Part shown: positions 1 to 30,915 of the stretch, one piece after another | Layout of the letters: every line of letters starts with the position of its first letter | How positions within the stretch are numbered: position 1 is the first letter of the stretch | Source of the DNA: Escherichia coli | GTDB taxonomy: Bacteria; Pseudomonadota; Gammaproteobacteria; Enterobacterales; Enterobacteriaceae | Strand: one strand, 5' to 3' | Assembly (NCBI RefSeq): GCF_003334335.1 | Contig: NZ_QOWQ01000048.1 | DNA length: 30,915 nt | Translations under genes and position numbers: made by a program | Notes under the pieces: model-generated | Seen by the model: only the letters and a program-made list of their open reading frames with translations | What the model was told of the DNA's origin: nothing | Databases searched by the model: none

Positions 1-264
1 ATGAAGTTCCGGCTCGGTGGTTTCGAGGCCATAAAGTCGGCTTACATGGCCCAGGTGCAGTACAGCATGTGGGTGACACGAAAAGATGCCTGGTACTTTG
101 CCAACTATGACCCGCGTATGAAGCGTGAAGGACTGCATTATGTCGTGGTTGAGCGGGATGAAAAGTACATGGCGAGTTTTGACGAGATGGTGCCGGTGTT
201 CATCGAAAAAATGGACGAGGCACTGGCTGAAATTGGTTTTGTATTTGGGGAGCAATGGCGATGA
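1..264 (+). CDS. exo: Lambda-type exonuclease (Red-alpha), C-terminal fragment, 5'-partial at the window edge
   Basis: The 87-aa translation ending ...[11 protein letters not shown] matches the lambda Exo C-terminus as I recall it; the ATG at position 1 is internal to the real gene. Confidence 0.85.
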
Positions 265-443
265 CGCATCCTCACGATAATATCCGGGTAGGCGCAATCA
301 CTTTCGTCTACTCCGTTACAAAGCGAGGCTGGGTATTTCCCGGCCTTTCTGTTATCCGAAATCCACTGAAAGCACAGCGGCTGGCTGAGGAGATAAATAA
401 TAAACGAGGGGCTGTATGCACAAAGCATCTCCTGTTGAGTTAA
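255..443 (+). CDS. Small lambda orf60a-like protein
   Basis: A 62-aa ORF overlapping the exo 3' end, in the position and orientation of lambda orf60a. The true start may be the second ATG at 261. Confidence 0.65.
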
Positions 444-607
444 GAACGAGTATCGAGATGGCACATAGCCTTGCTCAAATTGGAATCAGGTTTGTGCCAA
501 TACCAGTAGAAACAGACGAAGAATTTCATACGTTAGCCACATCCCTTTCACAAAAACTGGAAATGATGGTGGCGAAAGCAGAAGCAGATGAGAGAGACCA
601 GGTATGA
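416..607 (+). CDS. Small lambda orf63-like protein
   Basis: A 63-aa ORF overlapping the previous ORF by 28 nt, the same arrangement as orf60a/orf63 in lambda. Confidence 0.7.
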   Translation: MHKASPVELRTSIEMAHSLAQIGIRFVPIPVETDEEFHTLATSLSQKLEMMVAKAEADERDQV

Positions 608-687
608 CAACCACTGAATGCATTTTTCTGGCAGCGGGCTTCATATTCTGTGTGCTTATGCTTGCCGACATGGGGCTTGTTCAGTGA
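604..687 (+). CDS. Possible 27-aa hydrophobic micropeptide (MTTTECIFLAAGFIFCVLMLADMGLVQ)
   Basis: Its ATG overlaps the orf63-like TGA stop in an ATGA arrangement (604..607). The sequence is a continuous hydrophobic stretch long enough for one transmembrane helix. Confidence 0.35.
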   Translation: MTTTECIFLAAGFIFCVLMLADMGLVQ

Positions 688-899
688 CACCTCAGCAGGA
701 AAACGCCCTTCGCAGCATTGCCCGTCAGGCTAATTCTGAAATCAAAAAAGCCAGACAGCAGTTTCCGGATAAAAACGTCGATGACATTTGCCGTAGCGTA
801 CTGAAGAAGCACCGCGAAACGGTAACGCTGATGGGATTCACACCGACTCACTTAAGTCTGGCAATCGGTATGTTAAACGGCGTCTTTAAGGAACGGTGA
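618..899 (+). CDS. Hypothetical protein in the orf61 region; start uncertain
   Basis: A 93-aa ORF in a third frame, followed by a hairpin plus T-run. It overlaps the micropeptide ORF, so which of the two is expressed is unresolved. Confidence 0.4.
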   Translation: MHFSGSGLHILCAYACRHGACSVTPQQENALRSIARQANSEIKKARQQFPDKNVDDICRSVLKKHRETVTLMGFTPTHLSLAIGMLNGVFKER

Positions 900-921
900 A
901 CATGAAAAGCAAAATCATCAG

Positions 922-945
922 GGAGCTACAGGCTCCTTTTTTATT
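922..945 (+). terminator. Intrinsic-terminator-like hairpin plus T-tract
   Basis: GGAGC-tacag-GCTCC followed by TTTTTTATT. Confidence 0.45.
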
Positions 946-997
946 ATTCGCATTCACCCTCAAGCGTATTAACCAACAATTCAGGGATTAATGGAAG

Positions 998-1219
998 ATG
1001 GCAGACCTCATTGATTCAGCATCAGAAATTGAAGAATTACAGCGCAACACAGCAATAAAAATGCGCCGCCTGAACCACCAGGCTATATCTGCCACTCATT
1101 GTTGTGAGTGTGGCGATCCGATAGATGAACGAAGACGCCTGGCCGTTCAGGGTTGTCGGACTTGTGCAAGTTGCCAGGAGGATCTGGAACTTATCAGTAA
1201 ACAGAGAGGTTCGAAGTGA
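998..1219 (+). CDS. TraR/DksA-family C4 zinc-finger protein (lambda Orf73-like)
   Basis: A 73-aa protein with CxxC...(17)...CxxC (CCECG...CRTCASC), typical of the TraR/DksA zinc finger. Its stop overlaps the next ORF's GTG (GTGA). Confidence 0.8.
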   Translation: MADLIDSASEIEELQRNTAIKMRRLNHQAISATHCCECGDPIDERRRLAVQGCRTCASCQEDLELISKQRGSK

Positions 1220-1467
1220 GCGTAATTCACTCTCAGGCACTGCGTGAAGCGGCAGAGCAGGCAATGCATGACAACTGGGGATTTGACGCGGACCTTTTCC
1301 ATGAGCTGGTAACACCATCGATTGTGCTGACACTGCTGGATGAACGGGAAAGAAACCAGCAGTACATCAAACGCCGCGACCAGGAGAACGAGGATATTGC
1401 GCTAACGGTGAGGAAACTGCGTGTTGAGCTGGAGACAGCAAAAATCAAAACTCAACGAGCAGCGTGA
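1216..1467 (+). CDS. Ea22-like protein, N-terminal part, ended by an in-frame TGA at 1465
   Basis: GTG start overlapping the upstream stop; the 83-aa product resembles the conserved Ea22 N-terminus (recalled, not searched). The same frame stays open after the TGA for 53 more codons, to a TAG at 1627..1629. Confidence 0.6.
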   Translation: MSVIHSQALREAAEQAMHDNWGFDADLFHELVTPSIVLTLLDERERNQQYIKRRDQENEDIALTVRKLRVELETAKIKTQRAA

Positions 1468-1765
1468 GTAGAAGGTGTTATCTCGGATGGAAGTAAGCGT
1501 ATTGCTGAACTGGAGGCCTGGGTTGAATACACAAGAGCTGCATACGTAAGAGCAAAAGACAAGGGAGATTTGATCAGAGTTATTACCCGACAACCAACGG
1601 GATTTTACGCTTACGTACCATGTAATTAGGAATCCTTGAAGTGGCAGCCTAACTGCGGATACACTGAAATGGCGATTTGGTAACATGTTTCGCACAAGGC
1701 TGTTACTACGCTTAAAGATAATCAGCCATGATTAAACGCTTTGTAAAAAGTAAAAGGAAATTACA

Positions 1766-2380
1766 ATGAAAAAATCAATACTAATTTTAGGGCTTACGTT
1801 AATTGTCTCATCTCAAATACCATCGGCAATGGCAAAAAATGAATCAAGACTTTGGGTTGTTGTTGATCGAACGGAAAGACATACCTGCCCTTCAAGTAAA
1901 TGTGGAGTGGCTGGGAAACTATTTTTCAGGGAAGGCGTAGATTTTCTAGAAAAAAAAGGTGAATGGGTTCGTATAACTGAGCCATATTCAGCCTCATGTG
2001 TGGGAGGGGAAAGCGAATATATTAAAGAAGGTAATAAATCCTGCACAAGAAAAAACGGAATCGTCAATGGCAAGTTTTCAGAATGGGTTAAACTTAGTGA
2101 TCTTAGCAGTGAAAGGCCATCAGATCCTGCTGAAAATGCGAGCGGAGATGATACTTTAATCAAAGGATCTGATGACTACCGTATATACAAAAAAGAGTTT
2201 TCTTCGGCAGCTAGGAAGTTAATAAACGAAGGGGTCTGCACGGAAAGCGACTTTAAGGAAATCGGAGGGTGGATGGCATCAAGCAATAAGGGGAAAAACA
2301 TCTATTTCACATATTGCGGAGGAATGACGTTGTCGAACAGAATATACCTAGACGTTAAAAGTGGAAAGACTTTTAGATAA
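1766..2380 (+). CDS. Hypothetical secreted (periplasmic) protein, 204 aa, AT-rich accessory gene
   Basis: SD AAGGAAA 8 nt upstream of the ATG. N-terminal signal peptide MKKSILILGLTLIVSSQIPSAMA with an AMA-K signal peptidase I site and no lipobox. The mature part has 7 Cys. Codon usage is visibly AT-rich compared with the flanking genes. Confidence 0.75.
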   Translation: MKKSILILGLTLIVSSQIPSAMAKNESRLWVVVDRTERHTCPSSKCGVAGKLFFREGVDFLEKKGEWVRITEPYSASCVGGESEYIKEGNKSCTRKNGIVNGKFSEWVKLSDLSSERPSDPAENASGDDTLIKGSDDYRIYKKEFSSAARKLINEGVCTESDFKEIGGWMASSNKGKNIYFTYCGGMTLSNRIYLDVKSGKTFR

Positions 2381-2451
2381 TATGATATTACCAATGACAG
2401 TATTAATTTAATGCCTCCATAGAATTATCTCTAGGAAGTATGTATAAGAAA

Positions 2452-2488
2452 AGCCCGCACAATGAGCTGCTGCGGGCTTTGTGTTATT
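2452..2488 (+). terminator. Intrinsic terminator downstream of the secreted-protein gene
   Basis: AGCCCGCA-(11-nt loop)-TGCGGGCT followed by TTGTGTTATT. Confidence 0.55.
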
Positions 2489-2673
2489 CGCCATATTTTA
2501 TGAAGCAAATACGACACTATAGATAATTAAGCGTTGCTGGTTGTCGATTCCTCACTCACTCCTGTTGATGGCTCTCTTCTTGTATGTGCCATTGAAGGGT
2601 AATATCGAGTAAAAAGATACCGGAAGTATCCGCGCCGCCATGATTGTCTTTCTCCTAATGCAGGAAAAGCAGA

Positions 2674-3012
2674 ATGGCTAAATCATCAGCAGAGCGCAAA
2701 GTCGATCAGAGAGCCAAGCAAGCATCATCCGGTATGCGTAAGCTGGAGCTTGTACTTGATGCTCAGGAAATTGAAATGCTGGATCGTAACTGAGCCACGC
2801 GCCGCTTCAGGCATGCGCCTTACGAGTTTGGTGAGTACATCGCGTTACTGAGCCGCCAGGATGATGCACGTGTGCGCTGGCGTATAAAATCGATCAGCAG
2901 AAAACGTTGCGGTAAGTGCGGCGAGAGAGTTCCTGTTAATTCATGCCCGTGTAATGGTGACTCACAATGCTGGGTGACCAAAGGCTGGCACGAAACAAAA
3001 TTAATGATATAA
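2674..3012 (+). pseudogene. Cys-rich small-protein ORF interrupted by a single in-frame TGA (2791..2793); possibly an ea8.5-type gene
   Basis: Frame 1 is open from 2644 to 3009 apart from the one TGA. The C-terminal half carries CGKC...CPC...C, a zinc-ribbon-like pattern. SD AGGAAA precedes the ATG at 2674. The ORF track shows no intact ORF of 60 aa or more on either strand here. Confidence 0.45.
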
Positions 3013-3040
3013 ATCTCTGTGACATGTCACGGAGGCGGCA

Positions 3041-3469
3041 ATGAAATTAGACCAGCAATATCTAAAAGATCTACTTATCGCATTCGAAAAAACTCATGGC
3101 CCTGACACGATGCTTAGTGAACTAGAGGATAATGGCTTTAATAGATATGACCAAAATTTTATTTTCCATATGCGATTATTATGCGACTACGAATTAATAG
3201 TCAGGGTTGATGGAAAACCTGGGTTCGGTCATATAATGTCCAACGAGTTAGGGGAAGGTGTTGGATATAGTTGGATCGAAGTACCACTGAGGTTGACAGC
3301 AAGAGGGCATGATTTTATTGCTGACTTGCGTCAAAAGGAGGTCTGGCAAACTATAAAAACAAACTTTAAGGATGAGGGAATTAGTACACTAATAAGTGTT
3401 TCAAAATCACTAGCAAAAGGCTTTGCAAGGAAAAAGATAAAAGATATTACAGGAATAGATATTGAATAA
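3041..3469 (+). CDS. Hypothetical cytoplasmic protein, 142 aa, AT-rich accessory gene
   Basis: Strong SD GGAGG 5 nt upstream. No signal peptide or transmembrane segment. Followed by its own terminator. No catalytic motif that I recognise. Confidence 0.7.
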   Translation: MKLDQQYLKDLLIAFEKTHGPDTMLSELEDNGFNRYDQNFIFHMRLLCDYELIVRVDGKPGFGHIMSNELGEGVGYSWIEVPLRLTARGHDFIADLRQKEVWQTIKTNFKDEGISTLISVSKSLAKGFARKKIKDITGIDIE

Positions 3470-3513
3470 TTCTTAGCATCAGCAACTACTGCCTTTGGTG
3501 GAAATTATATCTG

Positions 3514-3540
3514 AACTCGCTACGGCGAGTTTTGTTTTAT
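3514..3540 (+). terminator. Intrinsic terminator downstream of the 142-aa gene
   Basis: AACTCGC-tacg-GCGAGTT followed by TTGTTTTAT. Confidence 0.6.
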
Positions 3541-3551
3541 GGAGATGATAA

Positions 3552-3719
3552 ATGCACTTCCGAGTCACAGGTGAATGGAATGGAGAACCATTCAACAGAG
3601 TTATCGAAGCAGAGAACATCAATGACTGCTATGACCACTGGATGATATGGGCGCAGATAGCACATGCAGACATAACCAATATTCGAATTGAAGAACTGAA
3701 AGAACACCAAGCCGCCTGA
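3552..3719 (+). CDS. Hypothetical 55-aa protein upstream of xis
   Basis: GGAG 8 nt upstream of the ATG; the ORF ends inside a hairpin plus T-run. Confidence 0.4.
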   Translation: MHFRVTGEWNGEPFNRVIEAENINDCYDHWMIWAQIAHADITNIRIEELKEHQAA

Positions 3720-3732
3720 TGGCGGTTTTTTC
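3709..3732 (+). terminator. Terminator-like hairpin just upstream of xis
   Basis: CCGCC-tgat-GGCGG followed by TTTTTTC. In lambda-type logic this would be read through by antiterminated pL transcripts. Confidence 0.45.
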
Positions 3733-3758
3733 TTGCGTGTAATTGCGGAGACTTTGCG

Positions 3759-3977
3759 ATGTACTTGACACTTCAGGAGTGGAACGCTCGCCAGCGACGC
3801 CCAAGAAGCCTTGAAACAGTTCGTCGATGGGTGCGCGAATGCAGGATATTCCCTCCTCCGGTTAAGGATGGAAGAGAATATCTGTTCCACGAATCAGCGG
3901 TAAAGGTTGACTTAAATCGACCAGTAACAGGTAGCCTTTTGAAGAGGATCAGAAATGGGAAGAAGGCGAAGTCATGA
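3759..3977 (+). CDS. xis: Excisionase
   Basis: The 72-aa product MYLTLQEWNARQRRPRSLETVRRWVRECRIF... matches lambda Xis as I recall it; it overlaps the int start by 23 nt, as in lambda. Confidence 0.95.
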   Translation: MYLTLQEWNARQRRPRSLETVRRWVRECRIFPPPVKDGREYLFHESAVKVDLNRPVTGSLLKRIRNGKKAKS

Positions 3978-5025
3978 GCGCCGGGATTTACCCCCTAACC
4001 TTTATATAAGAAACAATGGATATTACTGCTACAGGGACCCAAGGACGGGTAAAGAGTTTGGATTAGGCCGAGACAGGCGAATCGCAATCACTGAAGCTAT
4101 ACAGGCCAACATTGAGTTATTTTCAGGACACAAACACAAGCCTCTGACAGCGAGAATCAACAGTGATAATTCCGTTACGTTACATTCATGGCTTGATCGC
4201 TACGAAAAAATCCTGGCCAGCAGAGGAATCAAGCAGAAGACACTCATAAATTACATGAGCAAAATTAAAGCAATAAGGAGGGGTCTGCCTGATGCTCCAC
4301 TTGAAGACATCACCACAAAAGAAATTGCGGCAATGCTCAATGGATACATAGACGAGGGAAAGGCGGCATCAGCCAAGTTAATCAGATCAACACTGAGCGA
4401 TGCATTCCGAGAGGCTATGGCTGAAGGCCATATAACAACAAACCCGGTCGCAGCCACTCGCGCTGCAAAATCAGAGGTAAGGAGATCAAGACTTACGGCT
4501 GACGAATACCTGAAAATTTATCAAGCAGCAGAATCATCACCATGTTGGCTTAGACTTGCAATGGAACTGGCTGTTGTTACCGGGCAGCGAGTTGGTGATT
4601 TATGCGAAATGAAGTGGTCTGATATCGTAGATGGATATCTTTATGTCGAGCAAAGCAAAACAGGCGTAAAAATTGCCATCCCAACAACATTGCATGTTGA
4701 TGCTCTCGGGATATCAATGAAGGAAACACTTGATAAATGCAAAAAGATTCTTGGCGGAGAAACCATAATTGCATCTACTCGTCGTGAACCGCTTTCATCC
4801 GGCACAGTATCAAGGTATTTTATGCGCGCACGAAAAGCATCAGGTCTCTCCTTCGAAGGGGATCCGCCAACCTTTCACGAGTTGCGCAGTTTGTCTGCAA
4901 GACTCTATGAGAAGCAGATAAGCGATAAATTTGCTCAACATCTTCTCGGGCATAAGTCGGACACCATGGCATCACAGTATCGTGATGACAGAGGCAGGGA
5001 GTGGGACAAAATTGAAATCAAATAA
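3955..5025 (+). CDS. int: Tyrosine integrase, lambda Int type
   Basis: The 356-aa product MGRRRSHERRDLPPNLYIRNNGYYCYRDPRTGKEF... is essentially lambda Int by recollection; its 3' end faces the att site. Confidence 0.97.
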   Translation: MGRRRSHERRDLPPNLYIRNNGYYCYRDPRTGKEFGLGRDRRIAITEAIQANIELFSGHKHKPLTARINSDNSVTLHSWLDRYEKILASRGIKQKTLINYMSKIKAIRRGLPDAPLEDITTKEIAAMLNGYIDEGKAASAKLIRSTLSDAFREAMAEGHITTNPVAATRAAKSEVRRSRLTADEYLKIYQAAESSPCWLRLAMELAVVTGQRVGDLCEMKWSDIVDGYLYVEQSKTGVKIAIPTTLHVDALGISMKETLDKCKKILGGETIIASTRREPLSSGTVSRYFMRARKASGLSFEGDPPTFHELRSLSARLYEKQISDKFAQHLLGHKSDTMASQYRDDRGREWDKIEIK

Positions 5026-5113
5026 TGATTTTATTTTGACTGATAGTGACCTGTTCGTTGCAACAAATTGATAAGCAATGCTTTTTTATAATGCCAACTT
5101 AGTATAAAAAAGC
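5026..5113. other. attL (B-O-P') junction: P' arm with Int arm-type sites and the 15-bp common core
   Basis: The core TTAGTATAAAAAAGC at 5099..5113 is the reverse complement of the lambda att core GCTTTTTTATACTAA. Arm-type sites ATTTTGACTG and ATAGTGACCT lie at about 5034..5053. Host B-side sequence AGGCTTCA follows the core. Confidence 0.85.
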
Positions 5114-5159
5114 AGGCTTCAACGGATTCATTTTTCTATTTCATAGCCCGGAGCAACCT

Positions 5160-6443
5160 GTGAACACATTTTCAGTTTCCCGTCTGGCGCTGGCATTGGC
5201 TTTTGGCGTGACGCTGACCGCCTGTAGCTCAACCCCGCCCGATCAACGTCCTTCTGATCAAACCGCGCCTGGTACCTCTTCTCGCCCGATTCTGTCGGCA
5301 AAAGAAGCGCAGAATTTCGATGCTCAACACTATTTTGCATCCCTGACACCAGGTGCTGCAGCGTGGAATCCTTCCCCGATTACCCTGCCTGCGCAACCTG
5401 ACTTTGTTGTCGGCCCGGCGGGCACTCAAGGTGTAACGCATACCACGATTCAGGCGGCGGTAGATGCGGCAATTATCAAGCGTACCAACAAGCGCCAGTA
5501 TATTGCCGTGATGCCTGGTGAGTATCAGGGAACGGTATATGTCCCTGCCGCTCCGGGTGGAATTACTCTGTACGGTACAGGTGAAAAACCGATTGATGTG
5601 AAGATTGGGCTTTCCCTTGATGGTGGCATGAGCCCTGCCGACTGGCGTCACGACGTCAACCCGCGCGGCAAATATATGCCAGGTAAACCAGCGTGGTATA
5701 TGTACGATAGCTGCCAGAGCAAACGCAGCGACAGTATCGGTGTTCTCTGCTCTGCGGTCTTCTGGTCACAAAACAATGGCCTGCAACTGCAAAATCTGAC
5801 CATCGAAAACACGCTGGGCGATAGCGTAGATGCAGGTAACCATCCGGCGGTGGCACTGCGTACTGATGGTGACCAGGTACAGATTAACAACGTTAACATT
5901 CTCGGTCGTCAGAACACCTTCTTTGTCACCAACAGCGGTGTGCAGAACCGTCTGGAAACAAATCGTCAGCCGCGTACGCTGGTGACCAACAGCTACATTG
6001 AAGGGGATGTGGATATCGTTTCTGGTCGCGGCGCAGTGGTGTTCGATAACACCGAATTCCGCGTGGTGAACTCACGTACTCAGCAAGAAGCGTATGTGTT
6101 TGCACCGGCTACGCTGTCCAACATTTACTACGGTTTCCTCGCCGTAAACAGCCGTTTCAATGCTTTCGGTGATGGTGTGGCGCAACTGGGCCGCTCGCTG
6201 GATGTTGATGCCAATACCAACGGTCAGGTGGTGATCCGTGATAGCGCCATCAACGAAGGTTTTAACACGGCTAAACCGTGGGCCGATGCGGTGATCTCTA
6301 ATCGTCCGTTTGCGGGTAATACCGGCAGCGTAGATGATAACGACGAAATACAGCGCAATCTGAATGACACTAACTACAACCGCATGTGGGAATACAATAA
6401 CCGCGGCGTGGGTAGTAAAGTGGTTGCAGAGGCGAAGAAGTAA
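5160..6443 (+). CDS. ybhC: Outer-membrane lipoprotein of the pectinesterase-like / acyl-CoA thioesterase family
   Basis: GTG start; lipoprotein signal peptide with lipobox LTAC; the 427-aa product matches E. coli YbhC. Confidence 0.93.
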   Translation: MNTFSVSRLALALAFGVTLTACSSTPPDQRPSDQTAPGTSSRPILSAKEAQNFDAQHYFASLTPGAAAWNPSPITLPAQPDFVVGPAGTQGVTHTTIQAAVDAAIIKRTNKRQYIAVMPGEYQGTVYVPAAPGGITLYGTGEKPIDVKIGLSLDGGMSPADWRHDVNPRGKYMPGKPAWYMYDSCQSKRSDSIGVLCSAVFWSQNNGLQLQNLTIENTLGDSVDAGNHPAVALRTDGDQVQINNVNILGRQNTFFVTNSGVQNRLETNRQPRTLVTNSYIEGDVDIVSGRGAVVFDNTEFRVVNSRTQQEAYVFAPATLSNIYYGFLAVNSRFNAFGDGVAQLGRSLDVDANTNGQVVIRDSAINEGFNTAKPWADAVISNRPFAGNTGSVDDNDEIQRNLNDTNYNRMWEYNNRGVGSKVVAEAKK

Positions 6444-6448
6444 GAGCA

Positions 6449-6660
<212 letters not shown>

Positions 6661-6676
6661 ATTCACATGGCGCTTT

Positions 6677-8938
6677 TTACATCTGACGGTTTTTATTGAA
6701 GTTAATCAAACTACCCGCCTTGATAATCTCGCGCTCTTCAGCAGTCAGACTTTCCATATAGAGCGTAATTTCCGTTACCGGCGCATCTTCATGGATCACA
6801 TAACCTTTAAACGTCGTACCCGGATTATCCAGCGCCGCTTTAATGCCAGGGATGTAAATGTAATCCCCCACTTCAAAGGTTGGTACTTCCGCCATTTGCA
6901 GCGGTAACATCCCCCAGTTGATGACGTTAGAACGATAGCGTTTAGTCGCGTACTCCTCGGCAATATTCGCCAGACCGCCAATCACACGCTGGCAGCTCGC
7001 CGCCTGTTCACGCGCAGAACCATCGCCTGGTTTCACCGCATAGACCATGCTGCCAATTTCAGTTTGCAGCGGATCAATATGCTCCTGACCAGCAATCTGC
7101 TTAATGCGCGCAAACACCTCTGTCAGCTCGCTGACATTCCCCGCCAGACGCTGATTTTCCAGCTCAGCAGTCGCTTTACTTCTGCTAACATAACCGGGAT
7201 CGCGGCGAGACAGGGTAAACTCCGCCAGACCAATCGGATTTGAACGATAAGAAGAGGTTTCACCGGAAGGAATCAGTTCGTCGGTGGTGGTCACTTCGTC
7301 GAGGATCTTCGAGCACACTTTCAGGACGATATTGTCAGTCAGCGCACCCAATTCCGGCCAGTCTTTAATGTTCGGCCCGTAAATCAGCGGTTGCTGAGTT
7401 GCCCCTTTCACAAAGCCCTGATAAACACGGTTTTTATACGGCGTTACATCGAAGGCGTACTCCGGCACGTTGTCCCAGCAATCAAGTTCGCTGGCAGAGG
7501 TTAAATAGCCACCGTTTGCCGCAGTCGCAGCGATAGAACGAGCGTCCATCAACGCCACCGCTGACATCTGCCCATTAGCTGGCTTAGAGCCTTCGCGGTT
7601 CGGGAAGTTACGCGTGGTGTGGCGAATACTCAAACCGTTGTTGATTGGCGTATCGCCCGCGCCAAAGCATGGGCCGCAGAACGCGGTTCTGATGATTGCG
7701 CCTGCGCCAATCAAATCTGCTACCACACCTTTTTTGGCGAGATCCATAAACACCGGCTGTGATGACGGGTAAACTGCCAGCGAGAAGGTGTCATTGCCAC
7801 AGGATTGACCGCGCAGTGCATTCGCCGCCGCGATGACGTTTTCGTAGTTACCGCCAGAACAGCCCGCGATAATCCCCTGCTGCACTTTCAGGCGACCATT
7901 TTCCACTTTATCCAGCAGCGAGAGTTTGGCTTTACCGTGCGCCACGCGTTCGGACTCAATTTCAATCTCACGCAGAATGTCGGTCAGGTTCTGGTTCAGT
8001 GTGTCGATTTCATACACGTTGCTCGGGTGGAACGGCAGCGCAATCATTGGTTTGATGGCGCTTAAATCAACGCTGATGCAGCCATCGTAGTACGCCATCG
8101 GTTGAGGGTTAAGCTGGCAGTAATCCTGGCCGCGACCGTGCAGCGCCAGCCAGTTATGGACTTCTTCATCGGTTTGCCAGACAGAACTTAAACAGGTCGT
8201 TTCAGTGGTCATCACGTCAACGCTGTTACGGAAATCGGTAGAGAGCGCGCTAACGCCCGGTCCAACGAACTCCATGACTTTGTTTTTGACGTAACCGTTT
8301 TTGAACACCGCGCCAATGATAGCCAGCGCCACATCCTGTGGCCCCACATACGGCGCAGGTTTTCCGGTCAGATGCACCGCAACCACGCCCGGATAGTCGA
8401 TATCCCAGGTGTCATTAAGCAGCTGTTTTACCAACTCACCGCCGCCCTCACCGACTGCCATTGTCCCTAATGCACCGTAACGGGTGTGGCTGTCTGACCC
8501 GAGGATCATTTTGCCGCCGCCTGCCATCATCTCACGCATATATTGATGGATGACCGCAATATGCGGAGGCACAAAAATACCGCCATAACGCTGGGCCGCC
8601 GATAAACCAAAAACATGGTCATCACCGTTAATAGTGCCGCCGACGGCGCAGAGTGAGTTATGGCAGTTGGTCAGCACATACGGCAGCGGGAAACGTTCCA
8701 TACCGGACGCTTTAGCGGTCTGTACAATACCAACAAAGGTAATATCGTGAGAGGCTAATGAATCAAACTTAATTTTAAGTTTATCCATATTTCCGGACGT
8801 ATTATGCGAAGAGAGAATAGACCAGGCAATAGTGCCTTTTTTGGCTTCTTCTTTTTTAATTTCGCCGGTGAAATGTTCTTCGGCAATTATTTCGTTATTA
8901 CTGGCGAGAAACACGCCTTTTTCAGATAACTTGATCAT
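6677..8938 (-). CDS. ybhJ: Aconitase-family putative hydratase
   Basis: Matches E. coli YbhJ. Start set at the internal ATG (MIKLSEK...), which has GGAG 8 nt upstream, rather than the ORF-track start at 8962. Confidence 0.9.
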
Positions 8939-8993
8939 CAAATGCTCCAGATATCTGCGCACCGTGAAGTGCGCAGAAAGATAATAAATGGAT

Positions 8994-9115
8994 ATACTCT
9001 AAATAATTCGAGTTGCAGGAAGGCGACAAGCGAGTGAATCCCCAGGAGCTTACATAAGTAAGTGACTGGGGTGAGCGAACGCAGACGCAGCACATGCAAC
9101 TTGAAGTATGACGAG
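8994..9115. repeat. ERIC (IRU) enterobacterial repetitive intergenic consensus element
   Basis: Contains GTGAATCCCCAGGAGCTTACATAAGTAAGTGACTGGGGTGAGCG, the ERIC core from which the ERIC1R/ERIC2 primers derive. Confidence 0.8.
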
Positions 9116-9120
9116 AATAT

Positions 9121-10554
9121 TTACAGCATGTTCCAGCCGATCAGCATATTCCACCACCACACGCCGAGGGTGATATGCACCAGGAAGGTTAATATCGTCA
9201 GTACCGCACCGACCAACCACCAGGATTTAATATCGTTATAACCCACGCCAAAGATGACCGGACCTGCCGCGCCGCCATAGTGAGTAACCATGCCGCCATA
9301 GGAGTTGGAGAACAACAGTGCCAGCGCGGTTAACATTAACGGTGCGCCGGAGACGTTCGCCAGCATGGCAAATACCGGTAACATAGCAACGATATAGGCA
9401 CTACCGGAAGCGAAGAAATAACGCACGATAATGCTGAGGAAAATAATAACGAAGAAAGCAACGTTACCGTGACCATCAAATGCCAGGTTATTTTTAAAGA
9501 CTTCAGCTAACCATTCGAAGAATTTAACTTTCGATAATAAGGAGCTTAAGCCGATAATACCGCCGTACCAGATTAAGGTATTCCAGCCGCCTTTATTTTT
9601 AACCACGTCTTCCCAGGTAACGATACCCAGCAGCAGCATGGTTGCCATAACAACGATTGCCACGGTGGATTCATCAACCCCCAGAGACTTACTGAAAATC
9701 CAGCCCAGCAGCGCCAGCACAAAGACACCGAGCAGCATTTTTTCGCGGATTTTCATCGGTCCTAGTTCGGCAAGGCCCGCTTTAGCGATGGTTTTGTTAT
9801 CCACCTTCTTAATTTCTGGTGGATACATGGTGTAAATCACCAGCGGGGTGACCAGCAGCATAATGATGCCCGGCAATCCGGCTGCCAGCGCCCATCCACC
9901 CCAGCTAATTTGCAGGTGCAGAATGTCGTTGATCATTTTCAGCGCCAGAATGTTCCCCGCCATTGCGGTAAAGAACATATAGCTGGTGGTTTTGGTGACC
10001 ATGTAAATGGACATCATCAGGTAATGTCCGACACGACGCGGACTTTTTTCCGGTTCGGACCCCAAAGCCACCGCCACGCTGTTGATGATCGGTAACACAA
10101 TGCCGCCCGCACGCGCGGTGTTAGACGGTGTTGCCGGAGCCAGTACCAGATCGAGGAATACCGTAACGTAACCCAGACCCAGCGTGGTGTTACCGATTTT
10201 ACCAATCAGCAGATAGGCAATACGTTTACCTAAACCGGTGGTCACAAATGCGGCGCTTAAGGTAAACGCCGAGAACACCAGCCAGGTGGTACCTGAAGAG
10301 TAACCGCTTAATACGGCGGTGGTTTTAAACGCACCGTCGGATAAGTTACCGACCACCACCATTGAGGCAGCAACGGCAATTAACAGTACGACAGGTTCCG
10401 GGAAAGGCTTGATAACCAGCCCCACAATGGCCGCCAGGTAAATACCAAAAAGCACCCACGCCAGTTCGCTTAATCCTGCCGGAGCTGGCATAAAACCAAT
10501 AATACATGGGATCGCTAATATCAGAATTAGCTTCCATAACGATTTCTTATTCAT
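9121..10554 (-). CDS. ybhI: DASS-family divalent anion:sodium symporter
   Basis: A 477-aa polytopic membrane protein matching E. coli YbhI. Confidence 0.9.
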   Translation of the reverse strand: MNKKSLWKLILILAIPCIIGFMPAPAGLSELAWVLFGIYLAAIVGLVIKPFPEPVVLLIAVAASMVVVGNLSDGAFKTTAVLSGYSSGTTWLVFSAFTLSAAFVTTGLGKRIAYLLIGKIGNTTLGLGYVTVFLDLVLAPATPSNTARAGGIVLPIINSVAVALGSEPEKSPRRVGHYLMMSIYMVTKTTSYMFFTAMAGNILALKMINDILHLQISWGGWALAAGLPGIIMLLVTPLVIYTMYPPEIKKVDNKTIAKAGLAELGPMKIREKMLLGVFVLALLGWIFSKSLGVDESTVAIVVMATMLLLGIVTWEDVVKNKGGWNTLIWYGGIIGLSSLLSKVKFFEWLAEVFKNNLAFDGHGNVAFFVIIFLSIIVRYFFASGSAYIVAMLPVFAMLANVSGAPLMLTALALLFSNSYGGMVTHYGGAAGPVIFGVGYNDIKSWWLVGAVLTILTFLVHITLGVWWWNMLIGWNML

Positions 10555-10629
10555 TTAAAATCCTGTTCTTTCTGTATGACTCATACAGAAGTCCTTTATT
10601 GATTGTCCTTATCCTGACAACGAATTTTT

Positions 10630-11682
10630 TCAGGGAAGATAAACTTCACCGGAAAATATTTTTCTGGTCGTCCGAATAACAGATGCGCGTAACGTCGTGG
10701 CATCCTGACCTTCATTACTTAAATGAACGTCGAGCGCACCACTGGGGTGTTCAATATTGATATTGCCGTATCCTACAGAAGGGACGATTTGTCGGGTGAC
10801 GGTGCCTTCCAATGCACAACTACTGGAAATAGCAATAGCACCGGTTATCGCCAGCGCGCGATGGCAAGAATGCGGCATAAAATAACGCACATTAATTGCC
10901 CCGCCTTTCTGCGCTGGAGAAATAAGCACAGGTTTAGGGATAACCATATTACTGACATCACCTAAGCCCATTGCTTTACCCGCTTGTAGACGGATAGATT
11001 CAATGCGGGCTAATAATGCTTTGTCGGCATCCAGTTCCGCCGGTAATTCATAACCTGTTTTTCCCAGATATTCAGCCGGAATAATGACGACTGGCATCGC
11101 CATATCGATACAGGTCACCGGGACATCGTCAAAATAATCAATCTGATTATCAGTCGGGAAAACTTTTCCGGTTTTGGTTCCAGCGGCATTCAGGAAAGTG
11201 AGCGCAACCGGTGCGGCAGTACCCGGTACGCCGTCAATTCTGGCGCTACCCTCGTACTCGACAACACCATTTGGCGTTTGCACATCAGCTTCGATGAACG
11301 TACCCGTATTGACGTTGCGGATACGTACGCGAGTAACTGGCGAAGTCGCTGCAATCAAACCATTTTCAATGGCGAATGCCCCAACACCAGACAGCATATT
11401 GCCGCAGTTAGGCGTGGTATCGACACGTTGCTCATGAACGATTACCTGCGCAAACAGATAATCGACATCAGCACGCGGATCGCTGGAACGGCTAATAATG
11501 GCGACTTTACTGGTCAGTGGATTACCGCCGCCAATACCGTCAATTTCCAGATCGTTACCGGAACCCATAATTGCCATCAATATTTTATCGCGCTGCGTTT
11601 GATCTTCGGGTAAATGTTCCGCTAACAGGAACGCGCCCCTCGAGGTTCCACCTCGCATCATCACGCAGGGTATTTTTTTCAT
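10630..11682 (-). CDS. ybhH: PrpF/AcnD-accessory-family putative isomerase
   Basis: A 350-aa product matching E. coli YbhH. Confidence 0.9.
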   Translation of the reverse strand: MKKIPCVMMRGGTSRGAFLLAEHLPEDQTQRDKILMAIMGSGNDLEIDGIGGGNPLTSKVAIISRSSDPRADVDYLFAQVIVHEQRVDTTPNCGNMLSGVGAFAIENGLIAATSPVTRVRIRNVNTGTFIEADVQTPNGVVEYEGSARIDGVPGTAAPVALTFLNAAGTKTGKVFPTDNQIDYFDDVPVTCIDMAMPVVIIPAEYLGKTGYELPAELDADKALLARIESIRLQAGKAMGLGDVSNMVIPKPVLISPAQKGGAINVRYFMPHSCHRALAITGAIAISSSCALEGTVTRQIVPSVGYGNINIEHPSGALDVHLSNEGQDATTLRASVIRTTRKIFSGEVYLP

Positions 11683-11865
11683 AATAATGCCCTCAATTTA
11701 AAAACATAACTTATTGCGATATGGTTACATTAAGGGCAAAGCATCTCTAATGACTTTAGCTCAACGATTAATAACATTTTTTCATTAATTTAAGTTGGCT
11801 AAATGCAGTTAAAATTTTTAACGGCCAGCCACCCAAAATCGTCGCTTCCATTTTCCGGAGTAATA

Positions 11866-12819
11866 ATGAAGCATGAATTATCAAGTATGAAGGCATTTGT
11901 CATACTGGCAGAGTCCAGTTCGTTTAACAATGCCGCTAAATTACTCAATATTACGCAACCTGCATTAACGCGAAGAATAAAAAAGATGGAGGAAGATTTA
12001 CATATTCAACTATTTGAGCGTACAACTCGCAAGGTTACGTTAACAAAAGCAGGAAAAAGGTTGCTCCCGGAGGCGCGGGAATTAATAAAGAAATTCGATG
12101 AAACGCTTTTTAATATTCGTGATATGAATGCTTATCATCGTGGTATGGTGACGTTAGCGTGTATTCCGACCGCAGTATTTTATTTTTTACCGCTGGCAAT
12201 CGGTAAATTTAATGAGCTGTATCCCAATATTAAAGTGCGGATTCTGGAACAAGGCACGAATAATTGCATGGAATCGGTGCTGTGTAACGAATCAGACTTT
12301 GGCATAAACATGAACAACGTCACAAATTCATCCATTGATTTTACCCCACTGGTCAACGAGCCGTTCGTGCTGGCCTGTCGGCGTGACCATCCATTGGCCA
12401 AAAAGCAGCTTGTAGAATGGCAGGAGTTAGTGGGTTACAAAATGATTGGCGTACGCTCCTCCAGCGGCAACCGACTGTTGATAGAACAACAGCTGGCCGA
12501 CAAGCCCTGGAAGCTGGACTGGTTTTACGAAGTGCGTCATCTTTCGACGTCATTAGGACTGGTGGAGGCGGGACTGGGGATTTCGGCGCTTCCTGGCCTG
12601 GCAATGCCTCATGCGCCCTATTCTTCGATTATTGGTATCCCATTGGTGGAACCCGTTATACGTCGAACATTGGGAATAATTCGCCGTAAAGATGCCGTAC
12701 TTTCTCCAGCAGCAGAACGCTTTTTTGCCTTGCTGATTAATTTATGGACTGACGATAAAGACAATTTGTGGACCAATATCGTCGAACGCCAGAGACACGC
12801 GTTACAGGAGATAGGTTAA
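11866..12819 (+). CDS. ybhD: LysR-type transcriptional regulator
   Basis: Start at the internal ATG (MKHELSS...) with a GGAG SD. N-terminal helix-turn-helix. Divergent from ybhH. Confidence 0.85.
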   Translation: MKHELSSMKAFVILAESSSFNNAAKLLNITQPALTRRIKKMEEDLHIQLFERTTRKVTLTKAGKRLLPEARELIKKFDETLFNIRDMNAYHRGMVTLACIPTAVFYFLPLAIGKFNELYPNIKVRILEQGTNNCMESVLCNESDFGINMNNVTNSSIDFTPLVNEPFVLACRRDHPLAKKQLVEWQELVGYKMIGVRSSSGNRLLIEQQLADKPWKLDWFYEVRHLSTSLGLVEAGLGISALPGLAMPHAPYSSIIGIPLVEPVIRRTLGIIRRKDAVLSPAAERFFALLINLWTDDKDNLWTNIVERQRHALQEIG

Positions 12820-12859
12820 TACACCGGCGCAGGAGAGACTGCGCCGGGTAAATCAGCGG

Positions 12860-13891
<1,032 letters not shown>

Positions 13892-14009
13892 CTAAAATTA
13901 GTCGCTTTTGGCGGTGAATGCTGAATTAAAACGCAGAATTTTGTCCGATAGTGGTATCGGTGTACCATTCGCGCAGACGAAAATTCTTAACCTTAATCTG
14001 GAATACGCC

Positions 14010-14828
14010 ATGACCACACGCGTGATTGCTCTCGACTTAGACGGCACCTTATTGACCCCGAAAAAGACCCTGCTTCCTTCATCGATAGAAGCCCTGGCCC
14101 GCGCTCGCGAAGCAGGCTATCAATTAATCATCGTCACAGGTCGCCATCACGTCGCTATTCATCCTTTTTATCAGGCGCTGGCGCTGGATACACCTGCTAT
14201 TTGCTGTAATGGCACCTATTTGTATGATTATCATGCAAAAACCGTGCTGGAAGCGGACCCAATGCCCGTTATTAAAGCCCTGCAACTCATTGAGATGCTG
14301 AATGAACACCACATTCACGGTCTGATGTATGTCGATGATGCAATGGTCTATGAGCACCCGACCGGGCATGTCATTCGCACATCTAACTGGGCGCAAACCC
14401 TGCCGCCGGAACAGCGTCCGACTTTCACACAAGTCGCTTCTCTGGCTGAAACGGCGCAACAAGTTAACGCCGTATGGAAGTTCGCCCTGACGCACGATGA
14501 CCTGCCGCAATTGCAGCATTTTGGTAAGCATGTCGAACATGAACTGGGACTGGAGTGTGAATGGTCCTGGCACGATCAGGTTGATATTGCACGCGGCGGC
14601 AACAGCAAAGGTAAACGTTTGACGAAATGGGTTGAGGCGCAAGGTTGGTCGATGGAAAACGTCGTGGCATTCGGCGATAACTTTAATGATATCAGTATGC
14701 TGGAAGCCGCTGGTACAGGCGTGGCGATGGGCAACGCCGATGACGCGGTAAAAGCGCGCGCCAACATTGTGATTGGTGATAACACCACCGACAGCATTGC
14801 CCAGTTCATTTATAGCCACCTGATTTAA
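14010..14828 (+). CDS. ybhA: HAD-family pyridoxal-phosphate / sugar phosphatase
   Basis: Start at the internal ATG (MTTRVIALDLDGTLL...) carrying the HAD DxDGT motif, giving 272 aa. Confidence 0.9.
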   Translation: MTTRVIALDLDGTLLTPKKTLLPSSIEALARAREAGYQLIIVTGRHHVAIHPFYQALALDTPAICCNGTYLYDYHAKTVLEADPMPVIKALQLIEMLNEHHIHGLMYVDDAMVYEHPTGHVIRTSNWAQTLPPEQRPTFTQVASLAETAQQVNAVWKFALTHDDLPQLQHFGKHVEHELGLECEWSWHDQVDIARGGNSKGKRLTKWVEAQGWSMENVVAFGDNFNDISMLEAAGTGVAMGNADDAVKARANIVIGDNTTDSIAQFIYSHLI

Positions 14829-15887
14829 TCAGGCGGTTATCGACACACTTTTAATTTGCGCGTACAGCCACAGGCCAGGTTTGATCGCCAGTTCATCCCT
14901 GGCCCACGGGCTGATACGCGCCCACAGCGTTTTACCGCCGACTTCCAGTTCCACTTCCACCTGGCCGTTGTCGTCATAACTATTAACAACTTTTGCCCGC
15001 AATACGTTACGAATGCTGGTTTGCTGCGGCGGTTGTAAAACCAGAGAAACATCGGAAGCCTGAATGCGGATACGTAGCGCAGCTTGCAGCGGTTCGTCCA
15101 GCTTATTGACCCACAAATGCTGATCGCCCAGCGCCAGCGCGGTCATCGCGTAATGCGGATGATGCTCAAGCACCGTCACTTTCAGAATGCTACTTTGTTG
15201 CTCTTTCGGCAGCCACGGATTCATCACGCTACTGCCCCACACTTCCTCCAGCGCGCCAAAGGCTTTCACCTGACCGTTTTCCAGTACCATCACTCTGTCT
15301 GCCAGATGGAGGATCTCATCCAGCGAATGGCTGACATACAACATCGGAATGTTGATTTCCCGTGTCAGCCGTTGCAGATAAGGCAACAGTTCGCGTTTAC
15401 GCGGAATATCCAGTGACGCCAGCGGTTCATCCAGCAACAGCAATTCCGGTGCTGTCAGCAAAGCCCGACCAATCGCCACGCGCTGTTTTTCGCCTCCGGA
15501 CAGGCTGCCTGGTAAACGGTCAAGCAACGGTTCAATGCCTAAAAGCGCCACCAGCTTATCGAACTGATCGACCATACTTTTCGACATGCCGTAGCGCAGA
15601 TTGCCACGCACTTTGTAATGCGGGAACAGCCGCGCATCCTGAAAAACATAGCCAACGCGACGCTTTTCCGGCGTCAGGCAGATACCTTTTTCGGCATCAT
15701 TTAGTACCCGCCCATTGAGGACAATCCGCCCTTTTTGCGGGCGCGTCAGTCCACTGATGGCGTTAATCAGCGAAGTTTTTCCGGCACCGGAGACGCCAAA
15801 GATAGCAGTGATGCCATTGGCGGGCAGCGTTTCATTAATAGTCAGGCAATGGTTGCCCAACGTCTGGGAAAAATTCAGTTCCAGCAT
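14829..15887 (-). CDS. modC: Molybdate ABC transporter ATP-binding protein
   Basis: Walker [10 protein letters not shown] and ABC signature LSGGEKQR; 352 aa. Confidence 0.95.
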
Positions 15888-15889
15888 GA

Positions 15890-16579
15890 TTAGCGCCCCG
15901 CCCGTTCACGGCTGATTCTGGCCAGCCATTCTGAAATTAACAGGGAGATCATCGCCAGCGCAATAGAAATAATGCACAGTCTCGCCGCTCCACTTTCCCC
16001 GCCGGGGGTCTGGATCAGGGTATACATGGCAGAAGGAATGGTTCGCGTTTCACCAGGAATGTTCGACACAAAGGTGATGGTTGCACCAAACTCACCGAGA
16101 GAACGAGCAAAAGCCAGTACCGTACCAACAATAATTCCCGGTAAGGTCAGCGGTAACGTGATAGTAAAGAAAACGCGCCAGCGCCCGGCCCCCAGTGTTC
16201 TTGCGGCCTGTTCCAGTTTGACATCAACCCCTTCCAGCGCCAGACGAATTGCCCGCACCATCAGCGGAAACGACATGACGGCGGCAGCGAGAACCGCGCC
16301 GCGCCAGCTAAAGGCGAAGGTAATACCAAACCAGTCATACAGACGTTCACCGATAAATCCGCGCCGTCCCATCGAAACTAATAATAAGTAACCGACGACC
16401 ACGGGCGGTAACACCAGCGGTAGATGCAGTACGCTGTCGAGCAGAGCTTTGCCCGGAAACGTGCAACGCACCAGTAACCAGGCAAAAAAGATCCCAAACG
16501 GCAGGCTAAACAGCACAGCCAGGGAAGAAACTTTCAGGCTTAATAAAACTGCCTGCCATTCTGGATCGGTCAGTATCAT
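15890..16579 (-). CDS. modB: Molybdate ABC transporter permease
   Basis: A 229-aa membrane protein; its start overlaps the modA stop by 1 nt (TAATG). Confidence 0.95.
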
Positions 16580-17352
16580 TACTTGATTGTAAATCCGTAA
16601 CGTTTAAAGATTTCCGCTGCCTGCGGTCCCTTCAGATAATCATAAAATGCTTTCACTGTCGCATTGTTATGCCCTTCCACAACAGCAACCGGATATTCCA
16701 CTTTTTTATGTGAATCTTCCGGGAAGGTGGCAACCACTTTTACCCCTTTGCTGGCAACTGCGTCAGAACCGTAGACAATGCCCAGAGGCGCTTCGTTACG
16801 TTCGACCAGCGCCAGCGCCCCACGAACATCTTCCGCTGGGGCCAGTTTCGGAGAGAGCGTATCCCATGCGCCCAGTTTTTGCAGTGCTTCTTTTGCATAA
16901 ATGCCAGCGGGAACATGTTCCGGATCGCCAACCGCCAGGCGACCGCCATTCAGCAGTGAAGTCCAGTTGGTTTTGCTGTCGATGGTGAAATCTTTCTGCA
17001 CGCTGGCTTTCGGTGCTACAACGACCAGGCTATTGCCGAGCAGTGTCTGACGCGTAGCTGTATCGATCGCTTTTTTATCAACCGCATAATCCATCCATTT
17101 CTGATCGGCAGAAATAAACAGATCCGCAGGCGCACCCGCTTCAATCTGACGGGCGAGAGTAGATGACGAAGCGAAAGAAGAAACCACATCCACGCCTTTC
17201 TCTTTTTTAAACTGCGTAGCAATGTCCTGCATTGCGTTAGTCAGTGATGCGGCGGCGAACACCGTGATTTTCCCTTCATCTGCCAGTGCATTGCCAGCAA
17301 CAGCGAAAGAGAGTGCCGCCCCGGCAAACAAGTTCAACCATTTACGAGCCAT
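16579..17352 (-). CDS. modA: Periplasmic molybdate-binding protein
   Basis: A 257-aa product with a signal peptide, matching ModA. Confidence 0.95.
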   Translation of the reverse strand: MARKWLNLFAGAALSFAVAGNALADEGKITVFAAASLTNAMQDIATQFKKEKGVDVVSSFASSSTLARQIEAGAPADLFISADQKWMDYAVDKKAIDTATRQTLLGNSLVVVAPKASVQKDFTIDSKTNWTSLLNGGRLAVGDPEHVPAGIYAKEALQKLGAWDTLSPKLAPAEDVRGALALVERNEAPLGIVYGSDAVASKGVKVVATFPEDSHKKVEYPVAVVEGHNNATVKAFYDYLKGPQAAEIFKRYGFTIK

Positions 17353-17361
17353 TGGTAACCC

Positions 17362-17395
17362 CTTAATGTAACGTTATGTAGGCGACAATATAACG
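17362..17395 (-). promoter_or_regulatory. Probable ModE operator in the modABC promoter
   Basis: Inverted repeat CGTTAT...ATAACG (taacgttatgtaggcgacaatataacg) immediately upstream of modA. Confidence 0.5.
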
Positions 17396-17477
17396 ACTAA
17401 CTCGGAATTTTCCCAGCAGTTATTGCTAACCTTTGTGAGGTAGATAAGAAAAAATATCGGCAGGAAAAGCAGGAAGT

Positions 17478-17510
17478 TGAGAAAAAGAAAATGCCCGACT
17501 AAGCGGGCAT
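17478..17510 (-). terminator. Intrinsic terminator of acrZ (minus strand)
   Basis: Hairpin ATGCCCG/CGGGCAT; the minus-strand reading is followed by TTTCTTTTTCTC. Confidence 0.5.
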
Positions 17511-17518
17511 TCAGGGAA

Positions 17519-17686
<168 letters not shown>

Positions 17687-17796
17687 TCATGAGACTATTC
17701 TAACCGCTAAGCACAGAAAAGCACTCCCCTTTTGTGCGGTCAGCTTTGCGTGGCGTTCGTTTTCCGTCACAATAAGACTTTTGCCAGGACATTGTT

Positions 17797-18585
17797 ATGC
17801 AGGCCGAAATCCTTCTCACCCTTAAGCTCCAACAAAAATTATTCGCCGACCCGCGCCGCATTTCGCTACTAAAACACATTGCGCTTTCCGGTTCCATTAG
17901 CCAGGGAGCGAAAGATGCCGGTATTAGCTATAAAAGCGCCTGGGATGCCATTAACGAGATGAATCAGTTAAGTGAGCATATTCTGGTCGAGCGCGCAACA
18001 GGCGGTAAAGGTGGCGGCGGCGCAGTACTGACCCGCTATGGTCAGCGACTGATTCAGCTCTATGACTTACTGGCGCAAATCCAGCAAAAAGCCTTTGATG
18101 TGTTAAGTGACGATGACGCCCTGCCGCTGAACAGCCTGCTGGCCGCGATCTCACGTTTTTCACTGCAAACCAGCGCCCGTAACCAGTGGTTCGGTACCAT
18201 CACCGCCCGCGATCATGATGACGTTCAACAGCATGTTGATGTCTTACTGGCTGACGGAAAAACACGCCTGAAAGTCGCAATTACCGCACAAAGCGGCGCG
18301 CGTCTGGGGCTGGATGAAGGCAAAGAAGTGTTGATATTGCTAAAAGCGCCGTGGGTAGGTATTACTCAGGACGAGGCGGTCGCGCAAAACGCTGACAACC
18401 AATTACCGGGTATTATTAGTCATATTGAGCGCGGCGCAGAGCAGTGCGAAGTATTAATGGCGCTACCCGACGGGCAAACACTGTGCGCCACAGTGCCGGT
18501 AAATGAAGCGACTTCTCTTCAGCAAGGACAGAATGTCACGGCCTACTTTAATGCCGACAGCGTGATTATCGCCACGCTGTGCTAA
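17797..18585 (+). CDS. modE: Molybdate-responsive transcriptional regulator
   Basis: A 262-aa product matching ModE. Confidence 0.95.
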   Translation: MQAEILLTLKLQQKLFADPRRISLLKHIALSGSISQGAKDAGISYKSAWDAINEMNQLSEHILVERATGGKGGGGAVLTRYGQRLIQLYDLLAQIQQKAFDVLSDDDALPLNSLLAAISRFSLQTSARNQWFGTITARDHDDVQQHVDVLLADGKTRLKVAITAQSGARLGLDEGKEVLILLKAPWVGITQDEAVAQNADNQLPGIISHIERGAEQCEVLMALPDGQTLCATVPVNEATSLQQGQNVTAYFNADSVIIATLC

Positions 18586-18652
18586 GCGTGTTGACAATTT
18601 GTTATGAAACACGTATCCCTGTCAGTAATCGCTGCACAAAGTGGGATATAAA

Positions 18653-20125
18653 ATGTCATCGTTGCAAATTTTGCAAGGCACGTTTCGTCTTAGCGACACA
18701 AAAACGCTGCAATTGCCTCAGCTAACGTTAAACGCGGGTGATAGTTGGGCGTTTGTCGGTTCGAATGGAAGCGGGAAATCGGCCCTGGCCCGCGCGCTGG
18801 CGGGGGAACTTCCGCTTTTGAAAGGTGAACGGCAAAGCCAGTTTTCCCACATCACTCGTCTCTCCTTCGAGCAATTGCAAAAACTCGTCAGCGACGAATG
18901 GCAGCGGAATAACACCGATATGCTCGGCCCTGGCGAAGATGACACCGGACGCACTACGGCTGAGATCATTCAGGATGAAGTAAAGGATGCACCGCGTTGC
19001 ATGCAACTGGCGCAGCAGTTCGGTATTACCGCCCTCCTCGACCGACGCTTTAAATACCTTTCCACTGGCGAGACGCGAAAAACCCTGCTGTGTCAGGCGC
19101 TGATGTCGGAGCCTGACTTGTTGATTCTTGATGAGCCGTTCGATGGCCTGGATGTTGCCTCACGTCAGCAGCTGGCTGAGCGACTCGCCTCGTTACATCA
19201 GTCCGGTATTACTCTGGTACTGGTGCTCAATCGCTTCGATGAGATCCCGGAGTTTGTCCAGTTTGCTGGCGTGCTGGCGGATTGCACGTTAGCGGAAACT
19301 GGCGCTAAAGAGGAACTGCTCCAACAAGCACTCGTCGCGCAACTGGCGCATAGTGAACAGCTTGAAGGTGTGCAACTGCCGGAGCCGGATGAACCTTCAG
19401 CACGTCACGCCTTACCCGCCAACGAACCGCGCATTGTGCTGAACAATGGCGTGGTTTCTTATAACGATCGCCCCATTCTTAATAACCTTAGCTGGCAGGT
19501 GAATCCAGGCGAACACTGGCAAATTGTCGGGCCAAATGGTGCAGGAAAATCGACGTTATTAAGCCTGGTTACTGGCGATCATCCGCAAGGTTACAGCAAC
19601 GATTTGACGCTTTTCGGACGACGTCGCGGCAGCGGCGAAACCATCTGGGATATCAAAAAGCATATCGGTTACGTCAGCAGTAGTTTGCATCTGGATTACC
19701 GGGTCAGCACTACCGTGCGTAATGTGATTCTTTCTGGCTATTTTGATTCGATTGGCATTTATCAGGCCGTTTCGGATCGCCAGCAAAAACTGGTGCAGCA
19801 GTGGCTGGATATTCTCGGCATTGATAAACGCACGGCTGACGCTCCGTTCCATAGTCTTTCCTGGGGACAGCAGCGTCTGGCGCTGATTGTCCGCGCACTG
19901 GTGAAACATCCGACGTTGCTTATTCTCGATGAACCACTACAGGGGCTTGATCCGCTGAATCGCCAGCTTATCCGCCGTTTTGTTGATGTGCTGATTAGCG
20001 AAGGTGAAACGCAATTGTTGTTTGTTTCGCACCACGCTGAAGATGCGCCTGCCTGTATTACCCATCGTCTTGAGTTCGTGCCGGACGGTGGACTCTATCG
20101 CTATGTGCTGACAAAAATATATTGA
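18653..20125 (+). CDS. modF: ABC-family ATPase with two nucleotide-binding domains
   Basis: Two Walker A motifs (GSNGSGKS, GPNGAGKS). Start taken at MSSLQ... rather than the ORF-track ATG at 18641. Confidence 0.9.
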   Translation: MSSLQILQGTFRLSDTKTLQLPQLTLNAGDSWAFVGSNGSGKSALARALAGELPLLKGERQSQFSHITRLSFEQLQKLVSDEWQRNNTDMLGPGEDDTGRTTAEIIQDEVKDAPRCMQLAQQFGITALLDRRFKYLSTGETRKTLLCQALMSEPDLLILDEPFDGLDVASRQQLAERLASLHQSGITLVLVLNRFDEIPEFVQFAGVLADCTLAETGAKEELLQQALVAQLAHSEQLEGVQLPEPDEPSARHALPANEPRIVLNNGVVSYNDRPILNNLSWQVNPGEHWQIVGPNGAGKSTLLSLVTGDHPQGYSNDLTLFGRRRGSGETIWDIKKHIGYVSSSLHLDYRVSTTVRNVILSGYFDSIGIYQAVSDRQQKLVQQWLDILGIDKRTADAPFHSLSWGQQRLALIVRALVKHPTLLILDEPLQGLDPLNRQLIRRFVDVLISEGETQLLFVSHHAEDAPACITHRLEFVPDGGLYRYVLTKIY

Positions 20126-20143
20126 GTCGGTAGTGCTGACCTT

Positions 20144-20222
20144 GCCGGAGGCGGCCTTAGCGCCCTCTCCGGCCAACGGTTCGACGCATGCAGGCATGAA
20201 ACCGCGTCTTTTTTCAGATAAA
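20144..20222. repeat. REP-like palindrome plus terminator-like hairpin/T-run downstream of modF
   Basis: GCCGGAGGCGGCCTTAGCGCCCTCTCCGGCC, then GACGC...GCGTC followed by TTTTTT. Confidence 0.45.
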
Positions 20223-20291
20223 AAGCGCAATCATTCATAAACCCTCTGTTTTATAATCACTTAATCGCGCATAAAAAACGGCTAAATTCTT

Positions 20292-20307
20292 GTGTAAACG
20301 ATTCCAC
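20292..20307. promoter_or_regulatory. gal external operator OE (GalR/GalS site)
   Basis: GTGTAAACGATTCCAC, upstream of the galP1/P2 -10 elements (tatgctatggtt). Confidence 0.8.
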
Positions 20308-20385
20308 TAATTTATTCCATGTCACACTTTTCGCATCTTTGTTATGCTATGGTTATTTCATACCATAAGCCTAATGGAGCGAATT

Positions 20386-21402
20386 ATGAGAGTTCTGGTT
20401 ACCGGTGGTAGCGGTTACATTGGAAGTCATACCTGTGTGCAATTACTGCAAAACGGTCATGATGTCATCATTCTTGATAACCTCTGTAACAGTAAGCGCA
20501 GCGTACTGCCTGTTATCGAGCGTTTAGGCGGCAAACATCCAACGTTTGTTGAAGGCGATATTCGTAACGAAGCGTTGATGACCGAGATCCTGCACGATCA
20601 CGCTATCGACACCGTGATCCACTTCGCCGGGCTGAAAGCCGTGGGCGAATCGGTACAAAAACCGCTGGAATATTACGACAACAATGTCAACGGCACTCTG
20701 CGCCTGATTAGCGCCATGCGCGCCGCTAACGTCAAAAACTTTATTTTTAGCTCCTCCGCCACCGTTTATGGCGATCAGCCCAAAATTCCATACGTTGAAA
20801 GCTTCCCGACCGGCACACCGCAAAGCCCTTACGGCAAAAGCAAGCTGATGGTGGAACAGATCCTCACCGATCTGCAAAAAGCCCAGCCGGACTGGAGCAT
20901 TGCCCTGCTGCGCTACTTCAACCCGGTTGGCGCGCATCCGTCGGGCGATATGGGCGAAGATCCGCAAGGCATTCCGAATAACCTGATGCCATACATCGCC
21001 CAGGTTGCTGTAGGCCGTCGCGACTCGCTGGCGATTTTTGGTAACGATTATCCGACCGAAGATGGTACTGGCGTACGCGATTACATCCACGTAATGGATC
21101 TGGCGGACGGTCACGTCGTGGCGATGGAAAAACTGGCGAACAAGCCAGGCGTACACATCTACAACCTCGGCGCTGGCGTAGGCAACAGCGTGCTGGACGT
21201 GGTTAATGCCTTCAGCAAAGCCTGCGGCAAACCGGTTAATTATCATTTTGCACCGCGTCGCGAGGGCGACCTTCCGGCCTACTGGGCGGACGCCAGCAAA
21301 GCCGACCGTGAACTGAACTGGCGCGTAACGCGCACACTCGATGAAATGGCGCAGGACACCTGGCACTGGCAGTCACGCCATCCACAGGGATATCCCGATT
21401 AA
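20386..21402 (+). CDS. galE: UDP-glucose 4-epimerase
   Basis: MRVLVTGGSGYIGSH..., 338 aa. The ORF-track start at 20344 is an upstream extension into the promoter. Confidence 0.97.
   Translation: MRVLVTGGSGYIGSHTCVQLLQNGHDVIILDNLCNSKRSVLPVIERLGGKHPTFVEGDIRNEALMTEILHDHAIDTVIHFAGLKAVGESVQKPLEYYDNNVNGTLRLISAMRAANVKNFIFSSSATVYGDQPKIPYVESFPTGTPQSPYGKSKLMVEQILTDLQKAQPDWSIALLRYFNPVGAHPSGDMGEDPQGIPNNLMPYIAQVAVGRRDSLAIFGNDYPTEDGTGVRDYIHVMDLADGHVVAMEKLANKPGVHIYNLGAGVGNSVLDVVNAFSKACGKPVNYHFAPRREGDLPAYWADASKADRELNWRVTRTLDEMAQDTWHWQSRHPQGYPD
20405..20420. promoter_or_regulatory. gal internal operator OI
   Basis: GTGGTAGCGGTTACAT, lying inside the 5' end of galE. Confidence 0.8.
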
Positions 21403-21411
21403 GGAACGACC

Positions 21412-22458
21412 ATGACGCAATTTAATCCCGTTGATCATCCACATCGCCGCTACAACCCGCTCACCGGGCAATGGATTCTGGTTTCACCGCACCGCGCTAA
21501 GCGCCCCTGGCAGGGGGCGCAGGAAACGCCAGCCAAACAGGTGTTACCTGCGCACGATCCAGATTGCTTCCTCTGCGCAGGTAATGTGCGGGTGACAGGC
21601 GATAAAAACCCCGATTACACCGGGACTTACGTTTTCACTAATGACTTTGCGGCTTTGATGTCTGACACGCCAGATGCGCCAGAAAGTCACGATCCGCTGA
21701 TGCGTTGCCAGAGCGCGCGCGGCACCAGCCGGGTGATCTGCTTTTCACCGGATCACAGTAAAACGCTGCCAGAGCTCAGCGTTGCAGCATTGACGGAAAT
21801 CGTCAAAACCTGGCAGGAGCAAACCGCAGAACTGGGGAAAACGTACCCATGGGTGCAGGTTTTTGAAAACAAAGGCGCGGCGATGGGCTGCTCTAACCCG
21901 CATCCGCACGGTCAGATTTGGGCAAATAGCTTCCTGCCTAACGAAGCTGAGCGCGAAGACCGCCTGCAAAAAGAATATTTTGCCGAACAGAAATCACCAA
22001 TGCTGGTGGATTATGTTCAGCGCGAGCTGGCAGACGGTAGCCGTACCGTTGTCGAAACCGAACACTGGTTAGCCGTCGTGCCTTACTGGGCTGCCTGGCC
22101 GTTCGAAACGCTACTGCTGCCCAAAGCCCACGTTTTACGGATCACCGATTTGACCGACGCCCAGCGCAGCGATCTGGCGCTGGCGTTGAAAAAGCTGACC
22201 AGTCGTTATGACAACCTCTTCCAGTGCTCCTTCCCCTACTCTATGGGCTGGCACGGCGCGCCATTTAATGGCGAAGAGAATCAACACTGGCAGCTGCACG
22301 CGCACTTTTATCCGCCTCTGCTGCGCTCCGCCACCGTACGTAAATTTATGGTTGGTTATGAAATGCTGGCAGAGACCCAGCGAGACCTGACCGCAGAACA
22401 GGCAGCAGAGCGTTTGCGCGCAGTCAGCGATATCCATTTTCGCGAATCCGGAGTGTAA
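21412..22458 (+). CDS. galT: Galactose-1-phosphate uridylyltransferase
   Basis: A 348-aa product with the HPH motif. Confidence 0.97.
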
Positions 22459-22461
22459 GAA

Positions 22462-23610
22462 ATGAGTCTGAAAGAAAAAACACAATCTCTGTTTGCCAAC
22501 GCATTTGGCTACCCTGCCACTCACACCATTCAGGCGCCTGGCCGCGTGAATTTGATTGGTGAACACACCGACTACAACGACGGTTTCGTTCTGCCCTGCG
22601 CGATTGATTATCAAACCGTGATCAGTTGTGCACCACGCGATGACCGTAAAGTTCGCGTGATGGCAGCCGATTATGAAAATCAGCTCGACGAGTTTTCCCT
22701 CGATGCGCCCATTGTCGCACATGAAAACTATCAATGGGCTAACTACGTTCGTGGCGTGGTGAAACATCTGCAACTGCGTAACAACAGCTTCGGCGGCGTG
22801 GACATGGTGATCAGCGGCAATGTGCCGCAGGGTGCCGGGTTAAGTTCTTCCGCTTCACTGGAAGTCGCGGTCGGAACCGTATTGCAGCAGCTTTATCATC
22901 TGCCGCTGGACGGCGCACAAATCGCGCTTAACGGTCAGGAAGCAGAAAACCAGTTTGTAGGCTGTAACTGCGGGATCATGGATCAGCTAATTTCCGCGCT
23001 CGGCAAGAAAGATCATGCCTTGCTGATCGATTGCCGCTCACTGGGGACCAAAGCAGTTTCCATGCCCAAAGGTGTGGCTGTCGTCATCATCAACAGTAAC
23101 TTCAAACGTACCCTGGTTGGCAGCGAATACAACACCCGTCGTGAACAGTGCGAAACCGGTGCGCGTTTCTTCCAGCAGCCAGCCCTGCGTGATGTCACCA
23201 TTGAAGAGTTCAACGCTGTTGCGCATGAACTGGACCCGATCGTGGCAAAACGCGTGCGTCATATACTGACTGAAAACGCCCGCACCGTTGAAGCTGCCAG
23301 CGCGCTGGAGCAAGGCGACCTGAAACGTATGGGCGAGTTGATGGCGGAGTCTCATGCCTCTATGCGCGATGATTTCGAAATCACCGTGCCGCAAATTGAC
23401 ACTCTGGTAGAAATCGTCAAAGCTGTGATTGGCGACAAAGGTGGCGTACGCATGACCGGCGGCGGATTTGGCGGCTGTATCGTCGCGCTGATCCCGGAAG
23501 AGCTGGTGCCTGCCGTACAGCAAGCTGTCGCTGAACAATATGAAGCAAAAACAGGTATTAAAGAGACTTTTTACGTTTGTAAACCATCACAAGGAGCAGG
23601 ACAGTGCTGA
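22462..23610 (+). CDS. galK: Galactokinase
   Basis: A 382-aa GHMP kinase. Confidence 0.97.
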
Positions 23611-24644
23611 ACGAAACTCCCGCACTGGCACCCGATGGTCAGCCGTACCGACTGTTAACTTTGCGTAACAACGCAGGGATGGTAGTCACGCTGATGGACT
23701 GGGGTGCGACTTTACTTTCCGCCCGTATTCCGCTTTCCGATGGCAGCGTCCGCGAGGCGCTGCTCGGCTGTGCCAGCCCGGAATGCTATCAGGATCAGGC
23801 CGCGTTTCTGGGGGCCTCTATTGGTCGTTATGCCAACCGTATCGCCAATAGCCGTTATACCTTTGACGGTGAAACCGTGACGCTTTCGCCAAGTCAGGGC
23901 GTTAACCAGCTGCACGGCGGGCCGGAAGGGTTCGACAAACGTCGCTGGCAGATTGTGAACCAGAACGATCGTCAGGTGCTGTTTGCCCTGAGTTCAGATG
24001 ATGGTGATCAGGGCTTCCCGGGTAATCTCGGCGCGACGGTGCAATATCGTCTGACCGACGATAACCGTATCTCCATTACTTATCGCGCCACAGTTGATAA
24101 ACCTTGCCCGGTGAATATGACTAATCACGTCTATTTCAATCTTGACGGCGAGCAGTCTGACGTGCGCAATCACAAGTTGCAGATTCTGGCGGACGAATAT
24201 CTGCCGGTTGATGAAGGCGGCATTCCGCACGACGGCCTGAAATCTGTCGCCGGAACGTCTTTTGATTTCCGCAGCGCCAAAATCATCGCCAGTGAGTTTC
24301 TTGCCGACGACGATCAGCGCAAAGTGAAAGGTTACGATCACGCATTCTTGTTACAGGCCAAAGGCGATGGCAAGAAAGTGGCGGCGCATGTCTGGTCAGC
24401 AGATGAAAAATTGCAGCTGAAGGTCTACACCACCGCTCCGGCTCTGCAATTCTACTCCGGCAACTTCCTCGGCGGCACACCGTCGCGGGGAACCGAACCT
24501 TACGCCGACTGGCAAGGGCTGGCTCTGGAAAGCGAGTTTCTACCGGACAGCCCGAACCACCCTGAATGGCCGCAACCGGACTGCTTCCTGCGTCCTGGCG
24601 AAGAGTATTCCAGCCTGACGGAATATCAGTTTATTGCTGAGTAA
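23604..24644 (+). CDS. galM: Aldose 1-epimerase (galactose mutarotase)
   Basis: A 346-aa product that overlaps the galK 3' end by 7 nt. Confidence 0.97.
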
Positions 24645-24650
24645 TGTTAC

Positions 24651-24675
24651 GCCCTCGTCATGAGGGCTTTATCTC
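24651..24675 (+). terminator. gal operon intrinsic terminator
   Basis: GCCCTC-gtcat-GAGGGC followed by TTTATCTC. Confidence 0.6.
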
Positions 24676-24801
24676 ATATTGTTCAAATCACCAGCAAACA
24701 CCGACATATTTGCAACTCAATATTCACAACAACCTTACACTGCGCCACTATTTTCGCTATGGTTATGCGTAAGCATTGCTGTTGCTTCGTCGCGGCAATA
24801 T

Positions 24802-24820
24802 AATGAGAATTATTATCATT
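24802..24820. promoter_or_regulatory. Probable Fur box in the gpmA promoter
   Basis: AATGAGAATTATTATCATT resembles the GATAATGATAATCATTATC consensus and lies about 25 bp upstream of the gpmA ATG. Confidence 0.5.
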
Positions 24821-24845
24821 AAAAGATGATTTGAGGAGTAAGTAT

Positions 24846-25598
24846 ATGGCTGTAACTAAGCTGGTTCTGGTTCGTCATGGCGAAAGTCAGTGGAACAAAG
24901 AAAACCGTTTCACCGGTTGGTACGACGTGGATCTGTCTGAGAAAGGCGTAAGCGAAGCAAAAGCAGCAGGTAAGCTGCTGAAAGAGGAAGGTTACAGCTT
25001 TGACTTTGCTTACACTTCTGTGCTGAAACGCGCTATCCATACCCTGTGGAATGTGCTGGACGAACTGGATCAGGCATGGCTGCCCGTTGAGAAATCCTGG
25101 AAACTGAACGAACGTCACTACGGTGCGTTGCAGGGTCTGAACAAAGCGGAAACTGCTGAAAAGTATGGCGACGAGCAGGTGAAACAGTGGCGTCGTGGTT
25201 TTGCAGTGACTCCGCCGGAACTGACTAAAGATGATGAGCGTTATCCGGGTCACGATCCGCGTTACGCGAAACTGAGCGAGAAAGAACTGCCGCTGACGGA
25301 AAGCCTGGCGCTGACCATTGACCGCGTGATCCCTTACTGGAATGAAACTATTCTGCCGCGTATGAAGAGCGGTGAGCGCGTGATCATCGCTGCACACGGT
25401 AACTCTTTACGTGCGCTGGTGAAATATCTTGATAACATGAGCGAAGAAGAGATTCTTGAGCTTAATATCCCGACTGGCGTGCCGCTGGTGTATGAGTTCG
25501 ACGAGAATTTCAAACCGCTGAAACGCTATTATCTGGGTAATGCTGACGAGATCGCAGCGAAAGCAGCGGCGGTTGCAAACCAGGGTAAAGCGAAGTAA
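24846..25598 (+). CDS. gpmA: 2,3-bisphosphoglycerate-dependent phosphoglycerate mutase
   Basis: [17 protein letters not shown]..., 250 aa, with the RHG catalytic motif. Confidence 0.95.
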
Positions 25599-25620
25599 AC
25601 GTCATTCGTTTAAAATGAGA

Positions 25621-25651
25621 AAGCCGACTGCAAGTGAGTCGGCTTTTTTGT
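25621..25651 (+). terminator. gpmA intrinsic terminator
   Basis: AAGCCGACT-gcaagtg-AGTCGGCTT followed by TTTTTG. Confidence 0.65.
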
Positions 25652-25669
25652 TGCTAACAATGGAGCACA

Positions 25670-25750
25670 TTGCCTGATGCGACGCTGCGCGACTTATCAG
25701 GCCTGTGGTGATTCATCGGATACGCCACTCTGACGGCGCATCCGACAATT
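25670..25750. repeat. REP palindromic units
   Basis: TGCCTGATGCGACGCTGCGCGACTTATCAGGCCT and a second REP-like unit, between the convergent genes gpmA and aroG. Confidence 0.75.
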
Positions 25751-25755
25751 AAACC

Positions 25756-26808
25756 TTACCCGCGACGCGCTTTTACTGCATTCGCCAGTTGACGTAACAG
25801 AGCATCGGTATCTTCCCAGCCGATGCAGGCATCGGTGATGCTCTTACCGTAGGCCAGCGGCTCCCCGCTCTCGAGGCTCTGATTGCCTTCCACCAGATGG
25901 CTTTCCACCATCACGCCAATAATGGCCTTTTCGCCACCGGCAATCTGCTGGCAAACGTCAGCACAAACATCCATCTGCTTTTTGAATTGTTTGGACGAGT
26001 TAGCATGGCTGAAATCGATCATCACCTGTGCTGGCAGGCCTGCTTTGTTCAGCCCTTCTTTCACTTCAGCAACGTGCTTCGCGCTGTAGTTAGGCTCTTT
26101 ACCGCCGCGCAGAATGATATGGCAATCGCCGTTACCGCTGGTATTCACAATCGCCGAATGCCCCCATTTCGTTACGGACAGGAAGCAGTGCGGCGCACCG
26201 GCGGCATTAATGGCATCGATAGCCACTTTAATCGTACCGTCGGTGCCATTTTTGAAGCCGACCGGACAAGAAAGCCCTGATGCCAGTTCGCGGTGCACCT
26301 GCGATTCGGTGGTACGTGCGCCAATTGCGCCCCAGCTCATCAGGTCAGCGAGATATTGTGGGGTGATCATATCGAGAAACTCACCTGCCGCTGGCAGACC
26401 GCTGTCGTTAATATCAAGCAGCAATTTACGGGCTATACGCAGACCGTCGTTGATCTGGAAGCTATTATCCATATGCGGATCGTTAATCAGCCCTTTCCAG
26501 CCCACCGTGGTACGCGGCTTTTCAAAATAGACGCGCATTACGATTTCCAGCTCATCTTTCAGCTCTTCACGCAGCGCCAGCAAGCGAGTGGCATACTCTT
26601 TTGCCGCGACAGGATCATGAATTGAGCATGGGCCAATCACAACCAACAGGCGATCATCATTACCTTTCAGGATCTTATGGATCGCTTTTCGGACATGGGC
26701 AACCGTATTCGCGGCATTTTCAGTAGCGGGGAATTTTTCCAGCAATGCGACAGGAGGAAGTAACTCTTTGATTTCTTTGATGCGTAAATCGTCGTTCTGA
26801 TAATTCAT
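25756..26808 (-). CDS. aroG: Phe-sensitive DAHP synthase
   Basis: A 350-aa product matching AroG. Confidence 0.95.
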   Translation of the reverse strand: MNYQNDDLRIKEIKELLPPVALLEKFPATENAANTVAHVRKAIHKILKGNDDRLLVVIGPCSIHDPVAAKEYATRLLALREELKDELEIVMRVYFEKPRTTVGWKGLINDPHMDNSFQINDGLRIARKLLLDINDSGLPAAGEFLDMITPQYLADLMSWGAIGARTTESQVHRELASGLSCPVGFKNGTDGTIKVAIDAINAAGAPHCFLSVTKWGHSAIVNTSGNGDCHIILRGGKEPNYSAKHVAEVKEGLNKAGLPAQVMIDFSHANSSKQFKKQMDVCADVCQQIAGGEKAIIGVMVESHLVEGNQSLESGEPLAYGKSITDACIGWEDTDALLRQLANAVKARRG

Positions 26809-26878
26809 GTCTGTTCCAGTGTTGCCATACTTATCTTAGTGAATGCAATACTTCCAATCTATATCTTCCGTCAGAATG

Positions 26879-26896
26879 TGTAAACGGGGTTTTACA
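26879..26896. promoter_or_regulatory. TyrR box in the aroG promoter
   Basis: TGTAAA-cggggt-TTTACA, about 70 bp upstream of the aroG start. Confidence 0.7.
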
Positions 26897-27123
26897 CTAT
26901 GAACGGATTAATCCTGGAATTAGCAAGAAAAACGCCAGATTGTCGCGAAAAACGAGATCTCTCCTACAATTTCTAACTGTAACTCCTTTGTTTGTTAATT
27001 ATTTCAAGATTCTCTGCTGCGTTTCATAACCTGGCTGAAATCTTAAACCAATGCCTTATATTCACCTGCAAATGCACTGTTGGAAGAGGTTATCCGACAT
27101 AACGACCATAACAGGAGCATCCT

Positions 27124-27504
27124 ATGAAAATGACAAAACTGGCCACATTATTTCTGACTGCCACTCTAAGCCTTGCCAGCGGTGCCGCACTGGCTGCCGA
27201 TAGCGGAGCGCAAACTAATAACGGCCAGGCAAACGCCGCAGCTGATGCGGGCCAGGTAGCCCCTGACGCCCGTGAAAATGTCGCGCCAAATAACGTCGAC
27301 AATAACGGGGTAAATACCGGTTCTGGCGGCACAATGCTGCATTCGGATGGTTCTTCAATGAACAATGACGGAATGACCAAAGATGAAGAGCACAAGAACA
27401 CCATGTGCAAAGATGGTCGCTGTCCGGATATCAATAAAAAGGTACAAACCGGTGATGGCATCAATAATGATGTCGATACCAAAACCGACGGTACCACGCA
27501 GTAA
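27124..27504 (+). CDS. ybgS: Small secreted protein
   Basis: A 126-aa product with a signal peptide and a low-complexity Asn/Gly/Ala-rich body. Confidence 0.85.
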
Positions 27505-27525
27505 CCCTGCAAAATAGCCAATAAT

Positions 27526-27555
27526 GGGAGAGCGGAGTCTCTCCCTTTTAATTTT
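27526..27555 (+). terminator. ybgS intrinsic terminator
   Basis: GGGAGAG-cggagt-CTCTCCC followed by TTTTAATTTTT. Confidence 0.6.
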
Positions 27556-27617
27556 TCACTTCTAAAAGCAGTATGATGTCATAAAGTTAAGTGAGAATAA
27601 TTAAGAGATGACTCGTC

Positions 27618-28559
27618 ATGGCGCACTCACACTCACACACGTCCTCACACCTGCCAGAAGATAATAATGCTCGTCGCTTGTTGTATGCTTTCGGCGTGAC
27701 TGCCGGGTTTATGCTGGTAGAAGTCGTTGGTGGTTTTCTTTCTGGTTCTCTGGCATTGCTGGCCGATGCGGGTCATATGTTGACCGATACTGCCGCCCTG
27801 CTTTTCGCCCTACTCGCCGTGCAATTTTCACGTCGTCCTCCCACCATTCGCCACACTTTCGGTTGGCTAAGACTGACCACGCTCGCGGCGTTTGTGAATG
27901 CCATAGCCCTCGTGGTAATTACCATTTTGATTGTCTGGGAGGCGATAGAACGCTTCCGCACGCCGCGTCCGGTCGAGGGCGGCATGATGATGGCAATTGC
28001 CGTGGCTGGGTTGCTGGCAAATATACTTTCTTTCTGGTTACTTCATCACGGCAGCGAAGAGAAAAACCTCAACGTACGAGCAGCGGCACTGCATGTGCTC
28101 GGGGACCTGCTGGGTTCGGTTGGGGCTATTATTGCCGCGTTGATTATTATCTGGACTGGCTGGACACCTGCTGACCCCATTCTCTCGATACTGGTGTCGC
28201 TTCTGGTTCTGCGTAGCGCGTGGCGACTGTTGAAAGATAGCGTGAATGAATTACTTGAAGGTGCACCGGTATCGCTGGATATCGCTGAACTGAAGCGTCG
28301 TATGTGCCGGGAAATCCCGGAAGTCCGCAATGTGCACCATGTACATGTATGGATGGTAGGCGAGAAGCCGGTGATGACGTTGCATGTGCAGGTGATCCCG
28401 CCACACGATCACGATGCCTTGTTGGATCAGATCCAACACTACCTGATGGATCACTATCAGATTGAGCACGCCACCATTCAGATGGAATATCAACCTTGTC
28501 ATGGGCCAGACTGCCACCTGAATGAAGGGGTGTCTGGCCATTCACATCATCACCATTAA
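27618..28559 (+). CDS. zitB: Cation-diffusion-facilitator zinc efflux transporter
   Basis: A 313-aa product with a His-rich N-terminus and C-terminus. Confidence 0.95.
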
Positions 28560-29275
28560 TGGGACAGCGCGCGTGAGCCTCTTTCACGTGCGCTGTTGAT
28601 CCACATCCGGCTGCCGTTGAGCGCAATAAAGGTCAGGATGATGTACTCCAGAGACATGGCGTAAACGCCCTGAAGTGCAAAAATAACGACGCTAATCACG
28701 TTAATAATCACCCACAACAGCCAGTTTTCCACATACTTACGCGTCATCAGAATCATTGCCACGATAGATAACACCATCATGCATGAATCCCAGAACGGGA
28801 AAGCGTCCGGTTGCAGTTCAGGCATCACAACCTGTAATCCTAATGCTTGCATGATCATGACTGCCACGCGGGTCAAAAATGCAAACACCGGATTGATAAA
28901 TACCGTCATCAGACCAATCGAAACAACGCAAACCGCCAACCAGCTGAGTGCCTTCGGCAATGGCAACCAGCGAATTTTCAACTCCGCCTCGTTCTGACTG
29001 GTTTGTCGCGACCACGCATACCAACCGTAAATATTCGCGGCAAAGAAAAACACCTGTAATAGCAGGCTGGCATACAGCTGAATCTGAAAGAAAATAATGC
29101 CAAACAAGGTGACGTTGATCAGGCCAAAGAAGTAGTTGCTGATCTTCTCCAGACTGGCAAGGCCAATACACAGCAACCCGGCGATCGTGCCTACCGCTTC
29201 GATCCATGAGAGATCATAACCGCCTGCCCCTATTGGTATATGTACCAGGATATTCTGCACACTAAAAAAATCCAT
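28556..29275 (-). CDS. pnuC: Nicotinamide riboside transporter
   Basis: A 239-aa membrane protein; its stop overlaps the zitB stop (shared TTAA). Confidence 0.95.
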
Positions 29276-29312
29276 CTTTCCCCCAAAGCGTAACGTTACG
29301 CCTTATTATTCG

Positions 29313-30356
29313 TTATCCACGTAGTGTAGCCGCAAAATCCAGCATACGATTGAGCGGCACCAGCGCCCTCTCTCGCAGCCTTTCATCAACATGAACCTCG
29401 TGATTGCTTCCTTCCTGTTCTAATGCCTCTGCGATGGCCTGAAGGCCATTCATGGCCATCCACGGACAATGCGCGCAGCTGCGGCAGGTTGCACCCTCAC
29501 CTGCGGTTGGTGCTTCCAGTAACTCTTTATCTGGCACCGCCTGCTGCATTTTGTAGAAAATACCCCGATCGGTTGCCACAATAAGCCTCTGATGTGGCAA
29601 TGTTTTCGCAGCAGCGATCAGTTGACTGGTGGAACCGACCGCATCCGCCATATCGACAATAGCTTGTGGTGATTCTGGATGCACCAGTATGGCAGCATCC
29701 GGGTATTCTTCTTGCAAGCGGGTTAACGCCTGAGTCTTAAATTCATCATGCACAATACAGGCACCCTGCCAGCATAGAATGTCTCCACCCGTCTGTTTTT
29801 GCACGTAACGCCCCAGATGTTTGTCGGGTGCCCAGATGATTTTTTCACCCAAACTATCAAGATGATCAATAAGTTCGACGGCAATGCTTGAAGTTACCAC
29901 CCAATCTGCGCGCGCTTTTACCGCAGCAGAAGTGTTGGCGTAGACGACGACAGTACGATCGGGATGGGCATCGCAAAATGCGTTAAATTCTTCAACAGGG
30001 CAGCCGAGATCCAGTGAACATTCAGCCTGAAGTGTCGGCATCAGAATTGTTTTTTCCGGACTGAGAATTTTGGCGGTTTCTCCCATAAATCTCACCCCAG
30101 CGACTAACAAAGTAGAAGCGGGATGCTTTGCACCGAAGCGCGCCATTTCCAGAGAATCAGAAATACAGCCACCGGTTTCTTCTGCCAGTTGTTGAATTTC
30201 GGGATCGGTATAGTAGTGGGCAACCATCACCGCATTACGTTCTTTTAGCAGACGTTTTATCTTCTCGCGGTAATACGCTTTTTCATCAATGCTTAACGGC
30301 GTCGGCTTCGGGGGGAAAGGATAAATCGCCGTGTCTGGATCAAACATTACGCTCAT
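29313..30356 (-). CDS. nadA: Quinolinate synthase
   Basis: A 347-aa product matching NadA. Confidence 0.95.
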
Positions 30357-30428
30357 CTTACCATCTCGTTTTACAGGCTTAACGTTAAAACCGACATTAG
30401 CGTAATATTCGCTGTTATCGGTGTAATT

Positions 30429-30446
30429 TGTTTTATATGCTAAACA
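30429..30446. promoter_or_regulatory. Probable NadR operator half-site palindrome in the nadA promoter
   Basis: TGTTTTATATGCTAAACA, a TGTTTA/TAAACA inverted repeat. Confidence 0.5.
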
Positions 30447-30601
30447 AGATAGTCGAATGGTGGGGAAAAGTCACTCGAATTACGCCTAATGTGCAGGATG
30501 CGTCATTTTACGCCTAATTCCACCGACATAGAGTTGCTTGCACAGTAAGCTCTGACGATGTCATCAGGTTTACAAAGTGAAATTGAGGATGCCTGAATAG
30601 C

Positions 30602-30630
30602 AAAAAAGCGCCTTTAGGGCGCTTTTTTAC
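30602..30630 (-). terminator. Terminator hairpin at the end of the tRNA operon; bidirectional-looking
   Basis: AAAAAAGCGCC-ttta-GGGCGCTTTTTT. Confidence 0.6.
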
Positions 30631-30632
30631 AT

Positions 30633-30708
30633 TGGTGGGTCGTGCAGGATTCGAACCTGCGACCAATTGATTAAAAGTCAACTGCTCTACCAACTGAGCT
30701 AACGACCC
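30633..30708 (-). tRNA. lysQ: tRNA-Lys (anticodon UUU), with encoded CCA
   Basis: The reverse complement reads GGGTCGTTAGCTCAGTTGGTAGAGCAGTTGACTTTTAATCAATTGGTCGCAGGTTCGAATCCTGCACGACCCACCA. The lysQ name is assigned by position and is tentative. Confidence 0.93.
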
Positions 30709-30840
30709 CTTGCGGGATTATGCTGCCTTAATCATTCAGGATGGTGGGTCGTGCAGGATGACTCGACTTCGTCTCGCCCTTCGGGCCGTTGCTAACGCAA
30801 CGTTATCCTTCACGTTCTCTACCAGTAACCACCTTTAAAT

Positions 30841-30915
30841 TGGTGGGTCGTGCAGGATTCGAACCTGCGACCAATTGATTAAAAGTCAACTGCTCTACCA
30901 ACTGAGCTAACGACC
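30841..30915 (-). tRNA. lysZ: tRNA-Lys (UUU), second copy, missing its first 5' nucleotide at the window edge
   Basis: Identical to the 30633..30708 copy over 75 nt. The gene name is tentative. Confidence 0.9.

Follow-up and report, generated by a model that had tools for sequence, protein, structure and literature searches.

Gene content of the prophage end

The DNA analysed here (the window) is a 30,915-nucleotide stretch of the Escherichia coli contig NZ_QOWQ01000048.1. Positions 1 to 5113 carry phage-related genes, and host sequence follows. The features of the phage part were identified as follows, using lambda, the free lambdoid phage Chlobot (PP925838.1) and E. coli strains such as PEC1009 for comparison:

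1 to 264, + strand: exo (lambda exonuclease), 3′ part, truncated at the window boundary; 97% to lambda exo and annotated as "lambda exonuclease family protein" in PEC1009
255 to 443, + strand: short DUF1317 ORF of the early-left region, equivalent to the 60-aa ORF of lambda, inside a lambda-homologous block; phrog_1998 (E = 1e-33) and RefSeq annotation in relatives
416 to 607, + strand: short DUF1382 ORF of the early-left region, equivalent to the 63-aa ORF of lambda; phrog_292 (E = 3e-36) and annotation in relatives
618 to 899 (684 to 899 in the annotation of relatives), + strand: small early-left ORF; phrog_303 (E = 1.8e-42, full 93 aa)
998 to 1219, + strand: DksA/TraR-type C4 zinc-finger protein; phrog_54 (E = 3.8e-25) and TraR/DksA annotation in relatives
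1216 to 1467, + strand: Ea22-like gene, truncated to the N-terminal 83 codons; phrog_250 and phrog_368 matched in their N-terminal parts only
1515 to 3503: non-lambda substitution for distal ea22 and ea8.5; no BLAST alignment to lambda, colinear with Chlobot at 97.9%
1766 to 2380, + strand: moron-like cargo protein of 204 aa, signal-like at its N terminus; phrog_8310 (E = 3.6e-136, full length)
2534 to 2599, + strand: UmuD-like or "DNA repair protein" fragment, a pseudogene remnant; coordinates transferred from PEC1009 (L002, 45962 to 46027)
2674 to 3012, + strand: regulator-like ORF of 112 codons with an in-frame TGA at 2791 to 2793; phrog_536, "transcriptional regulator" (E = 7.8e-48, the match spanning the stop)
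3041 to 3469, + strand: DUF2513 protein, 142 aa; Pfam PF10711 (E = 4.2e-10) and phrog_585 (E = 2.3e-34)
3552 to 3719, + strand: 55-aa ORF common to lambda, inside the block 3504 to 5113; phrog_676 (E = 1.7e-39)
3759 to 3977, + strand: xis (excisionase), intact
3955 to 5025, + strand: int (lambda-type tyrosine integrase), intact

The zinc-finger protein also matched TIGR02419 (E = 1.1e-14), under the curated cut-off of that model, and a terminator-like hairpin was found at 3709 to 3728, after the 55-aa ORF. Three genes inside the window are decayed: the truncated Ea22-like gene, flagged by RefSeq in relatives as a frameshifted or incomplete pseudogene; the UmuD-like fragment; and the regulator-like ORF with the nonsense codon at 2791, which is annotated with an internal stop in relatives and is unbroken in strain ES5.

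The cargo ORFs of the non-lambda block, which has a lower G + C content (38–44%), fell into PHROGs families of unknown function only and had no match in NCBIfam. Pfam returned DUF2513 and sub-threshold matches, those of the 204-aa protein being weak hits to SH3_3 and a lipoprotein signal. Defence or anti-defence cargo in this block was considered and rejected; the sole PADLOC match, of the zinc finger to a restriction-enzyme model (E = 0.006), was dismissed, and neither the 204-aa protein nor the DUF2513 protein matched any PADLOC model. At Rfam gathering thresholds, no structured RNA was found in positions 1 to 5113, and the matches in the rest of the window were limited to host tRNAs, RtT and REP-derived naRNA4. 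A promoter scan gave fewer promoter-like sites than were obtained in shuffled sequences.

Comparison with lambda and phage Chlobot

Alignment to lambda covered 61% of positions 1 to 5113, in two blocks (1 to 1514 and 3504 to 5113) at 97–98% identity. The alignment is not colinear across the whole int-to-exo region, as 1515 to 3503 has no lambda counterpart; where lambda has distal ea22 and ea8.5, the window carries approximately 2 kb of other cargo. As judged from these alignments, the prophage is a lambda mosaic, of lambda type but not lambda itself. All 5,113 bases are colinear with Chlobot, the non-lambda cargo included, and in Chlobot a lambda-type attP lies directly after int. Unlike the window, Chlobot is a phage genome (46.5 kb) whose attachment site is attP and not a prophage–host junction, and it has a full "UmuD-like protein" CDS where the window has the fragment.

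The attL junction

The original prediction placed a 15-bp core at 5099 to 5113, in a B-O-P′ layout with Int arm-type sites on the prophage side and host sequence on the ybhC side. The features found around this position are as follows:

5022 to 5031, − strand: Int arm-type site P′3, 2 mismatches, identical to lambda
5033 to 5042, − strand: Int arm-type site P′2, 2 mismatches, identical to lambda
5043 to 5052, − strand: Int arm-type site P′1, 1 mismatch, identical to lambda
5061 to 5073, − strand: IHF site H′, exact WATCAANNNNTTR consensus, identical to lambda
5095 to 5103, + strand: Int core-type site C′, exact consensus, CAACTTAGT / CAACTTNNT
5099 to 5113, − strand: common core (O) of attL, 15 bp, exact and unique in the window
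5114 to 5159: host B arm, until the start of ybhC; 300 of 300 bases identical to K-12 left of attB
5160 to 6443, + strand: ybhC, from the ORF and the annotation of K-12 and relatives

Each element of that layout was borne out. The lambda core, GCTTTTTTATACTAA, was matched exactly on the minus strand at 5099 to 5113, corresponding to the misc_recomb feature at 27724 to 27738 of the lambda record J02459, and it remained single-copy in the 30.9-kb window even when 1 mismatch was allowed (chance expectation, 0). Lambda homology in BLAST ended precisely at position 5113. When the junction was aligned to lambda attP and E. coli attB, as had been proposed, the P′ side was that of lambda and the B side that of K-12. 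On the prophage side, identity to the lambda P′ arm and int was 150/150, 297/300 and 982/1000 over increasing lengths, against only approximately 26% to K-12 B′; on the host side, identity to the K-12 MG1655 attB flank and ybhC was 150/150, 300/300 and 999/1000, against approximately 20% to the lambda P arm. Further into the window come gal and mod genes.

Three tandem matches to the arm-type consensus MAGTCACTAT were found, namely AGGTCACTAT (5043 to 5052), CAGTCAAAAT (5033 to 5042) and AAATCATTAT (5022 to 5031). The arm-type, IHF and core-type consensus sequences used here are those of the lambda literature. The "int 4" feature of J02459 was dropped as confirmation of the P′ sites: it spans 27814 to 27854, inside the 3′ end of int, and barely touches the arm-type matches (27785 to 27815 in lambda coordinates); consensus matching and identity to lambda were therefore relied on. 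The arrangement is that of the attL site described for lambda (PMC4880445), and the 15-bp core, the 150 bases of P′ arm with P′1 to P′3 and H′, and the K-12 B arm are the same as in lambda attL of a K-12 lysogen. By its sequence, the junction is a bona fide attL (B-O-C′-P′) at the canonical lambda site between ybhC and ybhB.

Integrase, excisionase and sib

Int and Xis had been called lambda-like in the original prediction, and alignment left no substantial difference from lambda: Int was identical at 351 of 356 residues and Xis at 71 of 72 (98.6% each). As in lambda, the two genes overlap by 23 bases and are oriented towards ybhC. The five substitutions in Int (I155M, H164P, A245T, I248V and E264K) spare the catalytic residues R212, K235, H308, R311, H333 and Y342, all of which are present in the alignment; the one substitution in Xis is G59S. 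The pN/pS of int against lambda was 0.12, suggesting purifying selection on int and compatible with recent functionality.

The P arm of attP is where sib sits; it would therefore lie at the other prophage end in the integrated state, and int transcripts would run into ybhC instead of sib. The window agrees with this expectation, which was also part of the original prediction: ybhC, not sib, is downstream of int, and a search of the window tolerating up to 3 mismatches gave no match to the sib hairpin. The hairpin was found in attP of lambda and of Chlobot, and at attR of PEC1009. The sib hairpin is thus apart from int, as in the lysogenic configuration.

Related elements at the lambda attachment site

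Among complete E. coli genomes, 99 have the same junction, with at least 80% coverage of window positions 1 to 6500. Twenty-four were examined, and in every one the ybhB–ybhC interval holds an element of 9–24 kb (17.3–24.1 kb in 22 genomes and approximately 9 kb in ATCC 8739 and ES5) that lacks immunity, replication and head genes. In PEC1009, a ren fragment abuts a recT/bet fragment, forming a ren|bet deletion joint, and neither cI, cro, O and P nor head genes were found in the element. Its far end, beside ybhB, is a P-O-B′ junction with P1, P2, the sib/tI hairpin and a B′ arm identical to K-12. The attR core of PEC1009, ACTTTTTTATACTAA, matches the lambda core at 14 of 15 positions. In relatives, attR has an A as the first base of the core; a Chlobot-type origin of this base was considered and rejected, as Chlobot attP has G, like lambda. 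The sequence comparison assigns the A to a P arm that is diverged close to the core. The window holds no second copy of the core; therefore, attR lies outside it, as originally predicted.

The element in E. coli Crooks (ATCC 8739) at ybhC-ybhB has been listed as "lambdaCr" (PMC3032704, Table 2). It and the same element in approximately 100 other complete genomes share with the window 99.8–100% DNA identity over the prophage end and the junction, and the same pseudogenes. Among these relatives, the RefSeq protein accessions of Int, Xis, the 204-aa protein and the DUF2513 protein are identical. ATCC 8739 differs in two ways: an IS1, absent from the window, separates the Ea22-like fragment from the 204-aa gene, and only approximately 9 kb is retained. 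A dgcX-carrying element (P377; EAEC/O104:H4, PMC10459773) has the same integration site, int-xis end beside ybhC and decay pattern; it differs in its traR-xis cargo and at its far end, where a diguanylate cyclase gene is among the contents. The host flank of the window is 100% identical to those of P377, 23CRST047 and others; P377 has a different remnant on this identical flank, and in 23CRST047 exo through traR is absent.

Contamination by laboratory or vector lambda DNA, or an assembly chimera of lambda and E. coli, was given next to no weight as a source of the junction. Lambda DNA is a frequent laboratory contaminant, and the phage collection contains one record, named "Campylobacter phage", that is essentially lambda. 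Against this, the breakpoint lies precisely at the core and is followed by the correct B arm, positions 1515 to 3503 are not lambda, and the identical junction recurs in the 99 independent complete genomes. Taken as a whole, the evidence is best explained by positions 1 to 5113 being, very probably, the int-proximal end of a lambdoid prophage that was integrated at lambda attB by Int recombination and is bounded by attL.

No complete genome of the collection matched positions 1 to 1600 exactly; the best match had 6 clustered mismatches, and this six-SNP patch, at 851 to 1007, sets the window apart from all matching complete genomes. In sequence terms, the patch shows exchange with other lambdoid DNA. 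Such exchange would also suit a tandem or composite arrangement, for example with a second lambdoid phage in the hybrid att site of the remnant, in which Int and attL belong to an element other than the one on the ybhB side. Varied lambdoid elements do occupy attB(lambda): an attR-type junction was detected there in 1920 of 5426 genomes, or approximately one third of complete E. coli, and P377 has its different remnant. In each relative examined, ybhB and ybhC are separated by a single element whose two cores are an attR-like one and an attL one, with no tandem array, and we regard an arrangement of this kind as very improbable.

State of the whole element

The part of the element upstream of exo is outside the window, so its state was extrapolated from the relatives. 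On that basis, and from the three decayed genes inside the window, the unseen rest is probably a defective remnant of the lambdaCr type, without immunity, replication and head regions. Such a remnant would be non-inducible, with no obvious promoter input to int and xis (pL/N or cII-dependent pI), even though these two ORFs and attL are intact. Given the 9–24 kb remnants in 24 of 24 relatives, a completeness analysis would most likely score the element as incomplete.

The other possibility of some weight is that a complete, inducible Chlobot-like prophage of approximately 46 kb ends in the window, its remainder lying upstream. Chlobot, deposited as a complete and presumably viable phage, carries the same 5.1-kb module, 97.9% colinear and with attP after int; int, xis and attL are all intact in the window; and the source genome is absent from the complete genomes searched. 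However, the window is 99.9% identical to PEC1009 and the remnant-carrying relatives, compared with 97.9% to Chlobot, it has the pseudogenes of the remnants, including the nonsense codon at 2791, and none of the 24 genomes with the same end has an element retaining immunity, replication or head genes. A complete prophage is therefore considered unlikely, and the defective remnant is the preferred reading.

Proposed mechanism

The junction was very probably formed by Int-mediated site-specific recombination between phage attP and attB inside the common core, after which ybhC was bordered by host B, and the P′ arm of the phage, with int and xis, lay across the core from it. As established for lambda, Int would occupy the arm-type sites P′1 and P′2 with its N-terminal domain, IHF at H′ would bend the P′ arm, and the C-terminal domains of Int would bridge to the core-type sites C′ and B. 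In excision, the attL complex would pair with an attR complex carrying Xis, and attP and attB would be restored. The attL/attR mechanism, the arm bridges and Tyr342 have been described (PMC4880445).

Significance

Lambda attL is among the best-understood DNA sites in biology, and both it and this lambdaCr-type element are already known; little here is new. The first reading of the att sites from raw sequence was base-accurate. For the source E. coli, the lambda attachment site is occupied and no attB is free; what is known of lambda predicts consequences for lambda lysogeny in such a strain and for integration tools based on lambda Int.

Intact int, xis, attL and attR are present on growth-deficient remnants, and an attR-type junction occurs in approximately one third of genomes; these observations could be a sign of domestication. 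We regard it as very improbable that selection maintains the remnant as an element that is domesticated or depends on a helper. If so, the element might be excised or mobilised by a superinfecting lambdoid phage, or it might occupy attB and so redirect or block lysogeny by incoming lambda-type phages; alternatively, the selected function could be the cargo (the 204-aa secreted protein and the DUF2513 protein). The element also adds a further example of stepwise lambdoid prophage decay at one hot spot.

attL junction

The 15-bp lambda common core GCTTTTTTATACTAA, annotated as the misc_recomb feature 27724..27738 of lambda (J02459), occurred as a single exact copy at 5099..5113 on the minus strand; no second copy was found in the 30.9-kb window with 1 mismatch allowed (chance expectation, 0). 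When window 1..5300 was compared with lambda 27300..31700 by BLAST, the alignment stopped exactly at 5113, and homology to K-12 MG1655 started at 5095, corresponding to the core and a few adjacent bases that match by chance. Outward from the core, the prophage side was identical to the lambda P' arm and int at 50/50, 100/100, 150/150, 297/300, and 982/1000 positions, versus approximately 26% when this stretch was compared with K-12 B'; the host side was identical to K-12 left of attB at 150/150, 300/300, and 999/1000 positions, versus approximately 20% identity to the lambda P arm. By sequence comparison, the junction is a clean B-O-P' (attL). The original prediction, which placed the core here between a phage P' arm and the host ybhC side, was borne out by alignment to both lambda attP and E. 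coli attB, and its observation and interpretation of the prophage end are correct. The prophage end is a known kind of feature and, in effect, a known element.

Sites were sought with (C/A)AGTCACTAT, which we take from the lambda literature to be the arm-type consensus and used to assign P'1, P'2, and P'3. Three tandem matches, predicted by sequence matching, were found on the P' arm and correspond to lambda 27785..27815.

Predicted sites on the P' side of the junction
5043..5052, P'1, AGGTCACTAT, arm-type consensus match
5033..5042, P'2, CAGTCAAAAT, arm-type consensus match
5022..5031, P'3, AAATCATTAT, arm-type consensus match
5061..5073, H' (IHF), exact IHF consensus match
5095..5103, C' core-type site, CAACTTAGT, exact core-type consensus match

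This layout is that given for lambda attL (BOC'P'), with arm-type sites in the P' arm, which IHF bends at H', and with Int bridging P'1-C' and P'2-B in the excisive complex (PMC4880445). The J02459 feature "int 4" (27814..27854; 515..555 in our lambda locus L001) was considered as evidence for P' sites and set aside, as its overlap did not fit P'1-P'3. It sits within the 3' end of int and does not cover these sites, and its coordinates are probably an imprecise legacy annotation.

int, xis, and sib

Both reading frames were intact, and the lambda-like Int and Xis of the original prediction proved on alignment to be nearly identical to those of lambda.

Integration genes
3955..5025, int, 356 aa, 351/356 identical to lambda Int
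3759..3977, xis, 71/72 identical to lambda Xis

Int retained all catalytic residues (R212, K235, H308, R311, H333, and Y342), and int differed from that of lambda by 19 nucleotides (pN/pS 0.12). On the same strand, 5' of xis and int, were the 3' part of exo, three small early-left ORFs, and a DksA/TraR zinc-finger gene; an Ea22-like gene, also upstream and on this strand, comprised the first 83 codons only.

Retroregulation by sib and the roles of pL and pI are part of the general lambda background. As expected in the original prediction, sib was absent downstream of int in the window and present at attR of the near-identical strain PEC1009. Terminator prediction gave no candidate site between 3728 and 5300, and with sib displaced, transcription through int would run on towards ybhC. 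By analogy to established lambda biology, the junction would have been formed by Int-catalysed exchange inside the core, and excision would require attL-attR pairing with Int, IHF, and Xis (PMC4880445).

Mosaic composition

Only 1..1514 (97.0%) and 3504..5113 (97.9%) could be aligned with lambda, indicating that the phage was not lambda itself. The free lambdoid phage Chlobot (PP925838.1), with a lambda-type attP directly after int, was colinear with all 5,113 bases at 97.9%. The 2-kb block 1515..3503 had a lower G+C content, and its cargo genes matched no defence-system models.

Genes in the block
1766..2380, 204-aa protein with a signal-like N-terminus; full-length match to phrog_8310, a PHROG of unknown function
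within 1515..3503, UmuD-like gene fragment
2674..3012, 112-codon ORF, "transcriptional regulator" PHROG; single in-frame TGA at 2791..2793
within 1515..3503, DUF2513 protein gene

The 204-aa protein otherwise gave only a sub-threshold SH3_3 match. Around its gene, G+C is 38-40%; a GC-rich hairpin (2452..2468) follows, and gene and hairpin are a moron-like cargo unit. This internal stop in the 112-codon ORF is also flagged in PEC1009, 23CRST047, and ATCC 8739; since the ORF is intact in ES5 (L008 46964..47302), the TGA is a derived trait, a nonsense mutation common to one sub-lineage.

PEC1009 differed from the window at 6 positions, all in 851..1007. These differences from the closest genomes, PEC1009 among them, span 157 bases, with none in the other approximately 6.3 kb compared; some alleles are those of lambda, Chlobot, or ES5, and three occur in none of the references. 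From its sequence, 851..1007 looks like a short stretch introduced by recombination from another lambdoid element, and it is carried by no complete genome in the collection.

Elements at ybhB-ybhC in related genomes

At least 80% of window 1..6500 was present in one place in 99 complete E. coli genomes (best, 99.9%). The PEC1009 element, 22.7 kb from ybhB to ybhC, contained IS fragments, an AraC-type gene, tail-fibre genes, a lom fragment, and a DLP12-like late and nin region, without cI/cro, N, O/P, or head genes. At its far end, P1, P2, and the sib/tI hairpin were found in a P arm, followed by ACTTTTTTATACTAA and a B' identical to K-12. In relatives, the attR P arm (L002 25782..25955) is colinear with that of lambda, with divergence in the half nearer the core, where the Xis, Fis, and H2 sites lie; the first core base is A, not G, which makes the C core-type site a perfect CAACTTNNT match.

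In PEC1009, a ren fragment directly adjoins a recT/bet fragment; this contact is a deletion joint, at which the immunity, N, and replication region has been lost entirely. The two fragments lie on opposite strands in relatives (L002 42447..43015; L006 16997..17790). Junction coordinates gave element lengths of 17.3-24.1 kb (median, 20.5 kb) for the 22 genomes with both junctions listed. The element is approximately 9 kb in ATCC 8739 (Crooks) and ES5; lambda and Chlobot, for scale, have 48.5 and 46.5 kb. Strain 23CRST047 had a further deletion from exo through traR, joining bet to the Ea22-like fragment. In P377, the host flank was 100% identical to the window, yet the remnant was a different one of approximately 13 kb. 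This remnant is even more decayed, and a sensor-domain diguanylate cyclase gene adjoins ybhB (L005 27679..29010), fitting the dgcX found with varying prophages at ybhC-ybhB (PMC10459773).

The window begins inside exo. Because the remainder of the prophage lies beyond it and no complete genome in the collection matched window 1..1600 exactly, the state of the source element is judged from its relatives, which make it likely that this element, too, is defective. Were its immunity and early regulatory region deleted as in them, int and xis would be left without known promoter input, so the element would be effectively locked in place.

A 511-base attR-junction query (ybhB, B', core, and 214 bases of the relatives' P arm) was held to at least 80% by 1920 of 5426 complete E. 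coli genomes. This accords with reports of lambdoid elements at ybhC-ybhB, "lambdaB" in strain B and "lambdaCr" in Crooks (E. coli W genome paper, PMC3032704), with the ranking of the site among the most island-rich loci of Escherichia (PMC9580842), and with the description of dgcX there (PMC10459773).

Host features

Two tRNA genes and an RtT element at the far window end (30636..30915), where relatives have the lysine/valine tRNA cluster of the host, are ordinary host features with no relation to the prophage end. REP/BIME-type repeats form a tandem pair at 6459..6653, between ybhC and ybhJ; a 65-nt unit recurs at 6496 and 6589 and a 35-nt unit at 6459 and 6551, and an naRNA4 Rfam match at 6512..6582 scored barely over the gathering threshold.

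Follow-up and report, generated by a model that had tools for sequence, protein, structure and literature searches.

A probable overlooked gene for a small membrane peptide, translationally coupled to its neighbours in the early pL operon of lambda-like prophages

The 27-codon ORF at positions 604..687 of the window, the whole stretch of 30,915 nucleotides of Escherichia coli DNA analysed here (contig NZ_QOWQ01000048.1), probably represents a real gene of the early pL operon that has been overlooked, is translationally coupled and encodes a small membrane peptide. From the sequence, the gene most likely resides in lambda-like and Stx prophages and most likely encodes a hydrophobic peptide of 27 residues, predicted to form a single helix. 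Its amino acid sequence is under purifying selection. The gene is widespread in E. coli, the DNA stretch 560-730 being found in 3,142 of 5,426 complete genomes with roughly 4,250 copies in all, yet neither the lambda reference nor current RefSeq annotation includes it.

Setting, overlaps and predicted peptide

A lambda-like prophage occupies the start of the window with its exo-xis block, given here in the orientation of pL transcription, and positions 400-1000 are about 98% identical to phage lambda and many Stx phages. The features concerned are listed here by position.

1..264: C-terminus of exo
255..443: orf60a
416..607, plus strand: orf63, the upstream gene (DUF1382 family, 63 aa), matching PHROG 292 with E=3e-36
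590..602, plus strand: weak purine-rich Shine-Dalgarno-like stretch GAGAGAGACCAGG, from reading of the sequence
604..607, plus strand: ATGA start/stop overlap with the upstream gene, kept behind several upstream sequences
604..687, plus strand: 27-codon ORF for the hydrophobic peptide MTTTECIFLAAGFIFCVLMLADMGLVQ, with an intact frame and a synonymous excess in the 604 frame only
618..683, plus strand: 22-codon N-terminal "extension" of the 93-aa ORF, equal to the 27-codon gene read out of frame, with 2 of 19 variants synonymous
619..666, plus strand: predicted membrane-spanning core, codons 6-21, CIFLAAGFIFCVLMLA, from Kyte-Doolittle windows
672..675, plus strand: GGGG (GGGA in most relatives), Shine-Dalgarno sequence of the downstream gene, from phage records
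684..687, plus strand: GTGA, in which the stop of the 27-codon ORF overlaps the start of the downstream gene; about 92% of relatives have ATGA here
684..899, plus strand: orf61 proper, 71 aa (RefSeq WP_000188870.1), from PGAP annotation, distant homologues and a synonymous excess
998..1219: orf73, TraR/DksA-type

An earlier note on this DNA, made from the letters alone, had described an ATGA overlap between the ORF and its upstream neighbour. This overlap is present, with ATG 604-606 lying on the orf63 stop codon TGA 605-607 in the sequence ...GGT ATG A. The frame runs through 27 codons to TGA 685-687, and this stop overlaps GTG 684-686 of the 93-aa frame, a second overlap that the note had missed, leaving the ORF flanked by 4-nt start/stop overlaps at both ends. 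About 8% of relatives share the GTG that the window has at 684-686, the others having ATG, a change that is synonymous in the frame of the 27-mer (CAG to CAA). The stretch at 590..602 may act as the ribosome-binding site of the ORF, to judge from its position and composition, and at the equivalent place the methyltransferase and E1V33 contexts described below have GGGAGG or GGAGG. A ribosome_binding_site (GGG/GGA, window 673-675) is annotated for the 71-aa gene in the records of phage 434 and phage 21, and this Shine-Dalgarno sequence of orf61 falls within codons 23-24 of the 27-mer ORF.

The product is as hydrophobic as had been claimed, with a GRAVY of 1.62 and a core 15-mer CIFLAAGFIFCVLML whose mean Kyte-Doolittle value is 2.87; the best 19-residue window scores 2.33. 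The peptide thus has an uninterrupted hydrophobic stretch of about 16-20 residues, and its core holds a small-xxx-small motif (G12...C16). It lacks K, R and H altogether and has a net charge of -2, so that the positive-inside pattern is missing. Such an absence of basic residues is unusual for a stable membrane anchor and counts against that role. An open frame across 26 codons was found in 31% of composition-matched shuffles, and openness alone therefore means little. A GRAVY of at least 1.61 was reached by only 0.5% of the open shuffles (P=0.005). The chance of having ATGA at both ends, in register and with an open frame between, is about 0.006 by a rough estimate that was reasoned and not simulated.

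The peptide is already listed as a hypothetical protein in some GenBank and UniProt records. The exact 27-mer is called "hypothetical protein" on 981 contigs (e.g. BE964_26140; UniRef A0A0A2SGE8) and variants occur in protein collections, e.g. ETI79567.1. It was found unannotated in lambda NC_001416, in PV340536, in phages 434, 21, 06-3462, 1H12 and PA16, and in three RefSeq E. coli genomes. A full-text search of the exo-xis literature with the peptide sequence and keywords gave no mention of the ORF. PHROGs and NCBIfam hold no family for it, the only matches being noise below the cut-off (E=0.68 and E=0.034). Two 428-aa proteins that share a cluster with the 27-mer are unrelated to it in sequence and look like a clustering artefact.

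Frame under selection, coupling and analogues in Yersinia

The effect of natural variation on the three reading frames was assessed in 244 aligned loci from phage records, IMG/VR and metagenomes. The loci were found through the downstream gene, and the sampling was therefore blind to the sequence of the 27-mer ORF. Three loci with a gap or a missing base in 604..899 were excluded, one of them a contig of 1.3x coverage with a 1-nt gap, and 241 were used. All 241 loci so retained, out of the 244, have an intact ORF. In 608..683 there were 19 distinct variants among the 241 loci and, the family being shallow, the selection test rests on just these 19. As read in the 604 frame, 12 of them are synonymous and 7 non-synonymous (P=0.0004 by permutation, with the mix of transitions and transversions preserved), and they fall on codon positions 3, 1 and 2 in numbers of 12, 5 and 2. 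For the variants seen in at least two loci, 9 of 12 are synonymous in this frame (P=0.0005). The 618 frame has 2 of 19 and the third frame 3 of 19 synonymous, neither being significant. The same test gave P=0.002 for the 71-aa orf61, P=0.004 for orf60a and P<1e-5 for orf73, and the coding signature of the 27-mer is as clear as that of these accepted genes nearby, matching or exceeding those of orf61 and orf60a. For orf63 (416..607), whose product has an NMR structure in the literature, the synonymous excess was not significant (15/42, P=0.17), reflecting either relaxed constraint or limited power of the test.

Residues 9-20 and 23-27 of the 27-mer are invariant in the 241 loci. Five of the seven non-synonymous changes lie in residues 3-8, and the other two (A21S and D22G) both come from phage 1H12. 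Frame-by-frame conservation thus supports 604 and rejects 618 over the region of overlap. A comparison of synonymous and non-synonymous change in each frame had been proposed in the earlier note, and its outcome is the opposite of the 618-only pattern that was named there as speaking against the peptide. Every DNA copy recovered in a blastn search for distant copies was at least 91% identical, and with no copy below that identity a deep alignment is impossible. A search for homologous proteins returned almost only E. coli sequences. Intermediate homologues (51-79% identity) were set aside as uninformative, coming from error-ridden low-coverage or IS-disrupted assemblies.

Translational coupling, the other main claim made for the ORF at the outset, fits the sequence data, in which the start/stop overlap persists when the gene upstream is a different one. 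ATGA is kept behind orf63 endings ..GTATGA and ..GCATGA, behind an N6-adenine methyltransferase that ends in ..GGGAGGCTGCATGA (..GCATGA) and provides a strong Shine-Dalgarno sequence, and behind the divergent orf63 variant of phage 1H12. The start overlap is in this way retained in four contexts when the upstream gene changes, and (A/G)TGA is kept at the 3' end. For 42 of the 244 loci the homology to the window begins exactly at 604, and the ORF thus travels with orf61 and not with orf63, its start codon being the mosaic joint. Ribosomes ending the upstream gene would re-initiate at the AUG within AUGA, and those ending the peptide at (A/G)UGA would be handed to the orf61 start. The arrangement has been lost in Escherichia sp. 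E1V33, where a 14-nt deletion within the ORF (L252 1435..1500) destroys the frame and sets an upstream-overlapping ATG in frame with orf61, which yields a fusion ORF with an N-terminal extension. At least one lineage can therefore do without the peptide.

A similar layout was found in Yersinia phages and prophages, where 27 of 40 loci with an orf61 homologue have a hydrophobic ORF of 29-36 aa immediately upstream. These small ORFs form three mutually unrelated families, MKRKISDGAWFWIYLIGYTVAATLYIVSNAG, M..SFVMAYLDWILLIVGGGVAFWLLWVKEW and MNQPKVTEILIGICFALFIICLVVYVVGDAMNGVSM, and were placed as follows.

L010, 802..897: Yersinia small ORF
L254, 1402..1491: Yersinia small ORF
L255 and L256, 1399..1497: Yersinia small ORF
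L258-L292, about 894..1004: Yersinia small ORF

Most have an ATG that overlaps the stop codon of the gene before it (ATGA or TGATG), and a stop that either overlaps the start of the homologue or lies 0-3 nt before it. The families have pN/pS values of 0.25-0.55 at pS up to 0.9, and their length differences are whole codons. BLASTP detected no similarity when the E. coli 27-mer was compared with family C of Yersinia. Lacking detectable similarity, the Yersinia ORFs (e.g. CNF20462.1, "Uncharacterised protein", of Y. intermedia) are treated as analogues and not as homologues: it is the layout that recurs and not the sequence. They share with the 27-mer the position, the single hydrophobic stretch, the coupled layout and the purifying selection, but carry basic residues (K/R) where the 27-mer has none. 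The orf61 homologues of Klebsiella, Enterobacter and Vibrio lack a comparable small ORF.

Two readings that deny the peptide a function have to be weighed against these data. The 27 codons might only carry ribosomes to the orf61 start, with a peptide that is itself functionless, as the 4-nt overlaps at both ends, the orf61 Shine-Dalgarno sequence inside the ORF, and those orf61 homologues that lack such an ORF and overlap the upstream gene directly would allow. A mere carrier of ribosomes would not constrain amino acids, yet the synonymous excess and the invariant residues are there, the hydrophobicity exceeds that given by composition, and each of the three unrelated Yersinia families found at this position is hydrophobic and shows purifying selection. 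This reading is accordingly considered unlikely.

Equally improbable is a non-coding spacer or 5' leader of orf61 in which frame, overlaps and hydrophobicity all coincide by chance. The concentration of variants at codon position 3 in a single frame speaks against it, as do the intact ORF in all the aligned loci apart from the three excluded and the analogous ORFs in Yersinia. The frequent opening of shuffled frames, the shallowness of the family, the lack of annotation in current RefSeq and the lambda reference, and the frame-breaking deletion in one genome would suit it. The region's RNA is less stably folded than shuffled controls (z=+1.9) and the 27-mer region has no match in Rfam, antitoxin RNAs included; an RNA element was rejected on these two grounds. 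Neither promoter-like nor terminator-like sites were found in 604-687. A type I toxin-antitoxin locus does not fit either, as there is no promoter on the minus strand and no Rfam match and the ORF lies within the pL operon. A coupled gene for a membrane peptide thus remains the preferred reading of 604..687.

Start of orf61 and the 93-aa ORF

The 27-mer ORF overlaps a 93-aa ORF at 618..899 in another frame, as the earlier note had stated together with the view that one of them is unlikely to be real. Both appear to be real, and only the 22-codon extension of the larger one is spurious. The larger ORF starts at 684 (71 aa) and not at 618. RefSeq places the 71-aa WP_000188870.1 at the equivalents of 684..899 and leaves 608..683 unannotated. 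Homologues of 30-48% identity, found in phages of Klebsiella, Yersinia, Vibrio and Enterobacter, all begin their alignment at residue 1 of the 71-aa protein, and distant orf61 homologues are also annotated with a start at the residue equivalent to 684. Positions 618-683 were found neither conserved as protein in the frame of orf61 (PHROG 303) nor present in the homologues. In addition, no Shine-Dalgarno sequence can be read before 618, one locus has lost the ATG at 618, one common allele puts TGA at 615-617, and the annotated start varies among phages between 588, 618 and 684. In published AlphaFold models of the 93-aa Phi24B protein, residues 1-23 are structurally unreliable and residues 24-93 take a three-helix, homeodomain-like fold (PMC8614690). 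These patterns indicate that the 5' ends of the 93-aa ORF (618..899) and of the 61-aa "orf61" of lambda are annotation artefacts, and a start corrected to 684 matters for structural and DNA-binding studies that use the 93-aa form.

That a larger ORF (93 aa from 618, or the 61-aa lambda orf61 from 588) is real here and the 27-mer spurious is very improbable, since the few synonymous variants in its frame, the TGA of the common allele, the inconsistent starts, the homologues beginning at the equivalent of 684 and the unreliable model of residues 1-23 (PMC8614690) outweigh the annotation of the 93-aa form in many phage records, its inclusion in PHROG 303 and an upstream ATG that is in frame with it in E1V33.

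Other records, RefSeq phage records among them, annotate the 93-aa form and sometimes name it "cell division protein ZapA", a PGAP product name. The name rests on a sub-threshold Pfam match (E=0.02 over 34 residues) and an NCBIfam match is absent for the 93-aa form, so that it is probably misleading.

Phage lambda, the published orf61 mutants and possible function

No temperate phage has been studied more closely than lambda, in which the 27-mer is identical and intact, at complement(30925..31008) of NC_001416. The window and the Stx phages have a run of six A at 744-749 where reference lambda has seven (lambda about 30863-30869), a run also found in the close kin HK630, DE3 and D2 and in recent re-sequencings of lambda. 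With A7 the 71-aa gene of lambda is frameshifted to a 29-aa product. The annotated 61-aa "orf61" of lambda is accordingly a chimera of 32 out-of-frame codons, from the 27-mer gene and the end of orf63, followed by the 29-aa stump. Both lambda orf61 (NP_040613) and Phi24B vb_24B_7c consist of the same DNA as the 27-mer gene in a different reading frame, the former covering it fully and the latter almost fully, and the N-termini of their products include an out-of-frame reading of it (PMC6213356, PMC8614690).

In the frameshift plasmid for lambda "orf61" the C at window position 655 is deleted, within codon 18 of the 27-mer (PMC4195576 Table 1), and this 1-bp deletion delayed phage development (PMC4195576). 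The lambda delta-orf61 allele replaces about 641-723, whereby codons 13-27 and the start of the 71-aa gene are gone. The Phi24B delta-orf61 deletion starts at window position 676 and removes the last three codons of the 27-mer with its stop (PMC4699033 Table 2). Every published "orf61" mutant thus alters the 27-mer too, and the phenotypes are not assignable to Orf61 alone. As the 71-aa gene of lambda is already a stump, the phenotypes seen in lambda may stem from the 27-mer to a greater degree than from Orf61. The mRNA of the region was as abundant as N mRNA in early lambda infection (PMC4195576). In a review of lambda ribosome profiling, the new ORFs given for this block are only one of 7 aa and one of 31 aa, with no 27-mer; the annotated lambda orf61 covers the 27-mer completely, so that footprints on the latter would presumably have been credited to orf61.

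The significance of the gene lies mainly in its presence in lambda and Stx phages and in its confounding of existing mutants. The exo-xis block is conserved in Shiga-toxin phages and affects prophage induction, hence toxin release. As a putative mechanism, the peptide would insert into the inner membrane and act early in lytic growth. It would probably help to tune the lysis-lysogeny and induction behaviour that has been credited to "orf61", jointly with Orf61 or upstream of it. A more far-reaching and tentative suggestion is that the peptide and the 71-aa Orf61 form a conserved two-gene module of lambdoid prophages in Escherichia and Yersinia, made in fixed proportion by coupling, in which the peptide is the membrane partner or anchor. 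With orf61 proper frameshifted in lambda, the published lambda phenotypes (altered lysogenisation and delayed induction) would then come from loss of the 27-mer.

Small inner-membrane proteins of fewer than 50 aa include KdpF (29 aa), AcrZ, MgtS and CydX. The 27-mer resembles these in its size, its single hydrophobic helix, its having been missed by annotation and its place within an operon, where such proteins often sit next to the gene of a partner, and KdpF is likewise without basic residues. Unlike them, it is phage-encoded in the pL early operon, has no sequence similarity to them, and its membrane location is predicted. The type I toxin peptides DinQ (27 aa), TisB (29 aa), Hok, Ibs and ShoB resemble the 27-mer in length and in their hydrophobic single helix, DinQ and TisB also in being expressed after DNA damage, but the 27-mer ORF lies inside a polycistronic operon between coupled genes and does not stand alone.

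Two further ORFs of the region were noted. At 896..991 (ATG at 902), an ORF of 29/31 aa is annotated in several phage records, in phage 21 as "putative secreted protein", and probably corresponds to the 31-aa "orf2313" described from ribosome profiling of lambda. This ORF showed no synonymous excess (5/21, P=0.82), and within it a hairpin at 920-938 with a T-run after it resembles a terminator. Further downstream, a 204-aa ORF with a signal-peptide-like N-terminus MKKSILILGLTLIVSSQIPSAMA occupies 1766..2380, located 3' of an ea22-like ORF and sitting where lambda has ea22 and ea8.5, and may be a moron, that is, a prophage-borne accessory gene.

Follow-up and report, generated by a model that had tools for sequence, protein, structure and literature searches.

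Whether a single stop codon within an otherwise open reading frame marks a broken gene, a sequencing artefact or a recoding signal is the question raised by an Ea22-like gene in the 30,915-nucleotide stretch of Escherichia coli DNA analysed here (hereafter the window). A sequence-only reading of this DNA had noted that a second gene of the same early-left region, with a TGA at 2791, has a similar appearance, and had proposed that the two stops be explained jointly, by prophage decay, systematic error or programmed readthrough.

The ORF list identifies the plus strand of the window as the early-left region of a lambda-like prophage, with the gene order exo, orf60a, orf63, orf61-like, orf73, ea22 ... 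xis, int as in lambda; the host gene ybhC comes after int, which places the prophage at the lambda attachment site, attB (Table 1). In megablast searches against phage genomes the region from orf73 to position 1514 showed ~95% nucleotide identity to lambda, and the isolated phage Chlobot matched across the whole stretch with 98.3% identity. The lambda match aligned 525 query bases with 528 lambda bases, the first hint of indels. The TGA stop of orf73 overlaps the GTG start of ea22 (GTGA at 1216-1219), as in lambda, and translation reproduced exactly the structure previously described for the frame 1216-1629: GTG, 83 codons, TGA at 1465-1467, 53 sense codons and TAG at 1627-1629. The assignment of this frame as Ea22-like was also upheld, by the lambda identity and by a match of Pfam PF13935 (Ead_Ea22) to residues 3-100 of the conceptual product (E = 4.6e-22; model positions 2-139 of 139). 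A homologue with an intact frame and the same tail matched phrog_250 (E = 2.7e-49), and NCBIfam gave zero matches for any protein searched. The profile match, together with the position right after the TraR-like orf73 in the exo-xis region, makes the gene a member of the Ead/Ea22-like family.

Table 1. Features of the early-left region of the prophage, in window coordinates
Feature	Position	Strand	Basis
exo, 3' end	1-264	+	
orf73, TraR/DksA-type zinc-finger gene	998-1219	+	ORF list; phrog_54 DksA-like, E = 3.8e-25; TraR/DksA in RefSeq relatives
Truncated ea22 frame, 83 codons and TGA	1216-1467	+	ORF list, translation, lambda alignment
97-codon antisense ORF overlapping the tail	1402-1695	-	Hypothetical protein in Chlobot record
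A5 run with +1 insertion	1440-1444	+	A4 in lambda and all intact alleles
Out-of-register segment, nine codons, containing TGA 1465-1467	1444-1470	+	Alignments to lambda and intact alleles
4-bp deletion site, TTAC missing between A1470 and G1471	1470-1471	+	Alignments to lambda and intact alleles
Last Ea22-homologous stretch (EGVISDGSKRIAELE, coiled-coil end), downstream of the stop	1471-1518	+	Lambda alignment
Tail, first part (AWVEYTRAAYVRAKDKGDLIRVIT)	1519-1597	+	In-frame match to plasmid protein
Tail end (RQPTGFYAYVPCN) and TAG	1598-1629	+	Translation, searches
204-aa ORF, signal-peptide-like N-terminus (MKKSILILGLTLIVSSQIPSAMA)	1766-2380	+	phrog_8310, E = 3.6e-136
'DNA repair protein' (UmuD-like) remnant	2534-2599		Incomplete pseudogene in RefSeq relatives
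Second in-frame TGA, inside 112-codon gene 2674-3012	2791-2793	+	phrog_536, labelled 'transcriptional regulator'
xis	3759-3977	+	
int	3955-5025	+	

Since the Ead_Ea22 domain reaches residue 100, the stop at codon 84 cuts the domain short. Residues 1-76 of the truncated product correspond to lambda-type Ea22, comprising the N-terminal segment and most of the coiled coil, and residues 77-83 (IKTQRAA) are frameshift-derived. A functional Ea22, as characterised in lambda and Stx phages, has an uninterrupted ORF that encodes the N-terminal segment, the complete coiled coil and a folded C-terminal domain with K/RGE at its end; the window gene falls short of this, and its conceptual product ends in PCN rather than K/RGE.

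To understand how the stop arose we examined the nucleotide alignment to lambda, which revealed two indels, an additional A in an A-run and the loss of four bases (TTAC), with a net change of -3. The same pair emerged relative to four alleles, from independent assemblies, that are intact and bear the tail (L039, L040, L056 and L057). Across the segment that lies out of register, the lambda residues S K L N E Q R E Y Y are replaced by I K T Q R A A * V, and lambda CGT GAG is read as GCG TGA through the +1 shift; the lambda frame is back from GAA GGT at 1471. We considered the TGA as a substituted codon and ruled this out, given that it is exposed by the +1 insertion and that the frame is restored 26 nt downstream. 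The deletion itself creates a TAG at 1469-1471 that stops the original lambda frame. Both frames thus end inside TGAGTAG, so that each lesion would by itself be enough to cut the protein off at this point, and ea22 looks like one ORF with a single stop because the 4-bp deletion restores the frame that the insertion shifts. Of the lone in-frame TGA described earlier there remains a single in-frame stop, but it is the product of a +1/-4 indel pair and not of a lone substitution. The last Ea22-homologous stretch, being downstream of the stop, is untranslated; the RefSeq pseudogene feature stops at ~1515, close to its end.

The downstream sequence had further been said to diverge from lambda ea22, and the alignment to lambda supports this: homology ends at 1518, where the coiled coil gives way to the C-terminal domain, and the tail from 1519 onwards is unrelated to the lambda C-terminal domain, for which a published construct starts at ~S102 (PMC10834534). 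The first part of the tail instead shows 86-90% nucleotide identity, in the same frame, to an internal piece (WVECTRAAYVRAKDKGELTRVV) of a 284-aa hypothetical protein (phrog_20174 and phrog_21749) found on ~100-kb E. coli plasmids of phage-plasmid type; likewise, residues 104-132 of an intact tail-bearing protein, P0008, match phrog_21749 and phrog_20174. A search for relatives of the last 13 codons, covering 1598-1629, found no further ones. The other two frames of the tail contain 3 and 5 stops, and an open run of at least 53 codons makes up 9% of the window's stop-to-stop intervals and occurs in 2% of mononucleotide shuffles of the tail, so that chance seldom produces one; this long open frame is accounted for by real coding ancestry.

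Searches with the full 137-aa conceptual product recovered intact tail-bearing proteins, namely P0008 and P0009 (141 aa each), P0012 (161 aa) and P0011 (183 aa). A search with the tail only, which yielded just six tiny fusion ORFs, had indicated that no intact protein carries it, a false negative of the word index that was overturned by the 137-aa query. These proteins carry an identical or near-identical tail (AWVEYTRAAYVRAKDKGDLIRVITRQPTGFYAYVPCN) behind an undamaged linker (AKSKLNEQREYYEGVISDGSKRIAELE), and their DNA has A4 and GAATATTAC, hence no stop. They are rare, with one contig each, all from metagenome or read-archive assemblies. The context of P0009 is lambda-like as in the window (exo ... 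int, ybhC), that of P0012 is a different phage backbone with the 204-aa ORF still downstream, and this ORF lies 3' of the intact-allele genes wherever the contig extends far enough. Judged from these sequence comparisons, the tail did once code for protein, and the window allele is derived from an intact short-tailed form. That form is itself also devoid of the lambda-type C-terminal domain and of the K/RGE end, a terminal motif described for Ea22 proteins (PMC7093339, PMC10834534); the RefSeq label of such copies reads 'missing C-terminus'. The window gene resembles lambda Ea22 (NP_040612, 182 aa, PF13935) in its place after orf73, in the GTG overlap with the orf73 stop and in its ~95% nucleotide identity as far as ...KRIA(K/E)LE, across the N-terminal segment and the coiled coil, and differs from it in the 38-residue unrelated tail that stands in place of the C-terminal domain and in the broken frame. 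With P0008, P0009, P0011 and P0012 it shares the tail and the 204-aa ORF downstream, but not the A4 run and GAATATTAC.

We then examined how this allele is distributed. The tail is present in 128 of 5426 complete E. coli genomes, and ~102 of the 128 have the window allele (A5 and the 4-bp deletion), recognised in complete genomes by a match length of 265 nt as against 268 nt for the other allele. The identical indel allele occurs in 28 IMG/VR contigs, always with the same tail, as well as in several metagenome contigs and in phage Chlobot; E. coli FORC_081 is 100% identical to window 1380-1760. In FORC_081, PK8566, FDN-24 and ATCC 8739 RefSeq annotates the ea22 stretch as a pseudogene, 'ead/Ea22-like family protein; frameshifted; incomplete; missing C-terminus', with features such as ECOLC_RS15460 (E. 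coli ATCC 8739) and FORC81_RS09090 that have the same DNA as the window and show no difference of substance from it other than the IS1 of ATCC 8739. The locus has little import beyond that annotation, with no open question of phage biology made newly testable by it. Database entries for the 83-aa product are numerous (P0058, P0092, P0093 and others). Intact homologues of exactly this length had been put forward as the sign of a natural stop; many 83-aa database proteins indeed exist, but all represent the same allele, and the intact homologues of 141-183 aa show that the downstream frame was once coding.

The remaining tail-bearing complete genomes, ~26 in number, carry a second allele, here called allele (b), which shares the gene, the tail and the genomic position with the window and is truncated just before the tail through point stops rather than indels. 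In this allele the linker is intact and the first tail codons have undergone two nonsense changes, GAG to TAG and TGG to TGA; all five copies translated show both stops (...KRIAEL*A*VECTRF...), and the two identity classes among the 26 genomes correspond to the sequences checked. Its 103-aa product (P0109) is found on 211 contigs. No fully intact allele was seen among the 128 tail-bearing complete E. coli genomes, and two loci (L050 and L051) combine the indel pair with both point stops. The window gene has disabling lesions relative to intact homologues, and related copies show independent or accumulating ones, as is characteristic of a pseudogene. Further variants include a locus with an additional frameshift in the N-terminal part (L018) and one with only the insertion (L047; A5, ~3x coverage), which may be a recombinant with allele (b). 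A pattern scan of IMG/VR for single-indel intermediates found none, recovering 28 double-indel and 3 lambda-type copies with a pattern that was biased in needing GACAGC upstream. An 887-nt metagenome scaffold (L041) has TTA in place of the TGA, which reopens the ORF. The protein P0010, with Trp at the position of the stop, was considered as a revertant and rejected, as its DNA still reads TGA and the W stems from a gene call with another genetic code. Within the indel allele the tail is open in all ~35 copies examined, and 31 sequences show 8 variable sites and 7 haplotypes, with non-synonymous to synonymous ratios that come to 3:1 for the N-terminal part and to 2:1 for the tail, too few sites (8) to measure selection. 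One sequence recorded as an E. coli plasmid (L053; strain SZQ1, pOHT76-1_1, 43,337 bp, circular) contains the lambda-like region with allele (b) and may in fact be the genome of a lambda-like phage, excised or episomal.

The TGA at 2791 turned out to have another origin. It is a TGC to TGA point mutation at Cys40 of a gene with a Cys-rich C-terminus, whose intact alleles read ...ERNCATRRF..., and in the alleles examined it is always accompanied by Cys50 to Tyr; RefSeq flags this gene as 'internal stop'. The gene is intact in about twenty loci bearing the ea22 indel allele, Chlobot included, and one locus with intact ea22 (L039) nevertheless has the 2791 stop. Given that each of the two stops occurs without the other, they arose independently and by different kinds of mutation, and the proposed joint explanation does not hold. 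It is true, as had been pointed out, that the TGAs at 1465 and 2791 are both followed by G. Folding of 1465-1544 gave z = +0.49 relative to shuffles, with no stimulatory structure, folding of 2791-2870 gave z = +0.89 with no SECIS hairpin, and an Rfam search of window 900-3200 yielded no match above noise; selenocysteine at 2791 thus lacks the SECIS element that it calls for in both searches. Conservation of the stop and of the downstream ORF in diverged homologues, which programmed readthrough would call for, is likewise absent, the stop being confined to the frameshifted segment of one allele. The resemblance of the window to programmed UGA readthrough (e.g. of the Q-beta A1 protein) or selenocysteine decoding consists in one in-frame UGA with an open frame behind it, and in a Cys replaced at 2791; unlike in those systems, its stops are not conserved and are polymorphic with sense-codon alleles, and no SECIS or other structure was found.

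These observations suggest that the window gene is very probably a decayed short-tailed ea22 allele of a lambda-like prophage at attB beside ybhC, and that ordinary prophage decay, one of the options raised at the outset, accounts for it: the indels relative to intact homologues, the second knock-out allele and the RefSeq pseudogene calls all point this way. The ancestral gene coded for the Ea22 N-terminal segment and coiled coil, followed from the KRIAELE boundary by the 38-residue tail, a form that survives in the rare intact proteins of 141-183 aa. As for the order of events, which we infer, the C-terminal domain of an Ea22 gene would first have been replaced at this boundary by a fragment of another gene, giving a short-tailed chimera. 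This chimera would then have been disabled by the +1/-4 indel pair in the window lineage and by two nonsense mutations in another. The present gene is predicted to be transcribed with the early-left operon, with translation presumably coupled to the orf73 stop and running from GTG 1216 to UGA 1465. Its product would be an 83-residue fragment that has neither the coiled-coil end nor the tail, and the 53 downstream codons would be a fossil, translated, if at all, through background leakage at the UGA. The loss is presumably tolerated, the genes of the exo-xis region being accessory, and Chlobot, an isolated phage, carries the same allele; the accessory status of this region fits published work on the exo-xis genes (PMC7093339).

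A frame-restoring indel together with an open tail is also the pattern expected under selection for readthrough, and this is a counterpoint to decay. Programmed or selected readthrough would mean that most ribosomes stop at 1465 and some insert Trp, yielding isoforms of 83 and 137 aa, and that the deletion was selected. In E. coli UGA is the stop that leaks most, the frame is restored 3' of it, and the tail is open in every indel-allele copy examined. Nonetheless, we regard this as very unlikely. The stop is a by-product of a frameshift at a place where the intact homologues have sense codons, the second lineage has a TAG and a TGA at the start of the tail, some contigs hold all three stops, and the G that follows the UGA is a context of comparatively efficient termination, according to context studies. 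Moreover, neither a stimulatory structure nor an Rfam family was found, and the tail polymorphism has no synonymous bias. A second non-triplet indel restores the frame about half the time by chance, which makes a special explanation needless, and the divergence within the indel allele is so small that an open tail frame is expected anyway. Error in sequencing or assembly could be entertained for the A-run, one of the lesions being in a homopolymer, but its probability is negligible: the 4-bp deletion lies outside any homopolymer, and the identical allele is found in about 100 independent complete genomes (~102, from many laboratories and platforms), in the 28 IMG/VR contigs, in metagenome contigs and in an isolated phage, which disposes of systematic error as well. 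It is also highly improbable that the tail region codes on the minus strand. The 97-codon ORF exists there and was called as a CDS by the annotators of Chlobot, but intact Ea22-like proteins and the plasmid protein family have the plus-strand frame in common with the window, and RefSeq calls the antisense ORF in none of the genomes examined; its annotation is probably spurious and owed to the broken sense frame.

The far greater abundance of disrupted than of intact alleles could reflect selection for truncation rather than neutral decay. On such an account a tail-less Ea22 fragment, with the N-terminal segment and part of the coiled coil, would be favoured, for instance if the chimeric tail did harm or if the fragment combined with the Ea22 of co-resident lambdoid prophages through the coiled coil; full-length Ea22 is tetrameric, and different phages share a conserved coiled coil (PMC10834534). 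The tail is lost through two kinds of lesion, independent of each other, that both keep the N-terminal frame open (83 aa, 103 aa), and together they cover every tail-bearing complete E. coli genome checked. Against this, changes in the N-terminal part are 3 non-synonymous to 1 synonymous and L018 has its further frameshift there, stops and frameshifts are found in nearby genes of these prophages too, as in general decay, and the counts may reflect the clonal spread of two prophage lineages. We consider adaptive truncation unlikely. Also unlikely, and slightly more so, is an account in which the tail was lost repeatedly and independently since a tail-less coiled-coil fragment is advantageous to the lysogen or prophage (e.g. 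in mixing with and modulating co-resident Ea22), or in which the deletion was kept because low-level UGA readthrough provides a little useful full-length protein. With decay as the preferred reading, what the locus illustrates is that two indels which compensate each other, and not a substitution, can be what lies behind a lone in-frame stop, and that, as a practical rule, a nucleotide alignment to an intact homologue should come before any appeal to recoding. None of the complete E. coli genomes checked has a working short-tailed ea22 at the lambda attachment site, the gene having been disabled along at least two independent routes, and such repeated disabling could prompt the question of whether selection in resident prophages acts against the C-terminal modules of Ea22.

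The surroundings of the gene show several other features. The stretch coding for KRIAELE (~1495-1518, AGT AAG CGT ATT GCT GAA CTG GAG) is a recurrent join point: lambda and the window part directly after it, E. coli FDN-24 (L005) switches to unrelated sequence inside it, and in the small ORFs P0002-P0006 varied N-termini (e.g. the orf63 start) are joined to the tail at or just before it. Such a short stretch of shared sequence may favour the exchange or deletion of modules. In P0001 the orf73 start is joined to the codon immediately after the TGA. In ATCC 8739 an IS1 lies between the tail and the 204-aa ORF (L045 2839-3536, equivalent to window ~1700); other strains (NCTC9040, 1332KP) have an IS1 at the same place, and the window has none.

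The 204-aa ORF travels with the ea22 tail in all contexts seen, including the different phage backbone (L056), and since it accompanies the tail across backbones it looks like an accessory cargo gene (a 'moron'). The GC profile falls to 0.34-0.40 from about 1600 to 2600, a span that holds this ORF. Further downstream, the UmuD-like remnant is additional evidence that the region is a patchwork of fragments; in its stead the Chlobot record calls a 105-aa 'UmuD-like protein' that is in another frame and overlaps the next gene. In strains 1409 and NS-NP030 (L043 and L044) neighbouring genes at the equivalents of 250-440 and 3040-3700 contain frameshifts or internal stops, and the neighbours affected in some strains, namely orf60a/DUF1317, DUF2513 and the 55-aa ORF before xis, fit a general decay of the accessory region. 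A GC-rich hairpin is present at ~2450-2475, 3' of the 204-aa ORF.

Follow-up and report, generated by a model that had tools for sequence, protein, structure and literature searches.

The window analysed here is a 30,915-nucleotide stretch of Escherichia coli DNA (contig NZ_QOWQ01000048.1, assembly GCF_003334335.1). A plus-strand open reading frame, orf73, occupies positions 998-1219 in the program-made ORF list and consists of an ATG start, 73 codons in all and a TGA stop. Its translation product of 73 aa, MADLIDSASEIEELQRNTAIKMRRLNHQAISATHCCECGDPIDERRRLAVQGCRTCASCQEDLELISKQRGSK, contains a DxxDxA motif in codons 3-8 (D3-L4-I5-D6-S7-A8; 1004-1021, plus strand), a C4 zinc finger of the form CxxC-17-CxxC in codons 35-59 (C35, C38, C56 and C59; 1100-1174, plus strand) and an ExxRL motif in codons 44-48 (1127-1141, plus strand). 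All three were located by motif search; the zinc finger was also placed by the Pfam alignment and ExxRL by alignment to TraR. An earlier reading made from the letters of this DNA (the sequence-only reading) had described a 73-aa frame with a C4 zinc-finger signature, and both its coordinates and the signature proved exact. Two further cysteines, C36 and C53, are present as in lambda Orf73. The Shine-Dalgarno-like AGGGA at 983-987 (plus strand), read from the sequence, ends 10 nt before the ATG, is also kept in lambda, EC416 and 933W, and presumably serves the orf73 translation start. Antisense frames at 1037-1333 and 988-1095 (both minus strand), which overlap orf73, were set aside as being without support.

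The surrounding genes follow the order of the lambda exo-xis block in the pL direction, exo-orf60a-orf63-orf61-orf73-ea22...xis-int-attL. The window starts inside exo, whose C-terminus is encoded at 1-264, so that the upstream part of the prophage lies beyond it. Orf60a-like and orf63-like frames are followed by an orf61-like ORF of 93 aa (618-899), and on the other side of orf73 and ea22 are located variable genes, an orf55-like ORF of 55 aa (3552-3719, PHROG_676), xis (3759-3977) and int (3955-5025). The lambda att core, GCTTTTTTATACTAA, is found downstream of int at 5099-5113. Beyond it lie the host genes ybhC, ybhJ, the mod genes, the gal genes and nadA; since these host genes follow the att core, the window represents the gal-proximal (attL) end of a lambdoid prophage in att-lambda.

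Several features of this region deserve mention in their own right. The 93-aa form of the orf61-like ORF also occurs in 933W (L0070), while lambda has two frames in the corresponding region, orf61 (61 aa) and a separate one of 60 aa; lambda orf61 may thus be a frameshifted form of a longer ancestral gene. The slot held by ea8.5 in lambda is taken by a 204-aa ORF (1766-2380), whose product contains several cysteines and has a hydrophobic N-terminus resembling a signal peptide. This ORF matches PHROG_8310 (unknown function) from end to end (E=3.6e-136) and gave no PADLOC match. The 55-aa ORF at 3552-3719 sits just before xis, where lambda has orf55 (lambdap35), next to a gene for a DUF2513 protein (3041-3469, PHROG_585). 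Lambda orf55 has been modelled as a T7 Gp2-like RNA polymerase modulator (PMC8614690). If that model is right, the block encodes two putative small proteins directed at RNA polymerase. In the host DNA, Rfam detected naRNA4, a REP-derived nucleoid-associated RNA, between ybhC and ybhJ (6512-6582, minus strand), as well as tRNAs and an RtT element at 30636-30915 (minus strand). Colinearity with EC416 is lost from about 30650, which suggests an indel or a copy-number difference in the tRNA/RtT array. No Rfam match was obtained at or near orf73.

The sequence-only reading had assigned the product to the TraR/DksA family, and matches to this family were returned by all four libraries, Pfam, PHROGs, NCBIfam and PDB; the outcome that it had named as refuting, profile searches that find no member of the family, did not occur. 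The Pfam profile zf-dskA_traR (PF01258) was matched by residues 33-64 over positions 4-35 of a 36-position model (E=1.1e-8, 35.4 bits), and PHROG_54 ('DksA-like zinc-finger protein') was matched across the entire product (E=3.8e-25). A significant profile match and the CxxC-17-CxxC spacing together place the protein in PF01258. It also has the features of the TraR subfamily, namely a length of 73 aa (about 70-80 expected), DxxDxA and an Arg pair. The NCBIfam profile TIGR02419 (C4_traR_proteo, 'phage/conjugal plasmid C-4 type zinc finger protein, TraR family') was aligned over its full length (1-64 of 64; E=1.1e-14), at 54.8 bits against a curated cut-off of 59.7. The TraR equivalog NF010268 yielded 26.3 bits, below its cut-off of 108, and all four NCBIfam matches of the product remained under their curated cut-offs. 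Because the scores for TIGR02419 and NF010268 fall below these thresholds, the protein, judged by its profile scores, is a homologue of F TraR rather than a TraR equivalog. The RefSeq name of a near-identical protein, which differs in one residue, is 'TraR/DksA family transcriptional regulator'.

Its best sequence relatives in PDB were E. coli YbiI (2KGO) and RNA polymerase-bound F-plasmid TraR, the TraR chains 5w1s_M and 6n57_M being matched at E of about 1e-4. The alignments proposed in the sequence-only reading gave 34% identity over 62 residues to F TraR (BLASTP, E=8e-10) and 97% to lambda Orf73. In the alignment with TraR, the four Cys columns and D3, D6 and A8 are invariant, and R46 and R47 correspond pairwise to TraR R48 and R49. 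An AlphaFold2 model built on a four-sequence alignment shows, at a mean pLDDT of only 65, the TraR-subfamily layout of a single N-terminal helix (3-28), a zinc ribbon and a C-terminal helix (57-71). A Foldseek search of PDB with this model placed TraR (6n57_M) and DksA on top with non-significant E-values of 0.04-0.1. The structural outcome is consistent with membership in the TraR/DksA family and is no independent proof of it. For comparison, the published AlphaFold model of lambda Orf73 has a pLDDT of 93 (PMC8614690).

The lambda counterpart, an ORF at complement 30392..30613, encodes a protein identical to the window product in 71 of 73 residues. The two substitutions are I4L and V49A. Residue 4 is a variable 'x' position of DxxDxA, occupied by Glu in TraR, and L4 is the allele of 933W; residue 49 aligns with TraR I51, directly after the RR pair, and A49 is the commonest allele among the sampled copies. 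Both substitutions are probably neutral, as far as these comparisons tell. At the DNA level, an A-to-G exchange 4 nt before the ATG also separates the window from lambda. The 933W copy encodes a protein identical at 73 of 73 residues, with three synonymous nucleotide differences. Given the full-length identity to lambda Orf73, the position between orf61 and ea22 and the 4-nt overlap with the latter, the ORF is, by sequence and position, the orthologue of lambda orf73. It shares with lambda the length of 73 aa, all six cysteines in place, DxxDxA, RR, ExxRL, the upstream hairpin and the Shine-Dalgarno-like sequence; it differs in I4L, V49A, the exchange at -4, a truncated ea22 and a resident prophage that is probably defective. 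The 933W protein (the group also includes VT2-Sakai and Phi24B) is accompanied by the same hairpin and GTGA junction, but 933W is an inducible Stx phage integrated elsewhere, with an intact 257-aa Ea22-like protein (L0069) encoded downstream, whereas the window copy resides at att-lambda.

The variation of the gene was examined in 83 copies, comprising the window, lambda, EC416 and 80 IMG/VR loci. Among them, 24 distinct DNA alleles encode only seven protein variants, 11 of the 20 polymorphic sites fall in codons with a constant amino acid, and the crude per-site ratio of non-synonymous to synonymous changes is about 0.23. The positions of D3, D6, A8, the cysteines and R46/R47 show no variation. 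The allele pattern indicates that orf73 is under purifying selection; with 24 alleles giving seven proteins at a ratio of about 0.23, it is a real gene and not a chance ORF. The identical protein is encoded in 18 IMG/VR viral contigs, and orf73 was detected in 3316 of 5426 complete E. coli genomes (61%), with at most six copies per genome.

EC416 and ATCC 8739 are 99.9% identical to the window over positions 1-5100. All six differences to EC416 in this part (851, 860, 869, 884, 994 and 1007) are confined to 157 nt spanning the 3' end of the orf61-like gene and the 5' end of orf73, and the next 25 kb of host DNA differ from EC416 by only four SNPs. The clustering suggests that segment 851-1007 is a short tract brought in from another lambdoid phage by recombination or gene conversion. 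A private origin of I4L and of the A-to-G exchange at -4 was ruled out, as positions 840-1020 occur exactly in seven other lambdoid contigs and L4 is present in 933W.

The stop codon of orf73 (TGA, 1217-1219) is overlapped by the GTG start of the ea22-like ORF (1216-1218), which yields a GTGA overlap at 1216-1219 (plus strand; sequence and ORF list). In the annotations, ea22 of lambda and L0069 of 933W both begin at this GTG, and the junction GAAGTGAGCG shows no variation among the 83 copies. Translational coupling of orf73 and ea22, as claimed in the sequence-only reading, is suggested by this conserved 4-nt overlap. The overlap itself is real; the partner, however, is a truncated ORF of 83 aa (1216-1467, plus strand; DNA alignment to lambda and BLASTP) against 182 aa in lambda. 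Over the first 78 residues, its product shares 92% identity with lambda Ea22. Relative to lambda, an extra A in the A-run at 1440-1444 leads to the TGA at 1465-1467, and deletion of four nucleotides (TTAC) between 1470 and 1471 restores the lambda frame, the rest of which extends past the premature stop from 1468 to 1629 (plus strand; alignment to lambda and sequence reading). After about 1515 the sequence diverges completely from lambda. The identical truncation to 83 aa was found in 13 of the 83 copies, and the EC416 ea22-like gene is listed in RefSeq as a frameshifted pseudogene.

The lambda protein has been characterised in detail. In experiments with the purified protein, Orf73 and DksA compete for the DksA site on E. 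coli RNA polymerase (Gopalkrishnan et al., mBio 2022, PMC9239242). Like TraR, Orf73 inhibits rrnB P1 without ppGpp, with an IC50 of about 50 nM; rpsT P2 is also inhibited, and the D3N or D6N exchange largely abolishes inhibition (PMC9239242). The in vitro test on rRNA promoters that the sequence-only reading had proposed is thus already in the literature for lambda Orf73, with the predicted outcome. The protein complements a dksA-null strain, and its gene is expressed from pL in early lytic growth (PMC9239242). In vivo, lambda Orf73 lowers the synthesis of rRNA precursor and rpsT mRNA, slows host growth and raises the phage yield 3-4 fold (PMC9239242). Unlike TraR, it activates thrABC, argI and rpoH P3 weakly if at all, and the authors suggested that the two extra cysteines may underlie this poor activation (PMC9239242); both of them are also present in the window protein. 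TraR R48/R49 contact the rim helices and the beta' Si3 (PMC9239242), and ExxRK/ExxRL has been described as a hallmark motif (PMC8614690). All motifs named in PMC9239242 are intact in the window copy, which has DxxDxA, CxxC-17-CxxC, RR and ExxRL.

The similarity to F TraR (5W1S, 6N57) comprises the length of 73 aa, the helix/zinc ribbon/helix arrangement, DxxDxA at residues 3-8, CxxC-17-CxxC, RR and ppGpp-independent binding in the secondary channel, for lambda Orf73 as judged by competition with DksA. In TraR, the DxxDxA helix tip reaches the active-site region of RNA polymerase. The differences include an identity of only 32-34%, the two extra cysteines, ExxRL instead of ExxRK, and the location in a phage early operon instead of a conjugation operon. 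DksA and YbiI (7KHI, 2KGO) share the PF01258 C4 zinc finger, and DksA uses the same channel of RNA polymerase. DksA, however, has about twice the length, its acidic tip is carried by a coiled coil and it is fully active only with ppGpp; in Orf73 and TraR a single N-terminal helix takes the place of the coiled coil, and no cofactor is required.

We consider it highly probable, by analogy with these characterised proteins, that the ORF is orf73 of a lambdoid prophage at att-lambda and that its product, a member of the TraR branch, would work like lambda Orf73 and TraR if made. Such a protein would have its binding site in the secondary channel of the host RNA polymerase, make no contact with DNA and need no ppGpp. 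Its N-terminal helix would set the DxxDxA tip near the active site, the globular zinc-ribbon domain would rest on the rim helices and beta' Si3 via R46 and R47, and a further contact, to beta Si1, would come from the C-terminal helix. Open-complex formation would then be inhibited at rRNA and ribosomal-protein promoters. During lytic growth, the cell would be diverted from ribosome synthesis and the phage yield would rise. To go by the literature on the lambda protein, inhibition would be like that by TraR, and activation probably would not.

Whether the gene is read where it now lies is a separate matter. A consensus scan revealed a terminator-like hairpin at 920-948 (plus strand), AGGGAGC-TAC-AGGCTCCTT followed by the T-run TTTTATTATT, in the gap between orf61 and orf73, 60 nt upstream of the orf73 ATG. 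It is identical in lambda and 933W, and an exact match precedes 54 of the 83 copies. The hairpin may be one of the named tL terminators of lambda. An attempt to equate it with a particular one, e.g., tL3, was given up, the literature found being limited to vector papers without sequence or coordinates, and the lambda records NC_001416 and J02459 have no terminators annotated at this site. During growth of an intact phage, polymerase modified by N would presumably pass the hairpin; in a remnant devoid of N, the hairpin would be expected to block incoming transcription.

The prophage of the EC416 type is such a remnant. In EC416, the element at att-lambda (3913900-3937800) is a roughly 24-kb DLP12-like remnant in which the 3' parts of ren and of recT/bet have been joined to each other, with loss of pL, N, cI, cro, O and P. 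Genes for immunity, replication and the phage head are absent, as are most of those for morphogenesis, and the element also carries IS2 and an ompC paralogue. The description 'phage-encoded' in the sequence-only reading needs to be narrowed to prophage-encoded, in an element that survives as a defective, pL-less remnant in near-identical genomes. Expression of the window copy in situ is doubtful, because the closest genomes are without pL, N and cI and because the hairpin lies 60 nt upstream.

An intact orf73 may accordingly be a silent passenger, unexpressed and idle in a decayed, non-inducible remnant without pL, N and cI, and we regard this as a serious possibility that falls somewhat short of an even chance. 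The gene content of the 99.9%-identical genomes, with the ren'-recT' fusion, argues for it, as do the neighbouring pseudogenes (the ea22-like gene, a fragment of a 'DNA repair protein' gene and an ORF with an internal stop), the hairpin and the finding that the consensus scan returned no plus-strand promoter-like site between exo and orf73. On the other hand, the upstream region proper to this prophage lies beyond the window, neither the ORF nor any of its functional motifs is damaged, and three plus-strand promoter-like sites, as consensus matches only, precede recT' in EC416. Intactness proves little either way, a gene of 222 nt being a small mutational target.

The biochemistry may also be as proposed and the role another one, namely a pro-lysogenic function or a block of host replication (the 'bin' phenotype of the exo-xis region) instead of an increase in lytic yield; this we hold to be unlikely. 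As cited in PMC8614690 and PMC9239242, deletion of orf73 in lambda and Phi24B leads to lower host survival after infection and less lysogenisation, and the cluster containing orf73, ea22, ea8.5 and orf55 inhibits the initiation of host DNA replication. The dnaA P2 promoter is indeed inhibited in vitro by lambda Orf73 at about 420 nM, but dnaA mRNA is reduced only weakly in vivo, if at all (PMC9239242). Moreover, point mutants and an in-frame deletion that avoided polar effects gave a 3-4 fold lower yield (PMC9239242), which speaks against the pro-lysogenic role and for the lytic one.

Far less probable still is domestication of the copy in the pL-less att-lambda remnant, by which a host-controlled or fortuitous promoter would turn it into a ppGpp-independent brake on rRNA synthesis for the benefit of the host. 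Were this so, the benefit might arise, e.g., under stress or superinfection, and it could be part of the reason that one or more intact copies persist in 61% of complete E. coli genomes.

A chance ORF or an unrelated small zinc ribbon (DNA-binding or nuclease-associated) can virtually be dismissed: the stray matches to Pfam C1_1 (E=0.07) and RecO_C (E=0.11), the sole PADLOC match, mREase_II (E=0.006), set aside as zinc-finger noise, and many Foldseek matches to unrelated zinc fingers (E>2) stand against specific matches that are all TraR/DksA, with E-values lower by 6 to 20 orders of magnitude, against an identity of 97-100% to a protein studied by experiment, an allele pattern of purifying selection and the translation of lambda orf73, cited in PMC8614690 and PMC9239242 as confirmed by ribosome profiling.

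The highly probable reading thus remains that of a TraR-branch, lambda-type Orf73 encoded at the attL end of a lambdoid prophage. The sequence, family, structural model, biochemistry and phenotype of orf73 are all known already, and the window copy fits this published picture with no departure from it. It is of value for annotation: NC_001416 and J02459 have no gene annotated between ea22 and orf61, and orf73 is likewise unannotated in the 933W record AF125520, so that a characterised gene is absent from all of these records. A modest biological interest attaches to copies stranded in defective prophages, which may be expressed and may affect the growth control of their hosts.

Follow-up and report, generated by a model that had tools for sequence, protein, structure and literature searches.

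A mosaic accessory replacement in the exo-xis arm of a lambda-type Escherichia coli prophage, with genes for a predicted exported SH3b-like protein and a DUF2513 winged-helix protein

Organization of the replaced segment

The DNA analysed here (the window, 30,915 nucleotides of an Escherichia coli contig, NZ_QOWQ01000048.1) includes a lambda-type prophage at the lambda attachment site, and positions 1515-3503 (+ strand) are a composite accessory segment that replaces part of the exo-xis arm (the early-left arm, transcribed from pL) of this prophage. In blastn comparisons with lambda (NC_001416), lambda 31611-30094 aligns with window 1-1514 at 97.0% identity, and lambda 29333-27724 aligns with window 3504-5113 at 97.9%, up to the att core (TTAGTATAAAAAAGC, 5100-5114, + strand), after which host ybhC follows. 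These matches confirm the lambda-like character that the first-pass annotation had given to the flanks, and the genes upstream (exo, orf60a, orf63, orf61 and the TraR-like orf73) and downstream (orf55, xis and int) are 97-98% identical to those of lambda. The same annotation had set the limits of the block at 1630 and 3551, between an ea22-like ORF and xis; the alignments shift these limits to 1515 and 3503, and the right neighbour is a lambda orf55 homologue (3552-3719, + strand), with xis (3759-3977, + strand) and int (3955-5025, + strand) further downstream.

The replaced segment has a length of 1,989 bp, compared with 760 bp in lambda (30093-29334), where the last two-thirds of ea22 and ea8.5 are located. 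On the left side, a remnant of lambda ea22 (1216-1467, + strand) retains 83 codons of the N-terminal part and is closed by indels (the alignment with lambda ea22 has 1 nt inserted and 4 nt deleted ahead of the breakpoint), whereas the lambda homology runs on to 1514; RefSeq labels this remnant “frameshifted; incomplete”. A repeat search of 1400-3700 yields only short chance pairs; neither direct repeats at the flanks nor IS ends are present as signs of transposition.

The lambda exo-xis region is non-essential and modulates the lysis-lysogeny decision (PMC7093339, PMC8614690, PMC9239242). The present segment occupies the identical genomic slot as that region (orf60a, orf63, orf61, orf73, ea22 and ea8.5) and has the identical pL-driven early direction. 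However, ea8.5 is missing and ea22 is truncated, and the genes that replace them are unrelated, with no similarity to any exo-xis protein. The block is thus not present in canonical lambda, which has the ea22 C-terminus and ea8.5 in its place, and the view that it is accessory cargo in a known variable interval is upheld.

Base composition and mosaic origin

Two self-contained ORFs, each with a Shine-Dalgarno sequence, are present in the segment as described earlier. ORF-A (1766-2380, + strand) is intact and encodes 204 aa, with AAGGA located 8 nt ahead of the ATG; ORF-B (3041-3469, + strand) is intact and encodes 142 aa, with GGAGG (3031-3035) located 5 nt ahead of the ATG. The GC contents of ORF-A and ORF-B are 39.2% and 36.1%, respectively, compared with 48.2% and 44.5% for the lambda-like flanks and 50.9% for the host, and equally AT-rich stretches of the same size make up only 0.1-3% of those within the window. 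The middle stretch (2531-3012), however, has a GC content of 48.8%, which is no different from the flanks. The description of the whole block as AT-rich is therefore correct for the two ORFs and incorrect for the stretch between them, in which three gene remnants had been overlooked.

Window 1624-2382 is 84.9% identical to positions 4090-4848 of L107, a P1/P7-like phage-plasmid of E. fergusonii. This match starts directly after the humD stop, ends at the ORF-A stop and includes a 142-bp leader (1624-1765, + strand) that travels with ORF-A. Further downstream, a dead internal fragment of a humD/UmuD-like gene (2531-2640, + strand) matches UmuD-like genes in the P1-like phages D6 and PhiR41_1 at 87-91% at the DNA level; its translation, which reads ALLVVDSSLTPVDGSLLVCAIEG, a stop and YRVKRYRKYPRR, aligns with residues 46-80 of L107 UmuD, and RefSeq lists it as “DNA repair protein, incomplete”. 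An epsilon15/phiV10-type piece starts at 2616 with a dead NinX/DUF2591 3' tail (2616-2673, + strand), and the megablast match to TL-2011b begins at the same position, under the TL-2011b DUF2591 gene. This tail is followed by a pseudogene of the phiV10 p55/epsilon15 gp49-type regulator (phrog_536; 2674-3012, + strand) and by ORF-B, which is a DUF2513 gene, and the order phrog_536, DUF2513, TerS is found in four Cronobacter epsilon15-like prophage loci.

As judged from these DNA matches, the left part (1624 to approximately 2640), which comprises the ORF-A cassette and the humD fragment, corresponds to the surroundings of humD in P1-like phage-plasmids. The right part (2616-3503), which comprises the NinX tail, phrog_536 and DUF2513, has a gene order that is seen in epsilon15/phiV10-like prophages at their right end, directly ahead of the small terminase gene. 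Illegitimate or short-homology recombination put the block together from two or more foreign sources.

The regulator pseudogene and the palindrome upstream of ORF-B

Both halves of the phrog_536 pseudogene have PHROG matches. At the DNA level, the pseudogene is approximately 90% identical to the phiV10-type gene, and both have 112 codons. It differs from the phiV10 and epsilon15 genes in that it is interrupted and lies in a siphovirus early-left arm rather than before podovirus terminase genes. The interruption is an in-frame TGA (2791-2793, codon 40) in place of a Cys codon that is conserved in the phiV10 and Cronobacter homologues, and RefSeq annotates an “internal stop”. A perfect 12-bp palindrome, GTGACATGTCAC (3019-3030), abuts the ORF-B Shine-Dalgarno sequence; it occurs once in the window, compared with 0.04 copies expected. 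The phrog_536 genes of E. coli, Serratia, Cronobacter, TL-2011b and phiV10 have this palindrome conserved at their 3' edge, whether or not a DUF2513 gene follows. As RNA, it folds into a 9-bp hairpin in which the Shine-Dalgarno sequence of ORF-B is sequestered (dG -10.8, z -2.8).

One reading of this arrangement is that ORF-B pairs with phrog_536, which would have an RHH-like N-terminus and a Cys-rich C-terminus, that the palindrome is an operator or a translational switch, and that the whole is a broken regulatory or toxin-antitoxin-like module. In E. coli, Cronobacter and many IMG/VR loci, DUF2513 is immediately preceded by the 3' end of phrog_536 and the palindrome, which persist as a remnant in Serratia, where the upstream gene is unrelated; phrog_536 also exhibits a weak RHH-type similarity to NF008671 (E 0.007-0.05). 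These features, together with the hairpin over the Shine-Dalgarno sequence, would fit such a pairing. However, only 18 of the 38 E. coli copies of phrog_536 are intact, with a dN/dS of approximately 1, whereas ORF-B is intact in 39 of 41 copies; the decay of phrog_536 beside an intact ORF-B speaks strongly against both a toxin-antitoxin relation and an obligate partnership. Additionally, phiV10 and TL-2011b have the regulator gene and the palindrome and no DUF2513 gene, and DUF2513 relatives at 55% identity or less have unrelated upstream regions. The pairing is therefore doubtful. The presence of the palindrome in phiV10 and TL-2011b is also the reason that a DUF2513-specific autoregulated promoter-operator, composed of the palindrome and a -10-like TATAAA, was dropped.

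ORF-A encodes a predicted exported protein with an SH3b-like domain

The N-terminus of ORF-A is a Sec-type signal sequence (MKKSILILGLTLIVSSQIPSAMA, residues 1-23, followed by K), and ORF-B has no signal sequence, so the earlier assignment of one exported and one cytoplasmic product agrees with the present prediction. The signal peptide is followed by an SH3b-like domain (residues ~27-110), a conserved RPxDPA linker and a C-terminal domain of approximately 75 aa (residues ~129-204), which is unannotated and probably contains a disulfide. The AF2 model has a pLDDT of 90.3 and displays an SH3b fold. Pfam SH3_3 (PF08239) matches ORF-A itself below threshold (E 0.047) and matches 16 of 36 longer relatives at E ≤ 1e-3 (best 9.3e-10); at E ≤ 10, LPAM_1 is the only other Pfam entry reported for ORF-A, and lipoboxes are present in many of the relatives. 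The C-terminal domain has no structural match and no Pfam match, and the Pfam search of the C-terminal domains of 20 relatives is likewise empty.

Three Cys pairs are conserved in ORF-A (C41/C46, C78/C93 and C158/C184), and C78/C93 is lost jointly in two relatives; the protein likely contains three disulfides. The model and the sequence features suggest that ORF-A is a Sec-exported periplasmic protein in which a bacterial SH3 domain of the cell-wall-binding type is joined to a small, unannotated C-terminal domain. SH3b domains are likewise present in endolysins, lysostaphin and NlpC/P60 hydrolases, whereas ORF-A has no catalytic domain and pairs its SH3b-like domain with the small unannotated domain instead; it also differs from those proteins in being predicted to be periplasmic in a Gram-negative host and disulfide-stabilised. 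In the PDB sequence search with the ORF-A profile, only marginal SH3 matches are obtained besides matches to designed TIM barrels; the latter add up 6-10-bit repeats across residues 124-162 and were judged spurious.

The C-terminal domain occurs in 531 clusters and is C-terminal in all of them: it can follow a signal peptide on its own, be repeated in tandem, or come after an SH3b domain with other N-terminal domains. Homologues of ORF-A are carried by a Pseudomonas integrase islet, by the late region of an Aeromonas prophage (at the moron site flanked by Q and the lysis genes) and by a 5.3-kb ColRNAI plasmid with 4 genes, and they also adjoin housekeeping genes in environmental bacteria. The neighbours of the Pseudomonas homologue have no informative PADLOC or PHROG matches beyond a generic regulator, and the remaining genes of the ColRNAI plasmid are uninformative. 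The substitution pattern indicates that ORF-A is under purifying selection: its dN/dS is 0.03-0.2, 8 synonymous and 1-3 non-synonymous changes separate the haplotypes, and 33 of 35 copies are intact.

ORF-B belongs to the DUF2513 winged-helix family

ORF-B matches Pfam DUF2513 (PF10711, wHTH clan) end to end (E 4.2e-10, residues 2-115 on model positions 1-100 of 100), and PF10711 is found in all 113 of its 113 homologues. The model of ORF-B (pLDDT 93.2) displays a winged helix-turn-helix followed by C-terminal helices, which is the fold of the MarR/PadR/HxlR-type regulators; however, the identity to characterised winged-helix regulators is only 8-20%, and the PDB sequence search with the ORF-B profile gives no meaningful match. 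The dN/dS of ORF-B reaches 0.6-0.7 against some haplotypes, from 3 synonymous and 8 non-synonymous changes, and for this reason constraint on ORF-B is only weakly indicated by the substitutions. In diverse loci, the neighbours of DUF2513 genes include NinB, TerS, DinI, an exonuclease and int.

Expression signals

Downstream of ORF-A, a hairpin with a U-rich tail resembles a terminator (2450-2490, + strand; dG -18.6 kcal/mol, z -2.8); a consensus terminator scan missed it on the + strand because its loop exceeds 8 nt. A second terminator-like hairpin with a U-run is located at 3513-3540 (+ strand; dG -11.9, z -3.0), in lambda backbone that in lambda lies downstream of ea8.5. The first-pass annotation had ascribed a terminator to each gene, and a hairpin with a U-run does occur at both sites, but the second belongs to lambda and was not imported with ORF-B. 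A strict consensus scan of the + strand of 1200-4000 detects no sigma-70 promoter, and an Rfam search of window 1-5300 at E ≤ 1 yields no match. A weak cTGGCA-17-TATAAA sequence upstream of ORF-B, in the phrog_536 tail, is conserved in three contexts, and a weak or activator-dependent promoter may reside in this tail or in the conserved ORF-A leader. Both genes face the pL direction, and neither has its own consensus promoter; N-antiterminated read-through from pL, following induction or infection, is their probable route of transcription.

These features bear on the suggestion that the block carries the classic signature of morons. Morons in the sense of Hendrix (lambda bor and lom, and the HK97 morons) are extra genes between conserved genes that are absent from a close relative and deviate in composition, and ORF-A and ORF-B agree with this description in their absence from lambda and their GC contents. 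ORF-A resembles a moron further in being followed by a terminator-like hairpin and in moving as a single-gene cassette. However, the consensus scan identifies no promoter for either gene, and ORF-B came in a multi-gene fragment and would borrow the putative lambda terminator, so the signature is only partly present.

Distribution and independence of the two genes

About 130 of 5,426 complete E. coli genomes carry the block, as do phage Chlobot and plasmids, with its genes annotated as hypothetical or DUF2513; it is already common in sequenced E. coli. ORF-A DNA is present in 130 and ORF-B DNA in 168 of the complete E. coli genomes. A literature search for DUF2513, PF10711, Chlobot and the RefSeq protein accessions returns no publication.

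The possibility was considered that the block has no function at present and is merely decaying, with both frames intact by chance. Dead remnants account for three of its five gene-derived pieces, IS1 insertions or deletions occur in several strains, and the prophage itself is a remnant in some genomes. However, the excess of synonymous changes in ORF-A, the intactness of nearly all copies of ORF-A and ORF-B beside a pseudogene that is disrupted in about half of its copies, and the membership of both proteins in large conserved families all speak against this, and Chlobot, a plaque-forming phage isolate, keeps the block. This explanation is very unlikely.

The first-pass annotation had regarded the block as a candidate for an undescribed phage-encoded system. 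In such a two-component system for defence or superinfection exclusion, ORF-A would be a periplasmic sensor or effector and ORF-B a cytoplasmic regulator; the two genes are adjacent and co-oriented, both are AT-rich and foreign in a known cargo site, and ORF-A is always accompanied by ORF-B within E. coli. However, 660 bp with dead fragments and a terminator-like hairpin lie between the two genes, and the genes stem from different donor lineages, P1-like for ORF-A and epsilon15/phiV10-like for ORF-B. ORF-A and ORF-B occur together only in the E. coli block, at 94% identity or more: DUF2513 is found in 0 of 13 diverged ORF-A loci, and ORF-A is found in 0 of approximately 52 diverged DUF2513 loci, which indicates independent cargo rather than a system. 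In strain YSP8-1, IS1 replaces ORF-A and ORF-B is kept.

The profile searches agree with this result. No defence family of PADLOC-DB v2.0.0 is matched at E ≤ 1 by ORF-A, ORF-B or either half of the pseudogene, none is matched by phiV10 p55 or the Pseudomonas islet genes, and no NCBIfam entry is assigned to any of the four ORFs and fragments; neither protein belongs to a housekeeping family. A two-gene system is therefore extremely improbable, and the block should not count as a candidate two-gene defence system, although a lineage-specific functional link of ORF-A with ORF-B in E. coli is conceivable.

Discussion

The exo-xis segment is probably best explained as a composite of mosaic origin in which only two genes are live and act as independent cargo rather than as partners, with ORF-A as an envelope factor, ORF-B as a modulator and pL read-through as the source of their transcription. 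The main value of the analysis is negative and cartographic: the segment is a textbook case of mosaic turnover of cargo in the exo-xis region of lambda, with donors that are traceable to P1-like and epsilon15-like phages.

With regard to ORF-A, the fold suggests that the SH3b domain most likely docks the protein on peptidoglycan and that the C-terminal domain most likely binds or blocks some envelope-acting partner. ORF-A would then be an envelope-level factor for host modulation or protection that is useful alone, which would account for its single carriage by phages, phage-plasmids, integrase islets and small plasmids and for the purifying selection.

A more specific reading is that ORF-A is expressed in the lysogen and, anchored to peptidoglycan, protects the envelope by blocking an incoming phage or by neutralising lysozymes, bacteriocins or type VI amidases. 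Spackle of T4, which inhibits the gp5 lysozyme, would be an analogue. The predicted export, an SH3b fold typical of cell-wall-targeting modules, the strong purifying selection, the terminator-like hairpin downstream of the gene and its single carriage by many kinds of mobile elements, including the 4-gene ColRNAI plasmid and the Aeromonas moron site, are consistent with this role. However, ORF-A is not similar to Ivy, MliC/PliC, LprI or any PADLOC model, no promoter is found for it, and the homologues that adjoin housekeeping genes in environmental bacteria suggest that the ancestral role may be ordinary envelope physiology. Two AFDB relatives are automatically named “LprI N-terminal/DUF1311”, but Pfam does not reproduce this assignment on ORF-A or on 20 relatives, and it was rejected. 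We regard the protective role as a tentative possibility.

In its boldest form, the proposal would make ORF-A a new class of stand-alone, horizontally traded periplasmic factor, in which the new 75-residue disulfide domain, held at the cell wall by the SH3b anchor, blocks an envelope attacker such as the wall-degrading apparatus of a phage, a bacteriocin or a type VI amidase. This proposal is rather unlikely as it stands; it would explain the single-gene carriage in lambdoid prophages, P1-like phage-plasmids, Pseudomonas integrase islets and the tiny ColRNAI plasmid. If ORF-A is a protective envelope factor, it would be a simple single-gene addition to the exclusion and immunity functions borne by prophages, and a function would be assigned to an unannotated exported domain of more than 500 protein clusters.

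The fold of ORF-B suggests that it is most likely a non-essential transcriptional or DNA-binding modulator during lytic development. DUF2513 is a common yet entirely unstudied winged-helix family of temperate phages, so any phenotype would be new. In other temperate phages, DUF2513 genes are located at the module junctions of early or delayed-early operons, namely in the nin region, before the terminase genes and near int.

Replacement of a variable segment in a lambda-type prophage

A lambda-type prophage occupies the lambda attachment site, and its left end makes up the first 5.1 kb of the window; the leftward pL direction of lambda corresponds to the window + strand. Blastn against lambda (NC_001416) returned two matches, in which window 1-1514 corresponds to lambda 31611-30094 at 97.0% identity and window 3504-5113 to lambda 29333-27724 at 97.9% identity; therefore, 1,989 bp (1515-3503, the block) replace 760 bp of lambda. 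The missing lambda DNA comprises all of ea8.5 and the C-terminal two-thirds of ea22, the N-terminus of which is left at 1216-1467, closed by indels. The absence of the block from lambda, as claimed in the first-pass annotation, is thus borne out, with only the flanks matching. The block is followed by an orf55 homologue (3552-3719), xis (3759-3977), int (3955-5025) and the att core TTAGTATAAAAAAGC (5100-5114), after which host ybhC begins. The exo-xis interval is a known variable region (PMC7093339, PMC8614690), and the block is a genuine accessory replacement within it.

Upstream, a TraR/DksA-like ORF of 73 aa (998-1219), which is unannotated in NC_001416, is the counterpart of lambda Orf73 and ordinary lambda backbone; Orf73 reprograms host transcription (PMC9239242). 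Downstream of ybhC, at 6490-6907, peptide strings recur in overlapping ORFs on both strands (MRFVGRIRCASIASDNKCRM, for example, appears twice); the region resembles tandem intergenic repeats of the REP/BIME type more than genes.

Composition and signals of the block

The two ORFs of the first-pass annotation, ORF-A (1766-2380, + strand, 204 aa) and ORF-B (3041-3469, + strand, 142 aa), are real, as is the Shine-Dalgarno sequence of each. The AT-richness attributed to the interval holds for both genes (39.2% and 36.1% GC, compared with flanks of 44-48% and a host value of 50.9%), with only 0.1-3% of same-size windows equally AT-rich, but not for the stretch 2531-3012 between them, which has a normal GC content of 48.8%. 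Similarly, of the terminators ascribed to the two genes, the hairpin 3' of ORF-A is a candidate (-18.6 kcal/mol, z -2.8 by RNA folding), whereas that at 3513-3532 (-11.9 kcal/mol, z -3.0) is lambda backbone because it lies within the lambda match. A strict scan detected no + strand promoter in 1200-4000.

The lambda hairpin 3' of ea8.5 (ACTCGCTACGGCGAGT, window 3513-3532) resembles the terminator that follows the DUF2513 gene in Cronobacter phages (CCGCCGCTACGGCGG; locus L012, about 6440-6460), and the right-hand junction (3503/3504) is located 10 nt before the lambda hairpin. The similar hairpins and the position of the junction suggest that cassettes were swapped at like terminators. Two other AT-rich spots (37-41% GC) fall in the host DNA of the window, one at 11500-12400, where it takes in the ybhH-ybhD intergenic region together with the beginning of a LysR-type gene, and one at about 26600-27200.

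Gene remnants and the origins of the two halves

The stretch 2531-3012, missed by the first-pass annotation, is composed of dead gene pieces: an internal humD/UmuD fragment, which aligns with UmuD residues 46-80 and shows 87-91% DNA identity to the P1-like phages D6 and PhiR41_1; the 3' tail only of a NinX/DUF2591 gene; and a 112-codon homologue of phiV10 p55 (2674-3012; phrog_536, "transcriptional regulator"). In the latter, an in-frame TGA (2791-2793) replaces a Cys codon conserved in the phiV10 and Cronobacter homologues. Several distinct E. coli haplotypes have this TGA, with the 72 codons downstream remaining open, and approximately half of the copies have TGC in its place; recombination may have spread the TGA as an old polymorphism, or read-through may be tolerated. 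In strain A14, RefSeq annotates exactly the same series, namely an Ea22-like pseudogene, the hypothetical protein WP_000748284.1, a "DNA repair protein" fragment, a hypothetical protein with an internal stop and the DUF2513 protein WP_000762730.1.

A locus of an E. fergusonii P1/P7-like phage-plasmid, lying after humD, matches ORF-A and its 142-bp leader (window 1624-2382) at 84.9% identity; taken together with the humD fragment of the window, this suggests that the left half came from a P1-like donor. On the right, the adjacency of phrog_536 and DUF2513 is the same as in four Cronobacter epsilon15-like prophage loci, where an intact phrog_536 gene is followed by DUF2513 and the small terminase gene; phiV10 and TL-2011b carry the regulator gene without DUF2513. 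The block is a mosaic in which two uncharacterised cargo genes, independent of each other, are combined with three remnants.

Between phrog_536 and ORF-B lies a perfect 12-bp palindrome, GTGACATGTCAC (3019-3030), with one copy in the window versus 0.04 expected. It forms the 3' edge of phrog_536 in E. coli, Serratia and Cronobacter phages, phiV10 and TL-2011b, is kept whether DUF2513 comes downstream or is missing, and in Serratia prophages survives beside a mere stub of phrog_536. As RNA, it is predicted to form a 9-bp hairpin over the ORF-B Shine-Dalgarno sequence, and the phiV10 GenBank record starts and finishes inside it. The first reading, a DUF2513 operator, is made unsafe by its occurrence without DUF2513; the palindrome may serve as an operator of the RHH-like regulator, act on translation as a hairpin, or mark a recombination boundary.

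Distribution and independence of ORF-A and ORF-B

The isolated phage Chlobot carries the whole block at 97.9% identity, with all genes annotated as hypothetical. By tblastn against 50,697 phage records, Chlobot was the only one with ORF-A, and ORF-B was shared by Chlobot and a single phage derived from a Klebsiella prophage. The block also occurs with an exo-xis stub on IncA-type and other large plasmids of Citrobacter, Enterobacter, Klebsiella and E. coli (11 E. coli plasmid matches), and has therefore left its prophage context. It is common and already annotated as hypothetical/DUF2513, and both genes are phage accessory genes of uncharacterised families. On large plasmids such as pA18-1 of Citrobacter freundii, the block is part of a lambda-type exo-xis fragment whose neighbours are trkG, a lysis gene, IS5 and an ars operon.

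The proposal that both genes constitute an undescribed phage-encoded system did not hold. Among all loci fetched, the pairing of ORF-A with ORF-B is confined to 37 loci, all with 94% or higher identity to the window. No DUF2513 gene is present in any of the 13 diverged ORF-A loci (Pseudomonas integrase islets, an Aeromonas prophage late region, the P1-like plasmid, a 5.3-kb ColRNAI plasmid and environmental chromosomes), and no ORF-A relative in any of approximately 52 diverged DUF2513 loci. ORF-A DNA is present in 130 and ORF-B DNA in 168 of 5,426 complete E. coli genomes, and in strain YSP8-1, IS1 wholly takes the place of ORF-A, with phrog_536 intact and ORF-B kept. The defence-system profile search proposed in the first-pass annotation, run with PADLOC, returned zero matches, and no piece of the block matched NCBIfam; the block shows no sign of a coordinated or defence-type system. 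A toxin-antitoxin relation or obligate partnership between phrog_536 and ORF-B is likewise ruled out by the decay of the former, the frame of which is intact in 18 of 38 copies (dN/dS about 1) versus 39 of 41 E. coli copies for ORF-B. IS1 is also inserted in or adjoining the ORF-A region in several strains (e.g. ATCC 8739).

ORF-B, a predicted winged-helix protein, covers the whole Pfam DUF2513 model (E 4.2e-10) and also matches phrog_585; its dN/dS is 0.12-0.68, from very few changes. Relatives are widespread among Enterobacterales prophages and occupy module junctions of early or delayed-early operons: ahead of NinB (5 loci) or the small terminase gene, beside DinI, or adjoining an exonuclease near int. 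No mention of DUF2513 or PF10711 was found in the literature searched.

ORF-A and its exported C-terminal domain

The most interesting residue of the analysis is ORF-A with its unannotated exported domain. The protein has a Sec-type signal peptide ending AMA|K, and its AlphaFold model, with 36 homologues as input, has a pLDDT of 90.3. Pfam SH3_3 is marginal on ORF-A itself (E 0.047) and significant in 16 of 36 longer relatives. Six conserved Cys residues fall into pairs, both members of one pair being lost in two relatives, and lipoboxes replace plain signal peptides in many relatives; these features fit a predicted periplasmic location.

The C-terminal 75 residues (window 2150-2380, residues about 129-204) form an autonomous domain with the motif SDD(Y/F)...F..AA..LI..G.C...DF.E.GGW..S...YFTYCGG...NRIYLD..G. 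and had no counterpart in Pfam or among solved structures. Its profile retrieved 531 clusters at 50% identity among 1.84 billion representatives, with the domain at the C-terminus in all of them: as the sole domain following a signal peptide, in tandem, or after an SH3b domain that has ankyrin, zinc-ribbon or IalB modules ahead of it. Full-length relatives in the AlphaFold database, from Pseudomonas, Shewanella, many Vibrio species, Rhodobacterales and Brucella, are all uncharacterised. ORF-A is intact in 33 of 35 copies, and E. coli haplotypes differ by 8 synonymous versus 1-3 non-synonymous changes (dN/dS 0.03-0.2).

ORF-A would dock on the cell wall in the periplasm, acting alone. A plausible predicted role, to which we assign a low probability, is envelope protection against incoming phage or against weapons that degrade the wall.

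In Pseudomonas, an ORF-A homologue is located directly 3' of a 424-499-aa tyrosine integrase in an islet of about 5-6 kb, which also contains recurring unknown genes of about 105, 130 and 337 aa and a phrog_129-like regulator, and which possibly represents a small integrative element.

Follow-up and report, generated by a model that had tools for sequence, protein, structure and literature searches.

The stretch of Escherichia coli DNA analysed here (30,915 nucleotides, hereafter the window) contains at 2674..3012 of the plus strand a gene that we consider, with a probability of about 0.93, to be a nonsense pseudogene, in which the TGT codon for Cys40 of a conserved phage protein has become TGA, and which lies in a decayed lambda-type prophage. 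The window is a 100% match to the chromosome of E. coli ATCC 8739 (NZ_CP022959.1), window base 1 being base 3143112 of that record. The pseudogene status of the locus was already known, as RefSeq describes CJZ69_RS23645 as 'hypothetical protein, internal stop', flags it as pseudo, and makes a pseudogene call with an internal stop in ATCC 8739, EC21Z-014 and SZQ1; our analysis confirms this existing annotation. Three marks of a pseudogene coincide at 2674..3012: a stop that is premature by comparison with intact orthologues, a relaxed constraint, and surroundings in decay. The parts of the gene are the following:

2662..2665, plus strand: AGGA resembling a Shine-Dalgarno sequence, 8 nt upstream of the ATG at 2674 (read from the sequence, with a presumed function)
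2674..3012, plus strand: PHROG 536-family pseudogene, similar to phiV10 gp55 and epsilon15 gp49 (phrog_536 match, identity to phiV10 gene 55, RefSeq)
2674..2793, plus strand: residual reading frame of 39 aa (ORF list)
2791..2793, plus strand: opal nonsense codon TGA at codon 40, in place of TGT for Cys40 (alignment with Chlobot, fEC.1 and phiV10)
2908..2991, plus strand: untranslated Cys/His cluster C79, C82, C91, C93, C99 and H106, a putative metal-binding tail (conservation)

The pseudogene comprises 113 codons, including the internal TGA and the terminal TAA. In the nucleotide alignment codon 40 is TGA in the window and TGT in phage Chlobot, E. coli fEC.1 and phiV10, and the lesion is a single T-to-A change, a transversion, at position 2793. 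All homologues begin at the position equivalent to the ATG at 2674. An earlier interpretation made from the letters alone (the sequence-only reading) had started the gene at the ATG at 2734 and counted 19 codons, the TGA and 72 further codons; this ATG exists and the arithmetic is correct, but it is the internal Met21. The same reading had described exactly one stop in the frame followed from 2644. The TGA is indeed there, but a second stop, TAA, is found at 2656..2658, and the one-stop stretch extends only over 2659..3009 (117 codons). It had further argued that roughly five stops would be expected by chance and that the stretch must therefore be coding. For 117 codons of the local composition the expectation is about 7.2 stops, and the probability of at most one is about 0.005; however, 140 comparable low-stop stretches exist across the six frames of the 31-kb window, so that the stop count is on its own weak evidence of coding. 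The stretch 2659..3009 is nevertheless coding sequence by origin, because of its homology with PHROG 536 and with 299 proteins.

The homology searches were made with a translation in which codon 40 was repaired from TGA to Cys. This protein gave a full-length match to the phrog_536 profile (E = 6.7e-49, residues 1-111 on profile positions 2-114 of 115), and a large protein collection yielded the 299 homologues, of which 120 clusters were listed. In 104 of these 120 the protein has a length of exactly 112 aa, and the homologues listed come from E. coli, Salmonella, Citrobacter, Klebsiella, Raoultella, Edwardsiella and other hosts and are all annotated as 'hypothetical'. The named members of the family are phiV10 gp55 (YP_512310), the gene of which (gene 55) shows about 90% nucleotide identity to the window copy, and epsilon15 gp49. 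Both are collinear with the window gene over all 112 codons and have the same start, the same stop and the same CGKC...CPC...C...H arrangement. The possibility left by the sequence-only reading that the two halves belong to unrelated genes is contradicted by these homologues, which are single 112-aa proteins spanning both halves. Members of PHROG 536 consist of one uninterrupted ORF of about 112 aa, whereas the window copy is broken by the TGA at codon 40.

The conservation of the family gives the position of the stop its significance. Twenty-three of the 112 family columns are invariant and a further 49 nearly so. Cys40, in the motif ERNCATRR, is invariant in the 120 cluster representatives (120/120), as are C79, C82 and C91, and C93, C99 and H106 are found in 119, 118 and 115 of them, respectively. 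The window still codes for these six tail residues, with Cys40 replaced by the stop. Its C-terminal half reads C79-G-K-C82 ... C91-P-C93 ... C99, and the Cys spacing that the sequence-only reading had noticed there is borne out by the translation. The window copy also departs from the PHROG 536 consensus at otherwise conserved positions (P45F, G46R, R47H, I60S and G69W).

The genomic position of the family varies. The phiV10 and epsilon15 members are situated at the end of the Uetakevirus genome, in contrast to the window copy, which is in the exo-xis region of a lambda-type prophage. Upstream of the family gene, ASCH or NinX is found in Uetakevirus-type and other phages, while downstream there is the genome end with a terminator in phiV10 and xis in Pantoea phage AH07. 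In the window the downstream neighbour is a DUF2513 gene; a conserved pair of the two genes, as in a toxin-antitoxin or defence system, was considered and rejected, the neighbours being different in other phages.

Positions 1..5025 of the window are the right end of the prophage remnant and abut ybhC. The gene order in this part is TraR/DksA-like, truncated ea22-like, IS1, a 204-aa secreted 'moron', UmuD-like fragment, pseudogene, DUF2513, orf55 homologue, xis and int. The neighbouring features are listed below; the window coordinates of IS1 and of the ea22-like gene are the RefSeq locus coordinates minus 401.

506..757, plus strand: truncated, frameshifted ea22-like gene adjoining IS1 (RefSeq)
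956..1653, minus strand: IS1 in the exo-xis region (RefSeq)
1766..2380, plus strand: 204-aa protein (phrog_8310, no known function), the N-terminus of which resembles a signal peptide
2534..2599, plus strand: truncated UmuD-like 'DNA repair protein' fragment, the upstream neighbour, a pseudogene (RefSeq CJZ69_RS23995, 'incomplete')
3041..3469, plus strand: DUF2513 protein (phrog_585), the downstream neighbour, intact
3552..3719, plus strand: orf55 homologue, 54/55 identical to lambda orf55
3759..3977, plus strand: xis
3955..5025, plus strand: int

The rest of the element (NZ_CP022959.1, 3139246..3143111) consists of gene fragments and a second IS1 by ybhB, followed by cIII-kil-gam-bet-exo-orf60a-orf63. 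Altogether the remnant has about 9 kb and two IS1 copies, and in this element no head, tail, lysis, replication or immunity genes were found. It is inserted between bio/ybhB and ybhC, a site which we take to be the lambda attB. The truncation of the ea22-like gene predates the IS1 insertion, because the prophage of EC21Z-014 has the same truncation without IS1. The gene for the 204-aa protein is followed at 2447..2480 by a G+C-rich hairpin and a T-run resembling an intrinsic terminator, and the two together have the look of a self-contained 'moron' that entered the exo-xis region by insertion; the protein had neither a Pfam-independent annotation nor a PADLOC match. The DUF2513 gene co-occurs with the allele group of the window's sublineage in about 142 E. 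coli genomes.

The TGA allele was followed in 5426 complete E. coli genomes with a 30-mer able to seed only across the TGA. It was present in 63 of them, including three assemblies of ATCC 8739 (NC_010468, CP022959 and CP033020), and the strains came from humans, poultry, cattle, an opossum and old NCTC stocks. The corresponding 30-mer with TGT, of the sister allele, was found in 80 genomes of the same set, TGA thus making up about 44% of the sublineage. In metagenome contigs, searched with a degenerate exact pattern, 19 copies were detected, 10 with TGA and nine with TGT. The GenBank phage collection contained no copy of the TGA allele. At codon 43 every TGA copy has CGC and every TGT copy the synonymous CGT, and this complete linkage indicates a single origin of the TGA mutation. 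On the other hand, the flanking variants are reshuffled over at least seven TGA haplotypes, which points to recombination and to some age of the allele. The sequence-only reading had offered a freshly inactivated gene as one option, and the gene is inactivated; given the 63 complete genomes, the 10 metagenome contigs and the at least seven haplotypes, it is not freshly so. Such a high frequency of TGA in the sublineage may be a hint that the allele is selected for, and is not simply drifting or hitch-hiking.

The polymorphic sites of the sublineage comprise 15 nonsynonymous and five synonymous ones (site totals of 258.7 and 77.3, respectively), giving a pN/pS of about 0.9 in this small sample, close to that of neutral variation, and for the fixed differences to phiV10 the ratio is about 0.32. 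Conserved residues are altered on TGA haplotypes: the window copy has R47H, and R66C, G80R and C99Y occur on others. Haplotypes with TGT also carry Y50C, G80R and C99Y at nearly invariant residues, and the uninterrupted alleles of the sublineage share P45F, G46R, I60S and G69W. Since radical substitutions occur on TGT haplotypes too, the relaxed constraint belongs to the whole sublineage and not to the stop alone. In this lambdoid sublineage constraint seems relaxed, or else the function has diverged.

A sequencing or assembly error with TGT as the true codon was an option of the sequence-only reading, and the TGA does differ by a single base from the codon of the intact homologues. The probability of this is vanishingly small, the identical TGA being present in three independent ATCC 8739 assemblies, in about 60 other complete genomes and in the 10 metagenome contigs. 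Its further option of translational readthrough, in the form of UGA40 decoded as selenocysteine or by programmed readthrough as Trp or Cys to give a full-length functional protein, appears to us very improbable, although the TGA falls exactly on an invariant Cys codon, which is the classic Cys/Sec pattern, and although the allele is widespread. In the minimum-free-energy fold a 4-nt apical loop lies at nt 23-26 after the UGA, close to its place at nt 22-25 in E. coli fdhF. However, the folds of the 50-100 nt downstream were in three alleles no better than those of shuffled sequences (z = +0.84, +0.90, -0.13 and -0.63), and as the fdhF positive control was not significant either, the z-score alone cannot exclude a SECIS and the case against one is founded on loop sequence and architecture. 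The SECIS of fdhF requires a SelB-binding loop (G23, U24) and a bulged U. The loop in the window is AUGC, so that position 23 is A and not the G contacted by SelB, and a bulged U is absent. The EC21Z-type TGA allele prefers a different hairpin, whose loop lies at nt 14-19. The TGT alleles have the same bases here, so that none of this co-evolved with the stop, and an Rfam search of 2400..3200 with E up to 10 gave only chance matches, none of them near the TGA. The stop is followed by G, and leakier contexts for UGA exist. The substitutions at conserved residues downstream of the stop and the near-neutral polymorphism described above also argue against recoding: of the features of a selenoprotein gene, a UGA at the Cys position of the homologues is present, and a SECIS and, in this small sample, downstream purifying selection are not. 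Low-level readthrough of UGA is common in E. coli and background leakiness at codon 40 may yield some of it; nothing points to programmed recoding. That UGA40 is decoded usefully, as Sec or by near-cognate Trp or Cys, making the TGA allele a maintained low-dose or conditional regulator of the exo-xis region, has in our opinion an equally slight chance.

Two other readings concern the identity of the gene rather than the decoding of its stop. The locus might hold two functional small genes, one for the 39-aa peptide (2674..2793) and one for a 46-aa Cys-rich peptide starting at GTG 2872. Both ORFs are present, the depositors of phage Chlobot annotate the latter as 'transcriptional regulator', and the 40-residue phrog_34005 matches the N-terminal part. 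It is nonetheless highly unlikely, considering that a single ORF of 112 aa is the rule in the clusters listed, that the full 112-aa frame is open in Chlobot, so that the split annotation there is probably a gene-caller artefact, that no Shine-Dalgarno sequence is evident before GTG 2872, and that all seven polymorphic sites in codons 1-39 are nonsynonymous (7/7), with no sign of constraint on a peptide. The sequence-only reading had suggested, from a size of about 92 codons, a gene of the lambda ea8.5 type. A disrupted ea8.5 gene is extremely unlikely, even though the map slot is shared: the order in lambda is ea22 - ea8.5 - orf55 - xis - int, and in the window it is ea22 fragment ... pseudogene - DUF2513 - orf55 - xis - int. 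Ea8.5 and the family protein are also both small and non-essential exo-xis products, helical in their N-terminal part and containing Cys in their C-terminal part. On the other side, BLASTP of the repaired protein against lambda Ea8.5 (NP_040611) gave E = 25 over a 3-residue alignment, the best family match is PHROG 536, and the agreement in length had arisen from the internal ATG at 2734. Ea8.5 has a hybrid homeodomain/zinc-finger fold (PDB 2M7A; PMC8614690), and no fold similarity to the family was found for the structures 2M7A and 2M7B of an Ea8.5 homologue. The pseudogene is a replacement at the map position of ea8.5 and not its orthologue, and the tentative Ea8.5 assignment, right in map position only, is corrected in this sense. 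A family member is found directly upstream of xis/int in Pantoea phage AH07 as well.

Two annotations of related sequences are worth recording here. The family phrog_34005 (40 positions, 'unknown function') is simply the first 40 residues of PHROG 536 and matches residues 1-40 of the repaired protein; truncated or split copies of PHROG 536 genes have apparently been placed in a cluster of their own. In phage Chlobot (PP925838.1, 2934..3412 of the locus) the depositors placed an ORF named 'UmuD-like protein' over the intact 112-aa gene in another frame, and of that gene they labelled just the last 46 codons, as 'transcriptional regulator'; this is probably a gene-calling error.

The AlphaFold2 model of the intact protein, built from an alignment of 110 sequences, is of moderate quality (mean pLDDT 75) and has three helices (residues 5-18, 30-42 and 52-67) ahead of a Cys-rich tail that is mostly irregular. 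From this model we would give even odds to the intact protein being a small early exo-xis regulator, composed of a dimeric ribbon-helix-helix-like DNA-binding module and a Cys/His tail binding a metal, probably Zn. Metal binding by the tail is putative. The nearest known DNA binders would be ribbon-helix-helix proteins of the CopG/Arc/MetJ type, including RepB/CopB-like regulators of plasmid copy number; these have a beta-strand followed by two helices and dimerise through an antiparallel beta-ribbon. The stop at codon 40 would fall at the end of helix 1, with the loss of helix 2 of the putative module and of the entire Cys/His tail, and the 39-aa remnant would hold just the N-terminal helix, a putative beta-strand and helix 1. 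Because helix 2 and the tail are removed, the truncated product is almost certainly non-functional and would be expected not to fold.

Searches against other collections did not add to this picture. Pfam gave no significant family for the repaired protein or for the 110 aligned members, only sub-threshold noise of the Fer4_20 type from the Cys cluster, and NCBIfam and PADLOC gave no match for the repaired protein or three neighbours. In the PDB the sequence profile found only chance matches (E above 2) and Foldseek found no match. The label 'transcriptional regulator' of PHROG 536 is an annotation only; our literature search found no functional study of the family, and to our knowledge no member has been functionally characterised. 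The paper on phage vB_EcoP_ZX5 studied the repressor, the anti-repressor and the integrase and does not cover the PHROG 536-type gene. The 'possible transcription factor' gp05 of phi24B (PMC8614690) is a different protein, with winged-helix-turn-helix and coiled-coil parts. PHROG 536 represents a conserved protein, helical at its N-terminal end and with a tail of six Cys/His residues. Its gene often adjoins xis/int and can replace ea8.5 in lambdoid exo-xis regions, which makes it a candidate for the roles in modulating transcription that have been proposed for this region.

Returning to the nonsense pseudogene, its history is very probably as follows. The gene was a 112-aa accessory gene in the exo-xis region of a lambda-type prophage, and one T-to-A transversion at 2793, which arose once, makes translation end after 39 residues. 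The mutation is tolerated because the exo-xis genes are dispensable for phage growth; in PMC6213356 they are described as not needed for phage propagation. Lambdoid prophages of E. coli have since carried the TGA allele further and exchanged it by recombination, and in ATCC 8739 it is located within the cryptic remnant of about 9 kb.

The typical nonsense pseudogenes of cryptic prophages in E. coli likewise have one internal stop, are placed in a deleted remnant disrupted by IS elements and carry the pseudo flag of PGAP. In comparison with them the TGA allele is unusually widespread, and nothing else material sets it apart. This wide distribution is due to its being carried by mobile prophages, including an apparently near-complete lambdoid element, and recombining prophages have in this way brought one nonsense allele into about 1% of sequenced E. 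coli. A widespread stop at a Cys position, as found here, need not imply recoding. The element in question, a circular record of 43,337 bp from strain SZQ1 (NZ_CP174001.1, 'plasmid' pOHT76-1_1), carries the TGA allele and is essentially a lambdoid phage genome with tail, lysis, Q and replication genes. It also contains pseudogenes of ren, ydaT and others, and a partial host diguanylate-cyclase gene adjoins its int; the record could stem from aberrant excision of a prophage or be an artefact of assembly.

What the first reader, a model, noticed from the sequence alone, without database searches (positions are those of the whole stretch)
3041..3469. Orphan 142-aa cytoplasmic protein immediately upstream of the xis–int module
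A second AT-rich moron with a strong GGAGG SD and a dedicated terminator. It has no transmembrane segment and no nuclease, ATPase or kinase motif that I can recognise. Its N-terminal ~45 residues are faintly reminiscent of small phage-associated proteins of unknown function (possibly DUF2513-like; a weak guess from memory). Using lambda distances as I remember them, removing about 455 bp here would restore lambda-like spacing between the ea8.5-type ORF and xis, which suggests a discrete insertion.
Basis: inference. Interest (0 to 1): 0.6.

Follow-up and report, generated by a model that had tools for sequence, protein, structure and literature searches.

The report
DUF2513 winged-helix cargo gene in prophage
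The 142-codon ORF is a real, well-conserved accessory gene of a lambda-like prophage that encodes a small winged-helix protein of the uncharacterised DUF2513 family; it is ordinary as a kind of thing (phage cargo gene), and it gives a testable lead towards phage-defence biology.

Summary
Window 3041-3469 (+) is a genuine protein-coding gene. It has a GGAGG Shine-Dalgarno 5 nt before the ATG, 36% GC against 50% for the window, and no indels across genera. Synonymous sites are saturated while pN is about 0.16.

The protein is a full-length DUF2513 (PF10711, PHROG 585) member. RefSeq annotates it as such in about 143 of 5,426 complete E. coli genomes.

AlphaFold gives a confident winged helix plus three C-terminal helices, and a linker-fused copy predicts a defined dimer. 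No solved structure, defence model or paper assigns a function.

Three details of the finding are wrong:
- orf55 lies between this gene and xis.
- The terminator belongs to the lambda backbone.
- The upstream ORF is a phrog_536 pseudogene, not ea8.5.

The gene sits inside a 2-kb replacement of lambda's ea22 C-terminus, ea8.5 and tL4.

Across the family the gene travels as a promoter-like leader, ORF and terminator, which is a moron layout. It has no fixed partner and often lies beside defence genes. Its domain is fused in relatives to TIR, AbiTi-like and PDC-S60-like effectors.

Most likely it is a dimeric nucleic-acid-binding accessory factor. The mechanism is unproven.

The parts
2983..3040 (+). 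Conserved 58-nt leader that travels with the gene in E. coli, Citrobacter and Serratia. In this window it overlaps the last codons of the upstream phrog_536 pseudogene.
   Evidence: The leader is 69-72% identical between genera, against 42-51% at third codon positions. The downstream flank is not conserved.
2985..2990 (+). -35-like hexamer CTGGCA (4 of 6 matches), 17 bp before the -10-like element. Predicted only.
   Evidence: Read from the sequence. It is conserved as TGGCA(C/T) in many leaders. The tool's own promoter scan did not report it.
3005..3013 (+). Extended -10-like element TGaTATAAA, ending 27 nt before the ATG. Predicted only.
   Evidence: A -10-like hexamer lies 23-38 nt before the ATG in 28 of 33 non-redundant family contexts, against 49 of 430 control ORFs.
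3019..3030 (+). Perfect 12-bp palindrome GTGACATGTCAC between the -10-like element and the SD. Its role is unknown: candidate operator, or a junction sequence.
   Evidence: It is retained with one mismatch in Citrobacter and in Serratia. It also precedes a different 70-aa gene in other prophages. It is not rare by itself: 10 perfect 12-bp palindromes occur in the window against 7.5 expected.
3031..3035 (+). Shine-Dalgarno GGAGG, 5 nt before the ATG.
3041..3469 (+). The DUF2513 / PHROG 585 gene: 142 aa, 16.3 kDa, pI 5.8. It has a winged helix (residues 1 to about 86) and three C-terminal helices (87-137).
3470..3503 (+). 3' flank specific to the cassette. It has no hairpin, and it replaces the tL4 hairpin of lambda, 434 and HK022.
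   Evidence: Alignment A3. tL4 is annotated in the HK022 and 434 records.
3513..3540 (+). Intrinsic-terminator-like hairpin (GAACTCGC-TACG-GCGAGTTT) plus T-run. It belongs to the lambda-homologous backbone and lies 43 nt after the stop codon.
   Evidence: Lambda homology starts at 3504.
1515..3503 (+). Mosaic segment that replaces lambda's ea22 C-terminus, ea8.5 and tL4. It carries a 204-aa secreted or lipoprotein-like ORF, a UmuD-like fragment, the phrog_536 pseudogene and the DUF2513 cassette.
   Evidence: blastn against lambda; PGAP annotation of the same region in NCTC9040; PHROGs.

Best explanation
ORF142 is an intact accessory ('cargo') gene of a lambda-like prophage integrated at the lambda att site next to ybhC. 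It lies in the exo-xis region, at the position that ea8.5 and the tL4 terminator occupy in lambda.

Shown:
- It encodes a soluble 16-kDa protein of the DUF2513 / PHROG 585 family.
- The predicted fold is a MarR/PadR/HxlR-like winged helix followed by three helices.
- Purifying selection has kept it intact across Enterobacterales prophages.
- It has no conserved partner gene.

Inferred from models and sequence patterns:
- The protein is a homodimer.
- The gene is a self-contained transcription unit: an extended -10-type promoter about 27 nt before the ATG, a short leader carrying a palindrome, an SD, the ORF and a terminator. That is a moron layout, so it can be expressed independently of pL, possibly in the lysogen. 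It is also read through from pL during lytic growth.

Inferred, weakest step:
- The dimer binds nucleic acid through the winged helix and its basic C-terminal helices.
- It acts as an accessory factor in phage-host or phage-phage conflict, for example by recognising or repressing incoming or competing DNA, or by regulating itself and other genes. It is not a core developmental gene.
- This reading rests on three observations. The domain recurs as the N-terminal module of TIR-, AbiTi-like- and PDC-S60-like-effector proteins. The cassette sits in prophage cargo hotspots beside AbiU, OLD/GajA-like, kinase and TIR-like genes. Its layout is that of a moron.
For: Identity:
- Pfam DUF2513, E=4.2e-10, full length.
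- PHROG 585, E=2e-34.
- 113 clusters named 'DUF2513 domain-containing protein'.
- 347 representative hits, 99 of them at E<=1e-10.

Real gene:
- Always 426 nt, no indels, pS 0.75-0.87 against pN 0.15-0.17; Citrobacter-Serratia dN/dS is about 0.08.
- 39 intact 142-aa copies in IMG/VR.
- Present in the isolated phage Chlobot, inside the N-to-int leftward gene array.

Fold:
- AF2 pLDDT 94.6, pTM 0.86.
- Foldseek best hit is PadR, probability 0.97, E=0.03.
- The conserved PLRLTxxGHxF motif lies at the wing-to-helix junction.

Dimer:
- The linker-fused tandem copy gives pTM 0.84, with both halves above pLDDT 90.

Cassette and moron layout:
- The leader is 69-72% identical across genera, against 42-51% at third codon positions.
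- A -10-like element is present in 28 of 33 contexts, a terminator in 19 of 33, and both in 17 of 33. Control ORFs give 11%, 6% and 1.2%.
- Serratia and many other lineages have their own terminator within about 10-45 nt of the stop codon.

No partner: neighbours are diverse.

Conflict link:
- Fusions to the CAP12/Pycsar TIR domain (PF10137, E=1e-20; PADLOC PDC-S35, PycTIR), to AbiTi / PDC-M14B (E down to 5e-7), and to the PDC-S60 N-terminus (E=2e-28).
- The TIR fusion lies 18 bp after an integrase-family gene.
- Neighbours include AbiU (E=4e-199), an OLD/GajA-like ATPase, a PD-T4-6/Stk2-like kinase and a TIR-like gene.

Region: the exo-xis region is transcribed from pL and is dispensable (PMC4195576).
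Against: - There is no functional evidence of any kind. No hit was found in PADLOC or NCBIfam for ORF142 itself, none in PDB by sequence, and no paper was found.
- The winged-helix part is acidic, with net charge -6 over residues 1-100. The family median pI is 5.4. The exposed positions of the putative recognition helix are not conserved basic residues. DNA binding is therefore not assured.
- The promoter is only a pattern match. The tool's own scan found no + strand promoter in 2300-4100. My -10 criteria were set after seeing the data, and the 33 contexts are not phylogenetically independent.
- The palindrome is not statistically unusual. It has no further copies in the phage genome. It also precedes an unrelated gene.
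- Leader RNA hairpins are no more stable than those of controls.
- At this locus the terminator is backbone DNA.
- Effector fusions are few: 6 representative clusters among about 260 sequences, mostly on short metagenomic contigs.
- The dimer rests on a linker trick, with no interface read-out.
Confidence: 0.5

Rival explanations
1. The gene is an ordinary exo-xis-region developmental modulator. It would be transcribed only from pL as a delayed-early gene. Like ea8.5, ea22, orf60a, orf61 and orf63, it would tune the lysis-lysogeny decision or prophage induction, for instance as a small transcription factor acting on phage or host promoters.
For: - It occupies the ea8.5 position between the ea22 remnant and orf55-xis, and is co-oriented with the N-to-int array.
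- Exo-xis genes are pL-transcribed and affect lysogenisation and induction (PMC4195576).
- Ea8.5 and phi24B gp05 at the same place are also small putative DNA-binding proteins (PMC8614690).
- The fold is a winged helix.
- The tool scan found no promoter on the + strand.
Against: - The same gene sits in quite different places in other prophages: the nin region, next to terminase, next to integrase, and beside AbiU. That is not expected of a factor wired into one developmental circuit.
- The family-wide promoter-like element and terminator argue for independent expression.
- The effector fusions are unexplained by this reading.
Confidence: 0.25
2. The gene is an anti-defence decoy. Host or mobile-element proteins use a DUF2513 domain as the sensing or regulatory module of single-protein abortive-infection effectors (TIR, AbiTi-like, PDC-S60-like). 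The phage's stand-alone copy would heterodimerise with them, or compete for their ligand, and so block them early in infection.
For: - The fusions exist, and their DUF2513 domains are 39-43% identical to ORF142, among the closer relatives.
- The protein is predicted to dimerise.
- The gene lies in early operons in all three examined genera.
- The surface is acidic rather than basic.
Against: - No such fusion was seen in Enterobacterales genomes in these searches. The fusions came from metagenomes and unrelated contigs.
- The moron layout, and the neighbourhood of defence genes, fit a lysogen-expressed gene better than an early anti-defence gene.
- There is no experimental data.
Confidence: 0.1
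3. The gene is the antitoxin or regulator half of a two-gene module (toxin-antitoxin or a defence pair), with the partner gene lying next to it.
For: - Winged-helix proteins often play this role.
- Some distant homologues have a tightly linked neighbour: a 321-aa gene 27 bp upstream in Citrifermentans, a 90-aa gene 14 bp downstream in a Myxococcota MAG, and a TIR-like gene 1 nt upstream in L186.
Against: - In this window the neighbours are a pseudogene upstream and the lambda backbone orf55 downstream.
- The linked neighbours differ from lineage to lineage, and none recurs.
- In most contexts the gene has its own terminator.
Confidence: 0.05
4. The ORF is not a functional gene. It would be a chance open frame or a decaying remnant in a region full of debris.
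For: The surrounding 2 kb holds a truncated ea22, a UmuD-like fragment and a phrog_536 gene with an internal stop. A minority of E. coli copies are truncated or IS1-flanked.
Against: - There is strong purifying selection, and no indels across genera.
- The fold prediction is confident.
- Hundreds of homologues exist.
- The chance probability of the open frame is about 4e-5.
Confidence: 0.02

Closest known systems
Pfam DUF2513 (PF10711) / PHROG 585, proteins of unknown function
   Same: It matches the models over their full length, has the same length as family members (about 133-144 aa), and has the same conserved PLRLTxxGHxF, F-x-F-H and VW motifs. RefSeq already names it 'DUF2513 domain-containing protein' (WP_000762730 / WP_000762731).
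   Different: Nothing differs; it is a member. The family itself has no assigned function, no solved structure found by sequence search, and no paper in the searched library.
MarR / PadR / HxlR-type winged-helix transcription regulators (also TubR, and YjcQ PF09639)
   Different: There is no significant sequence match to these Pfam families or to any PDB chain, and Foldseek E is at least 0.03. The wing is longer, with four strands. The winged-helix part is acidic. No ligand or operator is known.
Lambda Ea8.5 (and the exo-xis region genes)
   Same: It occupies the same slot in the leftward early region, between ea22 and orf55-xis. It is small, dispensable-type cargo with a putative nucleic-acid-binding fold.
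   Different: It is unrelated in sequence (BLASTP E=11 for the flanking ORF; different PHROGs) and in fold. Ea8.5 is a homeodomain/zinc-finger hybrid according to PMC8614690. Here tL4 is also replaced.
Morons of lambdoid prophages (promoter-gene-terminator cargo units; from established knowledge of Hendrix and Juhala's definition)
   Same: It is a discrete cassette at a mosaic junction with atypical low GC. Across the family it has a promoter-like element before the gene and an intrinsic terminator after it.
   Different: Promoter activity is unproven. At this locus the terminator is supplied by the backbone. The cassette is co-oriented with pL, so it is also read from the early operon.
Single-protein or two-gene abortive-infection effectors: Cap12/PycTIR-type TIR proteins, lactococcal AbiT (AbiTi), PADLOC candidates PDC-S35, PDC-S60 and PDC-M14
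   Same: Relatives of ORF142 carry these effector modules C-terminal to the same DUF2513 domain.
   Different: ORF142 ends after the three helices and has no effector module. It has no PADLOC hit of its own. The PDC families are untested candidates.

Membership tests
DUF2513 (PF10711) / PHROG 585 | Significant match to the family HMM over most of its length | tested here: met
   Pfam i-Evalue 4.2e-10, model positions 1-100 of 100, residues 2-115. PHROG 585 E=2.3e-34, profile positions 1-127 of 128.
DUF2513 (PF10711) / PHROG 585 | Family-typical length and conserved motifs (F-x-F-H helix, PLRLTxxGHxF, VW) | tested here: met
   Alignments A1 and A7: H43, R84, T86 and G89 are at least 90% conserved. 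Homologues are 133-144 aa long.
Moron (autonomous cargo unit in a prophage) | Gene absent from related phage backbones and bounded by mosaic junctions | tested here: met
   It is absent from lambda, 434 and HK022. Backbone homology resumes at 3504. The upstream module's homology in other prophages ends at 3005-3035.
Moron (autonomous cargo unit in a prophage) | Own promoter directly upstream | tested here: inconclusive
   The candidate is CTGGCA, 17 bp, then TGaTATAAA, ending 27 nt before the ATG. A -10-like element is found in 28 of 33 family contexts against 11% of control ORFs. The tool's scan reported none, and there are no expression data.
Moron (autonomous cargo unit in a prophage) | Own terminator directly downstream | tested here: inconclusive
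   At this locus the hairpin at 3513-3540 is lambda backbone. In 19 of 33 family contexts a terminator follows within 75 nt, against 6% of control ORFs.
Moron (autonomous cargo unit in a prophage) | Atypical base composition | tested here: met
   GC 36.1% against 49.8% for the window.
Moron (autonomous cargo unit in a prophage) | Expression from the repressed prophage | not testable with these tools
   This needs RNA-seq or 5'RACE of a lysogen.
MarR/PadR-type winged-helix regulators | Sequence membership (Pfam MarR, PadR or HxlR hit) | tested here: not met
   Only DUF2513 passes. PDB sequence searches found nothing.
MarR/PadR-type winged-helix regulators | Winged-helix fold and homodimer | tested here: met
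MarR/PadR-type winged-helix regulators | Sequence-specific operator binding | not testable with these tools
   The palindrome at 3019-3030 is a candidate only. It is not enriched, and it is shared with an unrelated gene.
Lambda Ea8.5 family (claimed for the flanking ORF) | Sequence similarity to Ea8.5 / phrog_6325 | tested here: not met
   BLASTP E=11. The flanking ORF is phrog_536, and Ea8.5 is phrog_6325.
Known anti-phage defence systems (PADLOC-DB v2) | Match to a defence-protein model | tested here: not met
   There were 0 families at E<=1 for ORF142. Only the fused relatives match, through their extra domains.
Toxin-antitoxin or two-gene module | Conserved adjacent partner gene | tested here: not met
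   Neighbours differ among E. coli, Citrobacter, Serratia and 32 IMG/VR contexts.

The most novel reading that the evidence does not exclude
DUF2513 is the sensing or targeting module of a so far undescribed set of single-polypeptide abortive-infection proteins (DUF2513-TIR, DUF2513-AbiTi-like, DUF2513-PDC-S60-like). The widespread stand-alone prophage copies such as ORF142 would be lysogen-expressed trans-acting versions of that module. They would act either as a minimal defence or exclusion factor that binds incoming phage nucleic acid or protein, or as a decoy that disarms the fused effectors.
Probability: 0.15. Interest if true: 0.7.

Novelty: new member of a known kind. Interest (0 to 1): 0.4.

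Why it matters
The gene itself is already catalogued as DUF2513, so the window adds no new kind of element. The value is in what the follow-up shows about the family.

- It is a compact, confidently folded, dimeric winged-helix protein.
- It moves among temperate phages of Proteobacteria as its own promoter-gene-terminator unit.
- It lands in cargo hotspots beside known defence genes.
- It donates its domain to TIR and Abi-type effectors.

That makes it a cheap and well-defined candidate for phage-exclusion or anti-defence screens, and for the unresolved biology of the lambdoid exo-xis region. If a function is found it would annotate several hundred prophage genes, including those in about 2.6% of complete E. 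coli genomes.

Tried and rejected
- NCBIfam and PADLOC on ORF142: no hit.
- PDB by sequence, with the single protein and with the profile: nothing credible, best E=0.09 to unrelated proteins.
- Foldseek against PDB and BFVD: no match at E<=0.001, only generic winged helices.
- Literature searches for DUF2513, PF10711, the WP accessions, phrog_585 and YjcQ: nothing relevant. The search for PDC-S35, PDC-S60, PDC-M14 and AbiTi returned only noise.
- The profile search in the word-indexed database added little beyond the single-sequence search.
- Left edge at 3027 seen in strain E1433: rejected as a natural cassette boundary, because it is an IS1 junction.
- The 'ea8.5-type flanking ORF': rejected.
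- A leader RNA hairpin as a family feature: rejected. Leader folding energy (MFE) is no lower than for 446 control leaders, p=0.35. The window's own hairpin (-10.5 to -11.8 kcal/mol, z=-1.2) is not conserved.
- The palindrome as a regulon operator: no support. No further copies occur in Chlobot beyond chance, and 12-bp palindromes are not rare.
- A conserved partner gene: none found.
The narrower alignment A7 worked.
- An antisense promoter-like site at 3204-3175: not above chance, with 2 sites found against 3.6 expected.
Full report
**1. What is at the coordinates**

The mechanical ORF list gives one open frame at 3041..3469 on the + strand, 142 codons with an ATG start. No competing ORF of 40 aa or more lies on either strand inside it.

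GGAGG sits at 3031-3035, five bases before the ATG. The ORF is 36.1% GC (GC3 31%). The whole window is 49.8% GC, and xis, int and the host gene ybhC are 45-53%. At that composition, 142 stop-free codons have a chance probability of about 4e-5. There is no hydrophobic stretch: the highest 19-residue hydropathy mean is 0.76.

So the observation of a well-signalled, AT-rich, soluble-protein ORF is correct.

**2. Where it sits**

The window starts inside a lambda-type exo gene. It runs through xis (3759..3977) and int (3955..5025) to the attachment junction near 5113, and then into host ybhC and ybhJ.

blastn against lambda shows two homologous blocks, both at about 97-98% identity:
- Window 1-1514 matches lambda from exo to the middle of ea22.
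- Window 3504-5113 matches lambda from 29333 leftwards, covering a hairpin, orf55, xis, int and attP.

Between these blocks, 1,989 bp of the window (1515-3503) replace 760 bp of lambda, namely the ea22 C-terminus, ea8.5 and tL4.

The replacement holds a 204-aa ORF with a signal-peptide-like N-terminus (1766..2380, phrog_8310). It also holds a 22-codon UmuD-like fragment and a phrog_536 'transcriptional regulator' gene (2674..3012). That gene carries an in-frame TGA at 2791-2793, and PGAP marks it 'internal stop' in strain NCTC9040. ORF142 follows it.

Three details of the finding therefore fail:
- The 55-codon lambda orf55 homologue (3552..3719, phrog_676) separates ORF142 from xis.
- The ORF just upstream is not ea8.5-like. 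BLASTP gives E=11, and the two belong to different PHROGs.
- The hairpin plus T-run at 3513-3540 lies inside the lambda-homologous backbone. Alignment with lambda, 434 and HK022 shows that those phages have two tandem hairpins. The first is the annotated tL4. The window and phage Chlobot have lost the first and kept the second.

It does not describe a clean insertion, however.

**3. Is it a discrete cassette?**

Yes. The upstream phrog_536 module occurs in several hundred other E. coli prophages in other contexts. There its homology to the window stops at 3005-3035. Backbone homology resumes at about 3504. A boundary at 3027 seen in strain E1433 is an IS1 junction and was discarded.

The same arrangement at 97.9% identity is found in only one isolated phage, Escherichia phage Chlobot. 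There the gene lies in the N-to-int leftward array. It is also found in 142-143 of 5,426 complete E. coli genomes. ATCC 8739 is 100% identical over 2850-3503.

**4. Is it a real gene?**

Homologues of 133-144 aa are found in Escherichia, Citrobacter, Klebsiella, Serratia, Yersinia, Pectobacterium, Pantoea, Cronobacter, Erwinia and Buttiauxella. More distant ones occur in Vibrio, Citrifermentans and Myxococcota. There are 113 clusters at 90% identity. There are also 347 representatives at E<=0.001, of which 99 are at E<=1e-10.

The E. coli, Citrobacter and Serratia genes are all 426 nt with no indels. Synonymous sites are saturated (pS 0.75-0.87) while pN is 0.15-0.17. Where it can be computed, dN/dS is about 0.08.

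A minority of E. coli copies are truncated or flanked by IS1.

**5. What the protein is**

Pfam gives DUF2513 (PF10711) over residues 2-115 at E=4.2e-10. PHROGs gives phrog_585, 'unknown function', at E=2e-34. NCBIfam and PADLOC give nothing.

AlphaFold2 with a 115-sequence alignment gives pLDDT 94.6 and pTM 0.86. The predicted elements are:
- Helices at 5-17, 25-30 and 38-49.
- A four-stranded wing spanning 53-85.
- Helices at 87-97, 99-108 and 114-137.

The nearly invariant residues (H43, R84, T86, G89, within F-x-F-H and PLRLTxxGHxF) fall on the third helix and at the wing-to-helix junction. The same positions are conserved in ArsR, MarR and PadR-type domains; that comparison comes from my own knowledge of those families.

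A tandem copy joined by a 30-residue Gly/Ser linker, modelled with a matched alignment, gave pTM 0.84. Both halves were above pLDDT 90 and the linker was below 50. This implies a confidently placed homodimer. The tool gives no interface read-out, so this is indirect.

Against simple DNA binding, residues 1-100 carry net charge -6. The family median pI is 5.4, and 196 of 206 members are below pI 7. The conserved basic residues lie mostly in the C-terminal helices.

**6. The cassette's own signals**

A 58-nt leader travels with the gene in all three genera, although the upstream genes differ:

GGCTGGCAcGAAAcaAAATTAaTGaTATAAAtctcTGTGACATGTCACGGAGGcggcaATG

The leader is 69-72% identical between genera, against 42-51% at third codon positions. 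Similarity stops at the stop codon.

It contains these elements:
- A -35-like CTGGCA (2985-2990).
- A 17-bp spacer.
- An extended -10-like TGaTATAAA (3005-3013).
- A perfect 12-bp palindrome (3019-3030).
- The SD.

The tool's promoter scan does not list this candidate, because the hexamer lacks the final T.

To test the idea at family level I collected 80 IMG/VR loci and reduced them to 33 contexts with different flanks. The results were as follows:

| Feature | DUF2513 contexts (n=33) | Control ORFs in the same loci (n=430) |
|---|---|---|
| -10-like element 23-38 nt before the ATG (mostly 26-27) | 28 | 49 |
| Hairpin plus T-run within 75 nt after the stop | 19 | 26 |
| Both | 17 | 5 |

Fisher p values run from 1e-13 to 1e-19. 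The criteria were fixed after I had seen the sequences, and the contexts are related. Even so, lineages with unrelated leaders (L183, L185, L187, L190, L192, L193, L198) show the same layout.

This is the moron architecture.

Two further ideas failed:
- Leader RNA hairpins are no more stable than those of 446 control leaders (p=0.35). The window's own hairpin has z=-1.2.
- The palindrome is not rare: 10 perfect 12-bp palindromes against 7.5 expected. It has no extra copies in the Chlobot genome. It also precedes an unrelated 70-aa gene directly after intact phrog_536 in 53 IMG/VR contigs, where the 10-nt TATAAA segment is absent.

**7. Context and fusions**

Neighbours vary widely:
- In Citrobacter the gene is in the nin region, between a dATP/dGTP pyrophosphohydrolase-like gene and dinI.
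- In Serratia it lies between an Ea22-like gene and a DEDDh exonuclease next to int.
- Elsewhere it lies before terminase or next to integrases.

No partner recurs. Immediate neighbours in separate lineages include the following:
- AbiU (E=4e-199).
- An OLD/GajA-like ATPase.
- A PD-T4-6/Stk2-like Ser/Thr kinase.
- A weak TIR-like gene 1 nt upstream.

Six representative clusters carry the DUF2513 domain fused N-terminally to other modules:
- A CAP12/Pycsar-type TIR domain (PF10137, E=1e-20; PADLOC PDC-S35 and PycTIR).
- An AbiTi / PDC-M14B-like module (E down to 5e-7; four clusters).
- The N-terminal module of PDC-S60 (E=2e-28; weak DUF4062 hit).

The TIR fusion lies 18 bp after an integrase-family gene on a small element.

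These fusions are few and mostly on short metagenomic contigs. The PDC families are untested candidates.

**8. Interpretation**

Shown:
- This is a real, selected DUF2513 / PHROG 585 gene for a soluble winged-helix protein.
- It is carried as a discrete low-GC cassette in the exo-xis region, at the ea8.5/tL4 position.

Inferred from models and patterns:
- The protein is a homodimer.
- The gene has its own promoter and, across the family, its own terminator.

Weakest step: I propose that the dimer binds nucleic acid and serves as an accessory factor in phage-host or phage-phage conflict. I put confidence in the combined statement at about 0.5, and much lower for the mechanism alone.

The main rival (0.25) is that it is just another pL-driven exo-xis modulator of lysogenisation and induction. 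Such a role is reported for ea8.5, ea22, orf60a, orf61 and orf63 (PMC4195576, PMC8614690). The gene's wandering among unrelated genome positions, and its autonomous signals, argue against that.

The other rivals are:
- An anti-defence decoy of the fused effectors (0.1).
- Half of a two-gene module (0.05).
- A non-gene (0.02, refuted).

**9. Novelty and verdict**

The gene belongs to a catalogued family of unknown function, and RefSeq already annotates it. As a kind of thing, a winged-helix cargo gene in a lambdoid prophage is familiar. I rate it a new member of a known kind, with interest 0.4.

The interest comes from the family-level picture: an autonomous unit, neighbours that are defence genes, and fusions to effectors. 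That picture makes an uncharacterised but widespread prophage gene directly testable.

Noticed in passing
window 1766-2380 (+): A 204-aa ORF with a signal-peptide or lipoprotein-like N-terminus (MKKSILILGLTLIVSSQIPSAMA). It is 39% GC, belongs to phrog_8310 (unknown function), and is intact. It is a second low-GC cargo gene inside the same 2-kb replacement of lambda DNA, and a possible lysogenic-conversion surface protein.
   Followed up: partly
window 2674-3012 (+): A phrog_536 'transcriptional regulator' family gene split by an in-frame TGA at 2791-2793 (39 + 46 codons). PGAP calls it 'internal stop' in NCTC9040, and Chlobot annotates only the 46-aa tail. The intact 112-aa version (L015 2325-2663) has no Pfam hit.
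   Followed up: partly
window 1216-1467 and 2534-2602 (+): Gene debris. There is an Ea22-like N-terminal fragment (lambda homology ends at 1514, inside ea22), and a 22-codon UmuD / 'DNA repair protein' fragment. The segment is a patchwork of recombination scars around two intact cargo genes.
   Followed up: partly
window 3470-3540, compared with lambda, 434 and HK022 (alignment A3): Lambda, 434 and HK022 carry two tandem hairpin terminators before orf55. The first is annotated tL4 and the second is unannotated. The window and Chlobot have lost tL4 and keep only the second, which has a G-to-A change that turns a G-U pair in the stem into an A-U pair. The second hairpin shares CTACGGCGG followed by a T-run with the cassette terminators of other DUF2513 lineages (for example L163). 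This could be chance or common origin.
   Followed up: partly
window 2983-3035; L015 2634-2680; 94 IMG/VR contigs (L023-L116): A junction sequence recurs: the phrog_536 3' end (...GGCTGGCAYGAAAC...), then TGTGACATGTCAC, then an SD. It is shared by two alternative downstream cargo genes, DUF2513 (39-40 contigs) and an unrelated 70-aa gene (53 contigs). It looks like a recombination linker for swapping cassettes.
   Followed up: partly
L186 (IMG/VR), the ORF ending 1 nt before the DUF2513 gene; L161/L164; L158; L193: Defence-type genes lie directly beside DUF2513 in separate lineages. These are a 307-aa TIR-like protein (weak PADLOC TIR hit, E=7.5e-6) abutting the gene, AbiU (E=4e-199), an OLD/GajA-like ATPase, and a PD-T4-6/Stk2-like kinase.
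   Followed up: partly
L018 6009-6974 and L019 (Citrifermentans), upstream of a DUF2513 homologue: A 321-328-aa protein with no Pfam or PHROG hit lies 27 bp upstream of the DUF2513 homologue, in a non-prophage-looking context next to a lexA-imuB-dnaE2 cassette. It may be a lineage-specific partner.
   Followed up: no
window 3041-3469 compared with Chlobot / E1433 allele: The two E. coli alleles differ by 8 amino-acid changes and only 3 synonymous changes (H19R, N39D, M66L, N68K, E69A, E100D, T104A, I118M). Several of these lie on the start of the third helix and on the wing. The counts are too small to call diversifying selection.
   Followed up: no
window about 6490-6700: Tandem REP/BIME-like repeats lie between ybhC and ybhJ. 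They show up as mirrored, internally repeated ORF translations on both strands.
   Followed up: no
window 3709-3728: A second terminator-like hairpin (AAGCCGCC-TGAT-GGCGGTTT plus T-run) overlaps the end of orf55, just before xis. It corresponds in position to the t'I terminator annotated in the phage 434 record.
   Followed up: no

Follow-up and report, generated by a model that had tools for sequence, protein, structure and literature searches.

The DNA analysed here (the window, a stretch of 30,915 nucleotides from Escherichia coli) contains one end, the left, of a lambda-type prophage that has integrated at the attachment site used by lambda. The genes orf55, xis and int and the att core (GCTTTTTTATACTAA, 5099–5113) follow one another in this order, and the host genes ybhC and ybhJ come next; orf55 occupies the distal end of the exo-xis block, and pL and N lie outside the window. 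Many E. coli prophages share the order orf55-xis-int, as do lambda and the Klebsiella-type loci L084 and L087. The features discussed in the text are the following.

3513–3540, plus strand: upstream terminator-like hairpin, GAACTCGC-TACG-GCGAGTTT followed by TTTTGTTTT, found by scan; left edge of the orf55 cassette.
3541–3544, plus strand: Shine-Dalgarno sequence GGAG of orf55, 7 nt 5' of the ATG, from reading of the sequence.
3552–3719, plus strand: orf55, ATG start, 55 aa, from the list of open reading frames.
3709–3731, plus strand: intrinsic terminator t'I, with stem 3709–3716 and 3721–3728, loop TGAT 3717–3720, and U-tract 3726–3731.
3733–3746, plus strand: cII-binding direct repeat TTGC-N6-TTGC, TTGCGTGTAATTGC, the −35 region of the cII-dependent integrase promoter pI, from a pattern scan and the annotation of OL657226.
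3759–3977, plus strand: xis, excisionase of 72 aa, from the list of open reading frames; annotated as excisionase in lambda, 434, and ATCC 8739.
3955–5025, plus strand: int, lambda-type tyrosine integrase of 356 aa overlapping the end of xis, from the list of open reading frames and annotations.

Homology to phage lambda starts at about 3504–3508, and from 3504 to 3760 the window is 96.9% identical to lambda over an interval that spans lambdap35 (NP_597778.1, lambda 29118–29285), the lambda counterpart of orf55, located between ea8.5 and xis. Comparison with the lambda interval, proposed as a check in the original prediction, shows that orf55 is 97% identical and that its hairpin is base for base that of lambda; the two proteins differ by a single amino acid, I41 here and V41 in lambda. 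The lambda gene has the same length, Shine-Dalgarno sequence, stop codon within the hairpin, and place between the ea genes and xis. The upstream neighbor differs, being a DUF2513 gene here (3041–3469) and ea8.5 in lambda, and a tL4-type hairpin ahead of the cassette, present in lambda, 434, and HK022, is absent from this prophage. The Orf55 protein matches phrog_676 (“unknown function”) with E = 1.7e-39, residues 1–55 aligning to profile positions 1–55 of 55. Homologues were found by homologue search in Enterobacteriaceae only. In published gene lists of the exo-xis region orf55 is included as the last ORF (PMC3824215, PMC8614690), and a passage in PMC9239242 cites earlier work in which orf73, ea22, ea8.5, and orf55 were implicated in a block of host replication initiation.

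Variation in orf55 was assessed in 99 sequences, comprising the window and 98 fetched loci; the scan of viral_contigs yielded loci of 96–100% identity only, and divergent loci were fetched singly by protein. The reading frame is intact in 99/99 sequences, as expected if the ORF is conserved across related phages, and the 48 distinct nucleotide versions yield no more than 12 proteins, with 24, 15, and 48 variable sites at codon positions 1, 2, and 3, respectively. Against Klebsiella-type homologues (∼74% amino acid identity), which occupy another site in the chromosome and are likewise followed directly by an excisionase-integrase pair, dS is 1.5–3 and thus saturated and dN is ∼0.2, giving dN/dS of 0.06–0.17, or about 0.1. 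The length of 55 codons is constant across clades, and the Shine-Dalgarno sequence, labelled a ribosome binding site in the 434 record OL657226, is kept in nearly all loci compared. AlphaFold2 predicts a beta-beta-alpha-beta structure with pLDDT of 91.3, in which poor order is confined to the five C-terminal residues (pLDDT 57); these residues vary in sequence while the RNA arm that they encode is kept. That the ORF is no real gene and has merely arisen incidentally in a non-coding leader or terminator region might be argued from its very small size, the lack of a Pfam or NCBIfam family, the single note “Predicted by GeneMark” on lambdap35 in the lambda RefSeq record, its being among six genes left out of the genome-wide CRISPRi screen of lambda (PMC10695390), and the non-coding 3' remnants of orf55 in P22 and Sf6 described below. 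Nevertheless, the dominance of third-position changes, the small number of proteins encoded by the many DNA variants, the low dN/dS at saturated dS, the preserved length, the good Shine-Dalgarno sequence, and the confident structural model make this explanation hardly credible: orf55 is a genuine protein-coding gene under purifying selection.

Searches for relatives of Orf55 outside its own family returned little. No match was obtained in Pfam even at E ≤ 10, nor in NCBIfam, and a search of Rfam at E ≤ 1 with window positions 3300–4000 gave none. A profile search of PDB sequences with Orf55 returned matches at chance level only (E about 1), T7 Gp2 not among them. One such match pairs Orf55 residues 2–10, HFRVTGEWN, with HFKVTGEWN near the C-terminus of copper nitrite reductases (E about 1 over 17 residues), and this likeness is most likely due to chance. 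A resemblance of the Orf55 fold to T7 Gp2, an inhibitor of E. coli RNA polymerase, has been proposed together with a speculative docking model of Orf55 bound to RNA polymerase (PMC8614690). In a Foldseek search of the PDB the top match is indeed T7 Gp2 (4lk0_M; E = 0.033, probability 0.99, TM 0.57–0.62, 21–23% identity), followed by the RNA polymerase epsilon subunit YkzG and phage p56, and no match attains E of 0.001. T7 Gp2 is a small beta-beta-alpha-beta protein, as Orf55 is predicted to be, but the two show no sequence-level relation in Pfam or in the profile search of PDB sequences. Because this sequence link is absent, the modeled resemblance to Gp2 would be weak evidence of relationship, the predicted fold being a common small beta-alpha-beta unit; the comparison suggests that a generic fold underlies the published likening of Orf55 to Gp2.

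The hairpin at the end of the gene, AAGCCGCC-TGAT-GGCGGTTT at 3709–3728, has 8 pairs (5 of them G-C) and a 4-nt loop. The original prediction had described a 55-aa ORF ending in a hairpin just 5' of xis, with the stop codon inside the CCGCC/GGCGG hairpin and a T-run thereafter, and the coordinates bear out both statements: the ORF ends at 3719, its stop codon TGA (3717–3719) falls within the loop (3717–3720), six T follow at 3726–3731, the first three of them paired in the base of the stem, and xis begins at 3759, 39 nt past the stop. The terminal GCC GCC TGA of orf55 makes the 5' arm, corresponding to codons 53–55, and part of the loop, and t'I comprises the last three orf55 codons with the stop and the 12 nt beyond it. 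The features by which intrinsic terminators are recognized, namely a G+C-rich stem with a short loop and a U-tract directly 3' of the stem, are found together at 3709–3731. The folding energy of the 41-nt stretch containing the hairpin is −14.6 kcal/mol (z = −4.2), and none of 200 dinucleotide shuffles is as stable; the core alone has −13.0 kcal/mol. A bare terminator pattern is nevertheless not rare, with 6 sites in 2.9 kb vs 3.0 ± 1.7 in shuffles, so that it is conservation that argues against chance. Lambda has the identical hairpin, about 100 related loci keep it, and positions 3700–3760, with hairpin, T-run, cII box, and xis start, are identical to the lambda sequence (L003 1697–1757). 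A bidirectional terminator was considered and rejected, the minus strand having a weak T-rich tail and a poorer fold (z = −2.2).

The T-run ends at 3731 and the cII box begins at 3733, placing the terminator 2 nt ahead of the box. TTGC-N6-TTGC at 3733–3746 is the single match to this pattern in the 30.9-kb window, and the identical 14-nt sequence is annotated as cII binding site and pI −35 region in OL657226.

None of these elements is new, since the feature is already known and the gene, the terminator, and pI have been on the lambda map since the 1980s. A 1983 article in Virology by Benedik, Mascarenhas and Campbell reportedly dealt with the integrase promoter and the T'I terminator in bacteriophages lambda and 434. 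In the int-xis record of phage 434 (M60848) the hairpin directly 5' of pI and xis is labelled t'-I, and t-L4 is labelled upstream of ORF55; the same site is marked as a terminator in the 434 genome (OL657226, where PMID 6305007 is cited). The HK140 record places a “rho-independent terminator” on the hairpin described here, an annotation that overlaps the end of the lambdap35 homologue of that phage, and the P22 record (P22virB-3) labels the same hairpin a terminator. The hairpin was also predicted with ARNold as t5-lambda, with −11.2 kcal/mol (Bloch et al., 2014; PMC4195576, Table 4). These curated annotations support the reading of the hairpin as a terminator. In lambda, t'I does not differ from the element described here in hairpin, U-tract, or place 2 nt ahead of the cII box, whereas t'I of 434 has another stem (GCCGCA/TGCGGC) and is parted from orf55 by ORF114. 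Of 5426 complete E. coli genomes 2571, nearly half, contain the cassette, and the locus carries little weight as a discovery. The additions made here are modest: orf55 is shown to be under purifying selection, and the terminator is shown to travel with the orf55 3' end as a module boundary and to outlast loss of the gene.

In the fetched loci all lambda-type cII boxes (47/47) have a hairpin with a T-run 1–2 nt upstream. Thirty-three of these hairpins are of the orf55-end type and 14 of the 434 type (GCCGCA-TCAA-TGCGGC, −10.5 kcal/mol), these 14 lying in loci with an ORF114 insertion; in the latter type the loop-closing pair is A-T instead of C-G, both sides having changed. In phage 434 itself (L001 520–1000, M60848) the T-run that follows orf55 is the exact insertion point of the ORF114 cassette. 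The orf55-end hairpin of 434 carries a C-to-A change (GGAGG), and the second, different hairpin, which lies 59 nt past the ORF114 stop and contains no stop codon, restores a terminator before pI. Weakened hairpins comprise the GGAGG form (−7.3 kcal/mol), found in 434 and in two lambda-type loci, and a KNA C-terminal variant (−7.7 kcal/mol). The Klebsiella-type clade keeps GCCGCC...GGCGG and the T-run, with TGA in the loop, despite a loop of 6 instead of 4 nt and a shift of the Ala-Ala codons by one codon. A metagenomic orf55 homologue (L086 555–640) has two hairpins in tandem, GCCGCC-CACTGA-GGCGG with T6 and then GCCGC-CGATGT-GCGGC with T6. Of orf55, P22 and Sf6 retain as non-coding sequence no more than the final 45 nt, beginning at codon 41, in which the hairpin and T-run are intact and 97–98% identical. 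The P22 remnant (L101 900–975) lies between eaG and eaC, and that of Sf6 (L100 900–970) lies directly before a putative pI and the “bsq2” boundary sequence. Preservation of the hairpin in the Klebsiella-type clade despite saturated dS, and in the non-coding remnants of P22 and Sf6, suggests conservation beyond coding need.

The locus is very probably to be read as a cassette of Shine-Dalgarno sequence, orf55, and t'I placed before pI and xis-int, whose gene-end terminator is passed by N-modified polymerase and stops unmodified polymerase. RNA polymerase started at pL and modified by N would ignore the hairpin and U-tract and proceed into xis and int in induction or lytic growth. Polymerase without N modification, arising from upstream leak-through or from accessory genes expressed in the lysogen, would release its transcript at the U-tract, 2 nt ahead of the cII box, so that xis and int would stay silent and pI would be shielded from incoming transcription. 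We infer the termination efficiency of t'I, its read-through by N-modified polymerase, and its physiological role; read-through in particular is taken from established lambda biology, because xis and int are expressed from pL following induction. The original prediction had likewise placed the terminator where it would block non-antiterminated transcription from entering xis-int, which agrees with the position of the hairpin 2 nt before the cII box of pI and with the curated terminator annotations.

Several points count against this reading. The stem has just five G-C pairs, and the weakened variants (−7.3 and −7.7 kcal/mol) exist; a ribosome finishing orf55 could hinder formation of the hairpin, the stop codon being in the loop; and upstream pL terminators should, on established lambda biology, halt most unmodified transcription, leaving t'I largely redundant. 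In addition, the same hairpin is found where the next gene is not xis, for example before ORF114 and before P22 eaC, and is therefore a general gene-end or module-end element and no dedicated guard of xis.

In another explanation the chief role of the hairpin and T-run would be that of a module boundary, a short, conserved stretch where lambdoid phages exchange gene cassettes by recombination, or that of a stabilizer of the 3' end of processed pL mRNA, and control of xis-int would be incidental. Similarity among loci ends exactly at the T-run, beyond which at least six unrelated modules come next: pI-xis of lambda, a 66-aa gene of the Sf6/HK620 type, ORF114 of 434, an AlpA-type gene in HK140, another small ORF, and eaC of P22. 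The left edge of the cassette is also a hairpin with a T-run, and the genes 5' of this edge vary widely among loci; the Sf6 remnant abuts a sequence annotated “bsq2; boundary sequence”; and the joint GGTTTTTTATTGGAGAC is seen again at unrelated junctions. Reassortment of lambdoid genomes at module boundaries is already in the literature (PMC3029335), and the hairpin also serves as, or at least marks, such a boundary. The arrangement resembles lambdoid boundary sequences (“bsq”, Sf6 AF547987), in which a short sequence is common to unrelated neighbors at mosaic joints, with the differences that the shared piece here is a structured terminator and that “bsq2” of Sf6 starts just past the hairpin. 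All of this is, however, compatible with terminator function, since terminators mark gene ends, where viable recombinants join, and the 434-type hairpin, having the same structure with another sequence, points to selection on RNA structure and not on DNA homology. As a replacement for termination before pI and xis-int the module-boundary explanation is unlikely.

A different mechanism would be a translation-sensitive attenuator, in which a ribosome on the last orf55 codons occludes the 5' arm and translation of orf55 sets the leak into xis-int. The position of the stop codon in the loop and the identity of the 5' arm with codons 53–55 are as this mechanism would have them; the stop remains in the loop in the Klebsiella-type clade despite the enlarged loop and the one-codon shift of Ala-Ala; the last five residues of Orf55 are disordered and variable where the RNA arm is kept; and it is established that ribosomes near a terminator lower its efficiency. 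On the other hand, the pI-proximal terminator of 434 is 59 nt beyond the preceding stop, many bacterial genes end within terminators by compaction, and no observation demands the mechanism. P22 and Sf6 keep the hairpin without any ORF, and the coupling is therefore dispensable. An attenuator is thus quite improbable, and it is equally doubtful that the stop in the loop is functional in the sense that orf55 translation competes with the hairpin and thereby sets the unmodified leak into xis-int and spontaneous excision; were it so, the RNA stem, and no need of the protein, would determine the disordered Orf55 tail (...AA, ...AAH). The interlocking of small ORF and regulatory structure claimed in the original prediction is consequently real in lambda-type phages as an overlap, but does not hold as a required coupling, as 434, P22, and Sf6 have hairpins without it. 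With termination of unmodified polymerase at t'I retained as the preferred reading, the overlap of ORF and hairpin looks like compaction rather than required coupling, and the C-terminal Ala-Ala tail of Orf55 appears to have been shaped by the conserved RNA structure.

A joint of the form hairpin-TTTTTT-ATTGGAGAC-(5–7 nt)-ATG was observed at three unrelated junctions: orf55 to ORF114 (L001 535–567), the orf55 remnant to P22 eaC (L101 950–977), and an upstream gene to the Klebsiella-type orf55 (L087 about 1960–2000). This shared linker of terminator plus Shine-Dalgarno sequence could act as a recombination joint. In the downstream module of the Sf6/HK620 type a cII box is not claimed, the repeat there being TTGC-N5-TTGC and not N6, and Sf6 itself annotates only a “possible” pI.

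The hairpin at the left edge of the cassette (3513–3540) has a folding energy of −12.4 kcal/mol (z = −3.45) and is kept in about 90 loci. It lies 12 nt before the orf55 Shine-Dalgarno sequence, so that orf55 is bracketed by two elements of hairpin plus T-run, and a hairpin matching window positions 3513–3532 has been predicted as t4-lambda (PMC4195576, Table 4). A moron model, in which orf55 would have its own promoter, was rejected, as no sigma-70-like site is found within 3470–3552.

Other genes of the block were noted in passing. The gene at 3041–3469 encodes 142 aa with a DUF2513 match (Pfam E = 4e-10) and belongs to phrog_585, of unknown function. Short ORFs of 39 aa (phrog_34005/phrog_536, the N-terminus of a “transcriptional regulator”) and 46 aa lie within 2674–3012; their counterpart in the near-identical prophage of ATCC 8739 is a PGAP pseudogene with an internal stop, and the region looks like a decayed gene of the exo-xis block. 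Further upstream, the exo-xis block contains a 204-aa ORF (1766–2380) with an N-terminal signal-peptide-like segment, MKKSILILGLTLIVSSQIPSAMA, and a match to phrog_8310, of unknown function. The prophage could express this ORF as an accessory gene, and in the ATCC 8739 prophage an IS1 element is inserted just 5' of its counterpart.

Follow-up and report, generated by a model that had tools for sequence, protein, structure and literature searches.

Published data indicate that ybhC retains its own transcription start at the left junction of a lambda-type prophage in Escherichia coli

Results

The DNA analysed here, a 30.9-kb stretch of Escherichia coli sequence (the window), carries one end of a prophage next to the host gene ybhC. 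Among its open reading frames on the plus strand are xis (3759-3977), annotated as excisionase in strain HS30-1, and int (3955-5025), which encodes a lambda-type tyrosine integrase. Over the 357 positions of its translation (stop codon counted), this integrase has 5 differences from lambda Int; at the DNA level, identity to lambda over the module is 97.9%. The int gene is followed by the 73 non-coding nucleotides of the P' arm (5026-5098), recognizable by their match to lambda attP, a stretch in which the lambda record annotates Int-binding sites and which contains CAACAAATTGATA at 5061-5073, presumably a match to the H'-type consensus for IHF. Next comes the 15-bp lambda att common core (5099-5113), the crossover region, which reads TTAGTATAAAAAAGC here and corresponds to the misc_recomb feature of J02459; it is the exact reverse complement of the lambda common core as GCTTTTTTATACTAA and sits at the boundary between phage and host DNA. 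Beyond it lies the retained host B arm (5114-5159, plus strand), which comprises the ybhC transcription start, the 5' UTR and a GGAG Shine-Dalgarno sequence at 5150-5153. The ybhC gene itself (5160-6443, plus strand) starts with GTG and encodes a pectinesterase-like outer-membrane lipoprotein, identical in sequence to YbhC of K-12.

In a three-way alignment, the window and lambda are the same up to the last position of the core, and from the core on the window is the same as K-12. P' arm and core (5026-5113) agree with lambda attP at 88/88 positions, in this alignment as well as in a direct comparison, and 5114-5162 is identical to the empty attB of K-12 C600 at 49/49 positions. Strain HS30-1, for which RefSeq annotates the same ybhC start codon, is 100% identical over an 801-bp junction segment. 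All features of a lambda-type attL that can be sought within the 30.9-kb window, namely the core, the P' arm, a continuous B arm and adjacent int and xis genes, were found, and we identify 5026-5162 as the canonical attL (B-O-P'), the left junction formed where a lambda-type prophage has entered the classical attB between ybhB and ybhC; the other prophage end (attR, P-O-B', beside ybhB) and the immunity region fall outside the window. That lambda inserts directly upstream of ybhC is textbook knowledge. With respect to this anatomy, the original prediction for this locus was accurate: it had placed the end of the core at 5113, about 47 bp before the ybhC GTG at 5160 (47 positions, with 46 intervening nucleotides), had int and ybhC on the same strand, which is the plus strand for both, and had the native DNA upstream of ybhC replaced, as borne out by the alignment, in which the ybhB-ybhC spacer is exchanged for the P' arm and the int 3' end.

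Of 5426 complete E. coli genomes, 1911 have an int-ybhC junction of the same kind, which is thus not a chance match; E. coli genomes with an empty site match the window only from position 5095 on. Beyond the junction, the window continues as ordinary chromosome, with ybhC, ybhJ, ybhI, ybhH, the mod genes, galETKM, nadA and tRNA-Lys. The gal genes lie on the int strand, and the order is int, attL, ybhC, gal. Searches against Rfam returned a match to naRNA4, a REP-type element, between ybhC and ybhJ (6512-6582, minus strand), as well as RtT and two tRNA-Lys genes at the end of the window (30636-30915, minus strand). On the phage side, the early-left cargo of the prophage (window 1-3369) is unlike that of lambda; it includes genes for a PAPS-reductase-family protein, a class I SAM methyltransferase, a TraR/DksA (orf73-like) protein and a protein with a dATP/dGTP pyrophosphohydrolase domain, a ZapA-like open reading frame and a truncated Ea22-like gene. 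A locus from Salmonella enterica subsp. arizonae (L011, about 1007-1440) carries an integrase 35% identical to the window Int that adjoins the same TTAGTATAAAAAAGC core. Its P'-like arm differs from that of the window and again carries GCTTTTTTAT, inverted relative to the core.

Mapped transcription starts of ybhC have been published for strains with and without a prophage at this site. For EDL933 (O157:H7), Cappable-seq detected a single gene-associated ybhC start (minus strand, genome position 890874), which was seen under 5 of the 8 growth conditions at an enrichment of about 6-7 (PMC10469882, Table S5). As ybhC begins at 890832 in this genome, the start lies 42 nt upstream of the gene, equivalent to window position 5118, which is 5 nt past the core and in retained host DNA. 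EDL933 is a lysogen with the same junction: a frameshifted lambda-type int lies beside ybhC on its chromosome, P' arm and core are identical to those of the window, and the only difference nearby is a G-to-A exchange at window 5116. For prophage-free MG1655, the ybhC start is given 40 nt upstream of the gene, at window 5120 (RegulonDB v10.5, second-hand via PMC10469882), and the offset of 2 nt (-42 vs -40) is within what the authors of PMC10469882 count as one site. Their search for gene-associated starts reached as far as 250 bp ahead of the start codon, and within this space no other ybhC-associated start was reported for EDL933 in any of the eight conditions, neither in the P' arm nor in the int 3' end. 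The supplements of the MG1655 Cappable-seq and Rend-seq papers contained no ybhC entry. The original prediction had proposed that readthrough from int could drive or perturb ybhC in a lysogen, and had itself named an unchanged start within 5114-5159 as the result that would refute it; with starts at 5118 in the lysogen and 5120 in the non-lysogen, this is the result found. The published data thus indicate that ybhC retains its own start in the host DNA that is kept upon integration.

We collected YbhC orthologue loci from about 50 species of Enterobacteriaceae and took the core motif as the anchor for comparing the DNA upstream. They share a 38-bp island, CTTCCCGTTTCGCTCAA(C/G)TTAGTATAAAAAAGCAGGCT (window 5081-5118), which is conserved in nearly all genera and runs from 19 nt upstream of the core TAGTAT to the mapped ybhC start. 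Across 40 distinct sequences, the mean identity to the consensus was 0.95 for the 19 nt upstream of the core, 0.94 for the core and 0.86 for the next 5 nt, compared to 0.41-0.50 for the flanks and the remaining 5' UTR. The island is present with either a co-directional ybhB or a divergent hutI upstream, indicating that it belongs to ybhC. A further element, AACTTTTT, is found about 10 nt upstream of the island. Among about 40 Enterobacteriaceae, the T.G..TAAAA part of the core never varies, in contrast to TAGTAT and TATAAA, which differ from genus to genus. On comparing the prophage P' arm with the host sequence that it replaces, 8 of the 18 positions nearest to the core match. In five loci from Raoultella, Klebsiella and Enterobacter sp. 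(L026, L028, L037, L039 and L050), the core motif is located 147-197 nt upstream of the ybhC start codon, instead of about 60 nt, a distance that suggests either extra DNA between the promoter block and the gene or a different promoter.

Judging by this conservation, the att core probably carries the -10 element of the ybhC promoter, and TAAAAA (5105-5110, plus strand), 8 nt before the mapped start, is most likely the hexamer in question, considering its position and invariance. The final T that is usual for a -10 is missing from this candidate, and at both mapped starts the base is a pyrimidine. No sigma-70 site was returned at the mapped start when attL and the empty site were scanned against the promoter consensus, which points to a non-canonical ybhC promoter. 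Inspection of the conserved block by eye for sigma-E, sigma-32, sigma-54, sigma-28, CpxR and IHF elements produced none that fits the spacing to the start. The AACTTTTT element resembles a sigma-E -35 element, but was rejected as such because there is no TCAAA-type -10 at 16 nt. Rfam returned nothing in the ybhB-ybhC spacer. The island spacer is conserved as strongly as the -10 itself, which may hint at a DNA-binding factor; our literature search on a ybhC regulator or regulon gave nothing useful. Nor did we find a paper stating that the att core is the ybhC -10 region, and the coincidence of the two in a conserved ybhC promoter may therefore be a new point. Overlap with a host -10 region may account for the conservation of the attB core in enteric bacteria.

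A terminator scan of the plus strand returned two intrinsic-terminator-like hairpins upstream of xis, one at 3513-3532 and a second at 3709-3728, close to xis/pI, where AAGCCGCC-TGAT-GGCGGTTT runs into a stretch of T. As regards the first, phage 434 records annotate terminators somewhere in the stretch that matches query positions 109-1714; the second is also present in lambda (L002, 1006-1025). At 3733-3746 (plus strand), the sequence reads TTGC-N6-TTGC, which, in terms of lambda biology, marks a putative promoter of the CII-dependent pI type. Between the int stop codon and ybhC, the scan found no terminator-like site. In lambda, the tI/sib hairpin is found on the P-arm side of attP, some 150-190 nt past the core; the window does not contain it, as integration moves it to attR. 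In a stable lambda lysogen pL is repressed and pI, which needs CII, is inactive, with int being essentially silent; after induction, N-modified pL transcripts ignore terminators.

Several further sites around the junction resemble signals. A 12-bp A/T-rich inverted repeat of the type GCTTTTTTATAA / TTATAAAAAAGC at 5079-5114 joins the A-tract of the P' arm to the core and occurs in attL and attP, but not in attB. As a terminator, this hairpin was rejected: it is A-U rich, has no U tail and, at a fold z-score of -1.4, is no better than shuffled sequence. Likewise rejected, as a promoter, was TTGATA-13-TATAAT in the P' arm (5068-5092), given its short spacer and the lack of an EDL933 start. A weak promoter-like sequence, ATGACA-16-CAAAAT, lies in the int 3' end at 4985-5012 (plus strand) and is found in lambda as well; no EDL933 start was called there. 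On the minus strand of lambda attP (L002, 2427-2398), a promoter-like TTTACG-18-TATACT reads toward int with the att core as its -10; its -35 is located in the P arm, so that the site is absent from the attL of the window.

The only comparison of ybhC expression between a lambda lysogen and its non-lysogenic parent that we found is a 2007 microarray study of K-12, of limited sensitivity, which covers time points before and after UV treatment (PMC2147009, Table S4). At t0, the log2 ratio (lysogen/non-lysogen) for ybhC was -0.12 (p 0.80); it was -0.65 (n.s.) at 20 min post-UV and rose to +1.26 (p 0.0097) at 40 min and +1.63 (p 0.0006) at 60 min, corresponding to a 2.4-3.1-fold increase 40-60 min after induction. 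The ratios for ybhB, on the other side of the prophage, were similar, with -0.08 at t0 and +1.35 at 60 min. In the same study, gal was up about 13-fold and a 300-kb zone of raised transcription formed around attB after induction, for which the authors invoke escape replication plus N antitermination. Although up at 40-60 min, ybhC is not listed among the genes that were still up with a replication-defective prophage. Lysogeny itself thus caused no measurable change in ybhC expression, while induction led to a few-fold rise. This rise fits classical escape replication combined with N-antiterminated readthrough, and the array data do not separate the two. The proposal that readthrough from int drives or perturbs ybhC is not supported for the uninduced lysogen, where no change from the parent was seen, and survives as a possibility for the induced one.

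An engineered insertion at the same site provides a second set of published expression values. In strain 83972, a 12.5-kb cassette with expressed foreign genes was recombineered into the chromosome; by locating the primer arms, we place it 16 bp before the core, between the bases equivalent to 1488 and 1489 of the K-12 locus, with no deletion. In this construct ybhC was the most down-regulated gene, with log2 values of -3.4 (lag phase), -3.0 (exponential phase) and -1.6 (transition to stationary phase), which makes it 8-11-fold lower in the former two and about 3-fold lower in the latter. The insertion strain was also more sensitive to H2O2, and ybhC has been linked to H2O2 tolerance. The drop in ybhC shows that sequence upstream of about -35, or readthrough from ybhB, contributes to its expression, and a comparable effect might be anticipated for a prophage. 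The K-12 array and the persisting EDL933 start, on the other hand, argue that any effect of a real lambda-type prophage on ybhC is small. Elsewhere, ybhC has been employed as a stable reference gene for qRT-PCR, consistent with a constitutive promoter.

Discussion

We consider it likely that, at this canonical lambda-type attL, the ybhC promoter straddles the att core, and that the resulting hybrid promoter works at about the normal level as long as the prophage is uninduced. Transcription would begin at 5118-5120, in host DNA that is retained and 5-7 nt past the core. The -10 of the promoter, for which TAAAAA (5105-5110) is the best candidate, would fall within the 15-bp core and be left unchanged by integration, as recombination by definition does not alter the core. 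Only the -35 and upstream half of the promoter would then be swapped for the P' arm with its IHF-binding site, and the start, leader, ribosome-binding site and coding sequence of ybhC would all remain its own. In the uninduced lysogen, ybhC should be transcribed from this hybrid promoter at about its normal level and receive no transcription from int, given that pL is repressed, that pI needs CII and that two terminators precede xis; the int gene of this prophage would then be as silent as that of lambda. Upon induction, N-modified pL transcripts would be expected to continue from int across attL into ybhC and further toward gal, with tI/sib at the far end of the prophage, and this readthrough, together with escape replication, would produce the few-fold rise in ybhC. 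Integration at this site would thus be approximately neutral for ybhC transcription until the prophage is induced.

A different reading of the same junction, in line with the original prediction, is that the native promoter is gone and that ybhC is driven or disturbed either by readthrough from int or by a phage promoter located in the P' arm or near the 3' end of int. The layout is certainly permissive for this, with int and ybhC on the same strand, no terminator-like site between them, tI/sib absent from the window and the weak promoter-like ATGACA-16-CAAAAT at 4985-5012; ybhC does rise after induction, and a precedent exists in HK022, which replaces the torS promoter in a like manner (PMC6814406). 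However, the sole start within 250 bp in EDL933 is at -42, in host DNA and no more than 2 nt from the MG1655 start, and no change in ybhC level was seen in the uninduced K-12 lysogen. Transcription approaching from further upstream would meet the two terminator-like hairpins before xis, and on the strength of established lambda biology both pL and pI should be off in a stable lysogen. We therefore regard this explanation as very improbable, and for the uninduced state as largely refuted.

A subtler alternative accepts the retained start and proposes that integration nevertheless weakens or re-regulates ybhC, in that the conserved -35 half, the AACTTTTT element and readthrough from ybhB are lost and the IHF-binding P' arm is placed over the -35, an effect that would concern about one third of E. 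coli strains. The 19 nt that adjoin the core upstream and are lost in the exchange are indeed 95% conserved, and the P' arm restores just 8 of the 18 nearest positions; moreover, the insertion in 83972, which leaves more of the native sequence in place, cut ybhC 8-11-fold and raised H2O2 sensitivity. That construct, however, adds 12.5 kb of expressed foreign genes and creates other junction bases, and is thus not a clean model for a prophage. The EDL933 start can be read either way: it was above threshold in only 5 of 8 conditions, at a modest enrichment of about 6-7, but it is still used. Considering in addition the log2 ratio of -0.12 at t0 in the K-12 lambda lysogen, we find this alternative possible, if rather doubtful. 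In a related and equally tentative proposal, the att core would be no arbitrary intergenic target but the -10/discriminator of a deeply conserved constitutive ybhC promoter, which integration splits, with the IHF- and Int-binding P' arm taking the place of its conserved -35 half, rendering ybhC dependent on IHF or Int or subtly lowering its expression; if true, ybhC expression would be altered in the roughly one third of E. coli strains that are lysogenic at the site. Compared with both, a hybrid promoter of near-normal strength remains our preferred explanation. In either case, the 83972 data are a warning to users of attB as a supposedly neutral landing pad, as the insertion cut ybhC expression and altered peroxide tolerance.

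The arrangement bears comparison with known systems. In HK022 lysogens, torS loses its native starts and is transcribed from one that lies within the prophage (Carey et al. 2019, PMC6814406). As at ybhC, a lambdoid prophage is placed directly upstream of a host gene and the upstream DNA is exchanged; the difference is that the ybhC start occupies the same place in host DNA with and without a prophage. In the literature data for EDL933 and K-12(lambda), neither loss of the native start, nor an outward start at the prophage end, nor altered expression in the uninduced state was found. By class, the junction belongs with the attL of lambda itself, between gal and bio (ybhC and ybhB), with which the window shares an identical 15-bp core, the 73-bp P' arm, the K-12 flank and the orientation. 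The phage in the window differs from lambda in its early-left genes, and the best overall match of the module is to phage Chlobot or mEp332. An increase in ybhC, ybhB and gal after induction is known for K-12(lambda) and would be predicted for the strain of the window. The geometry that underlies escape synthesis, escape replication and sib-tI retroregulation in lambda is the same here, with transcription from the pL side passing through int and attL toward gal, and tI/sib detached.

Follow-up and report, generated by a model that had tools for sequence, protein, structure and literature searches.

Several characterized systems share a likeness with the ybhD-ybhHIJ cluster of Escherichia coli, which we analyzed in a window of 30,915 nucleotides (contig NZ_QOWQ01000048.1). 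One of these is TarR-TarA-TarB, the trans-aconitic acid assimilation system of Bacillus velezensis FZB42 (ISME J 2024, PMC11495376), and, as in the E. coli cluster, it brings together a regulator, a membrane transporter, and a PrpF-superfamily isomerase, the product being the TCA intermediate cis-aconitate. Another is AcnD-PrpF from the 2-methylcitrate cycle of Shewanella oneidensis, which likewise pairs an aconitase-family enzyme with a PrpF-family isomerase, and where the isomerase repositions a double bond to enable the hydro-lyase (PMC5690661). E. coli itself has citCDEFXG-citT (citrate:succinate antiport and citrate lyase) and ttdR/ttdAB-ttdT (L-tartrate), in both of which a DASS exchanger that is a paralogue of YbhI accompanies a carboxylate-converting enzyme, and in the case of ttd also a divergent LysR regulator and an Fe-S hydro-lyase. 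For the single enzymes, comparison can be made with LigU/GalD, the (4E)-oxalomesaconate delta-isomerase of protocatechuate 4,5-cleavage and gallate metabolism (PDB IDs: 6P3H/J/K), and with the canonical aconitases (mitochondrial/AcnA type and AcnB). The features of the locus are as follows.

6677–8938, minus strand: ybhJ, open reading frame of 753 aa, aconitase-superfamily [4Fe-4S] hydro-lyase
8994–9120, minus strand: ERIC (enterobacterial repetitive intergenic consensus) element, filling the ybhI-ybhJ spacer
9121–10554, minus strand: ybhI, open reading frame of 477 aa, DASS-family carboxylate transporter
10630–11682, minus strand: ybhH, open reading frame of 350 aa, PrpF/LigU-family 1,3-allylic isomerase
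11683–11865, no strand: divergent ybhD-ybhH control region, with a candidate YbhD operator dyad inside
11866–12819, plus strand: ybhD, open reading frame of 317 aa, LysR-type regulator

The minus-strand ybhJ, ybhI, and ybhH are divergent from the plus-strand ybhD, and RefSeq annotates the same four genes on identical DNA, which bears out the placement and divergence given in a preliminary description of this DNA. Its family assignments for the four proteins also hold in domain (profile) searches, and its view of the cluster as uptake, isomerization, and an aconitase-type hydro-lyase step for a tricarboxylate-type acid under a divergent LysR regulator finds support in these searches and in the conserved contexts. 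Moreover, the substrate was rightly described as unassigned in E. coli: our full-text literature search with the four gene names, which covered about 8 million papers, returned no validated substrate and only one regulatory study (PMC9068703), so that what is published on the cluster amounts to YbhD repression of ybhH and a function-less YbhH crystal structure, titled just "putative isomerase YbhH" in the PDB (PDB ID: 6OTV, identical to YbhH). Of 5426 complete E. coli genomes, 5316 contain at least 80% of the ybhD-ybhHIJ region, and Klebsiella aerogenes and Edwardsiella tarda have the unit of a LysR gene divergent from PrpF-DASS-aconitase genes at other places on the chromosome; thus, the arrangement is not chance. 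In Klebsiella, the module lies close to the cit island, which may be due only to an insertion hotspot.

On balance, we lean toward reading ybhD-ybhHIJ as an aconitate utilization cluster, predicted from its genes to bring external trans-aconitate (a plant acid), and probably cis-aconitate, into citrate metabolism, which gives a specific, testable function to a cluster long without assignment. Here, YbhI, as a CitT/TtdT-like DASS carrier, would import aconitate, probably by exchange for succinate under anaerobic conditions, by analogy with its CitT and TtdT paralogues. YbhH would then carry out the 1,3-allylic shift from trans- to cis-aconitate (EC 5.3.3.7) via the conserved Lys59 and Cys93, and YbhJ, as a [4Fe-4S] aconitase, would hydrate cis-aconitate to citrate or isocitrate, with citrate presumably either split by the citrate lyase that citCDEFXG encodes elsewhere in E. 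coli or entering the TCA cycle. YbhD, sitting on a putative ATTAAT-N11-ATTAAT operator, would shut the operon until an effector, presumably aconitate, is present; YbhD repression of ybhH is the only step taken from the literature (PMC9068703). The earlier isomerize/dehydrate logic is retained in its isomerization part, though the aconitase-type step is likelier to be hydration of cis-aconitate than dehydration, and among the candidate acids then named, aconitate is clearly favored over methylaconitate, itaconate, and tartrate-type acids. Engineered E. coli W3110 builds up extracellular trans-aconitate to more than 10 g/L, with re-consumption not reported (PMC12492653), which implies that in aerobic cultures on glucose the native module is either silent or ineffective.

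The solved enzyme of known function nearest to YbhH is LigU, which has the same fold and aligns end to end with about half of the residues identical (alignment read by eye). Here, Lys59 and Cys93 of YbhH align with the residues that were changed from Lys to Met in 6P3H and from Cys to Ser in 6P3K, which we take to be the catalytic K66 and C100 of LigU. The LigU reaction, a 1,3-allylic proton shift on a tricarboxylate, is the oxalo-analogue of the conversion of trans- to cis-aconitate, though the proposed YbhH substrate is one carbonyl shorter (aconitate versus oxalomesaconate). Enterobacterial YbhH orthologues appear in the published table of TarA homologues at 37–40.5% identity, with those in E. 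fergusonii and Shigella boydii at 39.6–40.5% (PMC11495376, Table S6). In the supplements of the same study, highly active aconitate isomerases (AI-7-1, AI-16-1, AI-41-1, and AI-32-1) come from trans-aconitate-assimilating Pseudomonas, and PrpF paralogues show weak aconitate isomerase activity. The primers for these four enzymes encode QRIPCV(L)... and ...RRLAG or ...QRLAG, and the YbhH-like clade of Pseudomonas has these same termini, the placement thus being made by 6–7 residues per terminus and not by full sequences. Against such a role for YbhH, AI-79 from Providencia rettgeri had only 0.67% and 0.35% of TarA activity (PMC11495376); its primer-encoded C-terminus, GDVYVP, resembles that of YbhH, and its construct started at RGGTSK and so lacked about nine N-terminal residues. 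No E. coli enzyme is assigned to EC 5.3.3.7 in EcoCyc (PMC3781023). We propose YbhH as a putative aconitate delta-isomerase (trans- to cis-aconitate).

YbhI scores 554 bits against the DASS model TIGR00785 (cut-off 198.6), and its closest characterized relatives, over the full length, are CitT (33% identity) and TtdT (34%). As both are exchangers, the DASS family given in the preliminary description stands, while the term "symporter" is not established; in contrast to the DASS-type YbhI, the Tar transporter belongs to the MFS. Homologues of YbhI with 64–65% identity occupy the post-citG position, following citCDEFXG in Providencia and, in Serratia fonticola (65%), lying directly behind citEFXG and an AcnB-type aconitase, the latter being a non-orthologous aconitase in what is, from the gene order, an equivalent position. 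We propose that YbhI is a putative aconitate importer or exchanger. Beyond what cit and ttd have, ybhHIJ brings an isomerase and an aconitase that would act ahead of the lyase step, and the antiport by YbhI is putative.

The YbhD-YbhH pair, with the LysR gene divergent from the YbhH-like gene, is kept as a unit in Pseudomonas (54% and 63% identity, respectively) and Dickeya (60% and 62%). Behind the Pseudomonas pair lie only SDF and CitMHS transporters and an OprD-family porin; no other enzyme is encoded there, and hence the isomerase product must directly enter central metabolism. The Dickeya pair is followed by an MFS transporter, an FAH-family protein, and citCDEF, while in Providencia a YbhH homologue (61%) lies behind citCDEFXG and the YbhI homologue. 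Throughout, the contexts of these 61–63% identical YbhH proteins hold transporters and/or citrate lyase only. From comparative genomics, the choice of substrate narrows to aconitate and citrate.

For ybhJ, the longest open reading frame extends to a GTG at 8962, though the ATG at 8938 is backed as the start by orthologue alignment and a GGAG 7 nt upstream. YbhJ scores 1541 bits with NF008503, a separate family named only "hydratase", and falls below the cut-offs of all curated aconitase models. Nonetheless, aligned with pig aconitase, it keeps the three cysteines that ligate the [4Fe-4S] cluster, the catalytic Ser, the His/Asp/Glu triads, and the Arg residues, differing from the mitochondrial enzyme at six active-site positions (Q72H, D100C, N170Y, N258V, N446T, and S643A). 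A scan of one genome per species gave at least 600 relatives, and the best 80 include full-length proteins from Lachnospiraceae, Collinsella, Megasphaera, and Acidaminococcus at 65–72% identity. At 21 Firmicutes loci, the YbhJ orthologue has a neighbor at a distance of 3–35 bp: citrate synthase at 12 loci (NF010635, 588 bits versus a cut-off of 426), an IDH-like dehydrogenase at 13, or citrate lyase CitDEF at 5 (CitF, 645 versus 501). The orthologues thus share an operon role with canonical aconitases. These operon-linked orthologues of gut anaerobes are 65–73% identical overall to E. coli YbhJ and agree with it at all of the 20 positions that align with aconitase active-site residues. We propose YbhJ as a putative "anaerobe-type" aconitate hydratase, from a family that otherwise probably serves gut anaerobes as a TCA-branch aconitase. 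A dedicated aconitase of this kind is an addition relative to Tar, and the E. coli system is known from its genes, with predicted activities.

YbhD matches LysR models, none over an equivalog cut-off, and the longest open reading frame of its gene begins at 11803. Its identity to TtdR is only 26% and confined to the N-terminal third. The candidate operator, an inverted repeat (ATTAAT-N11-ATTAAT) at 11767–11789, is followed by a second conserved block; about 75 bp of the control region is kept between E. coli and Edwardsiella, and the dyad has one mismatch each in E. albertii, Citrobacter, and Edwardsiella and is perfect in Dickeya. A consensus promoter scan of the ybhD-ybhH control region gave nothing over chance. 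ChIP-exo binding of YbhD, de-repression of ybhH in RNA-seq upon ybhD deletion, and Nac regulation have been reported (PMC9068703). From these RNA-seq data, YbhD is a repressor of ybhH(I), unlike TarR, which is an activator. The Nac regulation and the published L-malate phenotype of the ybhD deletion are both left unexplained by the aconitate model.

Four other explanations deserve weighing. The cluster might run in reverse to make and export trans-aconitate, as TbrA/TbrB of Bacillus thuringiensis do, with YbhJ supplying more cis-aconitate from citrate, YbhH converting it to trans-aconitate, and YbhI exporting this, possibly in exchange for another carboxylate. We regard this as unlikely, even though aconitate isomerases are reversible with the transporter thought to set the direction (PMC11495376), isolates of Enterobacter, Citrobacter, and Providencia are reported trans-aconitate producers (PMC13188880), a dedicated aconitase suits biosynthetic supply, and CitT-type carriers are exchangers. 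The orthologous Pseudomonas cluster has an OprD-type outer-membrane porin and uptake-type SDF and CitMHS carriers, the Dickeya, Providencia, and Serratia homologues are linked to the catabolic citrate lyase, a LysR repressor whose deletion de-represses its target typically belongs to inducible catabolism, and trans-aconitate excretion by wild-type E. coli is not reported. Rather improbable, too, is another unsaturated or hydroxy acid of similar shape (2-methylaconitate, homoaconitate, dimethylmaleate, or one of itaconate, citraconate, and mesaconate, the last three yielding citramalate), with YbhH a methylitaconate-type isomerase and YbhJ a specialized hydratase. YbhH does match 3-methylitaconate isomerase (PDB ID: 3G7K; E 1.7e-67) and PrpF, some databases call YbhJ orthologues "2,3-dimethylmalate dehydratase large subunit", and YbhJ departs from canonical aconitase at the six positions above. 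Nicotinate fermentation also pairs PrpF-family and aconitase-family enzymes (Mii/DmdAB), which counts for such an acid. So does the methylcitrate pair AcnD/PrpF (PMC5690661), though YbhH reaches only 187 bits with the prpF model (cut-off 440.55) and YbhJ 63 bits with that of AcnD (cut-off 1420), and no prpBC genes are linked. Moreover, orthologues encoded in citrate synthase-IDH or citrate lyase operons share these six deviations, the contexts examined have neither a CoA-transferase or citramalate-type lyase gene nor a methylcitrate gene beside the module, and the Pseudomonas set of isomerase and transporters requires a product that is already a central metabolite.

That YbhH is a true 4-oxalomesaconate (OMA) delta-isomerase, salvaging gallate or protocatechuate ring-cleavage products that other gut microbes release, with YbhJ hydrating in place of LigJ/GalB, seems very unlikely to us. 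The NCBIfam 4-oxalomesaconate tautomerase model NF033377 gives YbhH 515 bits (cut-off 440), LigU has the same Lys/Cys pair, and its product is the oxalo-analogue of cis-aconitate, which would make aconitase-type hydration chemically conceivable. However, the same model gives 324 bits to a mixed-type PrpF, which suggests that it is broad, and the NCBI name "4-oxalomesaconate tautomerase" is probably an over-annotation. Unlike for LigU, no gallate/protocatechuate dioxygenase or OMA hydratase gene is found nearby in E. coli, Klebsiella, Edwardsiella, Pseudomonas, Dickeya, or Providencia, the sole CHA-aldolase-family (RraA-like) gene being a truncated one about 7 kb off at the edge of the Dickeya locus. 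Furthermore, YbhJ orthologues are tied to citrate enzymes, and the YbhH clade, 61–63% identical internally, is clearly more distant from LigU. Least credible of all is a system mainly for L-malate or C4-dicarboxylates, which draws on the only published phenotype: deletion of ybhD alters growth on glycerol plus L-malate, the authors suggest that YbhD is "L-malate utilisation related", and YbhI shares about 35% identity with plastid 2-oxoglutarate/malate translocators (PMC9068703). Yet malate has no need of an allylic isomerase or an aconitase, none of the contexts links a malate enzyme to the module, and, as the YbhI paralogues exchange succinate, the phenotype could be explained by dicarboxylate exchange as a side activity of de-repressed YbhI.

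Lastly, the spacer between ybhI and ybhJ is 182 bp long and occupied by the ERIC repeat. Sites for the classical ERIC primers, with sequences that we take to be those of Versalovic 1991, are present with 0 mismatches at 9034–9055 (minus strand) and 9056–9077 (plus strand), against a chance expectation of 0. Because the ERIC repeat fills the spacer, its length is no argument against co-transcription of ybhI and ybhJ. Past the element, a short GC hairpin (about 8954–8975) lies immediately upstream of the ybhJ start.

The ybhD-ybhHIJ module runs exactly from the ybhJ stop to the ybhD stop (6677-12819), as placed in the preliminary description, and comprises four genes supported both by the ORFs and by the RefSeq annotation of identical DNA:

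6677-8938, minus strand, ybhJ (aconitase-superfamily hydratase)
9121-10554, minus strand, ybhI (DASS carrier)
10630-11682, minus strand, ybhH (PrpF-family isomerase)
11866-12819, plus strand, ybhD (LysR regulator)

Here, the ORFs and RefSeq agree with the layout described previously, with ybhJ, ybhI and ybhH all on the minus strand and ybhD divergent on the plus strand. The family assignments stand as well, these being aconitase matches (below cut-off) for YbhJ, DASS for YbhI, the PrpF family for YbhH, and the LysR type for YbhD. At least 80% of the region is carried by 5316 of 5426 complete E. coli genomes, and the cluster itself has been known, and has carried annotation, for a long time. 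New are a specific hypothesis on the substrate, built on several independent gene contexts, the interpretation of YbhJ and its family as aconitases of an anaerobe type, and the likely misnaming of YbhH-like proteins.

Our full-text literature search on the four gene names, across about 8 million papers, returned a single relevant study, in which YbhD has a ChIP-exo site, deletion of ybhD strongly up-regulates ybhH, Nac regulation is noted, and YbhD is labelled 'L-malate utilisation related' after a phenotype in growth on glycerol plus L-malate, without a substrate demonstration (PMC9068703). The claim that the substrate is unassigned in E. coli was thus upheld, as this search gave no demonstrated substrate, the PDB entry for E. 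coli YbhH itself (PDB ID: 6OTV) is called a 'putative isomerase', and EcoCyc lists no enzyme for the interconversion of trans- and cis-aconitate in E. coli, calling it 'spontaneous' (PMC3781023).

On balance, and inferring every functional step, we lean towards ybhD-ybhHIJ being a module for the uptake of aconitate and its conversion to citrate or isocitrate. Aconitate would enter via YbhI, probably by exchange, YbhH would turn trans-aconitate into cis-aconitate, and YbhJ would hydrate the latter to citrate or isocitrate, which would pass to citrate lyase or the TCA cycle, with the operon repressed by YbhD until its effector arrives. As proposed, this would work as a trans-aconitate assimilation system like TarR-TarA-TarB of Bacillus velezensis FZB42 (PMC11495376), but differs from it by the DASS carrier, the LysR repressor, and the dedicated aconitase. 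A likeness to the cit and ttd fermentation loci lies in the pairing of a CitT-type carrier with a carboxylate-converting enzyme.

YbhH belongs to the PrpF/LigU family (PF04303), with a diaminopimelate-epimerase-like fold, and its closest enzyme of known function is the 4-oxalomesaconate (OMA) delta-isomerase LigU, to which it aligns end to end with, by eye, about half of the residues identical. In this alignment, K59 and C93 correspond to the catalytic Lys/Cys pair of LigU, K66 and C100. The reaction of LigU is the same allylic shift, performed on the oxalo-homologue of trans-aconitate. Beyond the Enterobacteriaceae, the closest relatives of YbhH are found in Pseudomonas, Dickeya, and Providencia (61-64% identity), and are much nearer than LigU.

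In Pseudomonas, a divergent LysR gene is followed by the isomerase, SDF, CitMHS, and OprD-family porin genes, with no other enzyme. For a cluster made up of a regulator, carriers, and a single allylic isomerase, the product must already be a central metabolite, and in this enzyme family an isomerase-only cluster points to the conversion of trans-aconitate to cis-aconitate. The setting of an aconitate isomerase (EC 5.3.3.7, TarA/TbrA type), in which a PrpF-family isomerase is encoded beside its own regulator and a transporter for carboxylates and needs no other pathway enzyme, is found in Pseudomonas, with variants in E. coli, Klebsiella, and Dickeya. Behind the isomerase gene lie an MFS carrier, an FAH-family protein, and citCDEF in Dickeya, YbhI, a second DASS-type carrier, and YbhJ in Klebsiella aerogenes, and a frameshifted ybhI followed by ybhJ in Edwardsiella. 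The second Klebsiella carrier (L002, 8683-9945; 420 aa; Pfam CitMHS, NCBIfam DASS/TIGR00785) occupies the position of the ERIC repeat in E. coli, and has no detectable similarity at E <1e-5 to the CitMHS carrier of the Pseudomonas cluster. In Edwardsiella tarda (L004, 8483-9912), ybhI is split into residues 1-217 and 239-477 with ybhD, ybhH, and ybhJ intact, and so looks like a transporter pseudogene in an otherwise conserved module.

The regulator travels with the isomerase. YbhD, which has HTH_1 and LysR substrate-binding domains and a gene divergent from ybhH, shares 54% identity with its Pseudomonas counterpart and 60% with that of Dickeya. The ybhD-ybhH spacer contains a dyad of the T-N11-A type, ATTAAT-N11-ATTAAT (11767-11789), as a candidate operator; it is kept in E. 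albertii, has one mismatch each in Citrobacter and Edwardsiella, and is perfect in Dickeya.

A comparison with assayed enzymes was possible through the 2024 ISME J study, in which 16 TarA homologues from trans-aconitate-assimilating isolates were assayed (PMC11495376). Four Pseudomonas enzymes (AI-7-1, 16-1, 41-1, and 32-1) had 88-102% of the forward activity of TarA (PMC11495376). As read from the primer table, these fully active enzymes start with QRIPCV(L) and end with RRLAG or QRLAG, and the weak ones start with AHVPQV, as in PrpF (PMC11495376). The Pseudomonas clade resembling YbhH starts with MQRIPCVL and ends with SQRLAG, and this comparison, made on short primer-encoded termini, is suggestive of the active Pseudomonas isomerases belonging with that clade. 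Table S6 of the same work includes TarA homologues from Escherichia fergusonii, Shigella boydii, Citrobacter, and Klebsiella with 37-40.5% identity (PMC11495376). Speaking against the link, AI-79 from Providencia rettgeri was nearly inactive (0.67% and 0.35% of TarA) (PMC11495376), and its C-terminus (GDVYVP) resembles that of YbhH (GEVYLP) and of the P. rustigianii homologue (GNVFVP). The AI-79 construct, however, began at RGGTSK, so that about nine N-terminal residues were missing.

YbhI matches TIGR00785 over its full length (554 bits; cut-off 198.6), and over about 480 residues is 33% identical to CitT (citrate:succinate) and 34% to TtdT (tartrate:succinate), the two DASS exchangers characterised in E. 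coli. In Providencia rustigianii, citCDEFXG is followed by a 65% YbhI homologue and then the YbhH homologue, and in Serratia fonticola the order is citEFXG, a hydrolase, an AcnB-type aconitase, and again a 65% YbhI homologue. That a different aconitase fills the same slot beside citrate lyase and the carrier in Serratia offers independent support for an imported compound that needs an aconitase to become citrate. The neighbours of the Snodgrassella YbhI homologue were uninformative.

For YbhJ, we noticed that C360, C421, and C424 align with the [4Fe-4S] ligands C358, C421, and C424 of pig aconitase, and that these cysteines are invariant in 18 YbhJ orthologues. Moreover, S641 matches the catalytic Ser642, and H93, H131, D149, H151, E246, R443, R448, and R643 match His101, His147, Asp165, His167, Glu262, Arg447, Arg452, and Arg644, with differences at six second-shell or binding positions (Q72H, D100C, N170Y, N258V, N446T, and S643A). 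The sole NCBIfam model whose cut-off YbhJ exceeds is that of its own family, 'hydratase', and the protein falls below the cut-offs of the curated aconitase equivalogs PRK07229 (343 vs 612 bits) and TIGR01342 (289 vs 719). When one genome of each bacterial species was scanned with a YbhJ alignment, at least 600 relatives came up, and the best 80 of these, after E. albertii and Citrobacter, come from gut anaerobes with 65-72% identity over the whole protein (Lachnospiraceae, Enterocloster, Blautia, Hungatella, about 37 Collinsella, Megasphaera, Acidaminococcus, and Ellagibacter). Among these best 80 loci, YbhH, YbhI, or YbhD adjoins in two enterobacterial ones only. When the adjoining ORFs were clustered and recurrent families named by NCBIfam, 21 Firmicutes loci had the YbhJ orthologue 3-35 bp from citrate synthase (CS, 12 loci), an isocitrate-dehydrogenase-like gene (IDH, 13), or citrate lyase CitDEF (5), usually in the orders YbhJ-CS-IDH and CitDEF-YbhJ. 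All 20 active-site positions compared are the same in E. coli YbhJ and these citrate-operon orthologues, and the deviations from mitochondrial aconitase are therefore family traits, compatible with citrate, aconitate, and isocitrate as substrates. From operon context, we infer that YbhJ is an aconitase (EC 4.2.1.3) of a family used mainly by anaerobes. Blank et al. in 2002 reportedly found residual aconitase activity to be unaffected by inactivation of ybhJ; a literature search on ybhJ as AcnC gave nothing relevant.

Other YbhJ relatives occur in different company. The orthologues of about 37 Collinsella genomes (L044-L093) lie within a conserved neighbourhood not of TCA genes, in which recurrent ORF clusters resemble dnaK, dnaJ, an hspR-like regulator, and clpB (sequences judged by inspection alone). 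Two YbhJ-like proteins with 38-39% identity (P0148 and P0156, from loci L010 and L011) were dropped, as the cluster cysteines are lost and the contexts uninformative; several catalytic residues are also gone, a Macro-domain gene lies next to each, downstream, and both are probably non-catalytic. The metagenomic locus L009, containing Iso_dh, PrpF, and three aconitase-like genes, was set aside as a different pathway, its PrpF not being a YbhH orthologue (37% identity; 324 bits with the OMA model vs 305 with prpF). Together with L040 (9334-14660), L009 (199-10202) represents a second kind of cluster, found in Clostridia-like contigs and consisting of a YbhJ orthologue, a PRK07229-type aconitase, LysR, a 383-393-aa Iso_dh, a YbhJ paralogue (40-48%), and a PrpF of mixed type (about 35-37% identical to YbhH). 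With its three enzymes of the aconitase family, the cluster appears to encode a tricarboxylate pathway that is so far uncharacterised.

Among the alternatives, the same chemistry could run outward, as trans-aconitate production and export. The isomerases are reversible (PMC11495376) and enterobacterial trans-aconitate producers have been reported (PMC13188880), yet we regard this direction as unlikely. The uptake model does not explain why engineered E. coli accumulates >10 g/L trans-aconitate, with no re-use reported (PMC12492653); this implies that, during aerobic culture on glucose, the native genes are either silent or not effective. Next to the isomerase-only clusters, which point to trans-aconitate, some other unsaturated acid (e.g., itaconate, citraconate, or methylaconitate) is quite unlikely as the substrate. 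The NCBI name implies OMA, and YbhH does exceed the cut-off of the '4-oxalomesaconate tautomerase' model NF033377 (515 vs 440 bits). Nevertheless, neither a ring-cleavage dioxygenase nor an OMA hydratase adjoins in the E. coli, Klebsiella, Edwardsiella, Pseudomonas, Dickeya, and Providencia contexts, and as for CHA aldolase, the sole aldolase-family gene in all six (RraA-like) is truncated and sits some 7 kb off, where the Dickeya locus ends. An OMA pathway is accordingly very improbable, and we give hardly any credence to a malate system, though the aconitate model does leave the L-malate phenotype and Nac control unexplained (PMC9068703). The model likewise does not explain why the Klebsiella module lies close to the cit island. 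As the rihC-dapB interval is a hotspot for insertions, this proximity may be an effect of the hotspot only, and was given less weight.

NF033377 names YbhH along with thousands of homologues from Pseudomonas, Dickeya, and Providencia whose surroundings lack genes of the gallate and protocatechuate pathways. The model seems to cover more than its name says, and '4-oxalomesaconate tautomerase', a label carried at present by thousands of YbhH-like proteins, is probably mistaken where gallate-pathway neighbours are absent.

If the aconitate model is true, a function would be assigned to one regulator and three enzymes or transporters of the best-studied bacterium, and an enzyme to the 'spontaneous' EcoCyc reaction. 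Grasses, cereals, and sugar cane are rich in trans-aconitate, an aconitase inhibitor, and its import and conversion to citrate could plausibly benefit gut Enterobacteriaceae as nutrition or as detoxification. NCBI gives the YbhJ family no other name than 'hydratase'. Its operons suggest that it serves many abundant gut anaerobes as their TCA-branch aconitase, with consequences for microbiome metabolic reconstructions. More tentatively, and as a possibility that we do not favour, the citrate-lyase pathway of Enterobacterales may have a so far overlooked anaerobic branch for 'aconitate fermentation'. In it, YbhI would be an aconitate:succinate exchanger, YbhH the first E. coli enzyme for the EC 5.3.3.7 step, and YbhJ a third functional E. 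coli aconitase. The YbhJ family would then be the main aconitase in many gut Firmicutes and in Collinsella, would be shared with Enterobacteriaceae, and may tolerate the inhibitor trans-aconitate.

Within the module, the 182-bp ybhI-ybhJ spacer is filled by an ERIC repeat, in which both classical primer sites are intact, and the gap is hence no argument for a separate transcription unit. Between this element and the ybhJ ribosome-binding site lies a GC-rich hairpin, CTGCGCAC-N-GTGCGCAG (8954-8975, minus strand), which contains an alternative ybhJ GTG start (8962) and may affect ybhJ translation or mRNA stability. A scan for consensus promoters and terminators gave nothing exceeding shuffled expectation. 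GC content is uneven (about 0.54 in ybhJ, 0.42-0.47 in ybhD and ybhH), and gives no clear signal of horizontal transfer across the module.

All of the top-ranked E. coli matches bear IS insertions; among genomes H1-H8, several strains, otherwise 100% identical, have different elements (IS1, IS5, IS903B, and ISVsa5) in ybhH, ybhI, or the ybhD-ybhH spacer. Their ranking is probably a scoring artefact from duplicated target sites rather than biology, and insertions in several strains suggest that the module is dispensable in these. Beyond ybhJ, the ybhC-ybhJ spacer holds an Rfam naRNA4 match (REP325-type nucleoid-associated RNA; 6512-6582, minus strand; 60.7 vs a gathering score of 59.5 bits), and a spurious ORF (6500-6907) has REP-like repeated peptide strings. 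The window is E. coli chromosome, with the left 5.1 kb taken up by a lambdoid prophage at its integrase end (1-5100; int at 3955-5025, plus strand). The prophage is integrated beside ybhC at the lambda attachment site; phage lambda covers only about 61% of this stretch, and Escherichia phage Chlobot matches it over the full length with 97.9% identity.
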